NCBI GenBank assembly: GCA_965209085.1
Contig: OZ242376.1
Coordinates: 896,001-960,000 of the forward strand
Reading direction: 5' to 3'
Source: Nitrosopumilaceae archaeon
GTDB lineage: Archaea; Thermoproteota; Nitrososphaeria; Nitrososphaerales; Nitrosopumilaceae
DNA: 64,000 bases
Of the stretch, positions 1 to 64,000 are shown piece after piece. Position 1 is the stretch's first letter. Each line of letters opens with the position of its first letter. The notes beneath the pieces were generated by a model. That model was not told the origin of the DNA. It worked only from the letters and a program-made list of their open reading frames with translations, and made no database searches. The position numbers were made by a program, and so were the translations under genes.

Positions 1-54
1 CTGTGCAATATTATACACAAATGAATCATAATTGTCTATTATGAGAAATTTCAT
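1..54 (-). CDS. trpG: anthranilate synthase component II, N-terminal fragment (runs off window)
   Basis: Manual translation MKFLIIDNYDSFVYNIAQ (IDNYDSF GATase motif); ATGA overlap with the trpE stop. Confidence 0.93.
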   Translation of the reverse strand, partial: MKFLIIDNYDSFVYNIAQ

Positions 55-1400
55 TGCGATGCCTCCCTTAGGGCCTCTAGCATTGCGCCAGCTTTGTGTA
101 CAGTCTCTTCAAATTCCATGATTGGATTTGAATCATATACGATGCCAGCTCCTGCCTGCACAAATCCTCTTGAGCCGTCAAAAAACACGCTTCTTATCGC
201 AATTGCAAAATCGCAGCATCCGTTAAAAGAAAAATAACCCACAGCGCCCGCATACGGGCCGCGGACCTCATCTTCGAGCTCGTCTATGATTTCCATCGCC
301 CTCACTTTTGGGGCGCCAGATACGGTACCTGCGGGAAACATTGCCCTGAACGCATCAAACATGTCTGTATCCTTTGCAAGAGTGCCTCTTACGTGCGATA
401 CCATGTGCTGAACGTGGCTGAATTGCTTTACCTTCATGAGATCATCCACACGTATTGAACCTGGCGTGCAGACGCGTCCGACATCGTTGCGGCCAAGGTC
501 AACTAGCATAGTATGCTCGGCCCGCTCTTTCTCACTATTTACCATCTCATATTTGAGGCGCTCATTCTCTTTTGTCGAATCTGCAACCTTGCATGTGCCA
601 GCTATTGGAAATGTCTCAACTGTACCGGCATCCACGCGTATGAGCATCTCAGGACTTGCACCAATGGTGGTCCTCTGTGCTGATTTTATGTGGTACAAAT
701 ACGGGGACGGGTTTAGCGCGCGAAGTTTTCTATATACCTGCAGGGGATCGCCTTTTGCATCAAATACCTGCCTGTTTGAGAGCACAACCTGAAACACATC
801 ACCGGCTAGAACATATTTTTTTGCGCGCTCAACCATGTCTGAAAATGCAGCAGCATCTAGTGCGGATTCGGGCTCTGTGGCAGAAAACTTTCCAATTTTG
901 CCGCCAGTTTTCAGCTCTGCATACCTGTTTGTCCTGCGGTAAAAATAAAACGATTCATCTTTTGCATGATCGTAGAGTATTCCATCAGTGTATATGCCAA
1001 ATTCCATTACAGGTTTGTCATTATATTTTGGATGCGCCACTTTTTCCCACATTCCTATGGCATCATAGTTTACTACTCCTACGGCACCTCCAACGTATCT
1101 GTGCTCTTTTTCGCAGGTTTTTCCAAGAATTTTACGCATATAGGAAAACGGATCGTCAGTATCATGCGATGTTTTTTTGCCGTCTCTGTGCGTTATAATC
1201 AGATGATCAGCATATATTGAAATTACAGCATCCGGATCAAAACCCATTACGGTGGTTTCTGCCATCTCGTTTGGACCTGCAAGCGATTCAAAGAGAAAGG
1301 AATGATTGTAATTTTCAGAAATACTCTCGTATGTTTCAAACGGCGAGATTGGATTGTCGATGCGCACGTATGTTGCATTTGCCTGCCCAAAAACATTCAC
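51..1400 (-). CDS. trpE: anthranilate synthase component I
   Basis: LFES, KERAEHTMLVDLGRND and FPAGTVSGAPKVRAM motifs; probable GTG start at 1400, since the ORF extension to 1478 runs into an IS end. Confidence 0.95.
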   Translation of the reverse strand: MNVFGQANATYVRIDNPISPFETYESISENYNHSFLFESLAGPNEMAETTVMGFDPDAVISIYADHLIITHRDGKKTSHDTDDPFSYMRKILGKTCEKEHRYVGGAVGVVNYDAIGMWEKVAHPKYNDKPVMEFGIYTDGILYDHAKDESFYFYRRTNRYAELKTGGKIGKFSATEPESALDAAAFSDMVERAKKYVLAGDVFQVVLSNRQVFDAKGDPLQVYRKLRALNPSPYLYHIKSAQRTTIGASPEMLIRVDAGTVETFPIAGTCKVADSTKENERLKYEMVNSEKERAEHTMLVDLGRNDVGRVCTPGSIRVDDLMKVKQFSHVQHMVSHVRGTLAKDTDMFDAFRAMFPAGTVSGAPKVRAMEIIDELEDEVRGPYAGAVGYFSFNGCCDFAIAIRSVFFDGSRGFVQAGAGIVYDSNPIMEFEETVHKAGAMLEALREASQ

Positions 1401-1448
1401 CCATGCCCATACGAGCAATGCCAAGTATTTATTATTATTGATTGCATA

Positions 1449-2612
1449 GGCTCTGTCCATGAATAAAATCAAAAACATACCATAAATCTTTTAGATCATG
1501 AACGTAAATGACCGAAAAAGCTTTGGATCAGTAGATCAGAGCCAATTTAATGAAATCAACAAAGCACAACCGACGAGGAAATCTTGCCAGATCACACCAA
1601 ATGTTAACCCCGATTATAATGAAAGCAAAAAATCAAGGGGTAAAGCCATGGAAACCGAATCCATTAGGACAAACTGGCTTTGACCCCCCCTGGGAATGAC
1701 TGTGTGTATTGCCCTAAAGACAATGTAACAACTGCCATACGATGAACTCGTAGATTATCTTGAAGATTCATCACGTTTACTACCAATACTGGGCTTGAAA
1801 AGAGTGCCATCAAGGTCGGCGTTGCAGGTAGCATCTAGAATTGATGAGCATTTCATCACATGGATGATAAATTCTGCAGGTAGACCTGGAATGAAAGGTA
1901 CATTGTACTGGGATTTTACAGGAATTGCAATAAACGGGCATAACACGTGAATTGATGCAAAAAATGGATCAAGGTCCAGACGGGATTATCGCAAATTGCA
2001 TATTATAACTGCTGAAAACGGCATAATCATATCATATGATATTACCCATGCACGATGCCATGATGCACCAATATTTGAGCAAATATGTGGCACACTGCCG
2101 CACGGTTCAGGCCACGTGATACTTGATGCAGCATACCTTTCACGCAACATATGCACGCTCATAGAAAAGACCGGACGAATTCCTGTAATAATGCCAAGAA
2201 AAGGTGTTCGTGTACGTGGATTTGACGCAATGGGCAAAAGATGGCATCGTGATAATCCTGATGAATTTCTATCCATATACCATATACTATAAACGCAGCA
2301 ACGTAGAGGCCACGTTTTCATTCATGAAGAGAAGGTTTTCATCCACTCTGAGTGCCCATAAATTTGCAACACAGAAAATTGAATTGGAATTCTTTGTCTT
2401 GTGCCATAATATTCACATTCTATCTGCCGCAGTCTAGATTCTGACACTTTGTGTCAGATACTATCCTAGCGTATGCAATACACTAAAACCCAATATTTGC
2501 AATACTGGCAAGATGAGCAGAGCTTGATAATGGCGAATTGGTGGATATGCTGCATGATTTTGAATGAATTTGATCGGATTTTTATAAAAAATGCTCATTC
2601 ATGGACAGATAT
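1449..2612 (+). mobile_element. IS5-family element, decayed (copy 1)
   Basis: Terminal inverted repeats tctgtccatgaat (1452-1464) / attcatggacaga (2597-2609); transposase fragments with DFTG, KLHI, HD, LDAAY and Y..RSNVEATF motifs broken by stops and frameshifts. Confidence 0.85.
1498..2437 (+). pseudogene. IS5-family DDE transposase pseudogene
   Basis: Fragments 1498-1683, ~1730-1995, 1996-2292 and ~2285-2437 join into one transposase. Confidence 0.8.
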
Positions 2613-2656
2613 CCAATTGACGAATAGTTTATAATCCATACTTTTAATGGTATGTC

Positions 2657-2947
2657 ATGTGTAATCATAATATGACATATTTGTTGAAACAACATGATGA
2701 TGTCTTTACTGGCACTATGTTAGAATTAGAAGGTGTATTTACATCGGGCAAAAGTACAGATGAAATATCAATGAATCTTAAGAGTCAATCTTTAGCATAT
2801 TTTAAGACTTTTACGGATGTTCACAATGAAATTATTGAGTTAGAAAAAAGTAATAAACCATTATCACAAACTTTACCTAAATCTACTAATGGCAAAATAC
2901 TCCGTTTTGTCAATATTACTGTGGAGTGTCCAACTGATGCCAAATGA
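2657..2947 (+). CDS. HicB-like antitoxin family protein
   Basis: FTGTMLELEGVFTSGKSTDEISMNL resembles the HicB N-terminal pattern (xxxLpGxxtxGxTxeEaxxnl); AT-rich. Confidence 0.55.
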   Translation: MCNHNMTYLLKQHDDVFTGTMLELEGVFTSGKSTDEISMNLKSQSLAYFKTFTDVHNEIIELEKSNKPLSQTLPKSTNGKILRFVNITVECPTDAK

Positions 2948-3218
2948 TACAAGACAACTAAAACCTTCTATTGTTTCAATGATACCACTGTTTTTTGAAC
3001 GATATACAGAGATAATATCTGAAGATGTAGATAATGCTTATTATAGATTAAAAAGCTCCACTAAAGGAAATGAAGGTAGACTTCAAATCATTTCAAATGA
3101 TAATATGAAAATTGATGACGCATATATGACAGTTTTAGCAGATAATATGAATATGTCTTTATCTTTATTATATAATTTTTATGATCGGTTATATTCTTTA
3201 AAATCCAATTTAGTATGA
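2937..3218 (+). CDS. small protein, possible divergent HicA-like toxin
   Basis: ATG at 2937 overlaps the upstream stop; 93 aa; C-terminal IDDAYMTVLADNMNMSLSLLY loosely resembles HicA helices; no GSH motif. Confidence 0.4.
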   Translation: MPNDTRQLKPSIVSMIPLFFERYTEIISEDVDNAYYRLKSSTKGNEGRLQIISNDNMKIDDAYMTVLADNMNMSLSLLYNFYDRLYSLKSNLV

Positions 3219-3293
3219 GGTCAGCACCTCGTGCTATTTTGTGCATACATCTTCATTTATTGCATAAATTCTAGGTATGACGTGACCTCATAC
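3213..3293. mobile_element. 81-bp MITE
   Basis: Perfect 11-bp TIR gtatgaggtca/tgacctcatac; 7-bp target duplication caattta (3206-3212, 3294-3300). Confidence 0.75.
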
Positions 3294-3325
3294 CAATTTA
3301 AGTTAATTCACTAAAATCTTGAATA

Positions 3326-3611
3326 GAATTTATGCACAATCAATCACATATACATACGATTCCGACTGGCATTGCCATGATCAAAACGCATAGTGAATAA
3401 AGTTTTCAAACAGACAACAAAATAAATCAAAATATCACATACATGACAGCAGAATATTATGCGTGATTGCACAAAGATGTGCTATTTGATTTGCGGGCAG
3501 ACTCTCTCTAATGGTTCTATGTATTTGCGATCCTTTAACATGACGTGTAAGTTGGTCAGTCCTATGATCACTTGAATTTCTGCATAAAACGCATCCATGG
3601 TATTATCATAT
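3326..3611 (-). mobile_element. right-end fragment of the ISL2-like element seen at 21683-24480
   Basis: Reverse complement aligns with ~24185-24480 (transposase 3' end plus terminal ATTGTGCATAAATTC|TA). Confidence 0.85.
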
Positions 3612-3665
3612 TGGTGCGGACTCCTGTACAATGAGAACGATTTTTACATTAAAAATGACAGGATC
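3612..3665. mobile_element. IS3-family end fragment
   Basis: tggtgcggactcctgtacaatgagaacg... matches the IS3 terminus at 61955. Confidence 0.8.
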
Positions 3666-3686
3666 ATCTGGATCATTTTATCCTTA

Positions 3687-3766
3687 GATTTTATTCACAA
3701 TTCACCAAAAAAACAATTTTGGCAAATCAAAAGATCTATGATCCGGGCTCACATTCACACGGCACG
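3687..3766 (+). mobile_element. left-end fragment of the ISL2-like element
   Basis: TA|gattttattcacaattcaccaaaaaaacaattttggcaaatc... matches 21683-21699 joined to 23145-23210. Confidence 0.75.
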
Positions 3767-3997
3767 CCTAATTTGTACAGTACTGTAAAGTACGGTACCT
3801 TTTTATGACCCGTTTCATACCCTATAATCATGAGTCAAATGCTACAGACACAGATTATCCCCGTACTAGAGGTACCTTTTGCCACCTCTGTTGCAAAAAC
3901 CATAAAATGCTTCAAATGCGGCTGCCATCCAAGAAACGGCATTGTATTAACTGCTGCAAAAATTGGCGGCAAAATTGGATTTTATTGTACAGATCAT

Positions 3998-5671
3998 CTA
4001 TAAAATCGGACTAGTTACAGCTCCGTTTGCAGCAGAACCTACAAGCGAGGCATATTTTGCAAGCGCACCAGATGAATAATTCGGACTCGGGCGACTCCAT
4101 TGTGATCTTCGTTTTTCAATCTCTTCTGCTGAAACATCCAAAATGATTGAACCGGATTCTATGTCTATTGTAATTTTATCCCCGTCTTTAACAAGTGCAA
4201 TCGGACCTCCAACATATGCTTCAGGTGCCACATGGCCAACCATAAAACCCCGTGTACCGCCAGAGAACCGCCCATCAGTTACCATTGCAACACTTTTTCC
4301 AAGACCCTGGCCCACTAGTGCTGCAGTAGTTGCAAGCATCTCGCGCATTCCAGGACCGCCCCTTGGACCCTCGTACCGTATAACTAGAACATCGCCCTCT
4401 TTTATCCCCCCGCCAGAGACTTTTTCAAACGCATCCTCTTCGCACTCAAAGACGCAGGCACTGCCGTTGAATTTTTTCATTTCAACTCCTGCGGTTTTTA
4501 TGACCGCCCCTTCAGGAGCCAGCGAGCCGCGCAATATGTGGGCTGTTCCAGTATTATGCAGCGGCTCTTCTGCAGACCTGACAATTGACTGCCCCTCTGG
4601 AATCGGCATCGCCGAATCAAGATTCTCTTCCATTGTTTTGCCGGTAACTGTCATGCATTTGCCGTGCAAAAGTCCTTTTTTATGCAAAATTTTCAGGACA
4701 ACCGGAATGCCACCTATCTTATCCAAAGAGTTCATGACATAATTTCCTCCAGGTTTCATATCTGCAATGTGAGGTGTTTTCTTTCGCACCCTCTCAAAAT
4801 CATCATATGAGAGTTTGATGCCAGCTTCATGAGCTAGTGCCAGTAAATGCAGTATGCCGTTGGTTGATCCTCCAACAGCATTTAAGACAGTAATTGCATT
4901 CTCAAAGGCCTCAAAGGAGAGTATCTCTCTTGGACGTATTTGCAATTCCAAAAGTTTTGCGCACGCAGCTCCTGTATCATATACGATTTTTTTACGCCTA
5001 TCATCCTCTGCAGGGGGGGATGCGCTGCCTGGAAGTCCAAGTCCGATGGCCTCAGATATTGACGCCATTGTATTTGCAGTAAACATGCCGCCGCACGAGC
5101 CAGCATTCGGACATGCGTTTTTTTCAATATCTGTGAGATCATCAAGGCTTAGTTTACCCGAATCGTACGCGCCAACTGCCTCGTATACGTCAACTATTGT
5201 AAGCTCTTTTCCATCAAGCATTCCGGGCATTATTGTCCCACCGTATACAAAAACTGACGGTATGTTTAATCTGGCCATTGCCATCATTGTACCTGGAAGT
5301 GATTTATCGCACCCGGCAATTCCAACTAGTGCATCATACTGGTGCGCCCGTATCATAAGCTCTATTGAATCAGCTATCACCTCGCGCGAAACAAGCGAGG
5401 ATTTCATGCCTTCATGACCCATTGCTATGCCGTCGCTGACTGCTATTGTTGAAAATACTCTTGGCGTTGCACCGCCGTCACTGACGCCTTTTTTTGCATG
5501 CTCTGCCAATTCTGGCAGATGTATGTTGCACGGGGTTGACTCGTTTCCGGTATGGCAGACACCTACAAATGATTTTTGAATGTCCTCATCTCCAAGCCCC
5601 ATCGCCCTGTACATTGCGCGGTGCGGAGCGCGTGCAGTTCCCTCTACAACGTTTCTACTAGAGATCTCCAT
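3998..5671 (-). CDS. ilvD: dihydroxy-acid dehydratase
   Basis: [20 protein letters not shown] and [10 protein letters not shown] motifs. Confidence 0.97.
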
Positions 5672-5708
5672 GTATGTTTGAAATCCTAGTGTATAATTTA
5701 GTGTTTTA

Positions 5709-6305
5709 CTAGCTTAGAATCGTCTGTTTTTCAAGCTCTGCTAGCTCACTCTCAATCCTGTCCAGATCGTTGTTCCCGTATGATATGAGTATGCGCGATT
5801 TATCCTCAATGACCAAATCGTTAATGCTATCTGTTTGGAAACCGTTCACATAATATTTGAGTGTAAACTCTTCATTTGTACAAAACTGCCGCTCATCTGG
5901 GAAGATGTAGCATTGATCATCCAACCGTATACCGACGGTGTTGAAGAGAAATTCTAGCGTGACTCCTGAGGCATGTCTGTGCACAGTGGTGCCATCCTGT
6001 GCCTCAAAGTGAATCCAACTGCTCTTTATCTGGTATGCGGGAAGCGAATAATCAAAATTGTCTCCATGTATCTTTGTCAGTATGGATGCATGTACGTGCT
6101 CATCTCCAAGAGATCCGGCATTTTCCGGTGAGCCCTGGCCTATGCCGCCGCTGGTGATGAAATTGTACACAGATATGCCAACTATCACAACAATCACGGA
6201 AAATACTGCTGCAATTATGAGGGAATTTTTGCGTTTTTGTTTTGTACGTTTTGCTGCAAAACTGTCCCGGCGTTCTTCACGTTCTTTGCGTACTTTCTTA
6301 CCCAT
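5709..6305 (-). CDS. conserved thaumarchaeal membrane-anchored protein
   Basis: Basic N-terminus, single TM helix, His motifs HVHA and IHFE...VHRH, one Cys pair. Confidence 0.75.
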
Positions 6306-6353
6306 ACGTGCATAACTCTTGGAGCCATATAATAAACAAATCGTATGTGCATT

Positions 6354-7997
6354 TTATGGCAGTATGCCGTTTTGTGTGATATACTTTAGCATATGGACAT
6401 ATTCAGCATCCGATACCAATCCGACATTCCACCATTTTGATACTCTTACCACCCATTCTGGAATTTCATCAAAACTTGTAACCGTACCAGTTAGTGCCGA
6501 TACTGCCGATGCAAACTCGGATCCATCATCCAATCCTGTACTCATACGTTTTATGGCATTTTTTGCCACTCCAAGATCATCAACTGATTCAGCAACACTG
6601 TATGATTTTACAATCTTGCTGAGTCTCTCCAGCGTATTGGAGATTGAATTCACACTAGAATCAAGATCTCTTAGCGCTGCAAACACTGCCTCGTAATCCC
6701 CTGCATCCAGTCTATCTTCTGCTTTTGCAATCTGCAGATATGCGGATTCTATTTTCAGCTCTGCAGAACTTGAAAAGGCGTGTATGAAATTACTGTCTTT
6801 TTTCAGAATGCTCGACTGGGGGATTTTTGCCATGGCTTTTTTGAGGTTTTCAGCCTGCTGTTTTAAAGAGTTTACGGCGGTTTTTTGCATGTCTATTATA
6901 CCTGCCACATCCGAGGATGAGGTAAGAGGATCTTTTTTTACACCCGTATTGACGACCTCAAAATACACGTCCATTTCATTGTCTACGACTCCGATATAAC
7001 TTGCCGATACTGTGTATAATCCAAGCGGTGATTCTGAATCGTATGCTGTGAGAACCTCAAAGTATCCGCTTCTTGTATGTGTTATTTTCAAAACATCTAT
7101 TGTCTGATCCGGTTTTAACACGGAAACTATGACTGGATGCCCATCAAGCAGTACTGCCTTGTTTATCTGCCCGGATATGGTAACTGTATTTGGGTGTGCA
7201 TCATTTAACACCACCTTTTCACTTGAGATGTCTACGGTTACAAACGGATGGAATATCGGTACCGGTCGGTCACTGTACGAATAAAATCCTCTCTCCCCAT
7301 ATATGCTGCGTATCTTTTGCACGTCCAAATTCTTTATCGCAATATCTGCCACATTGGCCGGCAAGGATGGTATCATTACGGATGGCGGCAACTCGTCCCC
7401 ATTCCTCCATTTTTCATTCTCCTCCATCTTATCTGAAACATAGTGGTGTGCTCCTAGCGAGTGGCCAACCTCATGCAACATTGTCCCATATAGTGATACC
7501 GTATCCCTGTAGCGGTCATCAAAATAACATAAAACCCCGTCATCACAGATAAACGGTTTCAGATAGTATATGTCGATTATAGCCGGAACTGTTGACGTGG
7601 CTGTAAACGTACCTGCAACTATGTCATGACTTGCCGGCTGCCCTGACATGTTTTGATGCGATTTGTAATATACGAGAATGTCGCATCCGGCTTGAATATT
7701 ACCGACGCTTTTATGACTCATCTGCCATATGTTATTTATGCCGTCTTCGGCAGCCTGCAGGTTGTTTGTCCAGCTTGATACGGCATCCTTTGAGACGTCT
7801 ACAAATTCTGCAATTTTTGAGGAGGATTCATCGATACCCTCAATTACAGTACAGTATGTGGGGGGCTCCTTTAACCTATAGTTTGTAGATGGGTAAAAAA
7901 TGTCAGCAGCTGCCATTTGGGCGTTATTTCCCCACGTTGCAAGTAAAATTATGATTAAAAACATCGCTTTTGTACCTGCAAATCTTGTATGCACCAT
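6354..7997 (-). CDS. secreted metzincin (matrixin/M10-like) metallopeptidase with thaumarchaeal C-terminal domain
   Basis: Signal peptide; HEVGHSLGAHH (HExxHxxGxxH) with Met-turn SVMIP; C-terminal IPEWV..WW..G.VSD.EY motif. Confidence 0.8.
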   Translation of the reverse strand: MVHTRFAGTKAMFLIIILLATWGNNAQMAAADIFYPSTNYRLKEPPTYCTVIEGIDESSSKIAEFVDVSKDAVSSWTNNLQAAEDGINNIWQMSHKSVGNIQAGCDILVYYKSHQNMSGQPASHDIVAGTFTATSTVPAIIDIYYLKPFICDDGVLCYFDDRYRDTVSLYGTMLHEVGHSLGAHHYVSDKMEENEKWRNGDELPPSVMIPSLPANVADIAIKNLDVQKIRSIYGERGFYSYSDRPVPIFHPFVTVDISSEKVVLNDAHPNTVTISGQINKAVLLDGHPVIVSVLKPDQTIDVLKITHTRSGYFEVLTAYDSESPLGLYTVSASYIGVVDNEMDVYFEVVNTGVKKDPLTSSSDVAGIIDMQKTAVNSLKQQAENLKKAMAKIPQSSILKKDSNFIHAFSSSAELKIESAYLQIAKAEDRLDAGDYEAVFAALRDLDSSVNSISNTLERLSKIVKSYSVAESVDDLGVAKNAIKRMSTGLDDGSEFASAVSALTGTVTSFDEIPEWVVRVSKWWNVGLVSDAEYVHMLKYITQNGILP

Positions 7998-8093
7998 GGT
8001 CTGTTTTTAGCATACAGCCGTTATAGGTTTTAAGCCCGGTTATTTACATGCGTACAACTCAACTAATAAATAAAATGTCAAAAGGGTAAAAGT

Positions 8094-8498
8094 GTGGGCT
8101 GTATCTTTTGTGACATTATATCACGCACTGAAAAAGCAAGCATTGCATTTGAGGATGATGAATCCCTGGCTTTTTTGGACCGATATCCGATAGATACTGG
8201 ACACTGTCTTCTTGTCCCAAAAAAACACTATGAAAAGATAACTGACATGGATAGCGCCGATGTCGGATCACTTTTCTCAAAAGTGCCAAAACTTGCCGGT
8301 GCGATACTTGAAGAAACAGGAGCTGTTGCATTCAGTCTTGGGCAAAACAACGGCAGGGCTGCAAAACAGATCATAGGGCACGTACACGTGCACATAATTC
8401 CAAGATATGAGAATCGCGGGTCGGTTTGGACAAAAAGAAGCATTTCAAAAATGGAAGATTTGGAAAAGCTGGCAGAAAAGATACGTGCACGGTTTTAA
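8094..8498 (+). CDS. HIT family hydrolase
   Basis: CIFC and HVHVHIIPR motifs. Confidence 0.95.
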   Translation: MGCIFCDIISRTEKASIAFEDDESLAFLDRYPIDTGHCLLVPKKHYEKITDMDSADVGSLFSKVPKLAGAILEETGAVAFSLGQNNGRAAKQIIGHVHVHIIPRYENRGSVWTKRSISKMEDLEKLAEKIRARF

Positions 8499-8514
8499 GA
8501 TAACGCCTGCAGTA

Positions 8515-9801
8515 CTAGGTTAATTTTGCGTGTCCTGGATTGTACCGGAGTATTGCACCAACCATGCCAAGGCTTCCAAGCATCACCCCGTGCTCGGTTT
8601 TACCTGATATGACCTCAATTGTTGTTCCAGTCTTTGATGATAAAAGTGCCAGATAATCCACAAAATCCCTCTCGCTTGCATCCAAATCCGTACTAGAGCA
8701 CTCTGGACACGGACTGTTTAGCATCTGGGTTCTGTTTTTGATAATCTCTGGACGTTTTAGCACTTTTTCCTGCACGTGCGAGCATTTGTTGCATTTTACA
8801 TCCAATTTATGCATGTCAGTATCGTCAGTTACAAGCAGCGTATCTACTACGTTGTTTTTGAGCAACTCTATCACCTCGTCCAACCCGTAGCTTCCAAGAC
8901 CCGTATGCGAATTTATTTTTTGAAAGAGTAATTCCACTATGCGTTTTTCTTCCACGAGTCTAAAGTTTGAGAGTATGTTTCCAGCCTTGTCAAAAGCCTC
9001 TCGGACACCTTCGGAACCAGCATATGATGCATCAATGGTATCTATTATCATATCCTGCAACCGGTATTCGAGGTATCCTCCGTTGACAAATTCTTCCTTT
9101 GTTGGACCGGGTCCGGATATGATAAGGCCTTTTATCTGATAAATGTCTATGAAATACTCGCGGGTGACATTTGCCACGCGGTTAAAGTAATACGTCAGCT
9201 CCATTTCGCGAAGCTTTTGAAATCTTTTGGCCGACTGGCCGCCCTGTCTGTGTTTTCCTGCAACGCCTGAACCTGTCTCTGATAAAACGTCTATTCTGTC
9301 CCCGTGTAGCAGACCCCATCCGGCATCCTTTGCATCAATGGCCAAAAACCCGATAAGGTTGTCATCCTTTAACATGTCTTTTAGAATGTCCACGTGGAAA
9401 TGATCATCGCACCGGTATAGGAACGTCTTTAGATCTTTTGGAGGATCTATCTCGTATGCCCGAACCACCTCGCTTCCAATCGGTCCGCCTCCTTCTGGCG
9501 GCAGCGCGCCGCAAAATACCACAAGGCCGCGCTCTGGAGTTTTTTTATACATTTTCAACCGTTGTATGACCTTTCCGAGAGAATCGACCACATGCGTACG
9601 GGTAAAATCGGATTTTATATTGTCCGCTGTTCCCTGCTCTTCTTTGAGAATGCTTATCACCTCGTGCATCTGTTTTCCCTTTGGTATGTATACCGTGATA
9701 AGCTCAGTACCGTGTCCAGTTTTATCTGAAAGCTCGTCAAGTGTCTTACGTATGCGGTACATTTTGACAGAATCCTGTTTTTCAATCTTTATTTTTAACA
9801 T
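8515..9801 (-). CDS. prf1: peptide chain release factor aRF1
   Basis: NIKS and GGQS motifs; Zn ribbon in the C domain. Confidence 0.97.
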   Translation of the reverse strand: MLKIKIEKQDSVKMYRIRKTLDELSDKTGHGTELITVYIPKGKQMHEVISILKEEQGTADNIKSDFTRTHVVDSLGKVIQRLKMYKKTPERGLVVFCGALPPEGGGPIGSEVVRAYEIDPPKDLKTFLYRCDDHFHVDILKDMLKDDNLIGFLAIDAKDAGWGLLHGDRIDVLSETGSGVAGKHRQGGQSAKRFQKLREMELTYYFNRVANVTREYFIDIYQIKGLIISGPGPTKEEFVNGGYLEYRLQDMIIDTIDASYAGSEGVREAFDKAGNILSNFRLVEEKRIVELLFQKINSHTGLGSYGLDEVIELLKNNVVDTLLVTDDTDMHKLDVKCNKCSHVQEKVLKRPEIIKNRTQMLNSPCPECSSTDLDASERDFVDYLALLSSKTGTTIEVISGKTEHGVMLGSLGMVGAILRYNPGHAKLT

Positions 9802-9835
9802 GTTTTACTCATACACCATTCGTGTAATACCCTTG

Positions 9836-10477
9836 CTATAGGCTATCAATTGCACGCTCAAACACGGCAACCGGCTGGGCACCTTTTACTATAATGACAT
9901 CTTGCCCGTTTGATATCAAAAACGTGGGCGTTGAAGTCACACCGATGCTCTTACCGTATCTTGTAGAATCGCGTACGCGGTCTGCATGGGGTTTTGAGTC
10001 AAGACATGAATTAAATTCAGCAGTATCAATATCCATCGAGACTGCTAGTGCAAGTAACGAGTCGTTTGTTATCCAACCCGTACGCTCCCCGCCCCAATTT
10101 TCATACAGTGCATCATGGTATTCCCAAAACATGCCCTGATCTTCTGCACAGTGGGATGCAATCGCTGCAAGTTCTGAATCAGGACCGTTTAGGATAAAAT
10201 CCCGAAACACAATGTTTACGGATCCTGTATCGACATATTTTTCCTTTATTGCACCAAGCGTATTTTGATGAAATCTGTGGCAAAATTCACACTGATAATC
10301 GCCCCATTCTATGATTGTAATGCTAGCATCAGTACTGCCAAAGATCGGGGATGCCTCTGCCAACAATTCAGCAGTGGTCATCATACCTGACTCTTGCGGC
10401 TCTTGTGTCATGTATGCAACTGCTAGCACGCCTGCGATTACAGGAATTGCAACTAGGGCAAAATACACATTCTTCAT
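9836..10477 (-). CDS. DsbA family oxidoreductase
   Basis: N-terminal TM; DYQCEFC and TPTF motifs. Confidence 0.92.
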   Translation of the reverse strand: MKNVYFALVAIPVIAGVLAVAYMTQEPQESGMMTTAELLAEASPIFGSTDASITIIEWGDYQCEFCHRFHQNTLGAIKEKYVDTGSVNIVFRDFILNGPDSELAAIASHCAEDQGMFWEYHDALYENWGGERTGWITNDSLLALAVSMDIDTAEFNSCLDSKPHADRVRDSTRYGKSIGVTSTPTFLISNGQDVIIVKGAQPVAVFERAIDSL

Positions 10478-10678
10478 GCAATACGTCTTGAATACTGTGG
10501 TAAAAATCTTGCTGAATCAGAGCATAAAATGATCTCTAGTGAGGAGGAGGATGGGGGATGTTTTTGACATTTGGGTATTGTAAACTCGGCACATGTTTGA
10601 ATCATCATATCTTATCTTTGAGAAACGCCATTACTCCGATCTAAAAACGGCGTATTTAAATAACTCAAATTTACATAT

Positions 10679-10900
10679 ATGAATATGTCAAAATATGTGG
10701 AGATTATACAAAGTAGATCCACACCGCCAAAAGGCGCAGTAATCATTTTGGCATTTGTATTCATATTTGGACTCTTTACAATGGCTTTTGATCAGGGTCA
10801 TACGTTCAGCATCATACAGGGAGCTGACGCTTTTGATTCCATGTATTTGCACGAGTTATCACACGACCTGCGTCATGCTGCAGGTTTTCCATGTCATTGA
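10679..10900 (+). CDS. cbtB: cobalt transporter subunit CbtB
   Basis: C-terminal HELSHDLRHAAGFPCH signature. Confidence 0.92.
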   Translation: MNMSKYVEIIQSRSTPPKGAVIILAFVFIFGLFTMAFDQGHTFSIIQGADAFDSMYLHELSHDLRHAAGFPCH

Positions 10901-10910
10901 GATGTAATAT

Positions 10911-11630
10911 TTGAAATTTTTGGCATTTGTGGGCGTTGTATTACTCTCTGGTATTATAGCTGGCTCAGTTCAAGGTGTGGCCAATTTTGTACTAGTGGAA
11001 CCAGTATTGGATAGGGCAATCGAGTTTGAAAACCGGGCGTTATTTGATTCTGGAGCTGAGCAGGATGATGTTGAATTCCGCATGGCGCACGATGAATATC
11101 GTTTGTGGCAAAAAGGCGGGCAGATTGTCTCTAGTGCCATTCTTGGAATGTCTGTGGGTTCGCTTTACGGACTTTTATTCGGGTATGCAAAAAAATCACT
11201 TCCAGGATCCCATACCATAAAAAAAACACTAGCTCTTGCAGCGATAATGTGGCTGATACTATTCCTTGTTCCGTTTGTAAAATACCCTGCAAATCCTCCA
11301 ACCGTTGGGGATCCTGACACCATAGATGAGAGGACCGCACTATATGTCGGATTGATTGCAGTTTCAGGACTGCTGACACTGGGATTTTATTATGTGTCGG
11401 GATTTTTGCATGGAGGGAAAAAGATTTTGATGCTAGCGGGATTTGCCTGTATTTTATGCACCATTGTAATCATGTTTCCTGAAAATCCTGATGATGTCTC
11501 AATCCCAAAAAACGTATTGTATGATTTTAGACTTGCATCTGCCATATCAATTACCATCTTTTGGATTACAATTCCGTTTGTGTTTGGAGGATTGTGGCGC
11601 AAATTTTTGCCAGATTCGGTTGAAAAATAA
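10911..11630 (+). CDS. cbtA: cobalt transporter subunit CbtA
   Basis: EP..DRAI.FE and PFVKYPANPPTVGDPDTI motifs; multiple TM helices; follows cbtB. Confidence 0.92.
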   Translation: MKFLAFVGVVLLSGIIAGSVQGVANFVLVEPVLDRAIEFENRALFDSGAEQDDVEFRMAHDEYRLWQKGGQIVSSAILGMSVGSLYGLLFGYAKKSLPGSHTIKKTLALAAIMWLILFLVPFVKYPANPPTVGDPDTIDERTALYVGLIAVSGLLTLGFYYVSGFLHGGKKILMLAGFACILCTIVIMFPENPDDVSIPKNVLYDFRLASAISITIFWITIPFVFGGLWRKFLPDSVEK

Positions 11631-11665
11631 TTTTGTTTAAATACCTACAAGCATAATATCCGCTG

Positions 11666-12010
11666 TTGAAATCTAGGGCGACATTGCCGCAGTTAAAAAA
11701 ATTTGATGTCACGCAAAAAATTCTCGAAGCGCTAGCAAATGTGGAATCTAGGGCGATAATCTTTTCCATGGTGAATAAAGCCATGACCGCATCCGATCTT
11801 TCATACGTTCTAAAAATACCGTTAAGTTCAGTTTACAAAAAATTATCAGATTTGCAAGAGCTCTCACTGGTGTACGTTGAACGAAATGTTTTGAGCGAGG
11901 ATGGCAAAAAACACAGATTTTACCGCTCGCGTATAAAAAAAGCAGAAATCACCATCAAAAAACCCGAGCCCACACTCACAATGCATCCGAATACAAATCA
12001 GGGCATCTAG
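11666..12010 (+). CDS. winged HTH (ArsR-like) transcriptional regulator
   Basis: TASDLSYVLKIPLSSVYKKLSDL helix-turn-helix. Confidence 0.85.
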   Translation: MKSRATLPQLKKFDVTQKILEALANVESRAIIFSMVNKAMTASDLSYVLKIPLSSVYKKLSDLQELSLVYVERNVLSEDGKKHRFYRSRIKKAEITIKKPEPTLTMHPNTNQGI

Positions 12011-13035
12011 GTTACTATATCATCAAGACGGTTTTCAGATTCAGCGAGTTTTATCTCTCTTGCAATTCGTCGTCCCATGCTTATTGATTCGCCGTACAAA
12101 AGGCCGTAATATGGGGAGCCGTCCATGTAGATGTTGGTTCCAGCCACAATCCTAGCTGAGAATTCAAATGCGGTAAACTTTGCATTCTCATCATATATTC
12201 CCTCTAGACAAAATGGCCCATTCATTCCAGGTTTTACTAAACTAGCGGACGCTTTTACAAACGCCTCACCCATGTTAAAGACATCCTCCAAAAGCGATTC
12301 GCGCAAAACAATGGGCGTATTCCCTATGACATTAAAGGACAAGATTTTCTCATGTTGCATTTGCATTTGTGCGGGCATTCTAGCAAGCCCTTCAATATCG
12401 GATTCATGGCGCTGATCGGCTCCAAAAAATTCCAAGCCCCCTCTTAGCGGAGAGTGAAAAAACTGCAGGTATGCTAAAACACCAGGGATGTATTCTTGTA
12501 TGTAGAGGCTTTCATTTTCAGAGATTGTGCCGTTTTTTACAAGTTGGTTTCTTTTTTTCTCATATTCGGATTCACTTGATGCAGTAAAGTATCCTTTTCC
12601 TCCGGCCGCTCCATGACGTTTGACAATTACAGAAACGTCTATCTCTGCGGGGGATTTTATTGTACGGGGAAGTTTTAAATTTGCATTGCGCATGAGCTTT
12701 TCCTTTAGATTTCTGTCTGATTCCCAACGAAGCATCATCTTGTTGCCAAAAATCGGGGTTTTAATCGACTCTATACTATCAGAGTTTAGCTGCGATACTA
12801 GCGTACCATGCGGTATTAAAACAGAATCAAGATCCCCAAGCTTGCTTTGACATTTATCATCTGTAACCTCTGCAAACGAATCAACCATAATCATTTCATC
12901 AATAAAATCAAATCTGCTGTACAGACTCTGGCGTTTTTTTTCACACACGAGCACCGTTTTAAAATCCTCGTCTTTTGCGCCTTTTAACACCTGCATGGCG
13001 CAGTGGGAACCAAGCGTCGCAATGGATGTCAACAC
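12007..13035 (-). CDS. purP: formate-dependent FAICAR synthetase PurP
   Basis: IATLGSHCA, IPHG, GGKGYF and FEFSARIVAG motifs. Confidence 0.93.
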   Translation of the reverse strand: MLTSIATLGSHCAMQVLKGAKDEDFKTVLVCEKKRQSLYSRFDFIDEMIMVDSFAEVTDDKCQSKLGDLDSVLIPHGTLVSQLNSDSIESIKTPIFGNKMMLRWESDRNLKEKLMRNANLKLPRTIKSPAEIDVSVIVKRHGAAGGKGYFTASSESEYEKKRNQLVKNGTISENESLYIQEYIPGVLAYLQFFHSPLRGGLEFFGADQRHESDIEGLARMPAQMQMQHEKILSFNVIGNTPIVLRESLLEDVFNMGEAFVKASASLVKPGMNGPFCLEGIYDENAKFTAFEFSARIVAGTNIYMDGSPYYGLLYGESISMGRRIAREIKLAESENRLDDIVT

Positions 13036-13055
13036 ATTAACCTCATGTACATGAC

Positions 13056-13265
13056 TTATGAACTATGGGCTTTGGTTACTTTGTCATACACCTCGTCAAT
13101 CAAATCTGCCGTCACTTCTGATTTTAGATCTTTTGGAAGGGCCTTTAATATGAAATCATAAACGGTAGTATTATTTGGAATACTTGTATTTTCCCGGTAT
13201 ATGGTATGGGCAGCTATGCCGTTGGCGATCAAAGCTATTGCCAATTCCCTTCTATTTAGCGCCAT
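13056..13265 (-). CDS. small hypothetical protein
   Basis: 69-aa ORF MALNRRELAIAL... co-oriented upstream of purP. Confidence 0.65.
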   Translation of the reverse strand: MALNRRELAIALIANGIAAHTIYRENTSIPNNTTVYDFILKALPKDLKSEVTADLIDEVYDKVTKAHSS

Positions 13266-13445
13266 AAAATGCCTACACATGGGCGGGTATTTTTCAGTTT
13301 ACCGTCATTTTTTGCATACAGTACTGCACATTTGGCATTTTTTGGTAAAACATGGGTGCCTCAAATGGGATAAACTGCCATAATTGCAGATTATTGTTCA
13401 CGCTCATAGGAAAATAATAAAGGAGTGTATATGTAACCGCACAGT

Positions 13446-14750
13446 ATGGCAATACAAACAGAGTTGGGCTCGCTTCGCCGTACGCATTATTCGACAGAAT
13501 TGCACGAGGCATCCGGCAAGAATGTCACCGTAATGGGTTGGATCTCAGCGGTGCGCGTACACGGCAACATTTCTTTTGTAACAATACAGGACAATAAAGG
13601 CTCCATACAGGTGGTGGCAAAGGCAGGTGCATGCCCTGATGATGTGCGAGAAAAACTCTCCTCGCTTAAACCCCATTCGACAGTGGCAATAACAGGATCT
13701 GTGGTACAATCGCCAAAGGCTCCTGGTGGCGTGGAAATTGTTCCAGAGCAATTGTGTGTTTTTTCAGAAGTTACAGTCATACCGCCGTTTGAGCCCCAGG
13801 CTAAAACTGTAAAAAACATAGACACCAGACTTGCCGTACGTGCCATAGACCTTCGGCGCAAAATACTGCAGGATATTTTTAGTGCAAGAAATGATGTGCT
13901 TAAAGCGGTAAGAGGGTATTTTTCAAATCAGGGTTTTACAGAAATTCATACGCCAAAAATTATAGCCAGTGCGACAGAAGGTGGTGCATCACTCTTTTCC
14001 ATATTTTATTATGACAAAGAGGCATATCTTGCACAGAGTCCGCAGATGTACAAAGAACAGCTGACGATGAGCTTTGAAAAAGTATTTGAAATAGCTCCCA
14101 TCTTTAGGGCTGAATCCTCTAGAACGAACAAACATCTCTCAGAGGCAATATCAGTGGACATTGAAGAGGCGTTTGTGGATTATACGGACATTATGAGCAG
14201 AGTTGGGGATATCATGCACGCTGCTGTAAAAGCTGCACTAGGCGCAAAAGAATCACTTGGTGCTGAATTTAACGTACCGGACATACCTGAATCAATTCCC
14301 CAGTATACGTATGCTGAAATTTTGGACATGATGCACAAAGTTGGAATAAAATCCGAATGGGGCGATGATCTTTATCCCTCAAATCTAAAAAAAATAAATT
14401 TGGACGGATTTTATTTTATAAAAGACTGGCCGCTTGGTCCAAAGCCGTTTTATGTAAAGGCCGGAAAGGACGGCAAAACATCCGAATCATTTGATCTAAT
14501 GTATGGCGAATTGGAGCTATCATCTGGCAGCACACGTATTGAAAAAGCAGACGAGCTTAAAGGGCGCATAGCAGACAAGGGTTTACCGGTGGATTCATTT
14601 GAATACCATCTGTCCACGTACCAATACGGCGTTCCGCCCCATGCCGGTTGCGGAATAGGTCTTGAGCGGCTCATGATGGCACTCACTGGAACTGAAAATA
14701 TACGGGATACTGCATTTTACCCCAGGGATGTGGACAGGCTTACGCCATAG
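13446..14750 (+). CDS. aspS: aspartyl-tRNA synthetase, non-discriminating archaeal type
   Basis: LAQSPQ, FRAE and GIGLERL motifs; precedes gatCAB. Confidence 0.96.
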   Translation: MAIQTELGSLRRTHYSTELHEASGKNVTVMGWISAVRVHGNISFVTIQDNKGSIQVVAKAGACPDDVREKLSSLKPHSTVAITGSVVQSPKAPGGVEIVPEQLCVFSEVTVIPPFEPQAKTVKNIDTRLAVRAIDLRRKILQDIFSARNDVLKAVRGYFSNQGFTEIHTPKIIASATEGGASLFSIFYYDKEAYLAQSPQMYKEQLTMSFEKVFEIAPIFRAESSRTNKHLSEAISVDIEEAFVDYTDIMSRVGDIMHAAVKAALGAKESLGAEFNVPDIPESIPQYTYAEILDMMHKVGIKSEWGDDLYPSNLKKINLDGFYFIKDWPLGPKPFYVKAGKDGKTSESFDLMYGELELSSGSTRIEKADELKGRIADKGLPVDSFEYHLSTYQYGVPPHAGCGIGLERLMMALTGTENIRDTAFYPRDVDRLTP

Positions 14751-14763
14751 GGAATGATGAAAA

Positions 14764-15030
14764 ATGGTCGAAAGTGAGGAGATTATGCGTGTTGCAAAGC
14801 TTATGCGTATACGCATAGATGATGAAACCGAACACATCCGTAGGGTTCAAAAAATTCTCGAATATTTTGACACACTTGATGAGGCAAACGTTGAATCCGA
14901 AGATTTGGAGCCTAGTATCACGAATGTGGAAAATCTCCGTGATGATGTATATTCAAAATTTGACGGATCCATAATCGATGAGATTAAAAACTATCAGGGC
15001 ACCCACGTACGGGCTCCAAAGATGATCTAG
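14764..15030 (+). CDS. gatC: Asp/Glu-tRNA amidotransferase subunit C
   Basis: VAKLMRI, LRDD and VRAPK motifs; position before gatA. Confidence 0.92.
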   Translation: MVESEEIMRVAKLMRIRIDDETEHIRRVQKILEYFDTLDEANVESEDLEPSITNVENLRDDVYSKFDGSIIDEIKNYQGTHVRAPKMI

Positions 15031-16479
15031 ATGAATCTACAGACCACGGTTTTAGAATACGTTGAGAATATAAAAAACAACAATATCCGATGTGAGGAGT
15101 TTATGGAGGCAACATTGGAGCGCATAAAAAAACTGGATGGCCAAATACATGCGCACATATCCGTATTTGAGGATGCAGTACTTTTAGCTAGAAAAATTGA
15201 CGCAAAGATAAAGTCCGGAGAACCGGTTGGACCCTGCTATGGAATGCCGGTGTCAATAAAGGACAATATTTGCACATTTGGTAAAAAAACAACATGCGCT
15301 TCAAAAATGCTCGACTGTTTTATCCCGCCGTACAATGCAACTGTTGTACAAAAACTGCACGATTCAGATGCAATAATGGTTGGAAAGACAAACATGGATG
15401 AATTTGGTATGGGTTCCACCACCGAATTCAGCTCATACGGACACACGTGCAATCCCTGGAATAAAGAATACGTACCTGGAGGCTCTTCGGGGGGCAGTGC
15501 TGCAGCAGTCTCATCATTGCAGTGTGTCGCCTCGCTTGGATCAGATACTGGAGGTTCGGTACGAAATCCTGCAAGCTTTTGCTCCGTTGTCGGATTCAAG
15601 CCCACATACGGGCTTGTAAGCAGGTATGGACTTGTTGCATATTCAAACAGCATAGAGCAAATCGGCCCACTGACCCGCACCGTAAAGGATGCCGCGTTTA
15701 TGATGAATCTCATATCAGGAAAGGATGAAAATGATGCAACAACTCTTGGAGGTTCAAATACTGACTATCTCTCAAAAATTGATGCAGACATTTCGGGTAA
15801 AAAAATCGGAATATTGCAACAAATGATGGGCGATGGGGTATCGCCTCATGTTGTATCTGCAACAAAAGATGCAGTAAAGAAATTTCAAGATCTTGGGGCC
15901 ATCTGTGAAAATGTCCATCTTAATACAATACCACATTCTGTGGCAGCATACTATACGATTACATCAGCTGAAGCTGCTAGCAATCTTGCCAGATATGATA
16001 ATATCCGATATGGTTTTGAAATGTCCCAATCCGGCTATAACTTTGATGCATACATATCAGAAGCAAGACGCAGACTCGGTCCGGAGGTTAAAAGACGCAT
16101 GATACTTGGAGGATTTGTCCCGTCTGCTGGATATGCTGGGAAATACTATCTAAAGGCGTTAAAGGTGAAAAACCGCCTCTCAAAAGAAATCGCAGAGGCG
16201 TTTAAAAAATTCGACATATTGATTGCGCCAACTGTCCCAGTACTTCCGTTTAAGATTGGAGAAAAGATCAACGATCCTATAGCACAGTTTCGGACTGATT
16301 CAAATACTGTACTGGCAAATCTTACCGGCAGACCTGCAATATCAATTCCGTTTGCATTCTCGGATGGACTGCCAATAGGAATTCAACTTGTGGCAGATTC
16401 TATGCAGGATTCCCAGCTTCTCCAGGCAGCATACTCGCTTGAGCGCTGTACAGATCTTCAAAAGGTGCCTGCATTATGA
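15031..16479 (+). CDS. gatA: Asp/Glu-tRNA amidotransferase subunit A
   Basis: Amidase signature GGSSGGSAA...GSDTGGSVR. Confidence 0.97.
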   Translation: MNLQTTVLEYVENIKNNNIRCEEFMEATLERIKKLDGQIHAHISVFEDAVLLARKIDAKIKSGEPVGPCYGMPVSIKDNICTFGKKTTCASKMLDCFIPPYNATVVQKLHDSDAIMVGKTNMDEFGMGSTTEFSSYGHTCNPWNKEYVPGGSSGGSAAAVSSLQCVASLGSDTGGSVRNPASFCSVVGFKPTYGLVSRYGLVAYSNSIEQIGPLTRTVKDAAFMMNLISGKDENDATTLGGSNTDYLSKIDADISGKKIGILQQMMGDGVSPHVVSATKDAVKKFQDLGAICENVHLNTIPHSVAAYYTITSAEAASNLARYDNIRYGFEMSQSGYNFDAYISEARRRLGPEVKRRMILGGFVPSAGYAGKYYLKALKVKNRLSKEIAEAFKKFDILIAPTVPVLPFKIGEKINDPIAQFRTDSNTVLANLTGRPAISIPFAFSDGLPIGIQLVADSMQDSQLLQAAYSLERCTDLQKVPAL

Positions 16480-17867
16480 TTGGGATCGAAGTGCACTGCC
16501 AGATAAACAGTCTGCAGACAAAGCTTTTCTGCAGATGCAAGGCAGATTCTAGGGGATTTGCACCAAATGAAAACATCTGTCCTATATGTACCGGACTCCC
16601 AGGCTCACTTCCACGTCTGAATCGCGGGGCTGTGGAAAAAGCCGCACTAGTGGCTATGGCATTGAATTGTAATGTGCCAAAGAGTGTTTCATTTTTTAGA
16701 AAAAATTATTTTTACCCTGATCTGCCAAAAAATTATCAAATCACACAGCTTGACGTGTATGGTAAGAGCAGTATGGGTTCTGATGGATACGTGGATACAC
16801 CTGATGGACGCATTCGCATTAAAAGAGTGCAACTAGAGGAGGATCCTGGACGTATAACATACGAGGGAGCTTCTGAAAAAACAAAAATTGCGCTAGTTGA
16901 CTATAACCGCGCAGGAATGCCGCTAGTTGAAATTGTAACAGAGCCGGATTTTGCAAGTCCTGCACACGTCAGGGATTTTTTGAACATGCTATCGAATTTA
17001 CTTGAAAATTTGCAGGTTTCTGACACTAGTATGGATGGTGCCATGAGGGCTGATGGAAACGTTTCCATAGGAAACGGACCAAAGGTCGAAATAAAGAATG
17101 TGGGATCATTTCACGATTTGGAAAAAGCATTACATTTTGAATTAACGCGGCAAAGCAGCTTTACTGATCGCGGGGTTGTCGTAGAACAGGAGACACGTCA
17201 GTGGAATGCCTCACGAAAGGCCACGGTTCCTGCCAGAAAAAAAGAGGACGAGGATGATTACAGGTATATTCCAGAAGCTGATATCCCGCATGTGCGAATA
17301 GATGAGCAGTTTTGCAAGCGACTGCGTTCGGAAATACCTGAAAGCGTTGCTGCAAAACAGGACCGATACTCATCAATGGGAATTACACGGCAGGTAGCCA
17401 AGGTGCTCTCATCTGACAGATATTGTCTTGAACTTTTTGAAAATGCACACAATGAAAAAAATTCCATAGAGGTGGCCAACCTGATTACCACAGATTTTAT
17501 GGGATTGGCAGACACCCGTGAAAAACGGTCAGTCTCTAAAATAACACCACAACACCTTTCGGATTTGGCAGATGCCATACTTGGAGGCGCAATAAGCCGA
17601 ATATCGGCAAAAGAGGCACTATCCATCATGCATGATACGGGAAAGCATCTATCGGAAATCATCTCAACGCAGAATCTTGCACGCATATCCGGATCTGATC
17701 TTGGACCGATAATAGATGAGGTTTTAGCACAAGAAGTACAGACTGTTAAAACTTTGAGCGAAAACCCTCAGGCAATAAACTATCTTGTGGGAAAGGTTAT
17801 GAAAAAAACTGGCGGCAAGGCGGATCCTGCAGCCACACTCAAACTATTGCGTGAAAAAACTTCCTAG
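16476..17867 (+). CDS. gatB: Asp/Glu-tRNA amidotransferase subunit B
   Basis: IGIEVH, RKNYFYPDLPKNYQITQ and DYNRAG motifs. Confidence 0.97.
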   Translation: MIGIEVHCQINSLQTKLFCRCKADSRGFAPNENICPICTGLPGSLPRLNRGAVEKAALVAMALNCNVPKSVSFFRKNYFYPDLPKNYQITQLDVYGKSSMGSDGYVDTPDGRIRIKRVQLEEDPGRITYEGASEKTKIALVDYNRAGMPLVEIVTEPDFASPAHVRDFLNMLSNLLENLQVSDTSMDGAMRADGNVSIGNGPKVEIKNVGSFHDLEKALHFELTRQSSFTDRGVVVEQETRQWNASRKATVPARKKEDEDDYRYIPEADIPHVRIDEQFCKRLRSEIPESVAAKQDRYSSMGITRQVAKVLSSDRYCLELFENAHNEKNSIEVANLITTDFMGLADTREKRSVSKITPQHLSDLADAILGGAISRISAKEALSIMHDTGKHLSEIISTQNLARISGSDLGPIIDEVLAQEVQTVKTLSENPQAINYLVGKVMKKTGGKADPAATLKLLREKTS

Positions 17868-18715
17868 GATGCAACGCTGTGCATTGCGGCACTAAATTCG
17901 TCAATAGCCTGCACTATGCCGTTTTTGTATTCTGGCGTAATTTCAGCAAAATCAAACAGTCCGTCATGGGATCTGTCATCATTGACACGCTCTATATCAA
18001 AGGTACACAAAAACCCCTCCTCGCCAGTTACAAGTCTGGCATCATCTATTAAAACATCAGAAGTTTTGTATATTTCCTCCAGATATCCGTCTAGCTCTTT
18101 GAAAAGATTTTGTTTTTTTAAAATCATTTCATTTACACTATCATCGTTGCCATCTTTGATCATGCCTGTAATATCGTCAGTCAGTTTGTCATTATTGTAA
18201 AATTTCTCAAATATTTTCTGCAAGTCTGCATCATCTTTGGCGGATTCTCCAAGTTTTTCAATTATGAGACTTTCGCCCATCTTTGCCACCTGCGCTTCCA
18301 CGTTTTTCGTCCGATCCATTATGCTGGATAGCTCTTTTTGGCATTCAACCACCCGGTATTCTGGTTTGTAATACAGCAATACGTGAAATTGCAGTGACAT
18401 GTGGCCAGAAATAAGATATTTTCCAATCTGTCTGCTGAATTTTACAAAAACCCTCCTGCAATCCTCGTTGTTTGTCACCATGACGTCGCGAACCGACCAT
18501 TGTTTCATTTTTCTAGTTGCCTCGCGGTAAAAACTAACCGCACCTCCGGGCTCAAATGTTGATTCTTCTGTCACACTGCTGTCTCCGAGCATTACTCTGG
18601 TTTTTTTAGAAATTAGTATTTTTTTCATAATGTTTGTATAGTCTGTTTTTATGATCTCATATGTATCATTTAATGTACATATGAAACTATCCGTATTCTT
18701 GGAACCAAGTCTCAT
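17864..18715 (-). CDS. conserved hypothetical protein
   Basis: 283-aa ORF; CTAG stop overlap with gatB. Confidence 0.75.
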   Translation of the reverse strand: MRLGSKNTDSFICTLNDTYEIIKTDYTNIMKKILISKKTRVMLGDSSVTEESTFEPGGAVSFYREATRKMKQWSVRDVMVTNNEDCRRVFVKFSRQIGKYLISGHMSLQFHVLLYYKPEYRVVECQKELSSIMDRTKNVEAQVAKMGESLIIEKLGESAKDDADLQKIFEKFYNNDKLTDDITGMIKDGNDDSVNEMILKKQNLFKELDGYLEEIYKTSDVLIDDARLVTGEEGFLCTFDIERVNDDRSHDGLFDFAEITPEYKNGIVQAIDEFSAAMHSVAS

Positions 18716-18848
18716 TTAGATTATGAACGTTTTGCATCATTTTAAACCTTGACTCACCTCTCTGGCACACAAAATTGCATGTTTTGCACATGTGGAATAT
18801 TTGTCAAATAATATGTTCTCTTAAATATGTCATAATGCGATATCGGGC

Positions 18849-18968
18849 ATGATCTTGATAAAAACTAGATACGGCACCGATGGCTCAGACATGCCCATAT
18901 GGCATGACTGCATACAATGCCATACTGAAAAAACGCGCCTTTATCACATACTTGGTTTACACGCGTGA
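18849..18968 (+). CDS. 39-aa CxxCH microprotein
   Basis: Manual translation MILIKTRYGTDGSDMPIWHDCIQCHTEKTRLYHILGLHA; TATA-like ttaaatat ~25 nt upstream; GTGA overlap with the cyclase start. Confidence 0.45.
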   Translation: MILIKTRYGTDGSDMPIWHDCIQCHTEKTRLYHILGLHA

Positions 18969-19699
18969 TTGTATTGTCCGAATCAACCCCCGAAAATAAC
19001 GAAATGCAGGAAGTGCAGACCCGCATATGGGCGTCTCTAAAAAGCGGATACAAGTACAAAGGCACTGCTGATGATTCTGAAGGATATCTTAGACCGCTAG
19101 TTGGCAAAAGACTGAATTTAACTATAATGTATGTTGATCTTGTCGGATCCACTTCGATGTCGCTTGAGATCTCACAAAGTAAATTCATCACAATAATCAG
19201 CTCATTTGTACATGAAATGGCACACGCTGTAAAAAGATATGACGGATACGTTTTAAAATTTGTAGGGGATGCTGTTTTGGCGTATTTCCCAAATGACATT
19301 GATGCAAAAAAAGGCACAAATGATTCGCTAAAATGTGCATTTTCAATGATTGAGACTATAAAATCCGGAATGAATCCGATATTAAACCAGTATGATTATC
19401 CCGATCTAAAAATAAAAATCGGCATAGATGCTGGTCAGATTATGGCAATATCATACGGTATTGGGAATAATGATTTTCCAATAGATCTTATCGGACCTCC
19501 AATGAACATTGCATCAAAAATACAGTCGCTAGCAAAACCAAACCAAGTACTCGTAGGATCTGATGTATATGAAAAATTACATCCAAACACACAGGCCAAG
19601 TTTAAAGCAGAGGTGCTATCCAACGATTGGAAATACAGATCGAGAGTTACCGGAGATGTATATGGAGTGTATGTGTATTACCCGCAAGACTCAACCTAG
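18965..19699 (+). CDS. class III adenylate/guanylate cyclase domain protein
   Basis: MYVDLVGST, LKFVGDAV, KIGIDAG and NIASKIQ motifs. Confidence 0.92.
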   Translation: MIVLSESTPENNEMQEVQTRIWASLKSGYKYKGTADDSEGYLRPLVGKRLNLTIMYVDLVGSTSMSLEISQSKFITIISSFVHEMAHAVKRYDGYVLKFVGDAVLAYFPNDIDAKKGTNDSLKCAFSMIETIKSGMNPILNQYDYPDLKIKIGIDAGQIMAISYGIGNNDFPIDLIGPPMNIASKIQSLAKPNQVLVGSDVYEKLHPNTQAKFKAEVLSNDWKYRSRVTGDVYGVYVYYPQDST

Positions 19700-19861
19700 T
19701 TAGACTGTAAATTTTTCAGGGCATTCAACGTGTTCATAGTGATGCTCTGAAATCTCTTGTTTTACTATATACATGACAATTTTGTGCAAATCTGTATCCT
19801 GTATGCACTGACCGCATCTATCACATCGTTTCAACACTACGTCTTTTTGTCTCATCATCAT
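19700..19861 (-). CDS. small Zn-finger-like protein
   Basis: Manual translation ...LKRCDRCGQCIQDTDLHKIVMYIVKQEISEHHYEHVECPEKFTV; start could be ATG 19861/19855 or GTG/TTG 19837/19834. Confidence 0.7.
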   Translation of the reverse strand: MMMRQKDVVLKRCDRCGQCIQDTDLHKIVMYIVKQEISEHHYEHVECPEKFTV

Positions 19862-20104
19862 ATCTGCGATCAAAAAAGCACCATTCTATAAGGATCAACG
19901 ATCGACTCTAGTTGATCAATACTGATCGATGATTTACCACTTGTTTATATATAAAATATCAATTATGGAGGTACGTGTCCATCTATACGGTAATTTTGAT
20001 GGGATTGGGCATGAAATTCACATCTTTTGGACTTTGTGCGTGGGAATATCCAGTTACATTTTGGAGACAGAAGGCAAAAATACCCCGAAAATACATCAAA
20101 ATTG

Positions 20105-20488
20105 ATGAATAATGATAATGCGGATTTCATGCGTACCATATGGGACATGTACTCTGCAGGTCCTAATATGCCTCAATTTCTGCGTCTGCCCCCACGTATA
20201 GCAAATCCACTTATTCCAAAACACCGCGGACATTCTGAAGGAGATCTTGTAGAGGATGCTACGGCAAGAATTGGAGGTTTCAAGGATGCCTTTGTCCATA
20301 TGGCTTATGACTTGATGGGTCCTGACGGTTATAGTCCATCATTACCCGGACAGCACGCATATACTAGAGGCGATAAATTGGAATCACTGCATTCAAAAAA
20401 CCAAATGCTGGAAAAAGAAAATATGGAATTAAAAAAACAGCTAGACGATATTAACAGAAATACTCAGGCAAAACACTCACAATCGTAA
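20105..20488 (+). CDS. hypothetical protein with C-terminal coiled coil
   Basis: ATG at 20105 inside ORF 20027-20488; heptad pattern LESLHSKNQMLEKENMELKKQLDDI. Confidence 0.6.
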   Translation: MNNDNADFMRTIWDMYSAGPNMPQFLRLPPRIANPLIPKHRGHSEGDLVEDATARIGGFKDAFVHMAYDLMGPDGYSPSLPGQHAYTRGDKLESLHSKNQMLEKENMELKKQLDDINRNTQAKHSQS

Positions 20489-20621
20489 ATTACAAATTAT
20501 AAAAGTTTTAATTATTTTCTTTACATTGCATTGTAATTTTACAGGATTGGATAAATTTCAAAATAATTATTGTACAACTTTGTGGTAAAACCTGTGGTAT
20601 TTTGTAAAACGTACAGTGAGA

Positions 20622-21035
20622 TTAACTGGGAGTAAATCCATGATATCCGCCGGTTTGTTGTGTGGCATCTTTGAATGCTGGTTCAAAAAATGACACAAGA
20701 TATCCATCAGGATCCTGTATTATGGCGTTTTTTCCAGCATCATGTTCAATCACATCACGAAGTATTGGTATGTTTTTTGACCGCATTTCTTCAATTGCCG
20801 AAGTAACATCCCCTACGGTAAATCCTATGGTGATTCCATTATCGAGAGAGCTTCCAACATGTTCTGTAGTGGATATGGCAGGGTGGAGGCTAATGAGAGC
20901 GCCGGTGGTTCCAAGATCCACCCATGTTTTACGACGGTTTTTTATCGGCAGTCCTATCACATCGTGGTAAAATTCAACGGCTTTATCCAAATCTTTTACG
21001 GCCAACATTACATTGCCAAGACGTGTTAGATGCAT
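20622..21035 (-). CDS. VOC/glyoxalase family protein
   Basis: LAVKDLDKAVEFYHDVIGL and DPDGY motifs. Confidence 0.92.
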   Translation of the reverse strand: MHLTRLGNVMLAVKDLDKAVEFYHDVIGLPIKNRRKTWVDLGTTGALISLHPAISTTEHVGSSLDNGITIGFTVGDVTSAIEEMRSKNIPILRDVIEHDAGKNAIIQDPDGYLVSFFEPAFKDATQQTGGYHGFTPS

Positions 21036-21078
21036 ATTCTCATCAATCTACACATGGAATTAAATTTAACGGATGATC

Positions 21079-21303
21079 TCAATCAGAATGAACCTCTACC
21101 ATTGTTTCAGTACGTTCAACACCCACCATTTTTTGTATTTTTGTGGCAACATCCTTTATTTTGAAGAGATCGTCAACTTCGATTCGAACTACTGCGTCAA
21201 ATTGACCGCTTACAGGAAATGATTCAAAAATTTGATCAATTTTGCCAAGTTTTGCGGCAATTAACTTTTTTGACGATTTTACTAAAATTATGGCCCTTAC
21301 CAT
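21079..21303 (-). CDS. stand-alone Lrp/AsnC ligand-binding (RAM) domain
   Basis: VSGQFDAVV...GVERTETM pattern. Confidence 0.85.
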   Translation of the reverse strand: MVRAIILVKSSKKLIAAKLGKIDQIFESFPVSGQFDAVVRIEVDDLFKIKDVATKIQKMVGVERTETMVEVHSD

Positions 21304-21536
21304 CCCAAATCTACCTCTATCTCTGTAAGAGTTTCTGTCGATGAAATATCTTTTATTTTTTTGTAATCGATAACTGCCCCATTTATCTCATTTAGCGTTC
21401 CTTTGAGAAATATGCAGATGTCTGCCCTGCCGGTTACAATTGTAACATTTTTTTCCGCCTTGCGTTTCTTTTTTATCATCGCTACAGTTGAATCAACTTT
21501 GCCGGGTTTTGTTGTAACAAGACAAATAGCTCTCAT
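21297..21536 (-). CDS. stand-alone Lrp/AsnC ligand-binding (RAM) domain
   Basis: VTGRADI...DISSTETL pattern. Confidence 0.85.
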   Translation of the reverse strand: MRAICLVTTKPGKVDSTVAMIKKKRKAEKNVTIVTGRADICIFLKGTLNEINGAVIDYKKIKDISSTETLTEIEVDLGW

Positions 21537-21699
21537 ACGTTGTATAATGTCTCCTTACAAATAAAACTTTTGCCCTTATCTGGTCATATTATCCCCATTC
21601 TAAATTAATGTCAAATTTTGCACAATATTGGACAATATTTAAGATATTTTCTCGAATACAGTTTACACATTATTGGACATTAGACCTTATGCATAATTA

Positions 21700-23136
21700 T
21701 AGGTCATATCACAACCTGCCTAATTCTGACATTTTGACTAAAACGATATTAAAATATCCAAGTTGGCGACAATTTTGATTCCATAGATTTAGATCATCCC
21801 ACAAAGTGGACGAATTATGAGAAACACCCACGGAGATGATCCACTATGAGTAGAAAGCACTGTGTAATAAAAATATCGAATGCAGAAACCAAAGAGGCGG
21901 ATAAAAAAAGAATTGCCGAGAAAAACCTGAAAAGCCGTGCTGCATCCATGCTGTTTGGCCATCTGAGCCAGTTTGCAGTCCCAAAAGAATACAAAAAAGA
22001 ACTCAAATGCATGAACAAATGTAAGAACGGCAGACGTTACATGTATCCGGACAAGCTTTTTTGGGTATTATCGGTAATCCAAGCGTGCACAAGTTACTCA
22101 AGCTGCACTATTGAAGGGATGGTTAGAAAAGTAATGGATGATGCATCTCCATCTAGCAGTACGATATACAAACGCATACAGAGATTGGACATTTCTGATA
22201 ACGGATTGGAAAAGATGGCCCGCATGTGTGGTCTCTTTAAAAACACTTGATCCGACAAGGCGCATGAACGGACAGCCTACGATGCTCATCTCTATTGATT
22301 CAAGCGGACTGAAACTATCAAAACTTGGATCATGGATAAAAGAAAAATGGGGCATATCAAGTCCGTTTCTAAAACTGCATCTTGTCATAAACGTAGAAAC
22401 GCTTGAAATACTCGATTTTAAGATAACAAAAAGCAACAAGGGGGATGCATCACAGTTTCCACAGATGATAAGAAAGGCACGCAAAAAGATCAGATGGCAG
22501 CTTGCGCACATGATATCTGAGATGGATTCAACTGAAGAGACTGCCAAATACAAAAACACAATGATGAAAATTCTTGGCGATGGGGCATACGGTACAAAAG
22601 AAAATTACAACGTGTGTGACAAACTTTGCATGTCTGGTCTGTTAAAGGTGCGTATCAATTCAGCACTGTCAGGCGGCAGTCATGAACGCAATACGGCGGT
22701 GCGAGATCAGCTTGGAGGAGATGCAAGCAAGCGTACAATGGATGATGTTTCAATACAAAAACGAAAGGAAAATCTGAAAAAATGGAAAAAAGATATAGAG
22801 TATGGAAAAAGATGGCACTCTGAAATTGTTTTTGCAATATTCAAAGAAAGGTTTGGAGAACATGTACGATCAAGACATATGAAAAACATAAAGCAAGAAA
22901 TTGGCATGAAAATCCTAGTGTACAATTTGTTAATATGTGCCGTACACTGACACAAACTGCAATAAGCCTAGCGGACGCTGTATGCAGATGTGTGAATTTT
23001 GGAAGATTTTTGTGTAAAATTACGGTTTGATAACAAATGGGTCCGGATATCGATGACAGATGTGTGTTTTTGAAATATTTACTGTCATTTTGGATGGAAT
23101 TTCCAATAGAATTTTCAATAGTTGTGACATGACCTA
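21700..23136 (+). mobile_element. nested IS5-family (IS903/ISH1-like) element
   Basis: TIR taggtcatatcacaac / gttgtgacatgaccta (15/16); 8-bp TSD cataatta at 21692-21699 and 23137-23144. Confidence 0.9.
21846..22950 (+). pseudogene. IS5-family transposase, frameshifted near 22240
   Basis: Two overlapping ORFs (21846-22250, 22138-22950) with IDSSG, KLHL, GDGAY and RWHSEIVF motifs. Confidence 0.85.
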
Positions 23137-23159
23137 CATAATTAACCAAAAAATCAATT

Positions 23160-24314
23160 TTGACAAATCGAAAGATCTATGATCTAGTATCACATTCGTA
23201 CAGCATGTGTGCCCCAGACAAGCGTATAATCGCCCAGCAAACAGAGATGATCTCCAAGCTTGAAGCAGAAATTCAACACTACAAAAAAACGATACATGAT
23301 AATGAGGTCGAAAAGCAACAATCTGCCTACGAATATTTGAACCACATAATTGATGATGACAATTATTTGTACGGGACGACTGGAATGAACCGTGAAGAGT
23401 TTGAATGGATTCTAGAACGGTTCGAAAAAGTTATCGAATATTCGCCCAAGGCCCCCCGCTTTTCAGATTATGTCGACGATCCTGGAAACACCTGTATTCT
23501 CACTGCATCTCAAATTTTGTTTGTCACACTGTGCCGCAAACGCAACAATCCTAAACAGGAATTGCTTGCGGCCATTGCAGGCGTTGATCAGAGCACCATC
23601 AGCAGATATCTGACCTTTTCTGATGAATTGTTGATGAATATTCTTCCAACGGCTAAGAATATTGGTGCTGCAATACGGACAATACGTACAAGCGAGTTGT
23701 TTAAAAAATTCGTACCCGGCAGAGGCGGCGGCGAGCTGTATCTTGATGCCACGTTTGTACAGGTTCAAAGACCGCAGGAAAACCAAGAGGTAGTATACTC
23801 TGGAAAGCGTAAGAGGCACGTCTACAACGTACAGATAACCTCAAACAAAGACGGGTTGGTACTTGACATTGGCGGACCTGAAGATGGCTCAATACATGAC
23901 ATGGATGTACTGCGGCGTAATCCGCCAAATTTTGGCAAATGGACCGATGGCATGAAAAACTCTGATACAAAAAAAGAGCGCCAAATTATGCTATATACTG
24001 ACAAGGGATATCTGTCCGTGGAAAAAGACTATCGGGGCATTATCTCAAAGCAGCCGTACAAAAAACCAAAGGGTAAGGGGCTGACAGAGACGGAACGAGA
24101 ATACAGCAAGAGAATCAGTCGTAAGCGCATAAAAGTAGAGCATGCCATAAACTGGCTCAAATGGTTCCGCAGAATGAGTGCCGTATATGATGATACAATG
24201 GATGCGTTTTATACAGAAATCCAAGTGGTTACAGGACTGACCAATCTGCACATCATGTTAAAGGATCGCAAGTATATCGAACCGTTGGAAAAAGTTTGCG
24301 CTCAAATCAAGTAG
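23160..24314 (+). CDS. DDE_Tnp_4 transposase, apparently intact
   Basis: HTH (VDQSTISRY), LDAT, YSGKRKRH, HD, DKGY and RIKVEHAI motifs. Confidence 0.9.
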   Translation: MTNRKIYDLVSHSYSMCAPDKRIIAQQTEMISKLEAEIQHYKKTIHDNEVEKQQSAYEYLNHIIDDDNYLYGTTGMNREEFEWILERFEKVIEYSPKAPRFSDYVDDPGNTCILTASQILFVTLCRKRNNPKQELLAAIAGVDQSTISRYLTFSDELLMNILPTAKNIGAAIRTIRTSELFKKFVPGRGGGELYLDATFVQVQRPQENQEVVYSGKRKRHVYNVQITSNKDGLVLDIGGPEDGSIHDMDVLRRNPPNFGKWTDGMKNSDTKKERQIMLYTDKGYLSVEKDYRGIISKQPYKKPKGKGLTETEREYSKRISRKRIKVEHAINWLKWFRRMSAVYDDTMDAFYTEIQVVTGLTNLHIMLKDRKYIEPLEKVCAQIK

Positions 24315-24514
24315 CACATCTTTGTGCATACAGTCACGCATAATATTCTGCTTTTTGTCATGCATATGATATTTTGATTTATTTTGTTGTCTGCTTGAAG
24401 GTTTTAGGCCATGTGTACTTTGATCATGACAGCGTCATAGTCGGAATCGTATGTCTCAGGGATTGATTATGCATAAACTCTATTATCATAAAAAAATAAC
24501 GTATGTGTTGATGT

Positions 24515-24820
24515 TTATTCTGACGCGTCTTGTGATCGATGCTCTTCCAAATATGCTTTCCGCATTTCGTTATCCTGCGTCTTGTCAAATATAATGTCAT
24601 CTTCCACTATAACAATACATCCATCTGAAGGAAGATTGTCAGTTGATGGTTTTTTCTTGGAAGGTTTTTTCACGTTTGATTTTTTGATCGGTTTTTTGAC
24701 TGCGGATGTTTTCTTTCCTACAGTTTTTTGTACCGTTTTCTTTTCTACCGTTTTCCCCCCTATGGGTTTTCCACCAACAGGTTTCTTTTCCACTGTTTTT
24801 TTCTTTTGATCCATAGCCAT
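24515..24820 (-). CDS. Lys-rich hypothetical protein
   Basis: Repeated KKT/KKP pentapeptides followed by an acidic tail ...RKAYLEEHRSQD. Confidence 0.7.
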   Translation of the reverse strand: MAMDQKKKTVEKKPVGGKPIGGKTVEKKTVQKTVGKKTSAVKKPIKKSNVKKPSKKKPSTDNLPSDGCIVIVEDDIIFDKTQDNEMRKAYLEEHRSQDASE

Positions 24821-24994
24821 AAATCGTTAAAACACACAAAACCGTATAAATAAAGATTTTGTAGTGAAAAATTCTTGCAAAATATGGAGTTGATCGATAC
24901 AATAATCCCGCACGTTTGGGCATTTTAGGCGTATTTTATGCCTATAAAAGAAGGATTTAGCACAAGTCAAATATGACATGATATTTGTTACCAT

Positions 24995-26209
24995 GTGATA
25001 CTGACTTTTGATGACGTGATAAAGGCACAAAAGATCCTAAAAGATAATGCGGATATTCGAAAAACTCAGCTCGTATTTTCGCCCATATTCAGCAAATTAA
25101 CGGGATCTAAAGTTTACCTAAAACAGGAATTTCAGCAAAAAACTGGATCGTTTAAAATCCGCGGGGCATATTATAAAATAAAATCACTCTCCGATGATGA
25201 AAGGAAAAAAGGCGTAGTTGCAGCATCAGCTGGAAACCATGGTCAAGGCGTAGCATTTGCAGCATCTGCTGAAAACATACCGTGTACGATTGTAATGCCC
25301 AAAGCGGCATCACCTGCAAAAGTTTCAGCTACGAAAGGATACGGGGCAACTGTAATTCTAGATGGCTACAGTTATGATGATGCATGGAATACTGCAAAAA
25401 AAATAGCATTAGAAACTGGTGCCACCATAATACATGCATTTGATGATCCCCAAATTATGGCAGCCCAGGGAGTAATTGGACTTGAAATCATGGATGATTT
25501 GCACGACGTACAGGAAATTTATGTTCCAATAGGTGGTGGAGGTTTGGCAGCTGGCATACTTGTTGCAGTAAAAGAAAAAAATCCAAATGTCCGTATAATC
25601 GGAGTTCAATCCGAATCGTATCCGGCAATGAAAAAATCACTGGAATCATCATCGCTGCAGACACATGTTGGAAAAAGAACAATAGCGGACGGTGTAGCTG
25701 TAAGCAAACCTGGGGAGAAAACGTATCAAATCATAAGGGAACTGATTGATGAAATTGTCACCGTAAATGATGAACAGATTGTAAAGACAATGTTTCTTCT
25801 TATGGAGAGGGCAAAATCTGTTGTGGAACCGGCAGGAGCGATAAGTTTGGCATATCCTCTTGCGGTAAAACCATCCCCTGGGAAAAAAATTGTATGTGTA
25901 CTTGCGGGTGGAAATGTGGACATGTATTTGCTTGGACAAATAGTGGACAAAGGCCTGGTTCACATGGGACGCCTGATTAGAATAACAGTCTTACTTCCAG
26001 ATAGACCCGGTGCGTTTAAAGACGTAGTTGATGCAATAACGTACTCGAGTGCAAACATTGTCGAAGTCGTTCATGATCGATTTAGCTCCAAAATAAATGT
26101 CGGCTCTGCAGGAGTAACGCTTAGTCTTGAAATGCAGGGACCGCATGATGCAAAAAAACTGCTTGAACGGTTAAAATCTAAAGAGATACAGTTTGAGATT
26201 TTGACATAG
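24995..26209 (+). CDS. ilvA: threonine ammonia-lyase with ACT domain
   Basis: QKTGSFKIRGA, SAGNHGQG and GGGGL motifs; C-terminal PDRPG ACT domain. Confidence 0.95.
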   Translation: MILTFDDVIKAQKILKDNADIRKTQLVFSPIFSKLTGSKVYLKQEFQQKTGSFKIRGAYYKIKSLSDDERKKGVVAASAGNHGQGVAFAASAENIPCTIVMPKAASPAKVSATKGYGATVILDGYSYDDAWNTAKKIALETGATIIHAFDDPQIMAAQGVIGLEIMDDLHDVQEIYVPIGGGGLAAGILVAVKEKNPNVRIIGVQSESYPAMKKSLESSSLQTHVGKRTIADGVAVSKPGEKTYQIIRELIDEIVTVNDEQIVKTMFLLMERAKSVVEPAGAISLAYPLAVKPSPGKKIVCVLAGGNVDMYLLGQIVDKGLVHMGRLIRITVLLPDRPGAFKDVVDAITYSSANIVEVVHDRFSSKINVGSAGVTLSLEMQGPHDAKKLLERLKSKEIQFEILT

Positions 26210-27346
26210 GTGTGTAATTTGGCTGTAATTCTTGGCATTATTGGTGGCGGGCAGCTTGGAATGATGCTTGCAGAAGCTGCAAAAAACATGCCAAATGAGA
26301 TATCCAAAGTAGTGGTACTGGATCCCATACGTGGGTGTCCTGCCACACAGACTGGCGCCTCTCAAATAGTGGCTGATTTTGAAAACCGCGACGCAATAAA
26401 AGAACTGGTTGAAAAATCCGACATTATAACATATGAGATAGAATCCGGGAATGCTGATACGTTAGAATCTATTTCTAATATGGCGCAAATAAACCCATCA
26501 CCGTCTACGTTGCGTACTCTACAAGATAAATACATTCAAAAACAATTTTTGAGCAAACATGGCATACCTGTTGGAGAATTTTCACATATTAGTTCAGCGA
26601 ATGATGTATTCACAAAAGCAAAAGAATTTGGTTTTCCTTTTCTGTTAAAGGCAAGACGCGGAGCGTATGATGGACGGGGTAATTATCTTGTAGATTCAGA
26701 ATCGGGTATAAACAAGGCGTACGAATACTTTGCAGGAAAACCAGTATACATTGAACGCTACATAGATTTTGATGCAGAAGTATCTGTTATTGCCGCCAGA
26801 AATACAAAAGGGCAGATAAAATCGTATCCGTTGGTTGAAAATATCCATAAAGATGGAATACTGCGCACCACTATTGCTCCGGCAAGAATGAGTTTGGATG
26901 TTATGCAAAGTGCTGAAAAAATATCACGTGCCGTGATGGAAAATCTTGGCGGTGCGGGGGTATTTGGAATTGAAATGTTTGCAACTTCTGGAAAAATATT
27001 GGTGAATGAAATTGCACCCCGTGTACACAATTCCGGACATCACACATTACAATCTAGCGCAACAACACAGTTTGAACAACATCTTAGAGCAATACTGGGA
27101 TTGGATCTTGGAGACACAAAGCTTTTACATCCGACAGTCATGCACAACATACTTGGCCCTAAATCATTTTCCGGTCAATATACGTACGATAAAATTGTAG
27201 GCGATGGTATACATTTGAAAATGTATGGAAAATCCGAATCCAGACCACTTCGCAAGCTTGGACACGTTAACATAATTAAAACAGACATGCACCCGGATCC
27301 AATTATGCGTGTAAAATCTTGGAATGTGACTGTAAAACCCATCTAG
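26210..27346 (+). CDS. purK: N5-CAIR synthase
   Basis: GGGQLG, YDGRGN, NEIAPRVHNSGH and RKLGH motifs. Confidence 0.96.
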   Translation: MCNLAVILGIIGGGQLGMMLAEAAKNMPNEISKVVVLDPIRGCPATQTGASQIVADFENRDAIKELVEKSDIITYEIESGNADTLESISNMAQINPSPSTLRTLQDKYIQKQFLSKHGIPVGEFSHISSANDVFTKAKEFGFPFLLKARRGAYDGRGNYLVDSESGINKAYEYFAGKPVYIERYIDFDAEVSVIAARNTKGQIKSYPLVENIHKDGILRTTIAPARMSLDVMQSAEKISRAVMENLGGAGVFGIEMFATSGKILVNEIAPRVHNSGHHTLQSSATTQFEQHLRAILGLDLGDTKLLHPTVMHNILGPKSFSGQYTYDKIVGDGIHLKMYGKSESRPLRKLGHVNIIKTDMHPDPIMRVKSWNVTVKPI

Positions 27347-27360
27347 TTTTAACGTAATAG

Positions 27361-27437
27361 TGGTGCCAGGGGCGGGACTTGAACGCGCGACAGCTCGGTC
27401 TTCAGCCGAGTGCTCTCCCAGGCTGAGCTACCCTGGC
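27361..27437 (-). tRNA. tRNA-Phe(GAA), CCA encoded, no intron
   Basis: GCCAGGGTAGCTCAGCCTGGGAGAGCACTCGGCTGAAGACCGAGCTGTCGCGCGTTCAAGTCCCGCCCCTGGCACCA folds as a cloverleaf. Confidence 0.96.
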
Positions 27438-27597
27438 ACTGGAGAAAATTTACGATAGGCAGTTAAAGTATGTTTTGTGTATTTTATGCATACATGATAT
27501 TTCATGTTGCAAATCAAATCCAATGTACAAACGTATGGACATCTTGTATAAAACGCACATCTGATTAATAACGGCTAACGTATAACGTTGGGTAAGA

Positions 27598-28137
27598 ATG
27601 GACAAATTTCTTCGTATGGTTGCAGGTCTTAAAAAAATACCGCGTCAGGGATGGATAGACAAAGCTGGAATATTGAATCCAGAATCCGTGGCTGATCATT
27701 CATACTCAATGGCAGTGATGGCCATGTTGTTTGGAGATACTGCCGGAATTGATGCGTGTAAAATGATTCGAATGTCGCTGTTGCATGATTTAGCAGAGTC
27801 AATAACCGGGGATCTTACGCCAGAAATGGCCACAGTTGGGAACAAACTTGCCATGGAAACGGATGCAATTGAAAAGATAACTAGTACTCTTCCGGAACAT
27901 TTGCGTAAAAAATATCGTGCACTTTGGGACGAATACTCTGCCCAAAAAAGTGCAGAATCCGTGCTTGTGCACGAGGTTGATAAATTGGACATGGCGTTAC
28001 AGGCAAGCATATACGCAAAAGACGGCGCATCATCGTCTAAAAATTTGCAGGTATTCATTGACTCTGCAAAAAAATCTATAACCAACCAAGAAATAAAATC
28101 AATGCTAGAATTGTTTTTGAAAAAAGACCAACACTAA
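27598..28137 (+). CDS. HD-domain phosphohydrolase (YfbR/HDDC2-like)
   Basis: RQGW, ESVADHS, LLHDLAE and DKLD motifs. Confidence 0.92.
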   Translation: MDKFLRMVAGLKKIPRQGWIDKAGILNPESVADHSYSMAVMAMLFGDTAGIDACKMIRMSLLHDLAESITGDLTPEMATVGNKLAMETDAIEKITSTLPEHLRKKYRALWDEYSAQKSAESVLVHEVDKLDMALQASIYAKDGASSSKNLQVFIDSAKKSITNQEIKSMLELFLKKDQH

Positions 28138-28433
28138 TTGCCACATCCGCACGAATCTTCTTTTATTACATGTAAATTGTCGGATTGTTCATGACGGGAT
28201 TGGACATAATTGGCAATGTTTGCAATTCTTGCCCGAATTTTGGCATTTTTCCAGCTTCCTTCGCATTCAAGCCAGGAATTAATCTCATCTACATCATAAT
28301 ATTTGCCACTGCGTACGATTTCAACAAATATGGATTTTACATATTCTGTATTGGCATCATCAAGTATAGATTTGTCGTTGACCATCATGGTCATCTCGTT
28401 TAATTTTTCTATTGTGACATTATCCAAAGGCAT
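28134..28433 (-). CDS. hypothetical protein
   Basis: ORF with probable start MPLD at 28433; ends CGCGN. Confidence 0.7.
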   Translation of the reverse strand: MPLDNVTIEKLNEMTMMVNDKSILDDANTEYVKSIFVEIVRSGKYYDVDEINSWLECEGSWKNAKIRARIANIANYVQSRHEQSDNLHVIKEDSCGCGN

Positions 28434-28517
28434 GATGTTGACCCACAGCATGTGAATATAACCTCTTGGCACATCATATGCATAATGATTTTTATAATTA
28501 TCCAAGATTAGTACCAT

Positions 28518-28865
28518 ATGCAGTATTTTAGTGCTTTAAAAGCTGGACAAAAAAGAGTCGCGGTTGCTAGAGAATATTTGAACAAAGTATGCGGCGGCAA
28601 TGCCATGCCCGCATTGGCACTTGCCAATGATACCACAAACGGGTGGATTCCGGTGGGTGAAGAAATGCTGTATGCGGTGGTGGATGAATCCTCAGGTTTT
28701 GTGCTTACAGATTCAAGCGGGTATATTGTTAGTATCGTGGATTCTGCTGGAATCTCAAAGGCATTAATTCAGGGAATCACGCATAAGCAAAAAGAAACCA
28801 TGACCATCGCGTTTGAATCAGATGGCATATTAAAATACAATGGCAAAGTGACACTGCCGGTTTAG
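28518..28865 (+). CDS. conserved hypothetical protein
   Basis: 115-aa ORF MQYFSALKAGQKRV... Confidence 0.75.
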   Translation: MQYFSALKAGQKRVAVAREYLNKVCGGNAMPALALANDTTNGWIPVGEEMLYAVVDESSGFVLTDSSGYIVSIVDSAGISKALIQGITHKQKETMTIAFESDGILKYNGKVTLPV

Positions 28866-28912
28866 CCTTGTAAATGTAAAGATTTACTTATGTGTTGCCG
28901 GATTTTTCACAT

Positions 28913-30139
28913 ATGGCTAGAAAATTCTCACAAGAGATAGAAGTTACAGGGCATTTGGTAGACTCGCTGATCCTCTCCAAAATATTCAACATTATCATAG
29001 ATATTGGAGGCGAATTTGAAGTTTTAGAGATGAATATTGGAAAGAAAAAACATGATAAAAGTTATGCAAGACTGCAGGTTTTGGGGAAAAATAAAAACCA
29101 GTTGAGTAAAATATTGGAACTTGTATACAGGGAAGGTGCCTCATCAAAACTTCAATCCGGCGTAAAACTAAAACCTGCACCAAATAATATGGTATTGCCA
29201 AAGGATTTTTACAGCACAACCAACAATAACACAAAAATATATCTTGATAAAAAATGGATCAACGTACAAAACACAATGATGGACAAATGCATCATCGTTA
29301 AAGACTCAACTGCAGCATGCGTTGCAATACGTGATGTCCGACGCGGAGATCTTATCGTGGTGGGAGAAACAGGAATAAACGTAACATCTCCTGTAAGACC
29401 CCGTGAAGGTACCGACATATTTGAATTCATGGGAAGCGGGGGTTCAAGTGAGAGGCCAACACAACATATTGCAAAAAATCTTGCAAAAGACATTGTAGCC
29501 ATTAAAAAATCAGGCGGTAAAGTGGTGCTAGTTGGAGGTCCTGCAATAGTGCATACAGGTGCTGCTGATGCTGTGGCAGATCTGATAAAACATGGGTATA
29601 TTGGAGCCGTTTTAGCCGGTAATGCGCTTGCAGTTCATGACATAGAATACGCCACAATTGGTACATCGCTTGGTATGAATATAAAAGACGGCACGCTTGC
29701 AGTAAAAGGTCATCGTAACCACATGGACGTTGTAAATGCAGTATTTGCATCCGGTTCCATAAAAAATATGGTAAACAAAGGAAAGCTCAAAAAAGGAATA
29801 ATGTACGAATGCATCAAACGTAAAATTCCTGTTGTTCTAGCCGGTTCCATCAGAGACGACGGACCTCTCCCGGATGTCATAACAGATGTGGTAGAGGCGC
29901 AAAAAATGTATAAAAAAGTACTCAAAGGTGCAAAAATGGTAATGATGGTGTCCACAATGCTTCATTCAATTGCAACTGGAAACATGCTTCCTGCAGACGT
30001 CAAGGTGATTATAGTGGACATAAACCAACCAACTGTGACAAAACTGATGGATCGTGGAACATGGCAAGCTCTTGGCATAGTGACAGATGTGGGGGCATTC
30101 ATGCCGATGCTTGCAGAACAAATTAGAAAAAAGAAATAG
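28913..30139 (+). CDS. TIGR00300-type ornithine cyclodeaminase (LOR/SDH-like domain)
   Basis: GHLVDS, FEFM.SGGSSERP, GNALAVHDIE and AGSIRDDGPLP motifs. Confidence 0.88.
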   Translation: MARKFSQEIEVTGHLVDSLILSKIFNIIIDIGGEFEVLEMNIGKKKHDKSYARLQVLGKNKNQLSKILELVYREGASSKLQSGVKLKPAPNNMVLPKDFYSTTNNNTKIYLDKKWINVQNTMMDKCIIVKDSTAACVAIRDVRRGDLIVVGETGINVTSPVRPREGTDIFEFMGSGGSSERPTQHIAKNLAKDIVAIKKSGGKVVLVGGPAIVHTGAADAVADLIKHGYIGAVLAGNALAVHDIEYATIGTSLGMNIKDGTLAVKGHRNHMDVVNAVFASGSIKNMVNKGKLKKGIMYECIKRKIPVVLAGSIRDDGPLPDVITDVVEAQKMYKKVLKGAKMVMMVSTMLHSIATGNMLPADVKVIIVDINQPTVTKLMDRGTWQALGIVTDVGAFMPMLAEQIRKKK

Positions 30140-30214
30140 GGTGTAAACTGGTTATGCCGTCTTTGGAAAATTCATCAATGAAGACTTATTAATACAAATT
30201 TGAAATATTGCAAT

Positions 30215-30604
30215 ATGGCTTTAAAGGCTGCAATAATAATGGTATCAATATCAATCGTACTGCTTGCCGTGTACGGTGCCGATGTTGCAGTTTTGTATGC
30301 TAGTGATGACAAAGTCGGATTTTTGCCATTTGATCACATGATCAGGGGAATTGGGTTGGGAATGCCCGCGCTTATTCTTCCGTTTATTTCATTTTTCATT
30401 GCAAGAAAAGATGCATCAAAAATACTTGGAGCGCTCTTGATTGTTTCTGCAATTTTAATCATATCTGGAGGAGTTGTCATTTTAGGCATGGATCCTGAAT
30501 CCTCATCTAACTCTGTGAGAAACCCTGCAATGGAGGCAATACCGCTTATCATACCTGGCATAATCATAGTCGTGCTGGGTGCAATAAAGTTAAAACAATC
30601 ATAA
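30215..30604 (+). CDS. membrane protein
   Basis: Four hydrophobic segments. Confidence 0.75.
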   Translation: MALKAAIIMVSISIVLLAVYGADVAVLYASDDKVGFLPFDHMIRGIGLGMPALILPFISFFIARKDASKILGALLIVSAILIISGGVVILGMDPESSSNSVRNPAMEAIPLIIPGIIIVVLGAIKLKQS

Positions 30605-30619
30605 CTTTAATGCATTCAT

Positions 30620-30748
30620 ATGGCAACATTATGTGTAAAATGCGGCACTAGTACTGAAAAACCCCACGATTGCGAACATACGGATGAGCAGCCTTTCTGC
30701 ACCGAATGTTATACGGAACTGCATTACTATATGACAGAGTCTGAATAA
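30620..30748 (+). CDS. 42-aa Zn-finger microprotein
   Basis: Manual translation MATLCVKCGTSTEKPHDCEHTDEQPFCTECYTELHYYMTESE; fills the gap and stops 1 nt before dedA. Confidence 0.75.
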   Translation: MATLCVKCGTSTEKPHDCEHTDEQPFCTECYTELHYYMTESE

Positions 30749-30749
30749 A

Positions 30750-31280
30750 ATGAATCCAATTGAACAGATAATCCAATGGGTGATTGAATTTATAAACGGA
30801 GAAACATTGTATGCTGGAGTGTTTCTTGCATCACTGATTGAAACCGTTTTTCCGCCAATACCCACGCTTGCCATATTCCCACTGGCAGGATTTATCGCAT
30901 CACAAAATGGCATCGACCTTGCCGGAACTGTACTGCTGGGCATAACGGGGGGGATTGGCGCATCAATTGGCTCCACAATCATCTATGTTGTATCATGGAA
31001 ACTAGGCCGTAATGTAATATTGCGTTATTTGCACAAGATACGAATCCGTGAATCATCTGTAATCCGGGCTGAAAAATGGTTTGAGCAATACGGCGATAAG
31101 ATTGTACTCTTTGGCAGAATGGTGCCGGTAATTCGTGAGCTTGTATCAATACCTGCCGGAATTTTAAAAATGAATCCATTAAAATTCATATTTTACACGT
31201 TTATCGGCTCTTGCGTCTGGAGCATAGGCATAATTTTGGCAGGATATTATTTTGGCTCATCAGTATTCAGTAACATGTAA
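30750..31280 (+). CDS. DedA family membrane protein
   Basis: ETVFPPIP and FGRMVPVIR..SIPAG motifs. Confidence 0.92.
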   Translation: MNPIEQIIQWVIEFINGETLYAGVFLASLIETVFPPIPTLAIFPLAGFIASQNGIDLAGTVLLGITGGIGASIGSTIIYVVSWKLGRNVILRYLHKIRIRESSVIRAEKWFEQYGDKIVLFGRMVPVIRELVSIPAGILKMNPLKFIFYTFIGSCVWSIGIILAGYYFGSSVFSNM

Positions 31281-31325
31281 GATATTAGCGAAAAGTTGAA
31301 TTGTAGGGATAATGCTTGTAGATTT

Positions 31326-32000
31326 ATGCACGCTGTAATTTTGGCAGGAGGCAAGGGAACACGACTTCGACCAATAACTGACTGTATACCAAAAGCGTTG
31401 GTTTCAGTAGGCGGCAAACCCATACTAGAGTGGCAGGTATTAATGCTAGCAAAATCGGGCATACGAGACATCATAATTGCCACAGGGTACAAAAGTGATC
31501 TTATCGCAGATTATGTAAAATCACGCGACGGATTTGGATCAAATATTACAATATCTTATGAGAAAACTCTGCTGGGGACGGGAGGCGCCATAAAAAAAAC
31601 TGCAAAAAGTATCAAAGGCAAATCCTTTATCGTGTTAAACGGGGACATACTCACAGACATCCGCATATCTGACATGTTTAAAATGAACAATTCCCTGGCC
31701 GCGGTTCAAATGCCGACAAAATACGGATTGTTGGACATAGTCGGAGATAAAATACAGGAATTTAACGAAAAAGGTGTGTTATCAAACGCGTGGATAAACG
31801 GCGGAATTTACCATTTAGAGAAAAACATGATGGCAAAAATTCCATCAAAGGGCAATATCGAAAGTACCGTTTTTCCACAATATGCAAATGCCGGAAAACT
31901 GCACGTGATAAAATTTGAATCAAAATCCTGGTTTTCAATTGACTCTCACAAAGATCTTGAAACATGTTCTACCATAGTGCATAAAATGATAAAATCCTAG
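31326..32000 (+). CDS. sugar-phosphate nucleotidyltransferase
   Basis: ILAGGKGTRLRP..PK and LGTGGAI motifs. Confidence 0.92.
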   Translation: MHAVILAGGKGTRLRPITDCIPKALVSVGGKPILEWQVLMLAKSGIRDIIIATGYKSDLIADYVKSRDGFGSNITISYEKTLLGTGGAIKKTAKSIKGKSFIVLNGDILTDIRISDMFKMNNSLAAVQMPTKYGLLDIVGDKIQEFNEKGVLSNAWINGGIYHLEKNMMAKIPSKGNIESTVFPQYANAGKLHVIKFESKSWFSIDSHKDLETCSTIVHKMIKS

Positions 32001-32137
32001 CATCCGTGCATGTGCAAGGTGGTCATAATATAGGCAATTTCGGATGTAAATTCATCATCATTGCTAAATTTTTTGGCATATTTTGATGCGCATCTAAAAA
32101 ATTCATTCGCTGTTTGTCTGCATACTTGATTGTCCAT
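31997..32137 (-). CDS. 46-aa hypothetical protein
   Basis: Manual translation MDNQVCRQTANEFFRCASKYAKKFSNDDEFTSEIAYIMTTLHMHGC; CTAG stop overlap. Confidence 0.45.
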   Translation of the reverse strand: MDNQVCRQTANEFFRCASKYAKKFSNDDEFTSEIAYIMTTLHMHGC

Positions 32138-32188
32138 GCCTATATTTTCACGCACAGCTTATAATGTCTAACGCGGGAAAACAATCCC

Positions 32189-33169
32189 GTGAGGATATCA
32201 TATAGTCTAGGTTCAGTTTTAAGCATTAATGATGTAATTGAATGTGCAAAATACATAGGCAGTATGGACTCTCAGCCAGATACAATATGGATTCCTGAAA
32301 CGTGGGGAATGGAAAATTTTTCAATGACTGCAGCAGTCTCACAAATGGCGCCCGGACCGCGGATAGGATCCTCGATAATCAACGTATACTCACGATCCCC
32401 AGCGCTCGTAGCCATGGGTGCTGCAACAGTGGATACTCTCTCCAAAGGGAGATTTGTTCTAGGTCTTGGGGCAAGTAGCAGGCCGATAATTGAAGATCTT
32501 CACGGTACAAAATATGCATCGCATATTGAACGCATAAGAGAATACGTGGATATTGTAAAAATGGCATTCTCTGGCAGGCAAATAGATTATGATGGAAAAT
32601 TCTTCAAACTGCAAGGTTTTAAAATACTTGTAAAACCGCCACAACCTAGCATACCCATATACCTTGCGGCAGTAAATAAAAAAATGATAGACCTGTGCTG
32701 GGATATTGCCGATGGTGTAATTTTTTACCTGCGTCCCACATTTGAGATAAAAAACGTTGTTTCACGCATGCAATCAAAGAAAAAAATAGACGTATCATGC
32801 CAAATAATTACCGCCGTATCTGATGATGTAGAAATGGCAGCACAACGGGCAAAATCAACACTGGCATTTTACGTGGCAGTTGGAGCCGTGTATAGAAATT
32901 TTCTTGCAGATAACGGGTTTGCAGAAGAGGTTGGCGCAATATGCGAGCAGTATAGTAAAACCGGACTAAAAGATCTGCACAAAACGGTTCCTGAAAAAAT
33001 GCTCCAGTCGTTGACCATTTTTGGATCAGCTGATGAATGCTTTGAAAAGATCAAAGTGTTCTACAATGCCGGCGTGGATTTGCCAATAGTGCAGTTTAAT
33101 CCCGTAGGAGACATTGTAGAATCATTCAAGCTTGCATACTCGGCATTTATTGGCGGAGATAAAAGCTGA
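32189..33169 (+). CDS. LLM-class (probably F420-dependent) oxidoreductase
   Basis: WIPETWG, SKGRFVLGLG and IPIYLAAV motifs. Confidence 0.9.
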   Translation: MRISYSLGSVLSINDVIECAKYIGSMDSQPDTIWIPETWGMENFSMTAAVSQMAPGPRIGSSIINVYSRSPALVAMGAATVDTLSKGRFVLGLGASSRPIIEDLHGTKYASHIERIREYVDIVKMAFSGRQIDYDGKFFKLQGFKILVKPPQPSIPIYLAAVNKKMIDLCWDIADGVIFYLRPTFEIKNVVSRMQSKKKIDVSCQIITAVSDDVEMAAQRAKSTLAFYVAVGAVYRNFLADNGFAEEVGAICEQYSKTGLKDLHKTVPEKMLQSLTIFGSADECFEKIKVFYNAGVDLPIVQFNPVGDIVESFKLAYSAFIGGDKS

Positions 33170-34281
33170 ATTCTGTCGCATGCGCAGCATATGGCGGAAC
33201 GCGTTTTTCATTAAAAGGCGATGTAAAATCACACATGTTAAAAGCTGCAAAAAATCTTTTTTGTTCAATTCCGACTTTAAATTTGGGGGATGTCAACGGC
33301 GTCATAACGTCCACAAATGAGAATTCAAAGTATCTTGCAGCAGAGATTTCTGAGCTGCTTGGATTATGCCCCAACCATGCATACTCTGTTGAAAATCTCT
33401 GCAGTTCCGGATCCAATGCCATATTTTCTGCATTTTCAAGTATCAGGGCAGGTCTTGCAGACATAATATTGGTTATCGGTGCAGACAGGCATGATGGCCC
33501 TGGCAGGGTTTTGAGCACAGATGTTTCAAGGGGCAGATTCTCCAAACCCGTATACTGGGCATCACTTTTTGCAGCATCATACAGGCGCAAATATGGGGCA
33601 AGCAGGGAACAAATAGCGTCAGTTTCTGCAAAAAATCACCTGTACGCAAAAGATAATCCATTGGCACTGCATTCTGCAGAATACTCCATAACAGATGTTC
33701 TTGAATCAAAAAAAATAACCTCCGATCTGCGAATGTACGAATGCTCTAGAACGTGTACCGGATCTTCTGCCGTACTGCTAGCATCTGAATCTGCGATAAA
33801 ACGCATCGGGTGTAAAAACCCGGCATGGATAACTGGCATTGGTGGCGAATCAAATTCGGCAAGCGTATCGCACATATCTGATTTTTCATTTTTAAATTCC
33901 TCATTTAATGCTGCACAAAAAGCCATGAGCATGGCAGGCATATTGCCAAATAATGTGGACGTTGCTGAAATACACGATGCATTTGCCATCTGCGAACCCA
34001 TGGCACTTGAAGCGCTCAAAATCGCCGGCAGGGGATGCGGTGCAAAATTCTCGCAGGAATTGTATGAAACAGGCAACAAAATGATAAATCCCAGAGGCGG
34101 CCTTATTGGATCAGGGCACCCGCTTGGGGCAACTGGCGTTGCACAAATGGCCGAAATTGCATCCCAAATTACCGGATTTGCCGGTTCAAGACAGGTACCG
34201 GGGGCAAAAATAGGAATTGTACACAACATGTCAGCTGCTGCTACCTCGTCTACTGTTTTGGTGATGAATCGTGATCTTTGA
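33166..34281 (+). CDS. archaeal thiolase (acetyl-CoA acetyltransferase)
   Basis: ENLCSSG, EIHDAF and GHPLGATG motifs; frame open back to CTG at 33166, first ATG at 33235. Confidence 0.9.
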   Translation: MNSVACAAYGGTRFSLKGDVKSHMLKAAKNLFCSIPTLNLGDVNGVITSTNENSKYLAAEISELLGLCPNHAYSVENLCSSGSNAIFSAFSSIRAGLADIILVIGADRHDGPGRVLSTDVSRGRFSKPVYWASLFAASYRRKYGASREQIASVSAKNHLYAKDNPLALHSAEYSITDVLESKKITSDLRMYECSRTCTGSSAVLLASESAIKRIGCKNPAWITGIGGESNSASVSHISDFSFLNSSFNAAQKAMSMAGILPNNVDVAEIHDAFAICEPMALEALKIAGRGCGAKFSQELYETGNKMINPRGGLIGSGHPLGATGVAQMAEIASQITGFAGSRQVPGAKIGIVHNMSAAATSSTVLVMNRDL

Positions 34282-34591
34282 GGATTCAATATCCAAAGGT
34301 GTGTTTGCAATACCATGGTGTTTTACATGCAACAAAGCTTTGTGGCCTCCAAGAGAATCATGTCCTAAATGTCACAAGGATGCAATTTTAAAACCGTCTT
34401 TGGGATGTGGACATATAATGGAATACTCTATGGATGATGGAGGGTATTTTTGTATTGCAGAGTTTGAAACATCTGTTCGTGTGATATGCCGCATTCTTGG
34501 AAATGGCGTACCTGAATGCGGCAAAAACGTGGTTTTAGAAAAATGCGGCCGCGATTCTGATGGTTGTTTTTTTAACGTCCGTCTAGAGTAG
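34271..34591 (+). CDS. DUF35 Zn-ribbon/OB-fold protein
   Basis: CxxC...PPRxxCPxC; adjacent to the thiolase. Confidence 0.88.
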   Translation: MIFEDSISKGVFAIPWCFTCNKALWPPRESCPKCHKDAILKPSLGCGHIMEYSMDDGGYFCIAEFETSVRVICRILGNGVPECGKNVVLEKCGRDSDGCFFNVRLE

Positions 34592-34644
34592 GTTATCTCA
34601 AAATAACCACTAGAATAAATACAAAAATTACAACAAAGCTCATC

Positions 34645-35187
34645 ATGACCAATACCCCCCCAGATACTGGGAAACCCCGCACAAAGGAGGCAAACCATCA
34701 TGCTGCAAAAACCCGCAGACAGCGCGGATATCACTGGGAGGATACTATTGTAAAGCGGTTTAACGCATCAGATGAATGGTCTGCCCTAAGACTTGGATCG
34801 CCAAGTACAAGCCTGCCGGATGTCATGGCGATGAGCACCAAATATGATGCAATATACACAATAGAGGCAAAATCCGGAACTGTTGGGTCTTTGCCTGTTC
34901 CAGCAGATCAGATAGAACGATGTAAAAAAATCACCGATATTTTTGACAAATATGCAAACCGTAAAATTATTTTGGCGTTTAAATTTCTTTCAAAAAAACG
35001 CATAGGGTATAGCAAATACGAATGGCGCCCCATGCGGGAATATTACAAAATATGGGAAAATGATAAAACCCCGCAAGAATGCATATGTACATACGATGGT
35101 CGCACCTACCTTCGCAAAAACGGAAAACAGGTGGATATTACATTAAAAGATTGCAAAATGCCGTTTGAAACGCGTATCGTACTGTAA
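34645..35187 (+). CDS. Hjc-like PD-(D/E)xK resolvase
   Basis: RG..WE, LPDV and IEAKS motifs. Confidence 0.8.
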   Translation: MTNTPPDTGKPRTKEANHHAAKTRRQRGYHWEDTIVKRFNASDEWSALRLGSPSTSLPDVMAMSTKYDAIYTIEAKSGTVGSLPVPADQIERCKKITDIFDKYANRKIILAFKFLSKKRIGYSKYEWRPMREYYKIWENDKTPQECICTYDGRTYLRKNGKQVDITLKDCKMPFETRIVL

Positions 35188-35289
35188 TGCATGCGGTGGT
35201 GCGTGTATTCAAATTTTATACTGTATGGTTTGCACGCATCAAACCGTACAAAGGGAATCATTTTTAAGTACAAGGCGCGTATAACACAT

Positions 35290-35712
35290 ATGGACAGAGA
35301 TGACATTGTACGTTCGCTATTAGAGTCAAAAGAAACGGATTCTGAAAACAGGCAAAGATCCGACCAATTTGCTGACGAACATTTGATTACAAGCCGGGAT
35401 TATAACGGTAATAAAGAATTAAAGATCAAAATAGTAGAAATATCCGACGAGTTGTCACCATCGGCATGGAAACTAGGAAAACGGGCAAAGATTGACAAAA
35501 TACTCGTCACGATAAAACACGTAGAGGAGAAAAAGACAGAAAAGGCCGAATTTGACATAAAGGCCATTGAAAAAGAGATTGTAGAAAAACGCCACTATTC
35601 GTCAACAAACCGCTGGGTTCCAGTATCGGATATTAAAAACGGATACATAGTAGCGACGCGTCACACTAGCTTGATTAGTGATGCAATGGCTTTGGACTAT
35701 ATTGTATTTTGA
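35290..35712 (+). CDS. conserved hypothetical protein
   Basis: ORF with probable ATG at 35290. Confidence 0.7.
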   Translation: MDRDDIVRSLLESKETDSENRQRSDQFADEHLITSRDYNGNKELKIKIVEISDELSPSAWKLGKRAKIDKILVTIKHVEEKKTEKAEFDIKAIEKEIVEKRHYSSTNRWVPVSDIKNGYIVATRHTSLISDAMALDYIVF

Positions 35713-35804
35713 TCTCCGACATGCGGGGCATCAAACGGATCTCATTTGGGCAAATTTTACAACATAAAGGTTTTTAACTCAAAAATCAAATAGTATATCT
35801 GAAA

Positions 35805-36122
35805 ATGATCTCAAAGGACATAAAAGTCAACGGAACAATGTTCAGACTTACGCTCACTGATCAGGTAATCAGCTACGTAAATAATCTGAAAAGTTTGTAT
35901 GAAAAAGCATACGAGGATCCAGAAATGTTCGAGCAGATTAGCTCTGAGATATCCTCTACAATAAACGAAATTTCAACAGCCGTGGAGCCAGAAGCGTCCG
36001 ATAGCGACCTTGATGGTCTCATACAGGAGATTATACGGATTACAGATAGCAAGGCAGCTGAGCTACAAAATGAGGCATCAAAACACGCATCCAAATATAA
36101 AAGATCAAGGGCAAAAAAATAA
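35805..36122 (+). CDS. conserved hypothetical protein
   Basis: 105-aa ORF with upstream TATA-like tttttaa. Confidence 0.75.
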   Translation: MISKDIKVNGTMFRLTLTDQVISYVNNLKSLYEKAYEDPEMFEQISSEISSTINEISTAVEPEASDSDLDGLIQEIIRITDSKAAELQNEASKHASKYKRSRAKK

Positions 36123-36180
36123 CAATAGGGCAGACAATATATGACAGCGTTGCGTATAACTAAAAGGTCGATGAGATGAT

Positions 36181-36294
36181 ATGGCAGGGTGTGAGTGTGG
36201 AATATGCGGGCATTTTTCAGACGATGAATGTCTTAAAAAAGAATGCAAATGTTGCATGAATTTTCATACCAGATCGGGTCCAAAAACGGACTAG
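36181..36294 (+). CDS. 37-aa metallothionein-like Cys-rich microprotein
   Basis: Manual translation MAGCECGICGHFSDDECLKKECKCCMNFHTRSGPKTD; tataac ~25 nt upstream. Confidence 0.7.
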   Translation: MAGCECGICGHFSDDECLKKECKCCMNFHTRSGPKTD

Positions 36295-36386
36295 GCGTAA
36301 CAGCTGCACCTCTTTGCAACATGGCGATGACAGCCGACTAGACGGTGATCATGGCAGCCGCATAAAACACATCGGCGTTTTCTCAT
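36291..36386 (-). CDS. 31-aa Cys/His-rich microprotein
   Basis: Manual translation MRKRRCVLCGCHDHRLVGCHRHVAKRCSCYA; ATGA-coupled to the 36383-36763 gene; CTAG overlap with the opposing microprotein. Confidence 0.55.
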   Translation of the reverse strand: MRKRRCVLCGCHDHRLVGCHRHVAKRCSCYA

Positions 36387-36763
36387 ATATGATCCAACTC
36401 TTCCAGTGTTGTACGCATTTGCTCGGCCAATTTGGATTCTTCAAACGCCTCCAAGATCTTAATACGGATGTTTTTGAGTCGGTTTGGATCGTTGCTGTAC
36501 AGCCCATACAACAAATCTATTTCCCGAGTAAAATCATACTCTGAAAATTTTTTGCATTTTCTTGCCAAATTTTCAAGCGTCATGGTTGGATGTTTTGATG
36601 CATCTATCCTGCCCGCAAGTGCAGCTGCCAGATTTACAGAACGGTGCCATTCACGCCTTATGGTGTCAAGATCACCGGGTTTGTCGGATAACGATATGAG
36701 CGTTTTGTGGGATTGAATTAAATCCTGTATTATGCTTAAAGCATACTCTGAGACTGTAATCAC
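36383..36763 (-). CDS. conserved hypothetical protein
   Basis: 126-aa helical ORF. Confidence 0.75.
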   Translation of the reverse strand: MITVSEYALSIIQDLIQSHKTLISLSDKPGDLDTIRREWHRSVNLAAALAGRIDASKHPTMTLENLARKCKKFSEYDFTREIDLLYGLYSNDPNRLKNIRIKILEAFEESKLAEQMRTTLEELDHI

Positions 36764-36848
36764 GTATTGTTTTTTACCTGCATTACTATAAAGTTAGCCT
36801 GCCGTACGGATATTCTGTATGCTTTAATACCATAAAAAAACCGTATGT

Positions 36849-38180
36849 ATGTTGCATGGCACGTATCTTAGATGCATAGGAAATGGCTGCGGATTAGAGT
36901 ATCCAATAGGGGGAAAACGCGTCGAGTGTGACAAAGGGCATCTGCTGGATGTGGTATACTCGGATGCACCCGCAGTAAAATTAAAGCAGGTATTTCAGTC
37001 TAGAAGAAATTCCAATGGCAATATCTTTGATGAGAGCGGCGTATGGAGATACAGAGAAATGTTTAATTTTTGCCAAATCGATACTGAAAATTACGATGAA
37101 TGCTCCAAAACCATCGTTTCACTTGACGGCTCAGAAGGTAGGCAGTCAAAACCGTACAACATGGCAAGAGTGGCAAAGTATACTGGAGTATCGCCTAGCG
37201 GACTGTGGCTGCAGCCTGAAGGGTACAACCCAAGCGGGTCTTTCAAAGACAACGGCATGTCCACTGCCGTTACCCATGCAAAGATGGTGGGGGCAAAAAA
37301 AATAATATGCGCATCAACTGGAAATACATCCGCATCAGCTGGCATGTTTGCAGCAAACGAGGGGATGGAATGCGACGTATACATACCGGCAGGCCAGGTA
37401 GCTCCTGGAAAGCTAAGCCAGGCGTATCAGTTTGGAGCCCAGATAATCGAGGTTGATGGAAATTTTGATGATGCGCTGCGGCAGTCACTGCACAGTGCAT
37501 CGAAGGGATCAGGATATACTGTAAATTCTATCAATCCGTTCCGCATCGAAGGGCAGAAAACCATCGTATACAGGGCTCTTGAACATCTTAACTGGGAGTC
37601 TCCGGACTGGATTGTGTATCCGGGCGGCGCACTTGGAAACACGTCAAGCTGCGGCAAGGCTCTAATGGAACTGTACGAATGGGGATGGATTAAGAAAATT
37701 CCGCGCATTGCAGTAATTAACGCCGAGGGTGCAAGGACACTTGACGTTTTATACAACAGGGATGATGAGCCGCTGCGGTGGAATGATGGCAGGCCCGATG
37801 AGGATGCAATTGCAGAATATTACGCCAAACTGGATAAAACCGGCTCGAAGCCGAATACAAAAGCTACTGCAATACAAATTGGCAGGCCTGCAAACATCCT
37901 AAAGGCATTGCGCGCTTTAGAGTATACAGACGGGGTGGTAACAACAGTAACGGATTCTGAAATGCTTGATGGTATGTCAGTTGTCGGTCTTAACGGATTT
38001 GACTGTGAAATGGCATCGGGTGCAACGCCGGCAGGAATACGAAAACTGCTTAATGAGGATGTGATTAAAAAAGACGATCGTGTTATAGGAATACTGACAG
38101 GGCGGCAAAAAGATCCGTCCATGCCTGTAGAATATCACAACAACTCTGCAAATGAATTTGCGCACCCTCCACGCATTTAG
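36849..38180 (+). CDS. thrC: threonine synthase
   Basis: NPSGSFKDNG, ASTGNTS and NPFRIEGQKT motifs. Confidence 0.95.
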   Translation: MLHGTYLRCIGNGCGLEYPIGGKRVECDKGHLLDVVYSDAPAVKLKQVFQSRRNSNGNIFDESGVWRYREMFNFCQIDTENYDECSKTIVSLDGSEGRQSKPYNMARVAKYTGVSPSGLWLQPEGYNPSGSFKDNGMSTAVTHAKMVGAKKIICASTGNTSASAGMFAANEGMECDVYIPAGQVAPGKLSQAYQFGAQIIEVDGNFDDALRQSLHSASKGSGYTVNSINPFRIEGQKTIVYRALEHLNWESPDWIVYPGGALGNTSSCGKALMELYEWGWIKKIPRIAVINAEGARTLDVLYNRDDEPLRWNDGRPDEDAIAEYYAKLDKTGSKPNTKATAIQIGRPANILKALRALEYTDGVVTTVTDSEMLDGMSVVGLNGFDCEMASGATPAGIRKLLNEDVIKKDDRVIGILTGRQKDPSMPVEYHNNSANEFAHPPRI

Positions 38181-38294
38181 ATTAAAAATTCAACACAGAT
38201 ACGTTTTGGGATAAAACCACAAAAACCTTAAAAGACACACAAGCGAATGCATACTTGAGCGAATAACGGTGGATTATAATCCAAAAAACAGCAA

Positions 38295-39581
38295 TTGGAC
38301 AAATACACGGGTTTTGCGGTGGATTACTTGGTAGATATTTGGGTAGAAATTCTGCTACTTGGAGTACTAGTTGTTCTTTCCGGGTTTTTTAGCGGCCTTG
38401 AAGTGGCCCTTGTCGGAACATCAAAATCAAAAGTCATGCAGATGTTCAACAAGAATGTAAAAGGCTCAAAGGCTCTGCATAAATTAAAATCCAATCCAGG
38501 ATGGATGATGTCTAGCGTCAATTTGGGCAACAACATGGTAAATGTGGCATCATCTGCAATTGCAACAAGCATATCGTTGAGATATTTTGACAACAACGGT
38601 CTAGCTGTTGCCATAGGAATCATGACGTTTATCATACTAGTTTTTGGCGAGATTACTCCAAAAACATACTGTAATGCAAATGCCACAAAAATAGCACTCA
38701 GATTTGCCCCGGTACTGCTTGTATTCGGATATGTGTTTTATCCCATTGTAAAGATGTTTGAATGGATAACGCGTGCAATGGTGCGCCTTACCGGAAGCAG
38801 TTACGTGCCGCCTCCAATTACAGAAGATGAGATAAAAGACGTAGTCGACTTGGGTCTTGCAGAAAAAGCCATAGAGGAGGATGAGAGGCGGATGGTTCAC
38901 GGAGCTTTGGAGTTTGACGATATCCAGATACGCACTGTAATGACTCCAAGAACAAAGGTGTTTATGCTAAATGCAAAAATGCTGCTTTTTGAAGCGTTGC
39001 ATGACATAAACCTGAGCGGTCATTCCCGCATACCCATATTTGAAAAAAATCACGACGATATTGTGGGTTTTGTGCATGTCCGGGACATGCTCAAAGAAAT
39101 TGAAAATGGTGAAAAAATGGTCACGCTTTCACAAATAGCGCGTGATCCTGTTTTTGCATCCCAGGAGAAAACAGTGGCTGCGCTTTTAAAAGAAATGAAG
39201 GGCCGCAAAGTGCACATGGCAATAGTGATTGACGAGCACGGCGGCGTGGAAGGCCTTGTGACATTGGAGGATCTCTTAGAGGAGATTGTCGGAGAGATAG
39301 AGGATGAGAGTGACAAAACCCCGCAGGTGCAGTATACTCGGCTAGATGAGGATACAATTGTTGCAAACGGTGACATTGAATTAGACGTAATAAATGAGAT
39401 ATTTGGCACATCGATTGCAAAGGGAGCTGATTATGCCTCATTAAACGGACTGTTGCATGAAAAATTAAAAGACATACCGCAGGAAGGTGACAAAATACAA
39501 GAGGGACCGCTTAGAATGGTTGTTGAAAAAGTCCGCGATAATGTTTCAGAACGCGTTAAAATTGAGAAAAAATCTAAGTGA
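38295..39581 (+). CDS. CNNM/hemolysin-family (DUF21-CBS-CorC) transporter
   Basis: SGFFSGLE, FGEITPK and DEHGGVEGLVTLEDLLEEIVGEI motifs. Confidence 0.93.
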   Translation: MDKYTGFAVDYLVDIWVEILLLGVLVVLSGFFSGLEVALVGTSKSKVMQMFNKNVKGSKALHKLKSNPGWMMSSVNLGNNMVNVASSAIATSISLRYFDNNGLAVAIGIMTFIILVFGEITPKTYCNANATKIALRFAPVLLVFGYVFYPIVKMFEWITRAMVRLTGSSYVPPPITEDEIKDVVDLGLAEKAIEEDERRMVHGALEFDDIQIRTVMTPRTKVFMLNAKMLLFEALHDINLSGHSRIPIFEKNHDDIVGFVHVRDMLKEIENGEKMVTLSQIARDPVFASQEKTVAALLKEMKGRKVHMAIVIDEHGGVEGLVTLEDLLEEIVGEIEDESDKTPQVQYTRLDEDTIVANGDIELDVINEIFGTSIAKGADYASLNGLLHEKLKDIPQEGDKIQEGPLRMVVEKVRDNVSERVKIEKKSK

Positions 39582-40620
39582 AATGTTTTTCAAGTTGGGA
39601 TTTTTTCTCAGCCATGTGGAAAAGCGATTCCGTGTGCGATAATGCCTCCTCGTAACTGCGCTCATACAGCATGGCCTGTGCGAGCATGTGGTTTTCCGGA
39701 ATGACGATTCCTGTCTGATCGTCCGAGTACATCATTTGCAAAGTATCCCCTATGGCAATGGTCATGTTTGCATGTATATGCACCATGTTTGTATCCGTAA
39801 AGGAATATCCAAGTGAATCGGCGTATTTTCTCACATCCTGCGTCCCTTTGGCATTTTGTAATACTGCCACGCCAAGCTCTGCTGTGAAAATTTCATGCAC
39901 AGCCTCTGGATTTGGCGCCATATTTGAGAAACGCACGTCTAGTATGTGAAGGTGCATCTGTCTAGTCGGTACTTTGATGGCCCGAAGGAAAAGCGGCGTC
40001 TCTTTTCCCATGTATGCTTTGACATCGTTGGCATGATGGGGTTTTTGGGTCATCTCTATTGTATCAGGTATGATTTTCTCCGTCTGTTCAATGTCGGCCC
40101 ATCTGCGTACCAGCGTCACATCAAACCGGACAAGTTGCCCGCCGTATTTTTCCCGCAGCGGCTGCAGTATTTTACCCATACCGGTTACATTACAGCTGCC
40201 CTGCATGGCATGTTTTCTGCCAATAGCTAGCTTGTGATTTGAGCGCGAATTGTAAAGAAAATCAGATACTGCGTTATCGCCAAACGTGCTCTCGCCCCCC
40301 TGGTATATTGCAGGTATGTTGCGCGGCTCGTAAATATTTTTTTTATTCGCATATCCTGTGCCTCCGGGAGATGCATCAATTACCAAATCGCACGTATCCA
40401 GTGCCGACTCTACGCTTCCGGATATATCCGCATTCTCAAAGTTTCCAAGTTTTGCCTCTGGGACATATACGTTGTAACCTTTGGATTTTGCATCAAGTAC
40501 TCCCTGATCATTTGAATATTTTCCCACGCCGATTAGATCGATTTGTGAGTCCTCGGAGATAAATGCGGTAATACGTTTTCCAATAGAGCCGTATCCGTTG
40601 ACAAACACTCTTTTTGCCAT
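39574..40620 (-). CDS. gap: archaeal type II glyceraldehyde-3-phosphate dehydrogenase
   Basis: VNGYGSIGKR, QGGE and SCNVTG motifs. Confidence 0.92.
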   Translation of the reverse strand: MAKRVFVNGYGSIGKRITAFISEDSQIDLIGVGKYSNDQGVLDAKSKGYNVYVPEAKLGNFENADISGSVESALDTCDLVIDASPGGTGYANKKNIYEPRNIPAIYQGGESTFGDNAVSDFLYNSRSNHKLAIGRKHAMQGSCNVTGMGKILQPLREKYGGQLVRFDVTLVRRWADIEQTEKIIPDTIEMTQKPHHANDVKAYMGKETPLFLRAIKVPTRQMHLHILDVRFSNMAPNPEAVHEIFTAELGVAVLQNAKGTQDVRKYADSLGYSFTDTNMVHIHANMTIAIGDTLQMMYSDDQTGIVIPENHMLAQAMLYERSYEEALSHTESLFHMAEKKSQLEKHFT

Positions 40621-40701
40621 GTGTGTGTTTTCATTCTTCCGCTTAATTAGACTAACGTGCTAAAATAAACGGCTAAATTACGCATATTAGTATTCAATCA
40701 T

Positions 40702-41376
40702 GTGATAATACACGGCTTATCCATGACAATAGGGGCGGCAGTGGCAGTGGCAGTAATGCTTGCAGCGTTTGCCGTATTCTCGGGGGTTGAAAAACCGCTA
40801 AATTTGGTTGATGTGCCACCGGTTCAAATTACAGCCGTATCACTCACAGAGAACGGATCCCCGCCGCTTGGAGATAAAGACGCGCCCATTACCATTGTGG
40901 AATTTGGGGATTATCAGTGTTTTTTTTGCAATAAATTTTACCACGATACGGAAAAAAGATTAATTGCCGATTTTATCGATACGGGAAAAGTTTCATGGAT
41001 ATTCAAAGATTTTACAATAATCGGACCGGACTCTGTAGGTGCGGCCATTGGGGCAAGGTGTGCTACAGACCAGGGCATGTTTTGGGAGTATCATGACGTA
41101 TTGTATGAAAATTGGGATGGTGAAAACAACGGTTGGGCGTCAGCAAAACATCTTGAAGAGTTTGCCGCGCAGATTGGATTAAACCAGAAAGAATGGCGTG
41201 AATGCATCCAATCAGAAAAACATATCCGGGCACTGCAGGCAAGCAACGAGAATGCAAAAGCTCTTGGGATTTCCGGAACTCCAGCTTTTTTCATCATAGG
41301 TCCTGATGGAATAACTGCGTTAAGCGGGGCGCAGCCATATGAGGTGTTTGCCAACGCATTAAACGAGCAAATGTGA
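40702..41376 (+). CDS. DsbA family oxidoreductase
   Basis: N-terminal TM; DYQCFFC, GTPAF and GAQP motifs. Confidence 0.92.
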   Translation: MIIHGLSMTIGAAVAVAVMLAAFAVFSGVEKPLNLVDVPPVQITAVSLTENGSPPLGDKDAPITIVEFGDYQCFFCNKFYHDTEKRLIADFIDTGKVSWIFKDFTIIGPDSVGAAIGARCATDQGMFWEYHDVLYENWDGENNGWASAKHLEEFAAQIGLNQKEWRECIQSEKHIRALQASNENAKALGISGTPAFFIIGPDGITALSGAQPYEVFANALNEQM

Positions 41377-41507
41377 CAAATGTGCGGTAAACTAGTACAT
41401 TATGCGGTTTTTTTGAATTTACATGCGTGCGTACGGGCATATTTTGATCGCATTATGCTTAAATACTCTAGTGATCTTTATAAACAAATTTTTTGATTCA
41501 CGGGTAC

Positions 41508-42902
41508 ATGATTGCGGGGATTGACGATATTGCAGTATATATACCAAAATTGTATTTTGATGCAAATGATTATGCAACATTGCGCGGCGTTGATGCCACA
41601 AAACTGCAAAAAGGACTTGGCGTATACAAGATGGCCATTGTCGACAGCAATCAGGATCCTGCATGCCTTGCTGCAAACGCATGTTTGAAAATAATGCAGC
41701 AAAACCGACTCGCGCCTGAAGATATTGGGAGATTGTACATTTCCACTGAATCAGCATTTGATGAATCAAAAGCCATGAACTCGTATGTTATAGGCATGCT
41801 GGAGCAGATATACGGACAGGGAACATTTGAGCACTGCGGCGGTATTGAAACAAAATTTGCATGCGTTAGCGGATCTTACGCCCTGTATGATAATACAAAC
41901 TGGATACGTGCCGGAGAATCAGATGACAAATATGCCATAGTTGTGGTCTCAGATATTGCCAAATACGATCTTGGATCTTCCGGCGAGATGACACAGGGTG
42001 CAGGCGCTGTGGCAATGCTGTTAAACCACAAACCGCGCCTTTTGGCATTTGATCCAAAAGTTACCGCCACTTCGATAAAAGACGAGTATGACTTTTACCG
42101 TCCGTTTGGCAAAGAGACGCCCATTGTACACGGTCAGTATTCAACCATGCTCTATCTCATACAGGTGAAAAAAGCGCTAGAGGCATACAAGAAAAAAGTG
42201 GAGCAGACAGGTATAATTGAAGTGGGTAAAGATGAATCAATTTTGGATTATATTGATTATCTAAACATGCACCTTCCCTATTCAAACATGGGCAAAAAAG
42301 CTCTAGCATACCTCATACGCCACGAATGGCGCACGCTTCCAAGATGGAAGTCAATACTAGATGAGATAGGAATGATAGAGCCAATACCAAAGGATCCGCG
42401 CGGAACAATCGAATCCGTTCTAGGGGATCAGGAATTTATGGAAAAAGATCACGAATTTCAAAAACGCTTTACCAAAATACCTGAATACGTCAAACTCTAC
42501 GAATCAAAAATGGCAAGCTCGCTTATAGCATCATCCATGATTGGCAATTTGTATACTGCATCATTATACCTTGGATTTAGAAGCACGTTGGAGTTTGAAT
42601 ACAAAAAAGGTGTAAAGCTTGAATCAAAAAGATTTGGATTTGGCTCGTACGGTTCTGGCAGTTCTGCAATGGTATTTTCTGGAGTCGTTCAGCCCGAATA
42701 TGAAAAAATTGTCTCACGCATGAATCTTGATGATGACATGGGATCGCGCACGCGGCTCACCTTGGAGCAGTACGAAAACGTGCACAAAAACAAACTTGGC
42801 ATATCGGAACCCATACTCGTACCAAAAAAAGAATTCGTTCTCACACAGGTAAAAACGAATCCTGAATCCCGCGGCGAACGCAGATACGCATACAAAGAAT
42901 AA
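41508..42902 (+). CDS. hydroxymethylglutaryl-CoA synthase
   Basis: KFACVSG, EMTQGAGAVA and GNLYTAS motifs. Confidence 0.93.
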   Translation: MIAGIDDIAVYIPKLYFDANDYATLRGVDATKLQKGLGVYKMAIVDSNQDPACLAANACLKIMQQNRLAPEDIGRLYISTESAFDESKAMNSYVIGMLEQIYGQGTFEHCGGIETKFACVSGSYALYDNTNWIRAGESDDKYAIVVVSDIAKYDLGSSGEMTQGAGAVAMLLNHKPRLLAFDPKVTATSIKDEYDFYRPFGKETPIVHGQYSTMLYLIQVKKALEAYKKKVEQTGIIEVGKDESILDYIDYLNMHLPYSNMGKKALAYLIRHEWRTLPRWKSILDEIGMIEPIPKDPRGTIESVLGDQEFMEKDHEFQKRFTKIPEYVKLYESKMASSLIASSMIGNLYTASLYLGFRSTLEFEYKKGVKLESKRFGFGSYGSGSSAMVFSGVVQPEYEKIVSRMNLDDDMGSRTRLTLEQYENVHKNKLGISEPILVPKKEFVLTQVKTNPESRGERRYAYKE

Positions 42903-42912
42903 CCGGCACATC

Positions 42913-43608
42913 TTAGAGATTAATGCCCAGTGCGTCAAGATTCAGCACGTCTGCAATTGCATCAAATGCTAAATTCCCCGCTGTTAAATCCATTTTTGGC
43001 ACAATGCCAAGTATCCGAATACCGGTGATGGCCCCAATATCTTCTGCCAAATGCTGCGGGTCATAACCGTCATCATCAATGCAGTTTATTACAAATCCTG
43101 CCACCGGTATGAGTGCATTTTTGCACGCCATATGTGCAAGTATTGCATGATTTAACGCGCCAATCCTGTTGCGTGAAACGATTACAGTTGGCAAATTCAT
43201 CTCTTTTACAAGGTCCGATACGAAATAATCCTCCCGAATTGGGGTCATTATTCCGCCAATGCCCTCAACTAGCATGGCATCGTGTGATTTGCAAAGTTTA
43301 CGGTATGAATCAAGAACATCTTTTATGTCAAATTCAAGATCCTCCCTGCAGGATGCAGTGTATGGCGATGCTGGCATTTGTGAGAAAACCGGATTTAATT
43401 CAGAGTCAGACTCTGTACATTTTGCCAACCGTGCAAGAATCTCAGTGTCATGCGAGTTGTATTTCTCTGATGCAGGAGAATCTGATGCGGCAAACGGTTT
43501 CATTACGCCTATATTGACGCCGGATTTTTTTGCAGCCCGTGCAATGCACGCGCCAATTACGGTTTTCCCCACGTCCGTATCGGTTCCGGTTACAAATACT
43601 GATTGCAT
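42913..43608 (-). CDS. bioD: dethiobiotin synthase
   Basis: TGTDTDVGKT, MKP and VEGIGG motifs. Confidence 0.95.
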   Translation of the reverse strand: MQSVFVTGTDTDVGKTVIGACIARAAKKSGVNIGVMKPFAASDSPASEKYNSHDTEILARLAKCTESDSELNPVFSQMPASPYTASCREDLEFDIKDVLDSYRKLCKSHDAMLVEGIGGIMTPIREDYFVSDLVKEMNLPTVIVSRNRIGALNHAILAHMACKNALIPVAGFVINCIDDDGYDPQHLAEDIGAITGIRILGIVPKMDLTAGNLAFDAIADVLNLDALGINL

Positions 43609-43651
43609 TGTTAGTTGTCCTCATGCGGCTTTTTATTAATCGTACTGACAG

Positions 43652-44071
43652 TTACTGTGTAAAATGGGCAAGTTTTTCAGATACTGCAGTTATGGCGTCA
43701 AGCTCTTCGCGTGTTGCCAAATCCCCGATTAATTTTTCATAGTATGCGGATTCGGAGCTCATTGCTTTTTTAATTCCGGTACAATACGAGTCAACCGCTT
43801 TTTTTATCAGAGGCACCCCGTCTGCTAATTCATCAACATGTTTGCCAGGATTATGCAGGAAATCTGGTATAAACCCAAGCAGTGCCTCAACTGCGGGGAA
43901 GGTTTTTGCCGCCTCTTGCTGTAAAATCTGTACAAACATTGCCGCATTTTCAATCTCGGGTGATTTTGATACAGTGCGCAATCTCATCTTATAGTGCTCC
44001 AACGCCCTCATTATCGGGGCATATCCTCCCCCGTCGCGCACATACAGTGCAACATCTGCAGAACTTTTCAC
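43652..44071 (-). CDS. conserved hypothetical protein
   Basis: 139-aa ORF. Confidence 0.7.
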   Translation of the reverse strand: MKSSADVALYVRDGGGYAPIMRALEHYKMRLRTVSKSPEIENAAMFVQILQQEAAKTFPAVEALLGFIPDFLHNPGKHVDELADGVPLIKKAVDSYCTGIKKAMSSESAYYEKLIGDLATREELDAITAVSEKLAHFTQ

Positions 44072-44196
44072 ACCATTTAGCGTGCGGTTTTCTTAATATG
44101 TCTAATCAACGGCTGCGGAAAATAATGCGCATGCGGCAAATGTACGTGTAAAATTAAAATGAAAAATAAAATAAAATTAAAAATAATAAAATTGAA

Positions 44197-44283
44197 TCAT
44201 TCTTGTTGTTTCTTTTTTTTCTCCTTTTCTGCGCGTAATTTTGCCAATTCCAATTCCAAATTGGTATGTTTGAATTTTTTCAT
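44197..44283 (-). CDS. small basic protein
   Basis: MKKFKHTNLELELAKLRAEKEKKKKQQE; TATA-like tttatac upstream on the minus strand. Confidence 0.45.
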   Translation of the reverse strand: MKKFKHTNLELELAKLRAEKEKKKKQQE

Positions 44284-44351
44284 ATTACTTGCTTTACATA
44301 CCCCTTGGAAGTATAAAAACCACGCTTGGTTTGTAAAGATCGCACCATTCT

Positions 44352-44987
44352 TTACGTTTTCGTGCCGGTCAGAAACAGCGTGCCTGCGGTACGGCGCCAT
44401 TCCTTATCATCACTTTGAGCGCAGACACGTTCAGTTTTAATTGTAAAACCTGCATCATAAAGTGTCCGTTCCCACTGGCGTATGGAGAGCAAATGCATAG
44501 GAATTTGCATGGATTTTTTCCAGTGCAGTGTACCTGAGTTTTCAGCATAATAGTCCGTACCGCAAAAAAACATTCCGCCAGGTTTCAAAGCCCGCCAAAT
44601 GGCCCGCACTGCATCACATACTGATTTGGCATAATACAGCGATTCCATTGAAAATACATAATCAAACATGTCGCCCTCATATGATTCAATTCCAGTATGC
44701 AAGTATGCCTCCTTGGCTGATGCGGATTTTGATTCTGCAATTTTTATCATGCCGGCACTGACATCAATTCCCAGCGCACTTGCACATTTTGGGTTTTCTG
44801 CCATGGTCCGTACAACCCATCCATTACCGCATCCCACATCAAGAAATGAGAACGCATCTTTAAAATCAACAGAGTTTAAAAATTTGAATACCGTTTTGGA
44901 ATGTCCCTGCTCCATGAGCAAATCCCTCCCATTCAGGGCCCACTTGTCAAAAAATTCCCCAGTATTGGGAAATTGCGGCGTATCCAT
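44352..44987 (-). CDS. class I SAM-dependent methyltransferase
   Basis: LDVGCGNG and LKPGG motifs. Confidence 0.92.
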   Translation of the reverse strand: MDTPQFPNTGEFFDKWALNGRDLLMEQGHSKTVFKFLNSVDFKDAFSFLDVGCGNGWVVRTMAENPKCASALGIDVSAGMIKIAESKSASAKEAYLHTGIESYEGDMFDYVFSMESLYYAKSVCDAVRAIWRALKPGGMFFCGTDYYAENSGTLHWKKSMQIPMHLLSIRQWERTLYDAGFTIKTERVCAQSDDKEWRRTAGTLFLTGTKT

Positions 44988-45086
44988 ATTGTGTTTTTCA
45001 CACCGCAGTGTTTTATCCTTATGTATGCCCCATACAATGTACGATTATGTTTTAAATTTATTATGTACATGATGGAGCATCATTTC

Positions 45087-46406
45087 ATGGCAAAGAGCAG
45101 CCGCGTATGGCATCCAAACACGCAAATGTCCGAATGGGACAAATTTGATAAAATTACAAACGCCAAGGGAATGTATCTTTATGATTCACGCGGCAGAAAA
45201 TACATAGATGCTGTTGCATCCATGTGGTGCAACGTATGGGGCCATTCAAAACCAGAACTGGTGTCAGCCATCAAAGCACAGTCATCAAAACTGCAGCACT
45301 CTGCACTGTTTAATCTCACAAACGAGCCAGTAGAACTGCTAGCTGACAAACTGGTAAATCAGTCGCCGAACATGGCGCATGTTTTCTTTTCAGACAACGG
45401 TTCAACTTCGATGGAAATTGCAGCAAAAATGGCCATACAGTACTGCTCAAACATGGGCGAATCTAGGACAAAGATAGCATCGTTAAAGGGCGGATACCAC
45501 GGGGACACGTTTGGATCAATGTCGCTTGGATACATGCCGGGTTTTTTTGCCCCCTACAAGGGAAAATTATTTGGTGTTACGCAGCTGCCGGCTCCGGACA
45601 CTTATCGGACGGCAGGTCTTGGCGTCGAGGGAAATTTGCACGCATGTCTTGATAAGATAGAGCGCTCAATATCTGCAAATTCAGATTCCATGGCAGCATT
45701 GGTCATGGAAAGCGGGGCGCAAATGGCCGCAGGTGCTCGCATATATCCGCCAAAATTCCAGCAGGATGTTTCAAAAATATGTTCACGGTACAACGTATTG
45801 CTTGTACTAGACGAGGTTGCCACAGGTTTTGGAAGGCTTGGGCATATGGCCGAATACAAACATCAGAAAAGCAGTCCGGATATAGTATCATACGGTAAAA
45901 TGATGACCGGCGGGTATTTGACAATGGGTGCCACATTGGCATCCAAAAAGATCTATAACAGTTTTCTTGGAAAATATGGGGATCAAAAACACCTGTTTCA
46001 CGGACACACATTTACCGGAAATCCACTAGCTGCAGCAGTTGCATGCAAGAATATTCAATTATACAAAAAGGAACGTTTGCTTGACAAAGTAAAGATCACA
46101 TCTGAGAGGCTGAAATCGCATGCGGATTTATTTTATAAAATAAAAGAGGTTGGAGATGTACGGGTTGCGGGACTTTTGATGGGTATTGAGATGGTTTCAG
46201 ACAGGCGTGCAAAAACCCCGTTGCGTACAAGGGGAGTATCGATTAACAAAATCGTCTTTGATGAGGGCAAAAAAAATGGGATATACCTTCGCACACTAGG
46301 CAACGTGGTAATGCTTGTTCCCCCCCTTGCAATTTCAAAAAATACACTTGATACACTTGTGCAGAAAACAGAGAAAACCATACGTGCAATCGTAAAAAAA
46401 TTATAG
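45087..46406 (+). CDS. bioA: 7,8-diaminopelargonate aminotransferase
   Basis: WHPNTQM, SDNGSTSME, YHGDT, DEVATGFGR and HGHTFTGNP motifs. Confidence 0.95.
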   Translation: MAKSSRVWHPNTQMSEWDKFDKITNAKGMYLYDSRGRKYIDAVASMWCNVWGHSKPELVSAIKAQSSKLQHSALFNLTNEPVELLADKLVNQSPNMAHVFFSDNGSTSMEIAAKMAIQYCSNMGESRTKIASLKGGYHGDTFGSMSLGYMPGFFAPYKGKLFGVTQLPAPDTYRTAGLGVEGNLHACLDKIERSISANSDSMAALVMESGAQMAAGARIYPPKFQQDVSKICSRYNVLLVLDEVATGFGRLGHMAEYKHQKSSPDIVSYGKMMTGGYLTMGATLASKKIYNSFLGKYGDQKHLFHGHTFTGNPLAAAVACKNIQLYKKERLLDKVKITSERLKSHADLFYKIKEVGDVRVAGLLMGIEMVSDRRAKTPLRTRGVSINKIVFDEGKKNGIYLRTLGNVVMLVPPLAISKNTLDTLVQKTEKTIRAIVKKL

Positions 46407-46474
46407 CCTGGTGCATCCCATATGAGAAAGATAATGCAGGTTTTAGAATTTGATTTTTAAAATACGCAATATAT

Positions 46475-47632
46475 CTAGCCGAATGTAAACGTGAATATTT
46501 CAAAACCGGCACTATCTGTGCTGATTTCAAGCAGGTGTACTCCGGCATTAGACGAGTCTACAATGTTGTACAATCTTGCATCATCTACTATAACCATACC
46601 GTCAATCACGTCGTATCCGGCATGCTCTGATGATATTGCATCACCATCCAACTTTATGTTCAAATTTGCAGAGTTTGAGGCCACAATGTTTACTTCTCTG
46701 GCATAATAGTGCAGATATACACTACCGCTCTCTGATACAAGTTTCATTCCGTCCATGCCGTTGTACCATTCGCCGTCCATTTGAAAACTATTCAAACCAA
46801 TACTTTCAGAGGCCATATACGATACTATGTTTTCAGGATTATATCCTTCAGAGTTTGCAATATAGTTTCTGCTAGGCAGTGCAAGTTTATACCCGAAATA
46901 AATTTCAGGCGTAGTTTGTCCCGTATGCTTAAAAGCTGTTATATTCACAGTATCATCTGCATGCGCAGCCTGCATACCAAACGCGGATGATCTCTCTGCA
47001 AGAAGTTTCTGTATCATGCGCTCACTCTCCGCGTATCCGCCTTCACCGATATGATCATACCGTATGTACCCTTCATGATCTGCAATGTATTTTCGCGGCC
47101 AATATCTGTTTTCAAAAGCAGACCACGTTTCCATATCATTATCCAATACGACAGGATACACAATGCCGTATTTTGCAACTGCACGTTTTACATTTTCAAC
47201 GTCTTTTTCGAATTCAAATTCCGGAGAGTGTATTCCTATTATCAATAGCCCCTGATCAGAGTATTTTTCATCCCATGCAGTAATGTAAGGTAGGGTACGT
47301 ATGCAGTTTACGCATGAATATGTCCAAATATCGTACAGTACAACCTTGTCTTTTATTGCATCCTGCAGCTCATCGGGTGATGTGTTTATGTAATCTGCAA
47401 TACCCACAAGTTCCGGGGCGGTTTTAAATCCAGATTTGTCAATTCTGGCAGGTTGTGGAATTGTCCCATCATCCTGAGGCATTGCCGAATCTGGTGCATT
47501 AGATGTTGGAGGTGCACTCACGGCAGTATCTGCTGCCATATCCAGCGTGTCAAGTCCGATACTGACAGCAGCTATGCCTATTACCACCGCTATGGCAAGT
47601 ATGATTGCAGTTTTTGCCCCAGATACGCTCAT
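46475..47632 (-). CDS. DipZ-like membrane-anchored thioredoxin/redoxin
   Basis: WTYSCVNC, HSPEF and NRYWP motifs. Confidence 0.9.
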   Translation of the reverse strand: MSVSGAKTAIILAIAVVIGIAAVSIGLDTLDMAADTAVSAPPTSNAPDSAMPQDDGTIPQPARIDKSGFKTAPELVGIADYINTSPDELQDAIKDKVVLYDIWTYSCVNCIRTLPYITAWDEKYSDQGLLIIGIHSPEFEFEKDVENVKRAVAKYGIVYPVVLDNDMETWSAFENRYWPRKYIADHEGYIRYDHIGEGGYAESERMIQKLLAERSSAFGMQAAHADDTVNITAFKHTGQTTPEIYFGYKLALPSRNYIANSEGYNPENIVSYMASESIGLNSFQMDGEWYNGMDGMKLVSESGSVYLHYYAREVNIVASNSANLNIKLDGDAISSEHAGYDVIDGMVIVDDARLYNIVDSSNAGVHLLEISTDSAGFEIFTFTFG

Positions 47633-48354
47633 CCAAGTAACACCAATTCATTTAGAAAGCCAAAGTTTGCAATTGTTGCAAGCTGGTTTGTAAACACTAG
47701 TATGCCAAGCATGATGATAAATCCTCCAAGTATAATATTGTAATATTTCAAATGTTTTGAGAGTTTTTGTACCACGCCGGTGGCACGTGATATGAACACA
47801 CCCATTAGTATGAACGGAATTCCAAGTCCTGCAGAATACGCCAAAAGCAGATGAAACGCAGTTGATGGTGTGGTGGCAGCAAGCGTAAGTATCGTACCAA
47901 GAACGGGTCCCACACACGGAGTCCATCCTGCCGCAAATGCCAGACCGAACAGAAACGATGTCGGATAGCTGGCTTTGGACATTTTTGGAATGAATTTTTT
48001 CTCCATGTTTAATTTTGCAATTTTTATTGACAAGATCATGTATGCGCCAAAAGCCATTATTATTAATCCGCCCACATGATTTAGTGTTTCTATCAAATCC
48101 CCGGCAACATCAAAGAGCACCGTGTTTATTACAACACCAAGAATTGAAAATACAACCGAAAAGCCTGTGACGAAAAATACAGTATTGAGTATTACAGAAG
48201 AGCGGCTTATCTGCACGGTTGCTTTATCACTCAATCCTGATATCGTGGTTCCAGAAATGTATGCAAGAAATGCAGGTATTACCGGCAGAATACAGGGGGC
48301 CACAAATGAGGCAAGACCTGCTACAACTGCCACCGCTAAACCCACTTCTGCCAT
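47629..48354 (-). CDS. ccdA: CcdA disulfide-exchange membrane protein
   Basis: APCILP and GWTPCVGP motifs. Confidence 0.93.
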   Translation of the reverse strand: MAEVGLAVAVVAGLASFVAPCILPVIPAFLAYISGTTISGLSDKATVQISRSSVILNTVFFVTGFSVVFSILGVVINTVLFDVAGDLIETLNHVGGLIIMAFGAYMILSIKIAKLNMEKKFIPKMSKASYPTSFLFGLAFAAGWTPCVGPVLGTILTLAATTPSTAFHLLLAYSAGLGIPFILMGVFISRATGVVQKLSKHLKYYNIILGGFIIMLGILVFTNQLATIANFGFLNELVLLG

Positions 48355-48554
48355 GATACGTAAATTCCAATCATCTGTTAAAAATATATGGGATAAATCT
48401 TTGTTTAAAATACAGTTTATGTTAAAATTAACGAGTATTTTACCAAAATATATGAAAATTTCAAATGAATTCTAAAAAATACGTACTATATGGCAGAAAT
48501 ACCAGCATATGCTGGAAAATAAGATGCTTAAATCCAAATTTTGTCAGTTATGGT

Positions 48555-49199
48555 ATGACTAGGTGGAAATTGCCCCAAAGTCCAAACATAGCTCAGAGGG
48601 TGGCAGGAATTGTAAAACCACAAAGTCCTCTAAAAAACCGCCTAGATGTAGCACAGTCAAAGCTTCAAGGACAGATATTCAGACTTGATAGAGTGCATGA
48701 GGATTTTAAGAAAAAAGAAACTGCATTATTTAACAAAGTGGTCGAATCCCAAAAAAGAAACGACAGGGCATACGCACAAGCCTATGCCACAGAGCTGCAT
48801 CATTTGAGAAAAACCAGCAATATGGTCGGAGGGGCAAAGCTTGCAATGGAGCAGATACAAATGCGTCTTGGAACAATGTCAGATTTGGGCGATATTGTCG
48901 TAACCCTTAGTCCGTGTATGGCAATGATCAAAAACATAAACGCCTCAATCGGATCAGTAATGCCGCAAATGGGCACATCCATGCAGGATTTGGCCGGAAC
49001 GTTAAACGACATACTTGGCGAGGCATCAATTACCGGTGCCGGTGTGATGCAGGATCAAACAATCGGATCAGAAGCTGCTGCAATACTAAACGAAGCGCAG
49101 GCAACTTTGGAGGGAAATATCAAGACTAGCCTGCCAAATCCCCCGCTGCATGCTGAATTGAAAAAAGATATTCTTCAAAAAAGAGAGGCATACATTTAA
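48555..49199 (+). CDS. ESCRT-III/Snf7 (CdvB paralogue)
   Basis: Coiled coil; LEQIQMRLGT..LGDIVVTLSP pattern. Confidence 0.85.
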   Translation: MTRWKLPQSPNIAQRVAGIVKPQSPLKNRLDVAQSKLQGQIFRLDRVHEDFKKKETALFNKVVESQKRNDRAYAQAYATELHHLRKTSNMVGGAKLAMEQIQMRLGTMSDLGDIVVTLSPCMAMIKNINASIGSVMPQMGTSMQDLAGTLNDILGEASITGAGVMQDQTIGSEAAAILNEAQATLEGNIKTSLPNPPLHAELKKDILQKREAYI

Positions 49200-49221
49200 T
49201 TTTTAGGCAATCCTATCTTTA

Positions 49222-49695
49222 ATGATGAGGATTCTGCACGGTAGCCCAGGTTTTGGCGGGATGTTGAGTGAGGCGCAGACAATTGATTTTCTTTCAAGCT
49301 CAAAGCGCACCCTCGTACTTGGAACCGTGGATGTAACAGGTCATGTAAACATGCATCCGGTATGGTACGTTTATGAGAACGGACGCATGTATGTTGAAAC
49401 AGGCAAGGAATCATTAAAGGTAAGAAACGTGCGTGCAAATCCTGGCGCATATTACTGCATAGATGATGATGATCCGGTAAAACCGTACAAAGGTGTAAGA
49501 GGCAAGGCCAAAGTGCGCATCATTGAGGATCTTAAAACCATCCATCCTATGACCGTCAGCATAGTCACAAAATATACGGGCGGAGTGGACAATAAAATTG
49601 CGAAAAGAATTCTAGGCGGAATTGATGACAACGGTTCTGTACTCTTGGAGCTTGAACCCTCATATTATTCCACATGGGATCATTCGATAGAATAA
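49222..49695 (+). CDS. pyridoxamine 5'-phosphate oxidase-like (PPOX/F420) protein
   Basis: PVWY, KVRNVRANP and SWD-type C-terminus. Confidence 0.88.
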   Translation: MMRILHGSPGFGGMLSEAQTIDFLSSSKRTLVLGTVDVTGHVNMHPVWYVYENGRMYVETGKESLKVRNVRANPGAYYCIDDDDPVKPYKGVRGKAKVRIIEDLKTIHPMTVSIVTKYTGGVDNKIAKRILGGIDDNGSVLLELEPSYYSTWDHSIE

Positions 49696-49698
49696 ATT

Positions 49699-50040
49699 TT
49701 ACGAGATTGTTCTAAGGCGGTTTTTAATTCTCATTATGGTAGGATAGCTGTATCCGCGCCGTCGATAGTTTGCAATCATCAGTTTCCAGTTTTTTAGCCT
49801 CCATACGGCCTGCTCTGATGTTACAGAATGGGTTTCTTTTTTGACGATGCTTTTACGTCCCGGCCGAAGTGTTCCAGAATCCTTTGCATTCCAACGGTTT
49901 TTTGCAAATTTTAATCCTGCAAGAATTTCCTCCACGGGCATTGTTTCAAAATATTCTTTCAATCTTGCAGCTTGGTTTGCGGTCAGTTTTCCCCCAACGC
50001 GCATCGTTATCTCTGTTTCATCCATGCATATCAGATGCAT
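49699..50040 (-). CDS. conserved basic hypothetical protein
   Basis: 113-aa ORF, NYRRRGYSYPTI. Confidence 0.7.
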   Translation of the reverse strand: MHLICMDETEITMRVGGKLTANQAARLKEYFETMPVEEILAGLKFAKNRWNAKDSGTLRPGRKSIVKKETHSVTSEQAVWRLKNWKLMIANYRRRGYSYPTIMRIKNRLRTIS

Positions 50041-50078
50041 TCATGTATCTTAAAACAGACCGGTAAATGATTAAGAAT

Positions 50079-50201
50079 CTAACAGTCAATTAATGCCACA
50101 AGCGAGTTTTTGCATGCAGTATTGTACACTCCGAATCCAAATATCAAAATGGCAAATGCAATCAATGGCAATACGACAAAAATTTTTGTGTATATGCCCA
50201 T
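50079..50201 (-). CDS. 40-aa single-TM microprotein
   Basis: Manual translation MGIYTKIFVVLPLIAFAILIFGFGVYNTACKNSLVALIDC. Confidence 0.5.
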   Translation of the reverse strand: MGIYTKIFVVLPLIAFAILIFGFGVYNTACKNSLVALIDC

Positions 50202-50234
50202 ACAATACGTACATGTGTAACCCATATAACGTAT

Positions 50235-50651
50235 TCAATCCACGAGTATGCTCAGTGTTCCAGTACACGATGGGTTTTGTAACGCACAAACCATGCTGCG
50301 CGGCAGCGAATCTGATGCCAAATCGCTCCCAATTGCAAGAGTTCTAGGACATATGAAACCGCTTTTTCTTATCACAATATCGGAGGCATGGCTCAGTATG
50401 AGATCAGAGCTTCCCTTGGCATTTATCATCAAAGTATCCCCGCCGGCGCGTATTCTGATGCATACGTTTGAATCAGATCTGCGCAAGGCTGCCTTTATCT
50501 GCTCAGGCAGTCCAAGACAGCCGCATTGTGCGCCCACACCCACTATGCAGTCTCCTGAAGGGGTAAGATCATCATCACATGTGATCTCTATCGTATTACG
50601 GTGCAGTGAGCGGATGTTTTCATGTCCGTGAAAATTAACGGTAAATTCCAA
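50235..50651 (-). CDS. DUF371 family protein
   Basis: GHENI...H..TIEIT and LTPSGDCIVGV motifs. Confidence 0.9.
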   Translation of the reverse strand: MEFTVNFHGHENIRSLHRNTIEITCDDDLTPSGDCIVGVGAQCGCLGLPEQIKAALRRSDSNVCIRIRAGGDTLMINAKGSSDLILSHASDIVIRKSGFICPRTLAIGSDLASDSLPRSMVCALQNPSCTGTLSILVD

Positions 50652-50694
50652 CCATACATGATTTAGCTAGGCTTAAATTATACGTTTCAAAAGT

Positions 50695-51441
50695 TTGGAT
50701 GATTTGCTTCCAGCACAACAAGGTTACGATAGAGCCATTACAGTCTTTTCTCCAGACGGCAGACTGTACCAGGTTGAATACGCCATAGAGACGGTACGGC
50801 GTGGGACAATCGCGGTGGGAATCAAATCAAAACAGGGCATAATTATTGCAGTAGAGGAGAAATTTAAAAAATTACAGATAACCGATAATGCCCAGAAAAT
50901 ATTCCAAATTGACGATCATATCGGCATAGCTGCTGCAGGGTATATTCCTGATGCGCGCAGCCAGGTGGACAATGCCAGATTTTTCTCTCAAAGTAACAGG
51001 CTCATTTATGATGAGGCAGTCCAAGTTGAAACAGTTGCCAGACATTTGGCAGACCAATGCCAGCAGTTTACCCAGTATGCCGGAGTTCGCCCGTTTGGAG
51101 TTTCTTTAATCATAGGCGGAATAGATGCAGACGGGAATTCAAAACTATACCTGACGGATCCTAGTGGGACGTATATTGAATACGATGCCATAGCCATCGG
51201 GTCTGATTCAAACCAGGTTACAAAATTTCTGGAAGATAATTACAATAACAATATTACATCAGATGATGCAGCAATCATGGCAGTGGCTGCAATATACATA
51301 TCAAGTGAGGACAAACAGGAATCATCGCATATTCGTATGGCACAAATAAATACAGATAGTGGAAAATTTGAAATTATTCCAGAATCCAAAGTTGCAGAAT
51401 TTGCAAAATCTGCCAGGGAAAAATTCAAACCGCAAAGTTAG
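50695..51441 (+). CDS. psmA: proteasome alpha subunit
   Basis: YDRAITVFSPDGRLYQVEYA signature. Confidence 0.97.
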   Translation: MDDLLPAQQGYDRAITVFSPDGRLYQVEYAIETVRRGTIAVGIKSKQGIIIAVEEKFKKLQITDNAQKIFQIDDHIGIAAAGYIPDARSQVDNARFFSQSNRLIYDEAVQVETVARHLADQCQQFTQYAGVRPFGVSLIIGGIDADGNSKLYLTDPSGTYIEYDAIAIGSDSNQVTKFLEDNYNNNITSDDAAIMAVAAIYISSEDKQESSHIRMAQINTDSGKFEIIPESKVAEFAKSAREKFKPQS

Positions 51442-51448
51442 GCATATA

Positions 51449-52243
51449 ATGACTGCAATAGCAATACCGGATTCATGTCTTGTTGACGAACGTACCCAGG
51501 TTGACAAATCGCGCAAGTTATCCCAGTTTGCAAGAACGTGCGCAGTGTTTGGAGTAAATACAATATACGTGTACGAGGATGGCGGCTCAAATTCGGATTT
51601 GGATCTATTGGTTGTGATTTTACGCTACATGGAGACGCCTCCATTTTTACGAAGAAGGCTGTTTCCAAAAGTTTCCGAATTAAAATATGCTGGAATTTTA
51701 GCGCCATTAAACATACCCAGTCATTCCAGTCCGCCCAATCCAAAAAAAATATCCGCCGGTAACATCCGTTCTGGCATTGTCGTATCGCAAAGGGGGAAAA
51801 AATACCTGGACATTGGAACGCCAGAGCCCTTCCCATACAGGGGAAAAACCGAATCAGGCAGGCGTACGGCGATAAAATTCAAAGCCGGATATCCGGAATT
51901 TGTTTACGAAGAGGTGGAAGAGACTGATTATTCCGGATATAAAACGCGTGAGCGCGGCTCGCTTGCAAATATTATCAAATCATGGGAGGGTCCTGTCATA
52001 CTCACCTCAAGGAAGGGGCGCGCCATCACGTCAGGGGATGTTAAATCCTTTGTGGCATCCAAAGGAAAGACGCTTCTTGCGTTTGGAAGCACCGAGAGGG
52101 GCGTTGGTGAAATTCTTGGAGGCCATGTAAAAACAATGCAAAATGCAAAAACTTTGAATTTCTTCCCCGGACAAAAAACACAAACCGTGCGTCTTGAAGA
52201 GGCGATGTTTGGATGCCTTGCTGTGCTGCATTCGGGGGCATAA
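51449..52243 (+). CDS. SPOUT RNA methyltransferase (DUF171/C9orf114-like)
   Basis: ETPPFLR, AGILAPL and PGQKTQTVRLEEA motifs. Confidence 0.88.
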   Translation: MTAIAIPDSCLVDERTQVDKSRKLSQFARTCAVFGVNTIYVYEDGGSNSDLDLLVVILRYMETPPFLRRRLFPKVSELKYAGILAPLNIPSHSSPPNPKKISAGNIRSGIVVSQRGKKYLDIGTPEPFPYRGKTESGRRTAIKFKAGYPEFVYEEVEETDYSGYKTRERGSLANIIKSWEGPVILTSRKGRAITSGDVKSFVASKGKTLLAFGSTERGVGEILGGHVKTMQNAKTLNFFPGQKTQTVRLEEAMFGCLAVLHSGA

Positions 52244-52251
52244 GATAACCC

Positions 52252-52359
52252 ATGGAGGGGAGACCATTTTTGCTGCTAGCGATAGGACTTGGAGCGTTTG
52301 GCGTTTGTGCCGGAGCCATCACCATATACTGGATGATTGAAAATATTTTACAACCCTAG
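52252..52359 (+). CDS. 35-aa single-TM microprotein
   Basis: Manual translation MEGRPFLLLAIGLGAFGVCAGAITIYWMIENILQP. Confidence 0.5.
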   Translation: MEGRPFLLLAIGLGAFGVCAGAITIYWMIENILQP

Positions 52360-52384
52360 ATATTCGTCTTTGTTAGAGCGGAAC

Positions 52385-52530
52385 TTTTTGCTTTCATCAT
52401 AACCGGGGTTAACATTTGATGCGATCTGGCAAGATTTCATTAAAACGGCTCTGAGCAAAAGCTTTTTTGGTCGTTTACGTTTATGATCTAAAAGATTTAC
52501 GGTATGTTTTTGATTTTAATCATGACTAGC
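52385..52530 (-). mobile_element. left-end fragment of the IS5 family at 1449/53441 (copy 3)
   Basis: Reverse complement matches 1458-1635 with small internal deletions. Confidence 0.8.
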
Positions 52531-52570
52531 GATTTAATTTTAGAAACTCTAAAATAGAAATATCAGAGTT

Positions 52571-53272
52571 TTGAAATTGATGATTCATAAGACAAGTTAT
52601 CAATCAATTCTGATAAATGATTTACTTGGACGATCACTAAATAATGTTGAAGCGAAATTTGCACCAAAGATGATTTTCTGCAAAGGTTCTATGGAAATCC
52701 CCATACCATGTCCAAGAGTCTCCATTATTGGTTCTAGAAAGGCATCAGATAGAGGACTTTTAGAAGCTAGAGAAATTTCAAAGATTTTGGTTGAAAATAA
52801 AACAACAATAGTAAGTGGACTTGCAAAAGGCATTGATACGGCAGGACATAAAACTGCTATAGAATATGGCGGTAGAACTATTGCAGTAATCGGAACTCCA
52901 TTAAACAAAGTATACCCAAAAGAAAATTCCAAGTTACAGGAAGAAATTATGAAAAATCATCTAGGTATTTCACAATATCCAGTTGGTCATTCAACTGTAC
53001 CTAAAGATTTTGTATTACGAAATCTAACTATGGCACTAATCTCAGATGCTACTGTTATTGTAGAAGCAGGAGAATCAAGCGGTTCATTGCATCAAGGCTG
53101 GGAAACGCTAAGAATAGGCAAACCGTTGTTTATTTGTAAAGATATGGTTGATGATGATAAATTAAAATGGCCAAAAGAAATGATACGGTATGGAGCTATG
53201 AGGCTTGATAATTCAACAGATATTTTAAAAAATTTACCAACAAATATTAAAATGCCAGAATTGTTTCAATAA
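52571..53272 (+). CDS. dprA: DprA/Smf family protein (Rossmann/SLOG domain only)
   Basis: IIGSRKAS, IVSGLAKGID..H, F..RN and VEAG..SGS motifs; AT-rich. Confidence 0.9.
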   Translation: MKLMIHKTSYQSILINDLLGRSLNNVEAKFAPKMIFCKGSMEIPIPCPRVSIIGSRKASDRGLLEAREISKILVENKTTIVSGLAKGIDTAGHKTAIEYGGRTIAVIGTPLNKVYPKENSKLQEEIMKNHLGISQYPVGHSTVPKDFVLRNLTMALISDATVIVEAGESSGSLHQGWETLRIGKPLFICKDMVDDDKLKWPKEMIRYGAMRLDNSTDILKNLPTNIKMPELFQ

Positions 53273-53281
53273 GGACTTGAA

Positions 53282-53416
53282 ATGAAGATATCCGAAATAA
53301 AATTTGGTTCATTATCAACTTTTACGCCAAAAACAGTAATTTCAACTGTGATTCATTTTATCCTAAATTTGCCTCAAATTCACGATAAATCCGAACAGAT
53401 CAATATGCCTCAATAG
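53282..53416 (+). pseudogene. truncated gene downstream of dprA, possibly the N-terminus of a PRTase partner
   Basis: ATG 9 nt after the dprA stop, MKISEIKFGSLSTFTPK...; ends just before the IS. Confidence 0.35.
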
Positions 53417-53440
53417 GATCACAATTGAGAGTGTTCACCC

Positions 53441-54141
53441 GGCTCTGTCCATGAATAAAATCAAAAACATACCATAAAGCTTTTAGATCATGAACGTAAA
53501 TGACCGAAAAAGCTTTGGATCAGTAGATCAGAGCCAATGTAATGAAATCAACAAAGCACAAACGACGAGGAAATCTTGCCAGATCACACCAAATGTTAAC
53601 CTCGATTATAATGAAAGCAAAAAATCAAGTGGTAAAGCCATGGAAACCAAGTCCGTTAGGACAAACCGGCTTTGACCACCTATCTTTCACGTAACATATG
53701 CACATTCGTAGAAAAGATCGGACAAATTCCTGTAATAATGCCAAGAAAAGGTGTTCGCGTACGTGGATTTGACGCAATGGGCAAAGATGGCATCATGATA
53801 ATCCTGATGAATTTCTATCCATATACTGCAAACGCAGCAACGTAGAGGCCACGTTTTCATCCATGAAGAGAAGGTTTTCATCCACTCCGAGTGCCCGCAA
53901 ATTTGCAACACAGAAAATTGAATTGGGCTTCTTTGTCGTGCCATAATATTCACATTCTAGATGCCGCAGTCTAGATTCTGACACTTTGTGTCAGATATGA
54001 TCCTAGCGTATGCTATACTCTAAAACCCAATATTTGCAATACTGGCAAGATGAGCAGGGCTTGATAATGATGGACATGTTGTATAATTTTGAATGAATTT
54101 AATCGGATTTTTATAAAAAATGCTCATTCATGGACAGAGCT
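53441..54141 (+). mobile_element. IS5-family internal-deletion derivative (copy 2)
   Basis: Perfect 15-bp TIR gctctgtccatgaat/attcatggacagagc; collinear with 1449-2612 but lacking ~450 bp (copy 1 ~1686-2134). Confidence 0.88.
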
Positions 54142-54186
54142 CAATACACGATCACGCTTATATACAAAATACACATATTATATAAT

Positions 54187-57039
54187 ATGAATAATACTGT
54201 TCCAGCATTAACATTTTTTTTCACACTTTTATTAATCCCTGCAATTCCACCAAATTTTGCAGATACAAATGTAGACGAAGCACACAACATTGCGACACAG
54301 AAAATGATCCAGCGGCATATTAACCTGCAATTTGGAGCGAGTAATTCGCCTCCTGTAAACGCAACAGCCAACACACCATCGTACATACCAATAATATTTT
54401 CAGCCGTGGACAATGATACACTAGTGGTAGGCATAGATGCACGCGTACTATCTGAAAACATAACGTACACAGAACAGCAGATTGCAGATTATATTGGCAT
54501 CAACGCTTCAATTGATATCAAATACATGAGCATCTCTTCGGATTCTTTAAGGATTAATTCCAATGAAAATTTACATCTTGAATTCCTAGCCGATATTTGT
54601 CATCCAATCATAGCCCTTGATTTTGAAGACAAATGTGTGAAATTTTTTACAGAATTGACAGCTGGAAACGTACTGACCAAAAACAACCCCCTGTCGGGTC
54701 AAAACTCCCCTAGCATGAACAACCCATGCGATGATTCGCTTTCTAGTCTTGCTTGTTATTTTTATAACCAGTATATTGCAAAATGCATACCAACTTATAC
54801 CAGATCTAGATGTGCATCTTATGCTGCGTTCATTACAAACGGTGGATATACCCTCCCAACAAGCTCGACAATATCTGACACCGTACCTCCAGTTATTACC
54901 ATACCTGACGATATTGTAAAGGTTGTATCTGGCACTAGTGCATATGTGGATTATCAAGTAAGCGCAACTGATAATGTTGATGAGACAGTTTCTGTCACAT
55001 GCAACCCGTCTAATAATGTATTTCCACTTGGAACTACTAGGGTAACATGCAGTAGCATGGATACCTCACAAAATACCGCAAGAGAGTCTTTTACGGTAAC
55101 TGTTACACAAAACACGCTCCAGTCTTCTGATACGGTTGTGTTTTCAGATGATTTTGAAAACGGACTTTCCAAATGGGTCGTATCTGGTGAGCTAAGGTGG
55201 AGAACTGGTCAATTAGACGAGAATGTTGCAATTTCAGGACACACAATTTCAAACAACGTTGCAGAAGCTGATGACTGTGATCGAGAATGCATATTGGAAA
55301 TGAGAAACGGTGTTGATTTATCCGATGTTACTTCTGCAACCCTTGAATTTTACAGATTTGTGGACAATAGCTTGGACCGGGGAGAATATCTCAAAGTAGA
55401 GGCATATGATGGCACATCGTGGAATCAACTGGCAATATACGGAGATGATTATGATACTAACGATGATGCATGGCATTTTGAAACCTTGGATATCTCAGAT
55501 TATACAAACTCTGATTTTAAAGTAAGATTCATCGTACTTGCAAGTAGCAGATCCGAAGACGTGGGAGTGGATGAAATTGCCATACGTATTAGGACATCCG
55601 TAACAGATCTGCCAACCATATTCTCGGATGATTTTGAAAACGGATTGTCTAAATGGACAAAAACAGGTGACTACAACTGGAACGATGAAACATTAGATGA
55701 TGGTGTAATAATCGATGGTTTTGATATCTCAAATCTTGTCGCACAGGCAGATAACTGCGACAATGTGTGCTTTTTGACAATGGCACAATCTGTTGATTTT
55801 TCTTCGGCATCTTCAAAATCACTCATATTTGACAGATTTGTTGATTCATCTTTGGATAGAAATGAATATTTACGCGTTGATGCATATGATGGCATATCGT
55901 GGACATATTTGGAAACATATGGTGATAATAACAACAAAAATGACAAAGAATGGCATAATGAAATCATAGATTTATCCGCATACACAAATGATGATTTTAA
56001 GATAAGATTTGTCGCCCAGACTAGTAAAAGTAGCGAAGAGGTGGCAGTAGACAACATACAGTTAAAGACAGGTGATTCGATTTCCACAATACAATTATCA
56101 AACATCACAGTTTATGCCGCGGAGCATGAAAGTAAACGCGTATCTTACAATCTGAACGCGCAAGGTGCTGCATCCGATGTCACTGTAATAAGATGCGACC
56201 CGCCTAGCGGATCGATATTCTCATCAACAACATCGGTCGAATGTATCGTGGACAGCATATACGGACCGTTCAAATACTTGTTTACGGTTTTTTTCAAACC
56301 TCCAGTTGAAATCTATGGAGGAACACCACATGTATTTTATCCGTCTCCTACTGCTAATGGATCTGCGGGTACAATAACAACAGGAGTTACAACCACTAAT
56401 GGCCATCATGGTGTTGTAGTGGCAGGTCATACCATAAACGCACCACGCAACTTTTACGAACCAACGCACGTAATTCCATTGTCACATAATCTGGATGATT
56501 TATCTAATACAGTGGTATTTTCCACATTGAATGGAATTGGTACTACTATTGGAAATTATGACGCGGCATTTATTCGGACAAGTAATAGTGACACAACTGC
56601 ACCATTAAACCACGTACGAATGTTAAACGGTACTATATTCACTGTAACTCATGGCACTTTATCTGACGTGGAAGTTTTGTCCACGATTAACATATACGGC
56701 CAATATAATAATAGAGATGGGTTACTTATTTTCAAAAACGCAACATTAGATAATACTCGAGGAACATTGACTGAAATGGGAATTGGTAATTATAAATCTA
56801 TAGATGGCGATAGTGGTGGTCCTATTGTTTATCATGGAGATGGTGCCGTACTTGTGGGTTTACATGGTGGTTCTGTTTGTATATTTACGCCCGAAGATGC
56901 CAACACTATAGATGTCAGTAATTCATCATTTTGTAATTCAAATATTATTATCACATCTCAAAATGGCGATTACCACAATGTATATTATAAATACTTCAGC
57001 GCATGGGAAAACGTAAAAAATGGTCTCAACGTACGATAA
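54187..57039 (+). CDS. large secreted multidomain S1 (trypsin-like) serine protease
   Basis: Signal peptide; HYR-like domain (DTVPPVI..VSATD..FPLGTT.V.C); two tandem FSDDFENGLSKW beta-sandwich repeats; C-terminal triad AGH / YDAAF / GDSGGP. Confidence 0.82.
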   Translation: MNNTVPALTFFFTLLLIPAIPPNFADTNVDEAHNIATQKMIQRHINLQFGASNSPPVNATANTPSYIPIIFSAVDNDTLVVGIDARVLSENITYTEQQIADYIGINASIDIKYMSISSDSLRINSNENLHLEFLADICHPIIALDFEDKCVKFFTELTAGNVLTKNNPLSGQNSPSMNNPCDDSLSSLACYFYNQYIAKCIPTYTRSRCASYAAFITNGGYTLPTSSTISDTVPPVITIPDDIVKVVSGTSAYVDYQVSATDNVDETVSVTCNPSNNVFPLGTTRVTCSSMDTSQNTARESFTVTVTQNTLQSSDTVVFSDDFENGLSKWVVSGELRWRTGQLDENVAISGHTISNNVAEADDCDRECILEMRNGVDLSDVTSATLEFYRFVDNSLDRGEYLKVEAYDGTSWNQLAIYGDDYDTNDDAWHFETLDISDYTNSDFKVRFIVLASSRSEDVGVDEIAIRIRTSVTDLPTIFSDDFENGLSKWTKTGDYNWNDETLDDGVIIDGFDISNLVAQADNCDNVCFLTMAQSVDFSSASSKSLIFDRFVDSSLDRNEYLRVDAYDGISWTYLETYGDNNNKNDKEWHNEIIDLSAYTNDDFKIRFVAQTSKSSEEVAVDNIQLKTGDSISTIQLSNITVYAAEHESKRVSYNLNAQGAASDVTVIRCDPPSGSIFSSTTSVECIVDSIYGPFKYLFTVFFKPPVEIYGGTPHVFYPSPTANGSAGTITTGVTTTNGHHGVVVAGHTINAPRNFYEPTHVIPLSHNLDDLSNTVVFSTLNGIGTTIGNYDAAFIRTSNSDTTAPLNHVRMLNGTIFTVTHGTLSDVEVLSTINIYGQYNNRDGLLIFKNATLDNTRGTLTEMGIGNYKSIDGDSGGPIVYHGDGAVLVGLHGGSVCIFTPEDANTIDVSNSSFCNSNIIITSQNGDYHNVYYKYFSAWENVKNGLNVR
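55138..56070 (+). repeat. tandem duplicated ~160-aa extracellular domain
   Basis: Unit 1 FSDDFENGLSKW...ADDCD..C...RFVDNSLDRGEYLKVEAYDG; unit 2 FSDDFENGLSKW...ADNCD..C...RFVDSSLDRNEYLRVDAYDG. Confidence 0.85.
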
Positions 57040-58336
57040 ACTCTCAATTATCATAGTAGGGATTATCATATCGGCCGCATTTGGTTTTGTATTTCTAATA
57101 TCAGAATACGATTTAAAATTACAGCTTGAAGATAATACAGAACAATCTGTTTCTGAAACAAACAATATAGAACAATATATCTCCAAAGCAAACAATACAG
57201 AACAATCTGTTTCCAAAGCAAACAATATACTTGCCATAAATTTGTACAAAATGCTCGAATCCGACGGTAATAAAAATATCTTTTTTTCACCCACAAGCAT
57301 ATTTGTAGGCATGATGATGGCATACGAGGGTACAAGAAACAATACTGCATTGCAGATGGAAGACGCACTTGACATATCTTCTGATGATAATTCACGCAGA
57401 AATGAAATAAAAGATCTAGTGGAGAGCCTTACAAACCCAAACTCAGATTATGATTTGGACATAAAAAACTCCCTGTGGGTTAGAGATAGTTTTCCAATAC
57501 TCCCCGAATATACCGATACGATGGCTGTCCATTACAACAATACCGTTGGTTCATTTAATGTACAAAGTTCTGATAAAATTAACAAATGGATGAATGATTC
57601 AACAAGGGGAAAGATACCTAAAATAGTAAACTATACGACACTATCGGATCCTGATTTGAATTTCATGATTGTCAACACGATTTTTTTTGATGGATCCTGG
57701 ATGAATGAATTCAAAGTAATAGATTCATATCAAAGTCAACACTCTTACATTGATTTTTGGATAAACAACGTTGAATTTGTAAGAACTAACTCGATGGTGC
57801 GTTCCGGTGAGTTTCAATACAGGCAAATCGACAATGTACAAATACTAAAACTCCCGTACAAGTCTGATCCGCAACGTCTGTCTATGGTAATAGTTCTTCC
57901 CGAAGAGAGGTACGGTATTGCTAAACTTGAAGAAAGACTTACAGCAGAGATATTTGCTGCGTGGGTAGATAGCACAGAGCTACAGAACAGCATTCAAGTG
58001 GTCATACCACCATTCAAATTAGATACAGAATATTCTGGATCGTTAATATCATCATTAAAAAAACTTGGAATAACTGATGCATTTGATAAAAAAAATTCCA
58101 ACATGTTGAATATGTCACCTGCACCTGAATTAAGCATCGACGATATGATTCACAGAGCATTTTTAAACGTGCATGAAAAAGGAACCGTTCCAGCGGATCC
58201 ACTTGTTGTGATGTTTGATGTTTTGAGATTAGCCACAAACACATTCAAAGTGGATCATCCGTTTATATTTGCAATATGGGATGATCAGACTAAAACCATT
58301 TTATTTATGGGTCGAATCTCAGATCCTACCGCATAA
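57020..58336 (+). CDS. membrane-anchored serpin (copy 1)
   Basis: N-terminal TM; NIFFSP, INKW..STRGKI, LKLPY, EKGT and F.VDHPFIF...ILFMGRI.DP motifs. Confidence 0.95.
   Translation: MVSTYDKLSIIIVGIIISAAFGFVFLISEYDLKLQLEDNTEQSVSETNNIEQYISKANNTEQSVSKANNILAINLYKMLESDGNKNIFFSPTSIFVGMMMAYEGTRNNTALQMEDALDISSDDNSRRNEIKDLVESLTNPNSDYDLDIKNSLWVRDSFPILPEYTDTMAVHYNNTVGSFNVQSSDKINKWMNDSTRGKIPKIVNYTTLSDPDLNFMIVNTIFFDGSWMNEFKVIDSYQSQHSYIDFWINNVEFVRTNSMVRSGEFQYRQIDNVQILKLPYKSDPQRLSMVIVLPEERYGIAKLEERLTAEIFAAWVDSTELQNSIQVVIPPFKLDTEYSGSLISSLKKLGITDAFDKKNSNMLNMSPAPELSIDDMIHRAFLNVHEKGTVPADPLVVMFDVLRLATNTFKVDHPFIFAIWDDQTKTILFMGRISDPTA
57133..57226 (+). repeat. 3 x 30-bp tandem repeat in the serpin stalk
   Basis: NTEQSVSETN-NIEQYISKAN-NTEQSVSKAN; also present in copy 2 (~61122-61215). 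Confidence 0.85.
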
Positions 58337-58393
58337 TGTCCGTTTAATGGACTGAAAACATGCAAGTCCGATGCACTTGAAGTGTTGGCAGAT

Positions 58394-59608
58394 CCATGAG
58401 TTCGTGGTCCGTGAGACCTTTAGAGTAAGTGAGAGTATCTGTGCTATTGTGTTCCTGAGTTTTGAGCCCTGATAGGTGAGTGCAGCTTTTCAGCCGACAA
58501 AGGAAAAAGGAGGTGAAAAACATTGGAATTGACATTGGAAAAAAGACATGCGTAGTGTGTATTGTAGATGATTTTGGTAAAATACTAGAGGAGACAAAAT
58601 ACAACAATACCAGAAAAGATGCCAAAAAATTTGCCATGCGTGTCAAAAAAAAGTACAAAGCGTGCAGAGCAGTATGCGAATCCACCGCCAACATGTGGAT
58701 AAAGACATCGAAGAATTTGAAGTTCAGAAAATATCTATAAAACTAGCAAATCCGTTTAAAACAAAGGCTATAGCACAGGCAAAAATAAAGACCGACAAGC
58801 TTGATGCAAGTCTTGGCACAACTGTGCAGAACGGATTTTGTGGCCGAATGCTATGTGGTATCTATAAGAAATCCTGCGAAAATCGGGATCTTCTCAGGCA
58901 TAGAATACGACTAGTGGAAGATCAGACAAAAGTAAAAGCAAGAGTAATCAGCATACTGGACAAATACGACTTAACCAATACAGAAAAGCACGTTTGGCGT
59001 ACATGGTATTGCATGGCTCAAAAAACAACAATACGATAACGGCAAAGGCAAGGCGATAATATTATCATGCATAAGACAGATTGAGCATATAGATTCAGAG
59101 ATTGGTATGACAGAAGAACTCATCAGAGCAGAAGCAAAACATGACCAGTACGCCAAAACAATGAGTATGATCGGATTTGATTATTTTGGAGCCATGCTGC
59201 TTGCAACGGAAATTGATCGCATTGACAGATTTGATACGCCAAAACAACTTGTCTCATGGTCTGGTATGTGTCCTACAGTACACCAGTCTGGAGATTCGTT
59301 ATATCATGGCAAGATGAAAAAAGATTCAAACCGTAAAGTGAACTGGATGTTGACGCAGGCTGCAAACTCTACGATAAGAGCGGATGGGAGGATGAAAAAA
59401 TACTATCAACGCATACACAAAAAACATCCACACTCGGTGGCAGTAACACACGTTGCAAACAAAATGATAACGATAATCTGGCACATGCTGACAAACGATA
59501 AACCATACGATGTAAAACCAAAACTCTACGCTCAAAAGATCAACTGTGCATAAGGATTAGGCTGATTGGCAACGAGGAATCAACCATTGTGTCCGGATTG
59601 CTTACATA
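58394..59608 (+). mobile_element. IS110-family element with frameshifted recombinase
   Basis: IGIDIGK (DEDD RuvC), KTDKLDA and PTVHQSG motifs in fragments 58513-58740, ~58710-59039 and ~59040-59553; no TIR; ends approximate. Confidence 0.85.
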
Positions 59609-59940
59609 GGTGTTTTTCTGAAAGATGGCATTCTCTGCCAAGATGTTTATGTTGTATATGGAGGTTAGTCCATCCTCCATTACCCTGTATGAGTCATTGG
59701 CATATTGTTGTCTCTTTTACACCAAATTCCTCGCCAATCTCCTCCATTGTTTTGCCCTGTTTTCTTTTAATCCATGAGAGAAGACGCTGTTTTTGCAACT
59801 GGAATCTTTTCTTTTGCATGACAATTTCCAAGATATGCGTTGAGTTGTTTGCTTAGATTGTCCATATTGTGATGGATGTTGTACCGATCAAAAAGTTTTA
59901 CTGTTTATGCAATATGAAAAGACTTTTGCTCATGACTATA
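59609..59940 (-). mobile_element. IS630-like element left-end remnant
   Basis: Manual translation of broken frames gives RLLSWIKRKQGKTMEEIGEEFGVKETTICQ* and MEDGLTSIYNINIFGRECHLS (IS630-type HTH); starts at TA|TAGTCATGAGC. Confidence 0.55.
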
Positions 59941-59999
59941 GGGTCTGCCAACACTTCAAGTGCATCGGACTTGCATGTTTTCAGTCCATTAAACGGACA

Positions 60000-61328
60000 T
60001 TATGCGGTAGGATCTGAGATTCGACCCATAAATAAAATGGTTTCAGTCTGATCATCCCATATTGCAAATATAAACGGATGATCCGCTTTGAATATGATTG
60101 AGGAGAATCTCAAAACATCCTCCATCGCAGCAGGTGGATCCGCTGGAACGGTTCCTTTTTCATGCACGTTTAAAAATGCTCTGTGAATCATATCGTCGAT
60201 GCTTAATTCAGGTGCAGGTGACATATTCAACATGTTGGAATTTTTTTTATCAAATGCATCAGTTATTCCAAGTTTTTTTAATGATGATATTAACGATCCA
60301 GAATATTCTGTATCTAATTTGAATGTTGGTATGATCACTTGAATGCTGTTCTGTAGCTCTGTGCTATCTATCCACGCAACAAATATCTCTGCTGTAAGTC
60401 TTTCTTCAAGTTTAGCAATACCGTACCTCTCTTCGGGAAGAACTATTACCATAGACAGACGTTGCGGATCAGACTTGTACGGGAGTTTTAGTATTTGTAC
60501 ATTGTCGATTTGTCTGTATTGTACATTCTCAAATTGTCTGTATTGTGCACCACCGGCACGCACCATCACGTTAGTTTTTACAGATTCAACATTGTTTATC
60601 CAAAAATCAACGTAGCCTATTCTATCTTCTGCTATGAATTCATCCATCCAGGATCCATAAAAAAAAATCGTGTTGACAATCATGAAATTCAAATCAGGAT
60701 CCGATAGTGTCGTATAGTTTACTATTTTAGGTATCTTTCCCCTTGTTGAATCATTCATCCATTTGTTAATTTTATCAGAACTTTGTGCATTAAATGAACC
60801 AACGGTATTGTTGTAATGGACAGCCATCGTATCGGTGTATTCGGGGAGTATTGGAAAACTATCTCTAACCCACAGGGAGTTTTTTATGTCCAAATCATAA
60901 TCTGAGTTTGGGTTTGTAAGGCTCTCCACTAGATCTATTATTTCATTTCTGCGTGAATTATCATCAGAAGATATGTCAAGTGCGTCTTCCATCTGCAATG
61001 CAGTATTGTTTCTTGTACCCTCGTATGCCATCATCATGCCTACAAATATGCTTGTGGGTGAAAAAAAGATATTTTTATTACCGTCGGATTCGAGCATTTT
61101 GTACAAATTTATGGCAAGTATATTGTTTGCTTTGGAAACAGATTGTTCTGTATTGTTTGCTTTGGAGATATATTGTTCTATATTGTTTGTTTCAGAAACA
61201 GATTGTTCTGTATTATCTTCAAGCTGTAATTTTAAATCGTATTCTGATATTAGAAATACAAAACCAAATGCGGCCGATATGATAATCCCTACTATGATAA
61301 TTGAGAGTTTATCGTATGTTGAGACCAT
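60000..61328 (-). CDS. membrane-anchored serpin (copy 2)
   Basis: Near-identical to copy 1 except for the RCL and the segment after GSW; 24-bp duplication QYRQFENV-QYRQIDNV. Confidence 0.95.
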   Translation of the reverse strand: MVSTYDKLSIIIVGIIISAAFGFVFLISEYDLKLQLEDNTEQSVSETNNIEQYISKANNTEQSVSKANNILAINLYKMLESDGNKNIFFSPTSIFVGMMMAYEGTRNNTALQMEDALDISSDDNSRRNEIIDLVESLTNPNSDYDLDIKNSLWVRDSFPILPEYTDTMAVHYNNTVGSFNAQSSDKINKWMNDSTRGKIPKIVNYTTLSDPDLNFMIVNTIFFYGSWMDEFIAEDRIGYVDFWINNVESVKTNVMVRAGGAQYRQFENVQYRQIDNVQILKLPYKSDPQRLSMVIVLPEERYGIAKLEERLTAEIFVAWIDSTELQNSIQVIIPTFKLDTEYSGSLISSLKKLGITDAFDKKNSNMLNMSPAPELSIDDMIHRAFLNVHEKGTVPADPPAAMEDVLRFSSIIFKADHPFIFAIWDDQTETILFMGRISDPTA

Positions 61329-61954
61329 TTTTTACGTTTTCCCATGCGCTGAAGTATTTATAATATTTATTGTTGTATTCGCCATTTTGGGATACAGTTA
61401 TACTTGAATTACAAAATGATGAATTACTGACATCTATAGTGTTGGTATCTTCGGGTGTAAATATACAAACAGAACCAACATGTACACCCACAAGTACGGC
61501 GCCATCCCCATGATAAACAATAGGAGCCCCATTATCGCCAATTCTAGATTTATAATTGTCAATTCCCATTTCAGTGTATGTTCCTTGAATACTATCTATT
61601 GTTACGTTTTTGAAAACAAGACTCCCATCATCATTATTATATTGACCGTATATGTTAATCGTGGACAAAACTTCCATGTCAGATAAAGTGCCATGAGTTA
61701 CAGTGAATATAGTACCGTTTAACATTCGTACGTGGTTTAATGGTGCAGTTGTGTCACTATTACTTGTCCGAATAAATGCCGCGTCATAATTTCCAATAGT
61801 ACCAATTCCATTCAATGTGGAAAATACCACTGTATTAGATAAATCATCCAGATTATGTGACAATGGAATTACGTGCGTTGGTTCGTAAAAGTTGCGTGGT
61901 GCGTATATGCTATGACCTGCCACTACAACACCATGATGGCCATTAGTGGTTGTA
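61309..61954 (-). pseudogene. truncated S1 protease domain (copy 2), catalytic Ser replaced by Asn
   Basis: AGH and YDAAF retained, GDNGAP instead of GDSGGP; 5' part replaced by the IS3. Confidence 0.85.
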
Positions 61955-63194
61955 TGGTGCGGATCCCTGTACAATGAGAACGTTTTTTGCATTAAAAATG
62001 ATAGGATCGGAGGGCTTATTTTATCATTGCCCTCCGTGCGAGACCAAATTCTGATGGCACCACACATCCTATTGCAGTGTACCTGGTTCTGATTATAGTC
62101 CTCAAAGGCGTATGATATTGCATTCTCTGCGTCCTAGAACGGCTCAAAGTCGCGCGGCCAGACATACTCTTTCTTGAGATTCTTGTGGAAGGATTCCACA
62201 TGAGCATTTTGCTCTGACGTGTGATAGTGGATGAATTCCTGCCTCACACCGTATACTTTTACAGCCTTGTCAAATTGCGCTAAAATATACTGGGAACCGT
62301 TGTCGGTTCTTAAAACAAGCTTTGAGCAGTCTGGTTTCTTGGATGCCAAAGCTTCAGTTAATGCTGCAATTGCACCGTCGGTAATAGCTCTTGACTCAAA
62401 CGCATATCCGACCCATTCGCGGGTAAATGCAAAGGATGTTGAATAGGTAACACCATCTGTCCTGACCGCACCAAATGTACGTCATGTCAGCTTTCCAGAG
62501 CTGATCCGGTCCTACAGGTTTTAGGCGCTTCCTTGAGCGAATAATCTCTTTTTTGGGTTTTGCAGACACACTCCGGCCCAGATAATGGTATATTTTCTTC
62601 ACTTTTTTGCAGTTTACTGGCCTGCCCGTAATACGGGACATGGTGGCAGCCATTCTTCGTGTTCCATATGTGGGTCTGCTCTGAGCAACCTGATGCACCA
62701 TCTTTGAGATTTCCTTGTCGATTTGAATAATGCGTGGTTTTTTCGGAGCGTACAGCATATTGTTTGATATTCCGGTATAACGTATGGATTTGCGTGTACT
62801 GAGGCCTTGTTTTTGCATGAGGGTCAATGCTTTCATTTTGTGCTCTCCTCTAACGTTTTTTTTAAAGCATCATTGGCTATGGTTAGATCTCCAATGATTC
62901 TCTTCAACTTGTCCATCTCATGATCGTGCTTTTTACTCTCATTACGATTATACGGTTTTTTTATGCCTGCCTTGCCACATTCAAAGAATATGTCCCTCCA
63001 CCGGGTAAAGGATGCCGGATTTATGTTATGTTTGCGACACAGTTCTGCAGGAGTGATGTGCGTGTTTATTGACTCCATGACGATACGCACCTTTTCGTCT
63101 GGAGCATGATGTGGTCTTTTCATTGATGGATACCTCCAAGACTGGGTAAAATTTGTTTCACTTTGGGTGTTCTCATTTTATGGGGTCCACTCCA
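61955..63194 (-). mobile_element. IS3-family element, inactivated
   Basis: Ends TGGTGCGGATCCCTGTACAATGAGAAC / GTTCTCATTTTATGGGGTCCACTCCA; orfA 62833-63123 ATGA-coupled to orfB (YGTRRM, WKADMTYI, TDNGSQY, VESFH), which has a frameshift and a stop; no TSD. Confidence 0.9.
62833..63123 (-). CDS. IS3 transposase OrfA (HTH)
   Basis: EKVRIV..AELCRKHNI...RW followed by a leucine-zipper-like tail. Confidence 0.88.
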   Translation of the reverse strand: MKRPHHAPDEKVRIVMESINTHITPAELCRKHNINPASFTRWRDIFFECGKAGIKKPYNRNESKKHDHEMDKLKRIIGDLTIANDALKKTLEESTK

Positions 63195-63252
63195 ATGCTT
63201 GATATCATATTTTGTATGCTAAAGGATAGGAGTGAATTTGAAATACATTATA

Positions 63253-63323
63253 GTTAAAGCAACAAACCGCGGGTTAGACTTTGGGGATGTTACCCCGGCT
63301 GCATAACTGCGGTAAGCTTTAAC
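63253..63323 (+). other. long GC-rich imperfect hairpin, candidate structured RNA
   Basis: Stacked stems gttaaagc/gctttaac, accgcgggtta/taactgcggt and ttgggg/ccccgg. Confidence 0.5.
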
Positions 63324-63471
63324 ATGTGGATAAATATGGTTGTGGGATTAAATCCTGAATGGATAGATGTCTTTTCATCTTTTGGTTGGAACCAGACACA
63401 TAGTGAAAGCCATACCGCATGACACAAAAAAGCAAGAAACCTTTAAAAAGTATTCACATGGATAAACTCTA

Positions 63472-64000
63472 TTATTCAAAGAGTTTATTCTTGCTAATCG
63501 TACTATCTTCGCCTATTAATCTATCGCCATTTACTTTGTACATGCCATACTCGCTAGACAAAGGCCACCATGCATCTGGAAAAATACGATGAGCTCTATC
63601 CACCATGATAAATACTTGATCTCCCTCATCATATAGTATCCTTGTAGAAGGAAATCTGTTTACAATCTCAATTGTATCGTGTTCATATTCTTCTGTACCT
63701 CCTAGTATTTCATCAACATTGAGAAAATATTTAGTGTATGATGATTCACATCTAGATGTACAATTTTCTTCCGTGACTGTTCCTTTTTCCATCGAAGTTA
63801 TTGTGCCGATCATTACGAGTTGTGCTATATCTTTTATTTCATACGGATCTGTTGTAGTAAATGAACCAAAAGATTTCATAGGTTTGGAATTAATTTCAGA
63901 TGCATCAGTCAAATTCAATGCGTGTGGATTGTCACTTGAGGTTTCTGATTTTTTAGTATTTTTCAAATCATCATTGTTCGTATGTATTTCCGAATTACTC
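63472..64000 (-). CDS. hypothetical protein, 5' end probably outside the window
   Basis: Frame is open to the window edge; C-terminal beta-rich domain (LVMIGTI, LNVDEILGG, GDQVFIM). Confidence 0.65.
   Translation of the reverse strand, partial: SNSEIHTNNDDLKNTKKSETSSDNPHALNLTDASEINSKPMKSFGSFTTTDPYEIKDIAQLVMIGTITSMEKGTVTEENCTSRCESSYTKYFLNVDEILGGTEEYEHDTIEIVNRFPSTRILYDEGDQVFIMVDRAHRIFPDAWWPLSSEYGMYKVNGDRLIGEDSTISKNKLFE

Follow-up and report, generated by a model that had tools for sequence, protein, structure and literature searches.

Among animals, serpins that pair nearly the same scaffold with hypervariable loops are a textbook case in which duplication, concerted evolution and selection at the protease-contact surface come together, and the rodent Serpina3/Spi-2 and Serpina1 clusters, with their near-identical scaffolds and hypervariable reactive centres, combine concerted evolution with loop diversity. 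Adaptive loop change is described for SERPINB3/B4 and other young animal duplicates (PMC4136820, PMC12646145), while passages of PMC2770083 deal with serpin-fold proteins whose hinge departs from the consensus and which do not inhibit. For archaea, passages of PMC6790972 and PMC7848895 report that secreted serpins have expanded in sponge-associated ammonia oxidisers, where they adjoin secreted peptidases; these passages make no mention of loop mosaicism, gene conversion or hinge loss, and a limited literature search found no report of either mosaic loops or gene conversion among serpins of archaea.

The locus described here lies in a window of 64,000 nt from an ammonia-oxidising archaeon whose genome encodes AmoA, and it extends a familiar pattern to a new lineage. 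As in the rodent clusters, the scaffolds are near-identical and replacements are concentrated in the loop; unlike those clusters, the copies belong to an archaeon, are inverted and dispersed and bounded by insertion sequences (IS), keep the presumed P1 region while its flanks vary, and carry a non-canonical hinge. SERPINB3/B4-type duplicates, as described, also differ mainly in the loop, but there P1 and its neighbours change with the target class, whereas the present copies share a fixed core and do not establish positive selection. The neighbours of the sponge-associated archaeal serpins are, in the passages cited, S8A subtilisin-like peptidases, whereas the neighbour here is a predicted chymotrypsin-fold, alpha-lytic-like domain without a Pfam model. 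We argue below that the two serpin genes of this locus, S1 and S2, are probably two older paralogue types whose scaffold was homogenised by gene conversion while their loop and sheet-C cassettes persisted.

The serpin pair and its genomic setting

S1 (57020..58336, plus strand, 438 aa) consists of an N-terminal hydrophobic anchor, a repeat linker and a complete serpin domain; the linker holds three units of a 30-nt tandem repeat (57134..57227, plus strand), against four in the paralogue P0005 of another genome. S2 (60000..61328, minus strand) encodes 442 aa. Full-length matches to the Pfam Serpin profile (PF00079; E 4.7e-89 over positions 2-370 of 370 for S1, E 1.5e-87 for S2) place both in the serpin superfamily, and S1 is predicted to adopt the serpin fold, since its AF2 model (pLDDT 83.4, falling below 50 at residues 390-401; pTM 0.80) is matched by Foldseek to PAI-2, antithrombin and alpha-1-antitrypsin (prob 1.00, TMt 0.8-0.9). 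The closest solved structure by sequence is chloropin, a bacterial serpin (PDB 8gxv, E 6e-53), which shares the fold and the C-terminal motifs of S1 but carries the canonical hinge GTEAAAAT and has three more residues in its loop. Neither 40 relatives nor 400 genomes of the family hold an S1 homologue above 40% identity, and a serpin at E <= 1e-20 occurs in 76 of the 400 (a tally that includes one unpublished genome, G355).

The stop of a 969-aa gene (54130..57039, plus strand), an open reading frame for a multidomain secreted protein with Pfam HYR and MAM domains, overlaps the S1 start by 20 nt. Its C-terminal domain (56230..57036, plus strand) has 80 homologues and an AF2 pLDDT of 90, and Foldseek aligns it with 2sfa, 2oua, 2pfe and alpha-lytic protease (prob 1.00, TMt 0.72-0.80); across 44 sequences conservation reaches at least 90% at His67, Asp111 and Ser195 (domain numbering), and the GDSGGP motif is present. 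Fold and triad order (His-Asp-Ser) together point to a chymotrypsin-fold (S1-type) serine protease of the alpha-lytic/streptogrisin-like kind. The domain has no match in Pfam (E up to 10) or NCBIfam (E up to 1), and its best match among PDB sequences is at E 0.08. We propose that S1 would be a membrane-anchored, outward-facing serpin-fold protein, translationally coupled to this secreted protease. A complex prediction for the protease and serpin domains, run without controls, gave scores of 0.68, 0.00 and 0.26, with the median under the mark, and is counted neither for nor against an interaction.

The duplicated unit forms an inverted repeat whose left arm (56388..58401, plus strand) carries the 3' part of the protease and S1, and whose right arm (59935..61954, minus strand) carries S2 and a protease fragment; the left arm is 94% identical to 59935-61954 and to 724982-727001 of the genome (G000). 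In the protease fragment (61309..62067, minus strand) some 750 residues are missing from the N terminus, and Asn replaces the catalytic Ser (GDNGAP). Between the arms lies an IS110-family transposase gene broken into three open reading frames (58480..59553, plus strand; Pfam DEDD_Tnp_IS110 and Transposase_20), and a broken IS3-like element (61955..63195, minus strand), with at least 15 related copies in the genome, bounds the unit. The genome holds six serpin genes. One of them, S3, lies 230 kb from the S1/S2 locus, carries the S2 loop and differs from S2 at 2 of 1329 nt, and the segment 58345-63124, to which the right arm belongs, has a second copy elsewhere in the genome with 98.5% identity (G000 723384-728171).

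Loop differences between S1 and S2

Glu386 (P17) is invariant in a 70-serpin alignment, and the stretch singled out in an earlier note on this DNA begins exactly at this residue, which identifies it as the reactive-centre-loop position (58175..58252, plus strand, Glu386 to Val411). In inhibitory serpins P1 lies 16 residues after P17, that is, 17 residues from P17 to P1, a count that puts P1 at Leu402 and P1' at Arg403 in both copies; the DVLR motif (58217..58228, plus strand) would then represent P3-P2-P1-P1'. Its four codons are identical in S1 and S2, as the note had said, and every one of the ten changed codon pairs that it listed, each altering the residue, could be confirmed around them. 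In S1 numbering and S1/S2 order these are 395 ctt/cct, 396 gtt/gct, 397 gtg/gcg, 399 ttt/gag, 404 tta/ttc, 405 gcc/tcc, 406 aca/tca, 407 aac/atc, 408 aca/ata and 411 gtg/gcg, and they fall in a 51-nt patch (58202..58252, plus strand; S2 counterpart 60084..60134, minus strand) with 12 base differences, five of them transitions and seven transversions, at codon positions 1, 2 and 3 in the proportion 3/7/2. The flanking DNA is near-identical, again in line with the note: the copies show no difference between 58010 and 58203, and from 58251 to the stop only 58292 differs.

The clustering of these differences is a strong signal, far past chance. Over the 1188 gap-free nt that remain when a second variable patch is left out, 12 of 22 differences fall within the 51 nt, and none of 20000 random placements matched this. 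The claim that every difference is non-synonymous is a weaker matter. Nei-Gojobori counts for codons 386-419 give 0.25 synonymous against 11.75 non-synonymous differences (23.2 against 78.8 sites), and in the patch itself all 12 differences are replacements, on 39.5 non-synonymous sites, while its 11.5 synonymous sites show none (p = 0.038 in a Fisher test based on the numbers of sites); yet when the same transitions and transversions were placed at random within the patch, 12.5% of 20000 trials gave no synonymous codon change, so that the all-replacement pattern is not beyond chance and is weak on its own.

These counts are what would favour the reading proposed for duplicated animal serpins, in which a young duplication is followed by positive diversifying selection as the loop retargets the inhibitor. 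The comparison of loop pN with the synonymous divergence of old, unconverted patches leans the same way (0.30 against 0.12; Fisher p 0.013, the patches having been picked post hoc), and the complete lack of synonymous change suits a young background: its probability in the loop patch is 0.85 on a recently homogenised background and 0.24 on an old unconverted one, a likelihood ratio of about 3.5 towards recent replacement changes. Against this stand the one-in-eight frequency just given and the identity of the presumed P3-P1' residues in the two copies. The older pair S4/S5, moreover, has a loop pN/pS of 0.45-0.51 against 0.50 gene-wide. Together with the sharing of loop states between genomes and the state of the hinge, both taken up below, these points make a recent burst of positive selection an unlikely account of the patch.

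Errors of assembly or consensus in a repeat, or a diversity-generating retroelement that rewrites the loop, could in principle yield the same picture. Contigs of 4 public runs lack the S1-type loop letters, with S2 letters at all 12 positions in every covering contig, although such contigs drop minority variants. The 12 substitutions, however, are in frame and come without any indel, contigs of 2 runs contain the S1-specific second patch with no mismatch (at roughly one third of the depth of shared sequence), and P0002 of the other genome has the S1 state at 396, 404, 407, 411 and also 425. A retroelement was set aside on separate grounds: no reverse transcriptase (RVT_1) was detected in this 98%-complete genome by a search whose control matched 3 of 14 control genomes, and the changes are not adenine-specific on either strand, the S1 bases at the 12 sites being seven T, three A, one G and one C. 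We regard any such artificial or targeted origin as highly improbable.

Conflicting histories along the gene

The loop is one of two variable patches. The other (codons 224-266, 57689..57817, plus strand) is the larger, with indels of 4 and 8 codons, a pS of 0.134 and a pN of 0.232, and covers the end of strand s3A, s4C and s3C, names that we take from the DSSP order of the model and standard serpin topology; on that topology it should lie close to the loop. The earlier note had been silent on this patch and on the third copy, S3. Outside both patches pN (0.0143) and pS (0.0137) between S1 and S2 are about equal. Synonymous divergence between the S1 and S2 units is uneven, with a pS of 0.013 in homogenised parts, 0.12 in protease patches at 56700-57036 and 0.134 in the second patch. 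A three-way comparison of the DNA copies finds S1 the odd one at 128 sites, S2 at 13 and S3 at 17, with 4 sites differing in all three, and the S2-odd and S3-odd sites cluster in runs, such as an unbroken series of 11 S3-odd sites at 56443-56514. The copies show both marks by which gene conversion is recognised, synonymous divergence in patches and incompatible sites in runs. A blastn search with 52000-64000 against the genome returned no match to the loop patch outside the three copies and no donor of the S1 loop.

We aligned S1, S2 and S3 with four paralogues from one contig of another genome (P0002, P0004, P0005 and P0006), which were compared as protein only. Among the seven, 20 of 25 loop columns vary as against 34 of 305 in the scaffold (Fisher p 2e-13), so that the loop is far more variable than the scaffold. 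Variation of P1 and its neighbours from paralogue to paralogue was not found: DVLR occurs in S1, S2, S3, P0004 and P0006, with DVSR in P0002 and DILK in P0005, and in P0004 and P0006 the loop is one residue longer. In S1, S2 and S3 the N-terminal half carries eight residue states that are constant within this genome and absent from all four paralogues of the other (columns fixed by genome: 36, 47, 54, 58, 84, 125, 207 and 321), while in the second patch, the loop and position 425 the grouping follows paralogue type and cuts across genomes. The trees accordingly conflict from one part of the gene to another. For groups that were named after the alignment had been inspected, residues 1-223 unite the proteins of each genome (own-genome clade, support 100/100) and reject the type clade (AU p 0.002), whereas residues 224 to the end recover the type clades (96/95) and reject the own-genome clade (AU p 0.017). 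Triplet runs tests on groups chosen in the same way gave values between 5e-5 and 0.003 overall; S2 tested against S1 and P0006 (5e-5) is pieced together from S1-like and P0006-like runs, and P0006 against P0002 and S2 gave 0 of 20000.

The same comparison bears on the age of the loop differences. At the ten changed codons the other genome has the S2 state at eight, the S1 state at six and both at five, and S2 equals P0006 at seven of the ten. Since the S2 state is shared with paralogues of the other genome at eight of the ten, the loop changes are better read as inherited differences between types than as a recent burst, and this counts directly against recent diversification. Four of the ten S1 states occur in none of the other six proteins, a point in favour of selection, and P0002, the nearest relative of S1, has only part of its loop in common with it; the S1 lineage has therefore probably undergone some fast change.

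The sequence of these genes is a mosaic, with trees that conflict along its length and loop states that are shared across genomes. We suggest that S1 and S2 represent two older paralogue types, not young duplicates that diverged in the loop, and that within-genome gene conversion, that is, non-reciprocal recombination, would have evened out the scaffold, most strongly in the N-terminal half and in the region that separates the two patches. Two cassettes would have been kept by type: one is the s3A-s4C-s3C patch, the other comprises strand s1C and the loop between P8 and about P6'. S2 with its IS flanks may later have been copied to or from the second site, now S3. The juxtaposition of old and young sequence would then mainly explain why identical flanks stand beside a replacement-rich loop. 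If convertants that erase the loop differences are removed by selection, the cell would keep several loop types, and their loops may contact a protease, its own or a host's. Some selection for keeping the loops different is plausible, as loop pN exceeds the pS of unconverted patches. The earlier note had offered two interpretations, and it is the second, gene conversion that homogenises everything except the variable loops, that the conflicting trees, the runs tests and the genome-fixed N-terminal residues support. For its first, strong diversifying selection on target specificity, the case is not made, given the chance level of the all-replacement pattern, the shared S2 states, the fixed DVLR and a hinge off consensus.

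Hinge and inhibitory function

Inhibitory serpins form a covalent, SDS-stable complex with their protease and pass from a stressed to a relaxed state. The hinge of S1 and S2 reads E-K-G-T-V-P-A-D-P from P17 to P9, with Pro at P12, Asp at P10 and Pro at P9. Both fail the inhibitory consensus, given in a passage of PMC2770083 as E-[EKR]-G-[TS]-x-[AGS]x4 over P17-P9 and in PMC8233489 as the motif ExGTEAAAA. P12 is Pro in all six distinct sequences of the subfamily, where 63 of 64 other homologues have Ala, which on sequence grounds makes an inhibitory function of S1 and S2 doubtful and further weakens the case for a retargeted inhibitor. P10 is Asp, Thr or Ser in the subfamily and Ala in 62 of the 64 others, none of which has Pro anywhere from P13 to P9. 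As in non-inhibitory serpins, there is no series of small residues at P12-P9; unlike the members treated in PMC2770083, however, S1 and S2 keep Glu at P17, Gly at P15 and Thr at P14, and their short loop core is conserved.

Such a hinge invites the explanation that prolines broke it, that inhibition was lost and that the loop now drifts, its replacements being neutral, and the near-equality of pN and pS outside the patches would fit relaxed constraint of this kind. Yet seven reading frames are intact in two genomes; VP at P13-P12 and the D-[VI]-[LS]-[RK] core are kept in six of six subfamily sequences and GTVPA in five; and the distal loop of S2 equals that of P0006 across genomes, which is conservation by type. 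Drift at the background pS of 0.013 also cannot yield 24% divergence within 51 nt. We consider this explanation improbable, somewhat more so than positive selection.

With gene conversion between older paralogue types as the preferred account, a more speculative function can be envisaged, to which we give little weight: the subfamily could be membrane-tethered archaeal serpin-fold proteins that are not suicide inhibitors, in which a proline-stiffened hinge blocks loop insertion and the exposed loop serves the co-encoded alpha-lytic-like protease, or proteases of a host, as a fixed bait or a decoy that can be cleaved, its cassettes being shuffled between copies by gene conversion.

The locus carries a caution for the reading of duplicated genes, as an all-replacement patch within identical DNA can stem from mosaic ancestry without recent positive selection. 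For biochemical work the Pro-bearing hinge and the unclassified protease domain offer definite targets, and with one intact protease, three linked serpin-fold genes and two loop types the locus is a small, tractable system that offers a route to archaeal serpin function. The presence of the same architecture in an ammonia-oxidising archaeon, where duplications bounded by IS elements and, probably, gene conversion produced it, means that hypervariable loops on near-identical scaffolds are not tied to animal immunity or coagulation. Were the bait or decoy reading true, these proteins would form a new functional class of non-inhibitors, and their small repertoire of loop cassettes would amount to a protease-recognition cassette system in a host-associated ammonia oxidiser.

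Serpin genes, their repeats and a partner protease

The genome, a single contig of 1.69 Mb with 41% G+C, encodes an archaeal AmoA (E 4.5e-119), and the organism is therefore an ammonia-oxidising archaeon. It holds six serpin genes, of which two near-identical ones lie in the window: S1 (57020-58336, + strand, 438 aa) and S2 (60000-61328, - strand, 442 aa), both matched by the Pfam serpin profile over their entire length (E 4.7e-89 and 1.5e-87). A third copy, S3, lies 230 kb away, differs from S2 at 2 of 1329 bases and has the S2 loop; the other three, S4, S5 and S6, share 40-50% identity with S1, and their hinges are canonical. Our AlphaFold model of S1 (pLDDT 83.4), with TM-scores to solved serpins of up to 0.90, places an N-terminal hydrophobic helix (residues 7-22) before a linker of 10-residue repeats and the serpin domain, a layout by which S1 is most likely tethered to the membrane exterior. 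The linker corresponds to 30-nt tandem repeats at 57134-57227, whose copy number differs among paralogues.

An inverted repeat carries S1 on one arm (56388-58401) and S2 on the other (59935-61954; the arms are 94% identical), with an IS110-family transposase gene in three ORF pieces (58480-59553) between the arms and a broken IS3-like element (61955-63195) adjoining the distal arm. The entire stretch 58345-63124 recurs at the S3 locus at 98.5% identity, and both transposase genes are found in the same broken forms in the duplicated segment at 723384-728171 in whole-genome (G000) coordinates. Three short non-coding repeats, at 53441-53681 (~240 nt), 53681-54141 (~460 nt, terminating at the protease start codon) and 63195-63475 (~280 nt), each occur at ~10 to >15 other genome sites with 90-98% identity and look like MITE or IS-end elements.

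Upstream of S1 lies a protease gene (54130-57039) whose last 20 nt are shared with the beginning of S1. The last ~270 residues of its product have conserved His, Asp and Ser columns, and the model of this C-terminal domain (56230-57036; pLDDT 90) has structural matches in Streptomyces proteases and in alpha-lytic protease, at prob 1.00 and TMt 0.72-0.80. Searches of Pfam and NCBIfam gave no family match for this chymotrypsin-fold domain, although the representative protein library contains 80 of its homologues. Within the genome the domain occurs only three times, each time adjoining S1, S2 or S3; the copies beside S2 (61309-62067, - strand) and S3 (G000 726359-727000) are truncated and keep the His and Asp positions, with the catalytic Ser replaced by Asn. 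Differences between the truncated and intact domains are concentrated near the active-site region (56700-56900), where synonymous differences per site (pS) reach 0.12 and non-synonymous ones (pN) 0.145.

Loop differences between S1 and S2

The earlier note had described ten changed codons in the reactive-centre loop, all altering the amino acid, around a fixed DVLR core and within near-identical flanks, and this description holds throughout. All ten pairs are found at 58202-58252, where 12 base differences alter the amino acid at 10 of 10 codons; the four DVLR codons are identical, there are 0 differences between 58010 and 58203, and the sole difference between 58251 and the stop codon is at 58292. 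Because the stretch described in the earlier note starts at Glu386, the P17 residue invariant across our 70-serpin alignment, it occupies the reactive-centre-loop position. Taking 16 residues from P17, which we assume to be the usual count, the scissile bond would be Leu402-Arg403, which would make the constant DVLR P3-P1' and leave P8-P4 and P2'-P6' as the variable positions. In animal serpin clusters P1 itself is variable; the situation here would be reversed, with a constant putative P1 core and varying neighbours.

The clustering of differences in the loop is overwhelming: over 1188 gap-free bases, the second variable patch left out, 12 of 22 differences fall within 51 nt, and 0 of 20000 random placements were as extreme. 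The lack of synonymous changes is not overwhelming. Synonymous sites make up 11.5 of the 51 in this A+T-rich patch, and of the trials that placed 12 random substitutions with the observed transition/transversion mix, 12.5% were free of synonymous codon changes. A second variable patch, absent from the earlier note, spans codons 224-266 (57689-57817), with two indels, pN 0.232 and pS 0.134; within it a run of 8 codons is tandemly duplicated in S2 and S3 (S2 ~60519-60545).

In four public runs, the contigs, in which minority paths are lost, show S2-type letters alone at the loop positions, with no other variant, and the S1-specific second patch is mismatch-free in contigs of 2 of the 4 runs at about one third of the depth seen for shared sequence. 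P0002, a paralogue from another genome, has the S1 state at loop positions 396, 404, 407 and 411 and at 425, an agreement that speaks for a genuine S1 loop. Retroelement-driven change of the loop was excluded: our search of the genome detected no reverse transcriptase, and adenine bias was absent from the loop differences.

Probable mosaic ancestry of the serpin copies

Divergence of the S1 unit from the S2 and S3 units is very uneven along its length, with pS 0.013 across most of the serpin and 56388-56699, 0.12 in protease patches at 56700-57036 and the higher value of the second variable patch. A three-way DNA comparison yields 128 S1-odd, 13 S2-odd, 17 S3-odd and 4 three-state sites, and the S2-odd and S3-odd sites occur in runs, such as the 11 S3-odd sites that follow one another at 56443-56514, a pattern expected of short conversion tracts.

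A protein search returned four close relatives at 93, 88, 85 and 83% identity (P0002, P0004, P0005 and P0006), all from one 339.5-kb contig of another genome. In the resulting seven-protein alignment, eight columns (36, 47, 54, 58, 84, 125, 207 and 321) follow the genome, the three copies S1, S2 and S3 sharing a state that all four others lack, whereas the second patch, 328, 331, the loop and 425 sort by type (S1 with P0002 and P0004; S2 and S3 with P0005 and P0006). With groups picked after viewing the alignment, so that the p-values are somewhat weakened, maximum-likelihood trees of the two protein halves contradict each other, residues 1-223 giving an own-genome clade (100/100; type clade rejected, AU p 0.002) and residues 224-end a type split (96/95; own-genome clade rejected, AU p 0.017), and S2, mostly S1-like, is P0006-like at the second patch, 328, 331 and residues 399-425 (runs test 5e-5). 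Elsewhere in the genome, alignment columns 136-180 of S4 (G000 754330-755613) and S5 (255445-256734) have pS 0-0.05 against 0.26 overall, which suggests gene conversion in that pair too.

At the ten changed codons, the S2 residue also occurs in an other-genome paralogue at eight (P0006 matching S2 at seven), the S1 residue is found there at six, and both states occur at five. Most of the differences are therefore inherited ones that distinguish paralogue types and are older than the flanking DNA appears to be, as opposed to a burst after a young duplication. Gene conversion sparing the loops, the second alternative of the earlier note, is accordingly the better supported by these shared states and the conflicting half-gene trees, and the interpretation placed first, strong diversifying selection in recent time, is not demonstrated. 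Selection acting on the loop still has three observations on its side: loop pN of 0.30 exceeds the pS of 0.12 in the unconverted patches (Fisher p 0.013; patches picked post hoc), four loop states of S1 occur in none of the other six proteins, and zero synonymous change is more readily expected on a young background (P(0) = 0.85) than on an old one (P(0) = 0.24). However, random trials reach the all-replacement pattern at the 12.5% rate, the older S4/S5 pair has no excess (loop pN/pS 0.45-0.51 vs 0.50 for the whole gene), and a constant DVLR as putative P3-P1' between varying flanks counts against simple retargeting of primary specificity. The best explanation, we suggest, is an IS-amplified serpin family that would have undergone mosaic concerted evolution while retaining old loop and sheet-C cassettes. 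This pattern is familiar from animal serpin clusters, and our literature search did not turn up a description of it in archaea.

A non-canonical hinge and its context

In inhibitory serpins the hinge is given as E-[EKR]-G-[TS]-x with small residues filling the four positions P12-P9 (PMC2770083), and as ExGTEAAAA (PMC8233489). In S1 and S2 it reads EKGTVPADP. Of the 64 further homologues aligned, 63 have Ala at P12 and 62 at P10, and none has proline at P13-P9; Pro stands at P12 in 6 of 6 distinct subfamily sequences. By this criterion the subfamily would fall outside the inhibitory serpins, and it may comprise substrate-like or otherwise non-canonical binders.

Serpins at E <= 1e-20 occur in 76 of 400 other genomes searched from the family to which this archaeon belongs, a tally that takes in the unpublished genome G355, and none of these 400 has an S1 relative above 40% identity. 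In sponge-associated ammonia oxidisers, secreted serpins are described as expanded and adjoining secreted peptidases (PMC6790972 and PMC7848895), with a proposed role in controlling the cell's own peptidases or host proteases. The most promising leads, in our view, are the departure of the hinge from the canonical form and the partner protease, which is unclassified.
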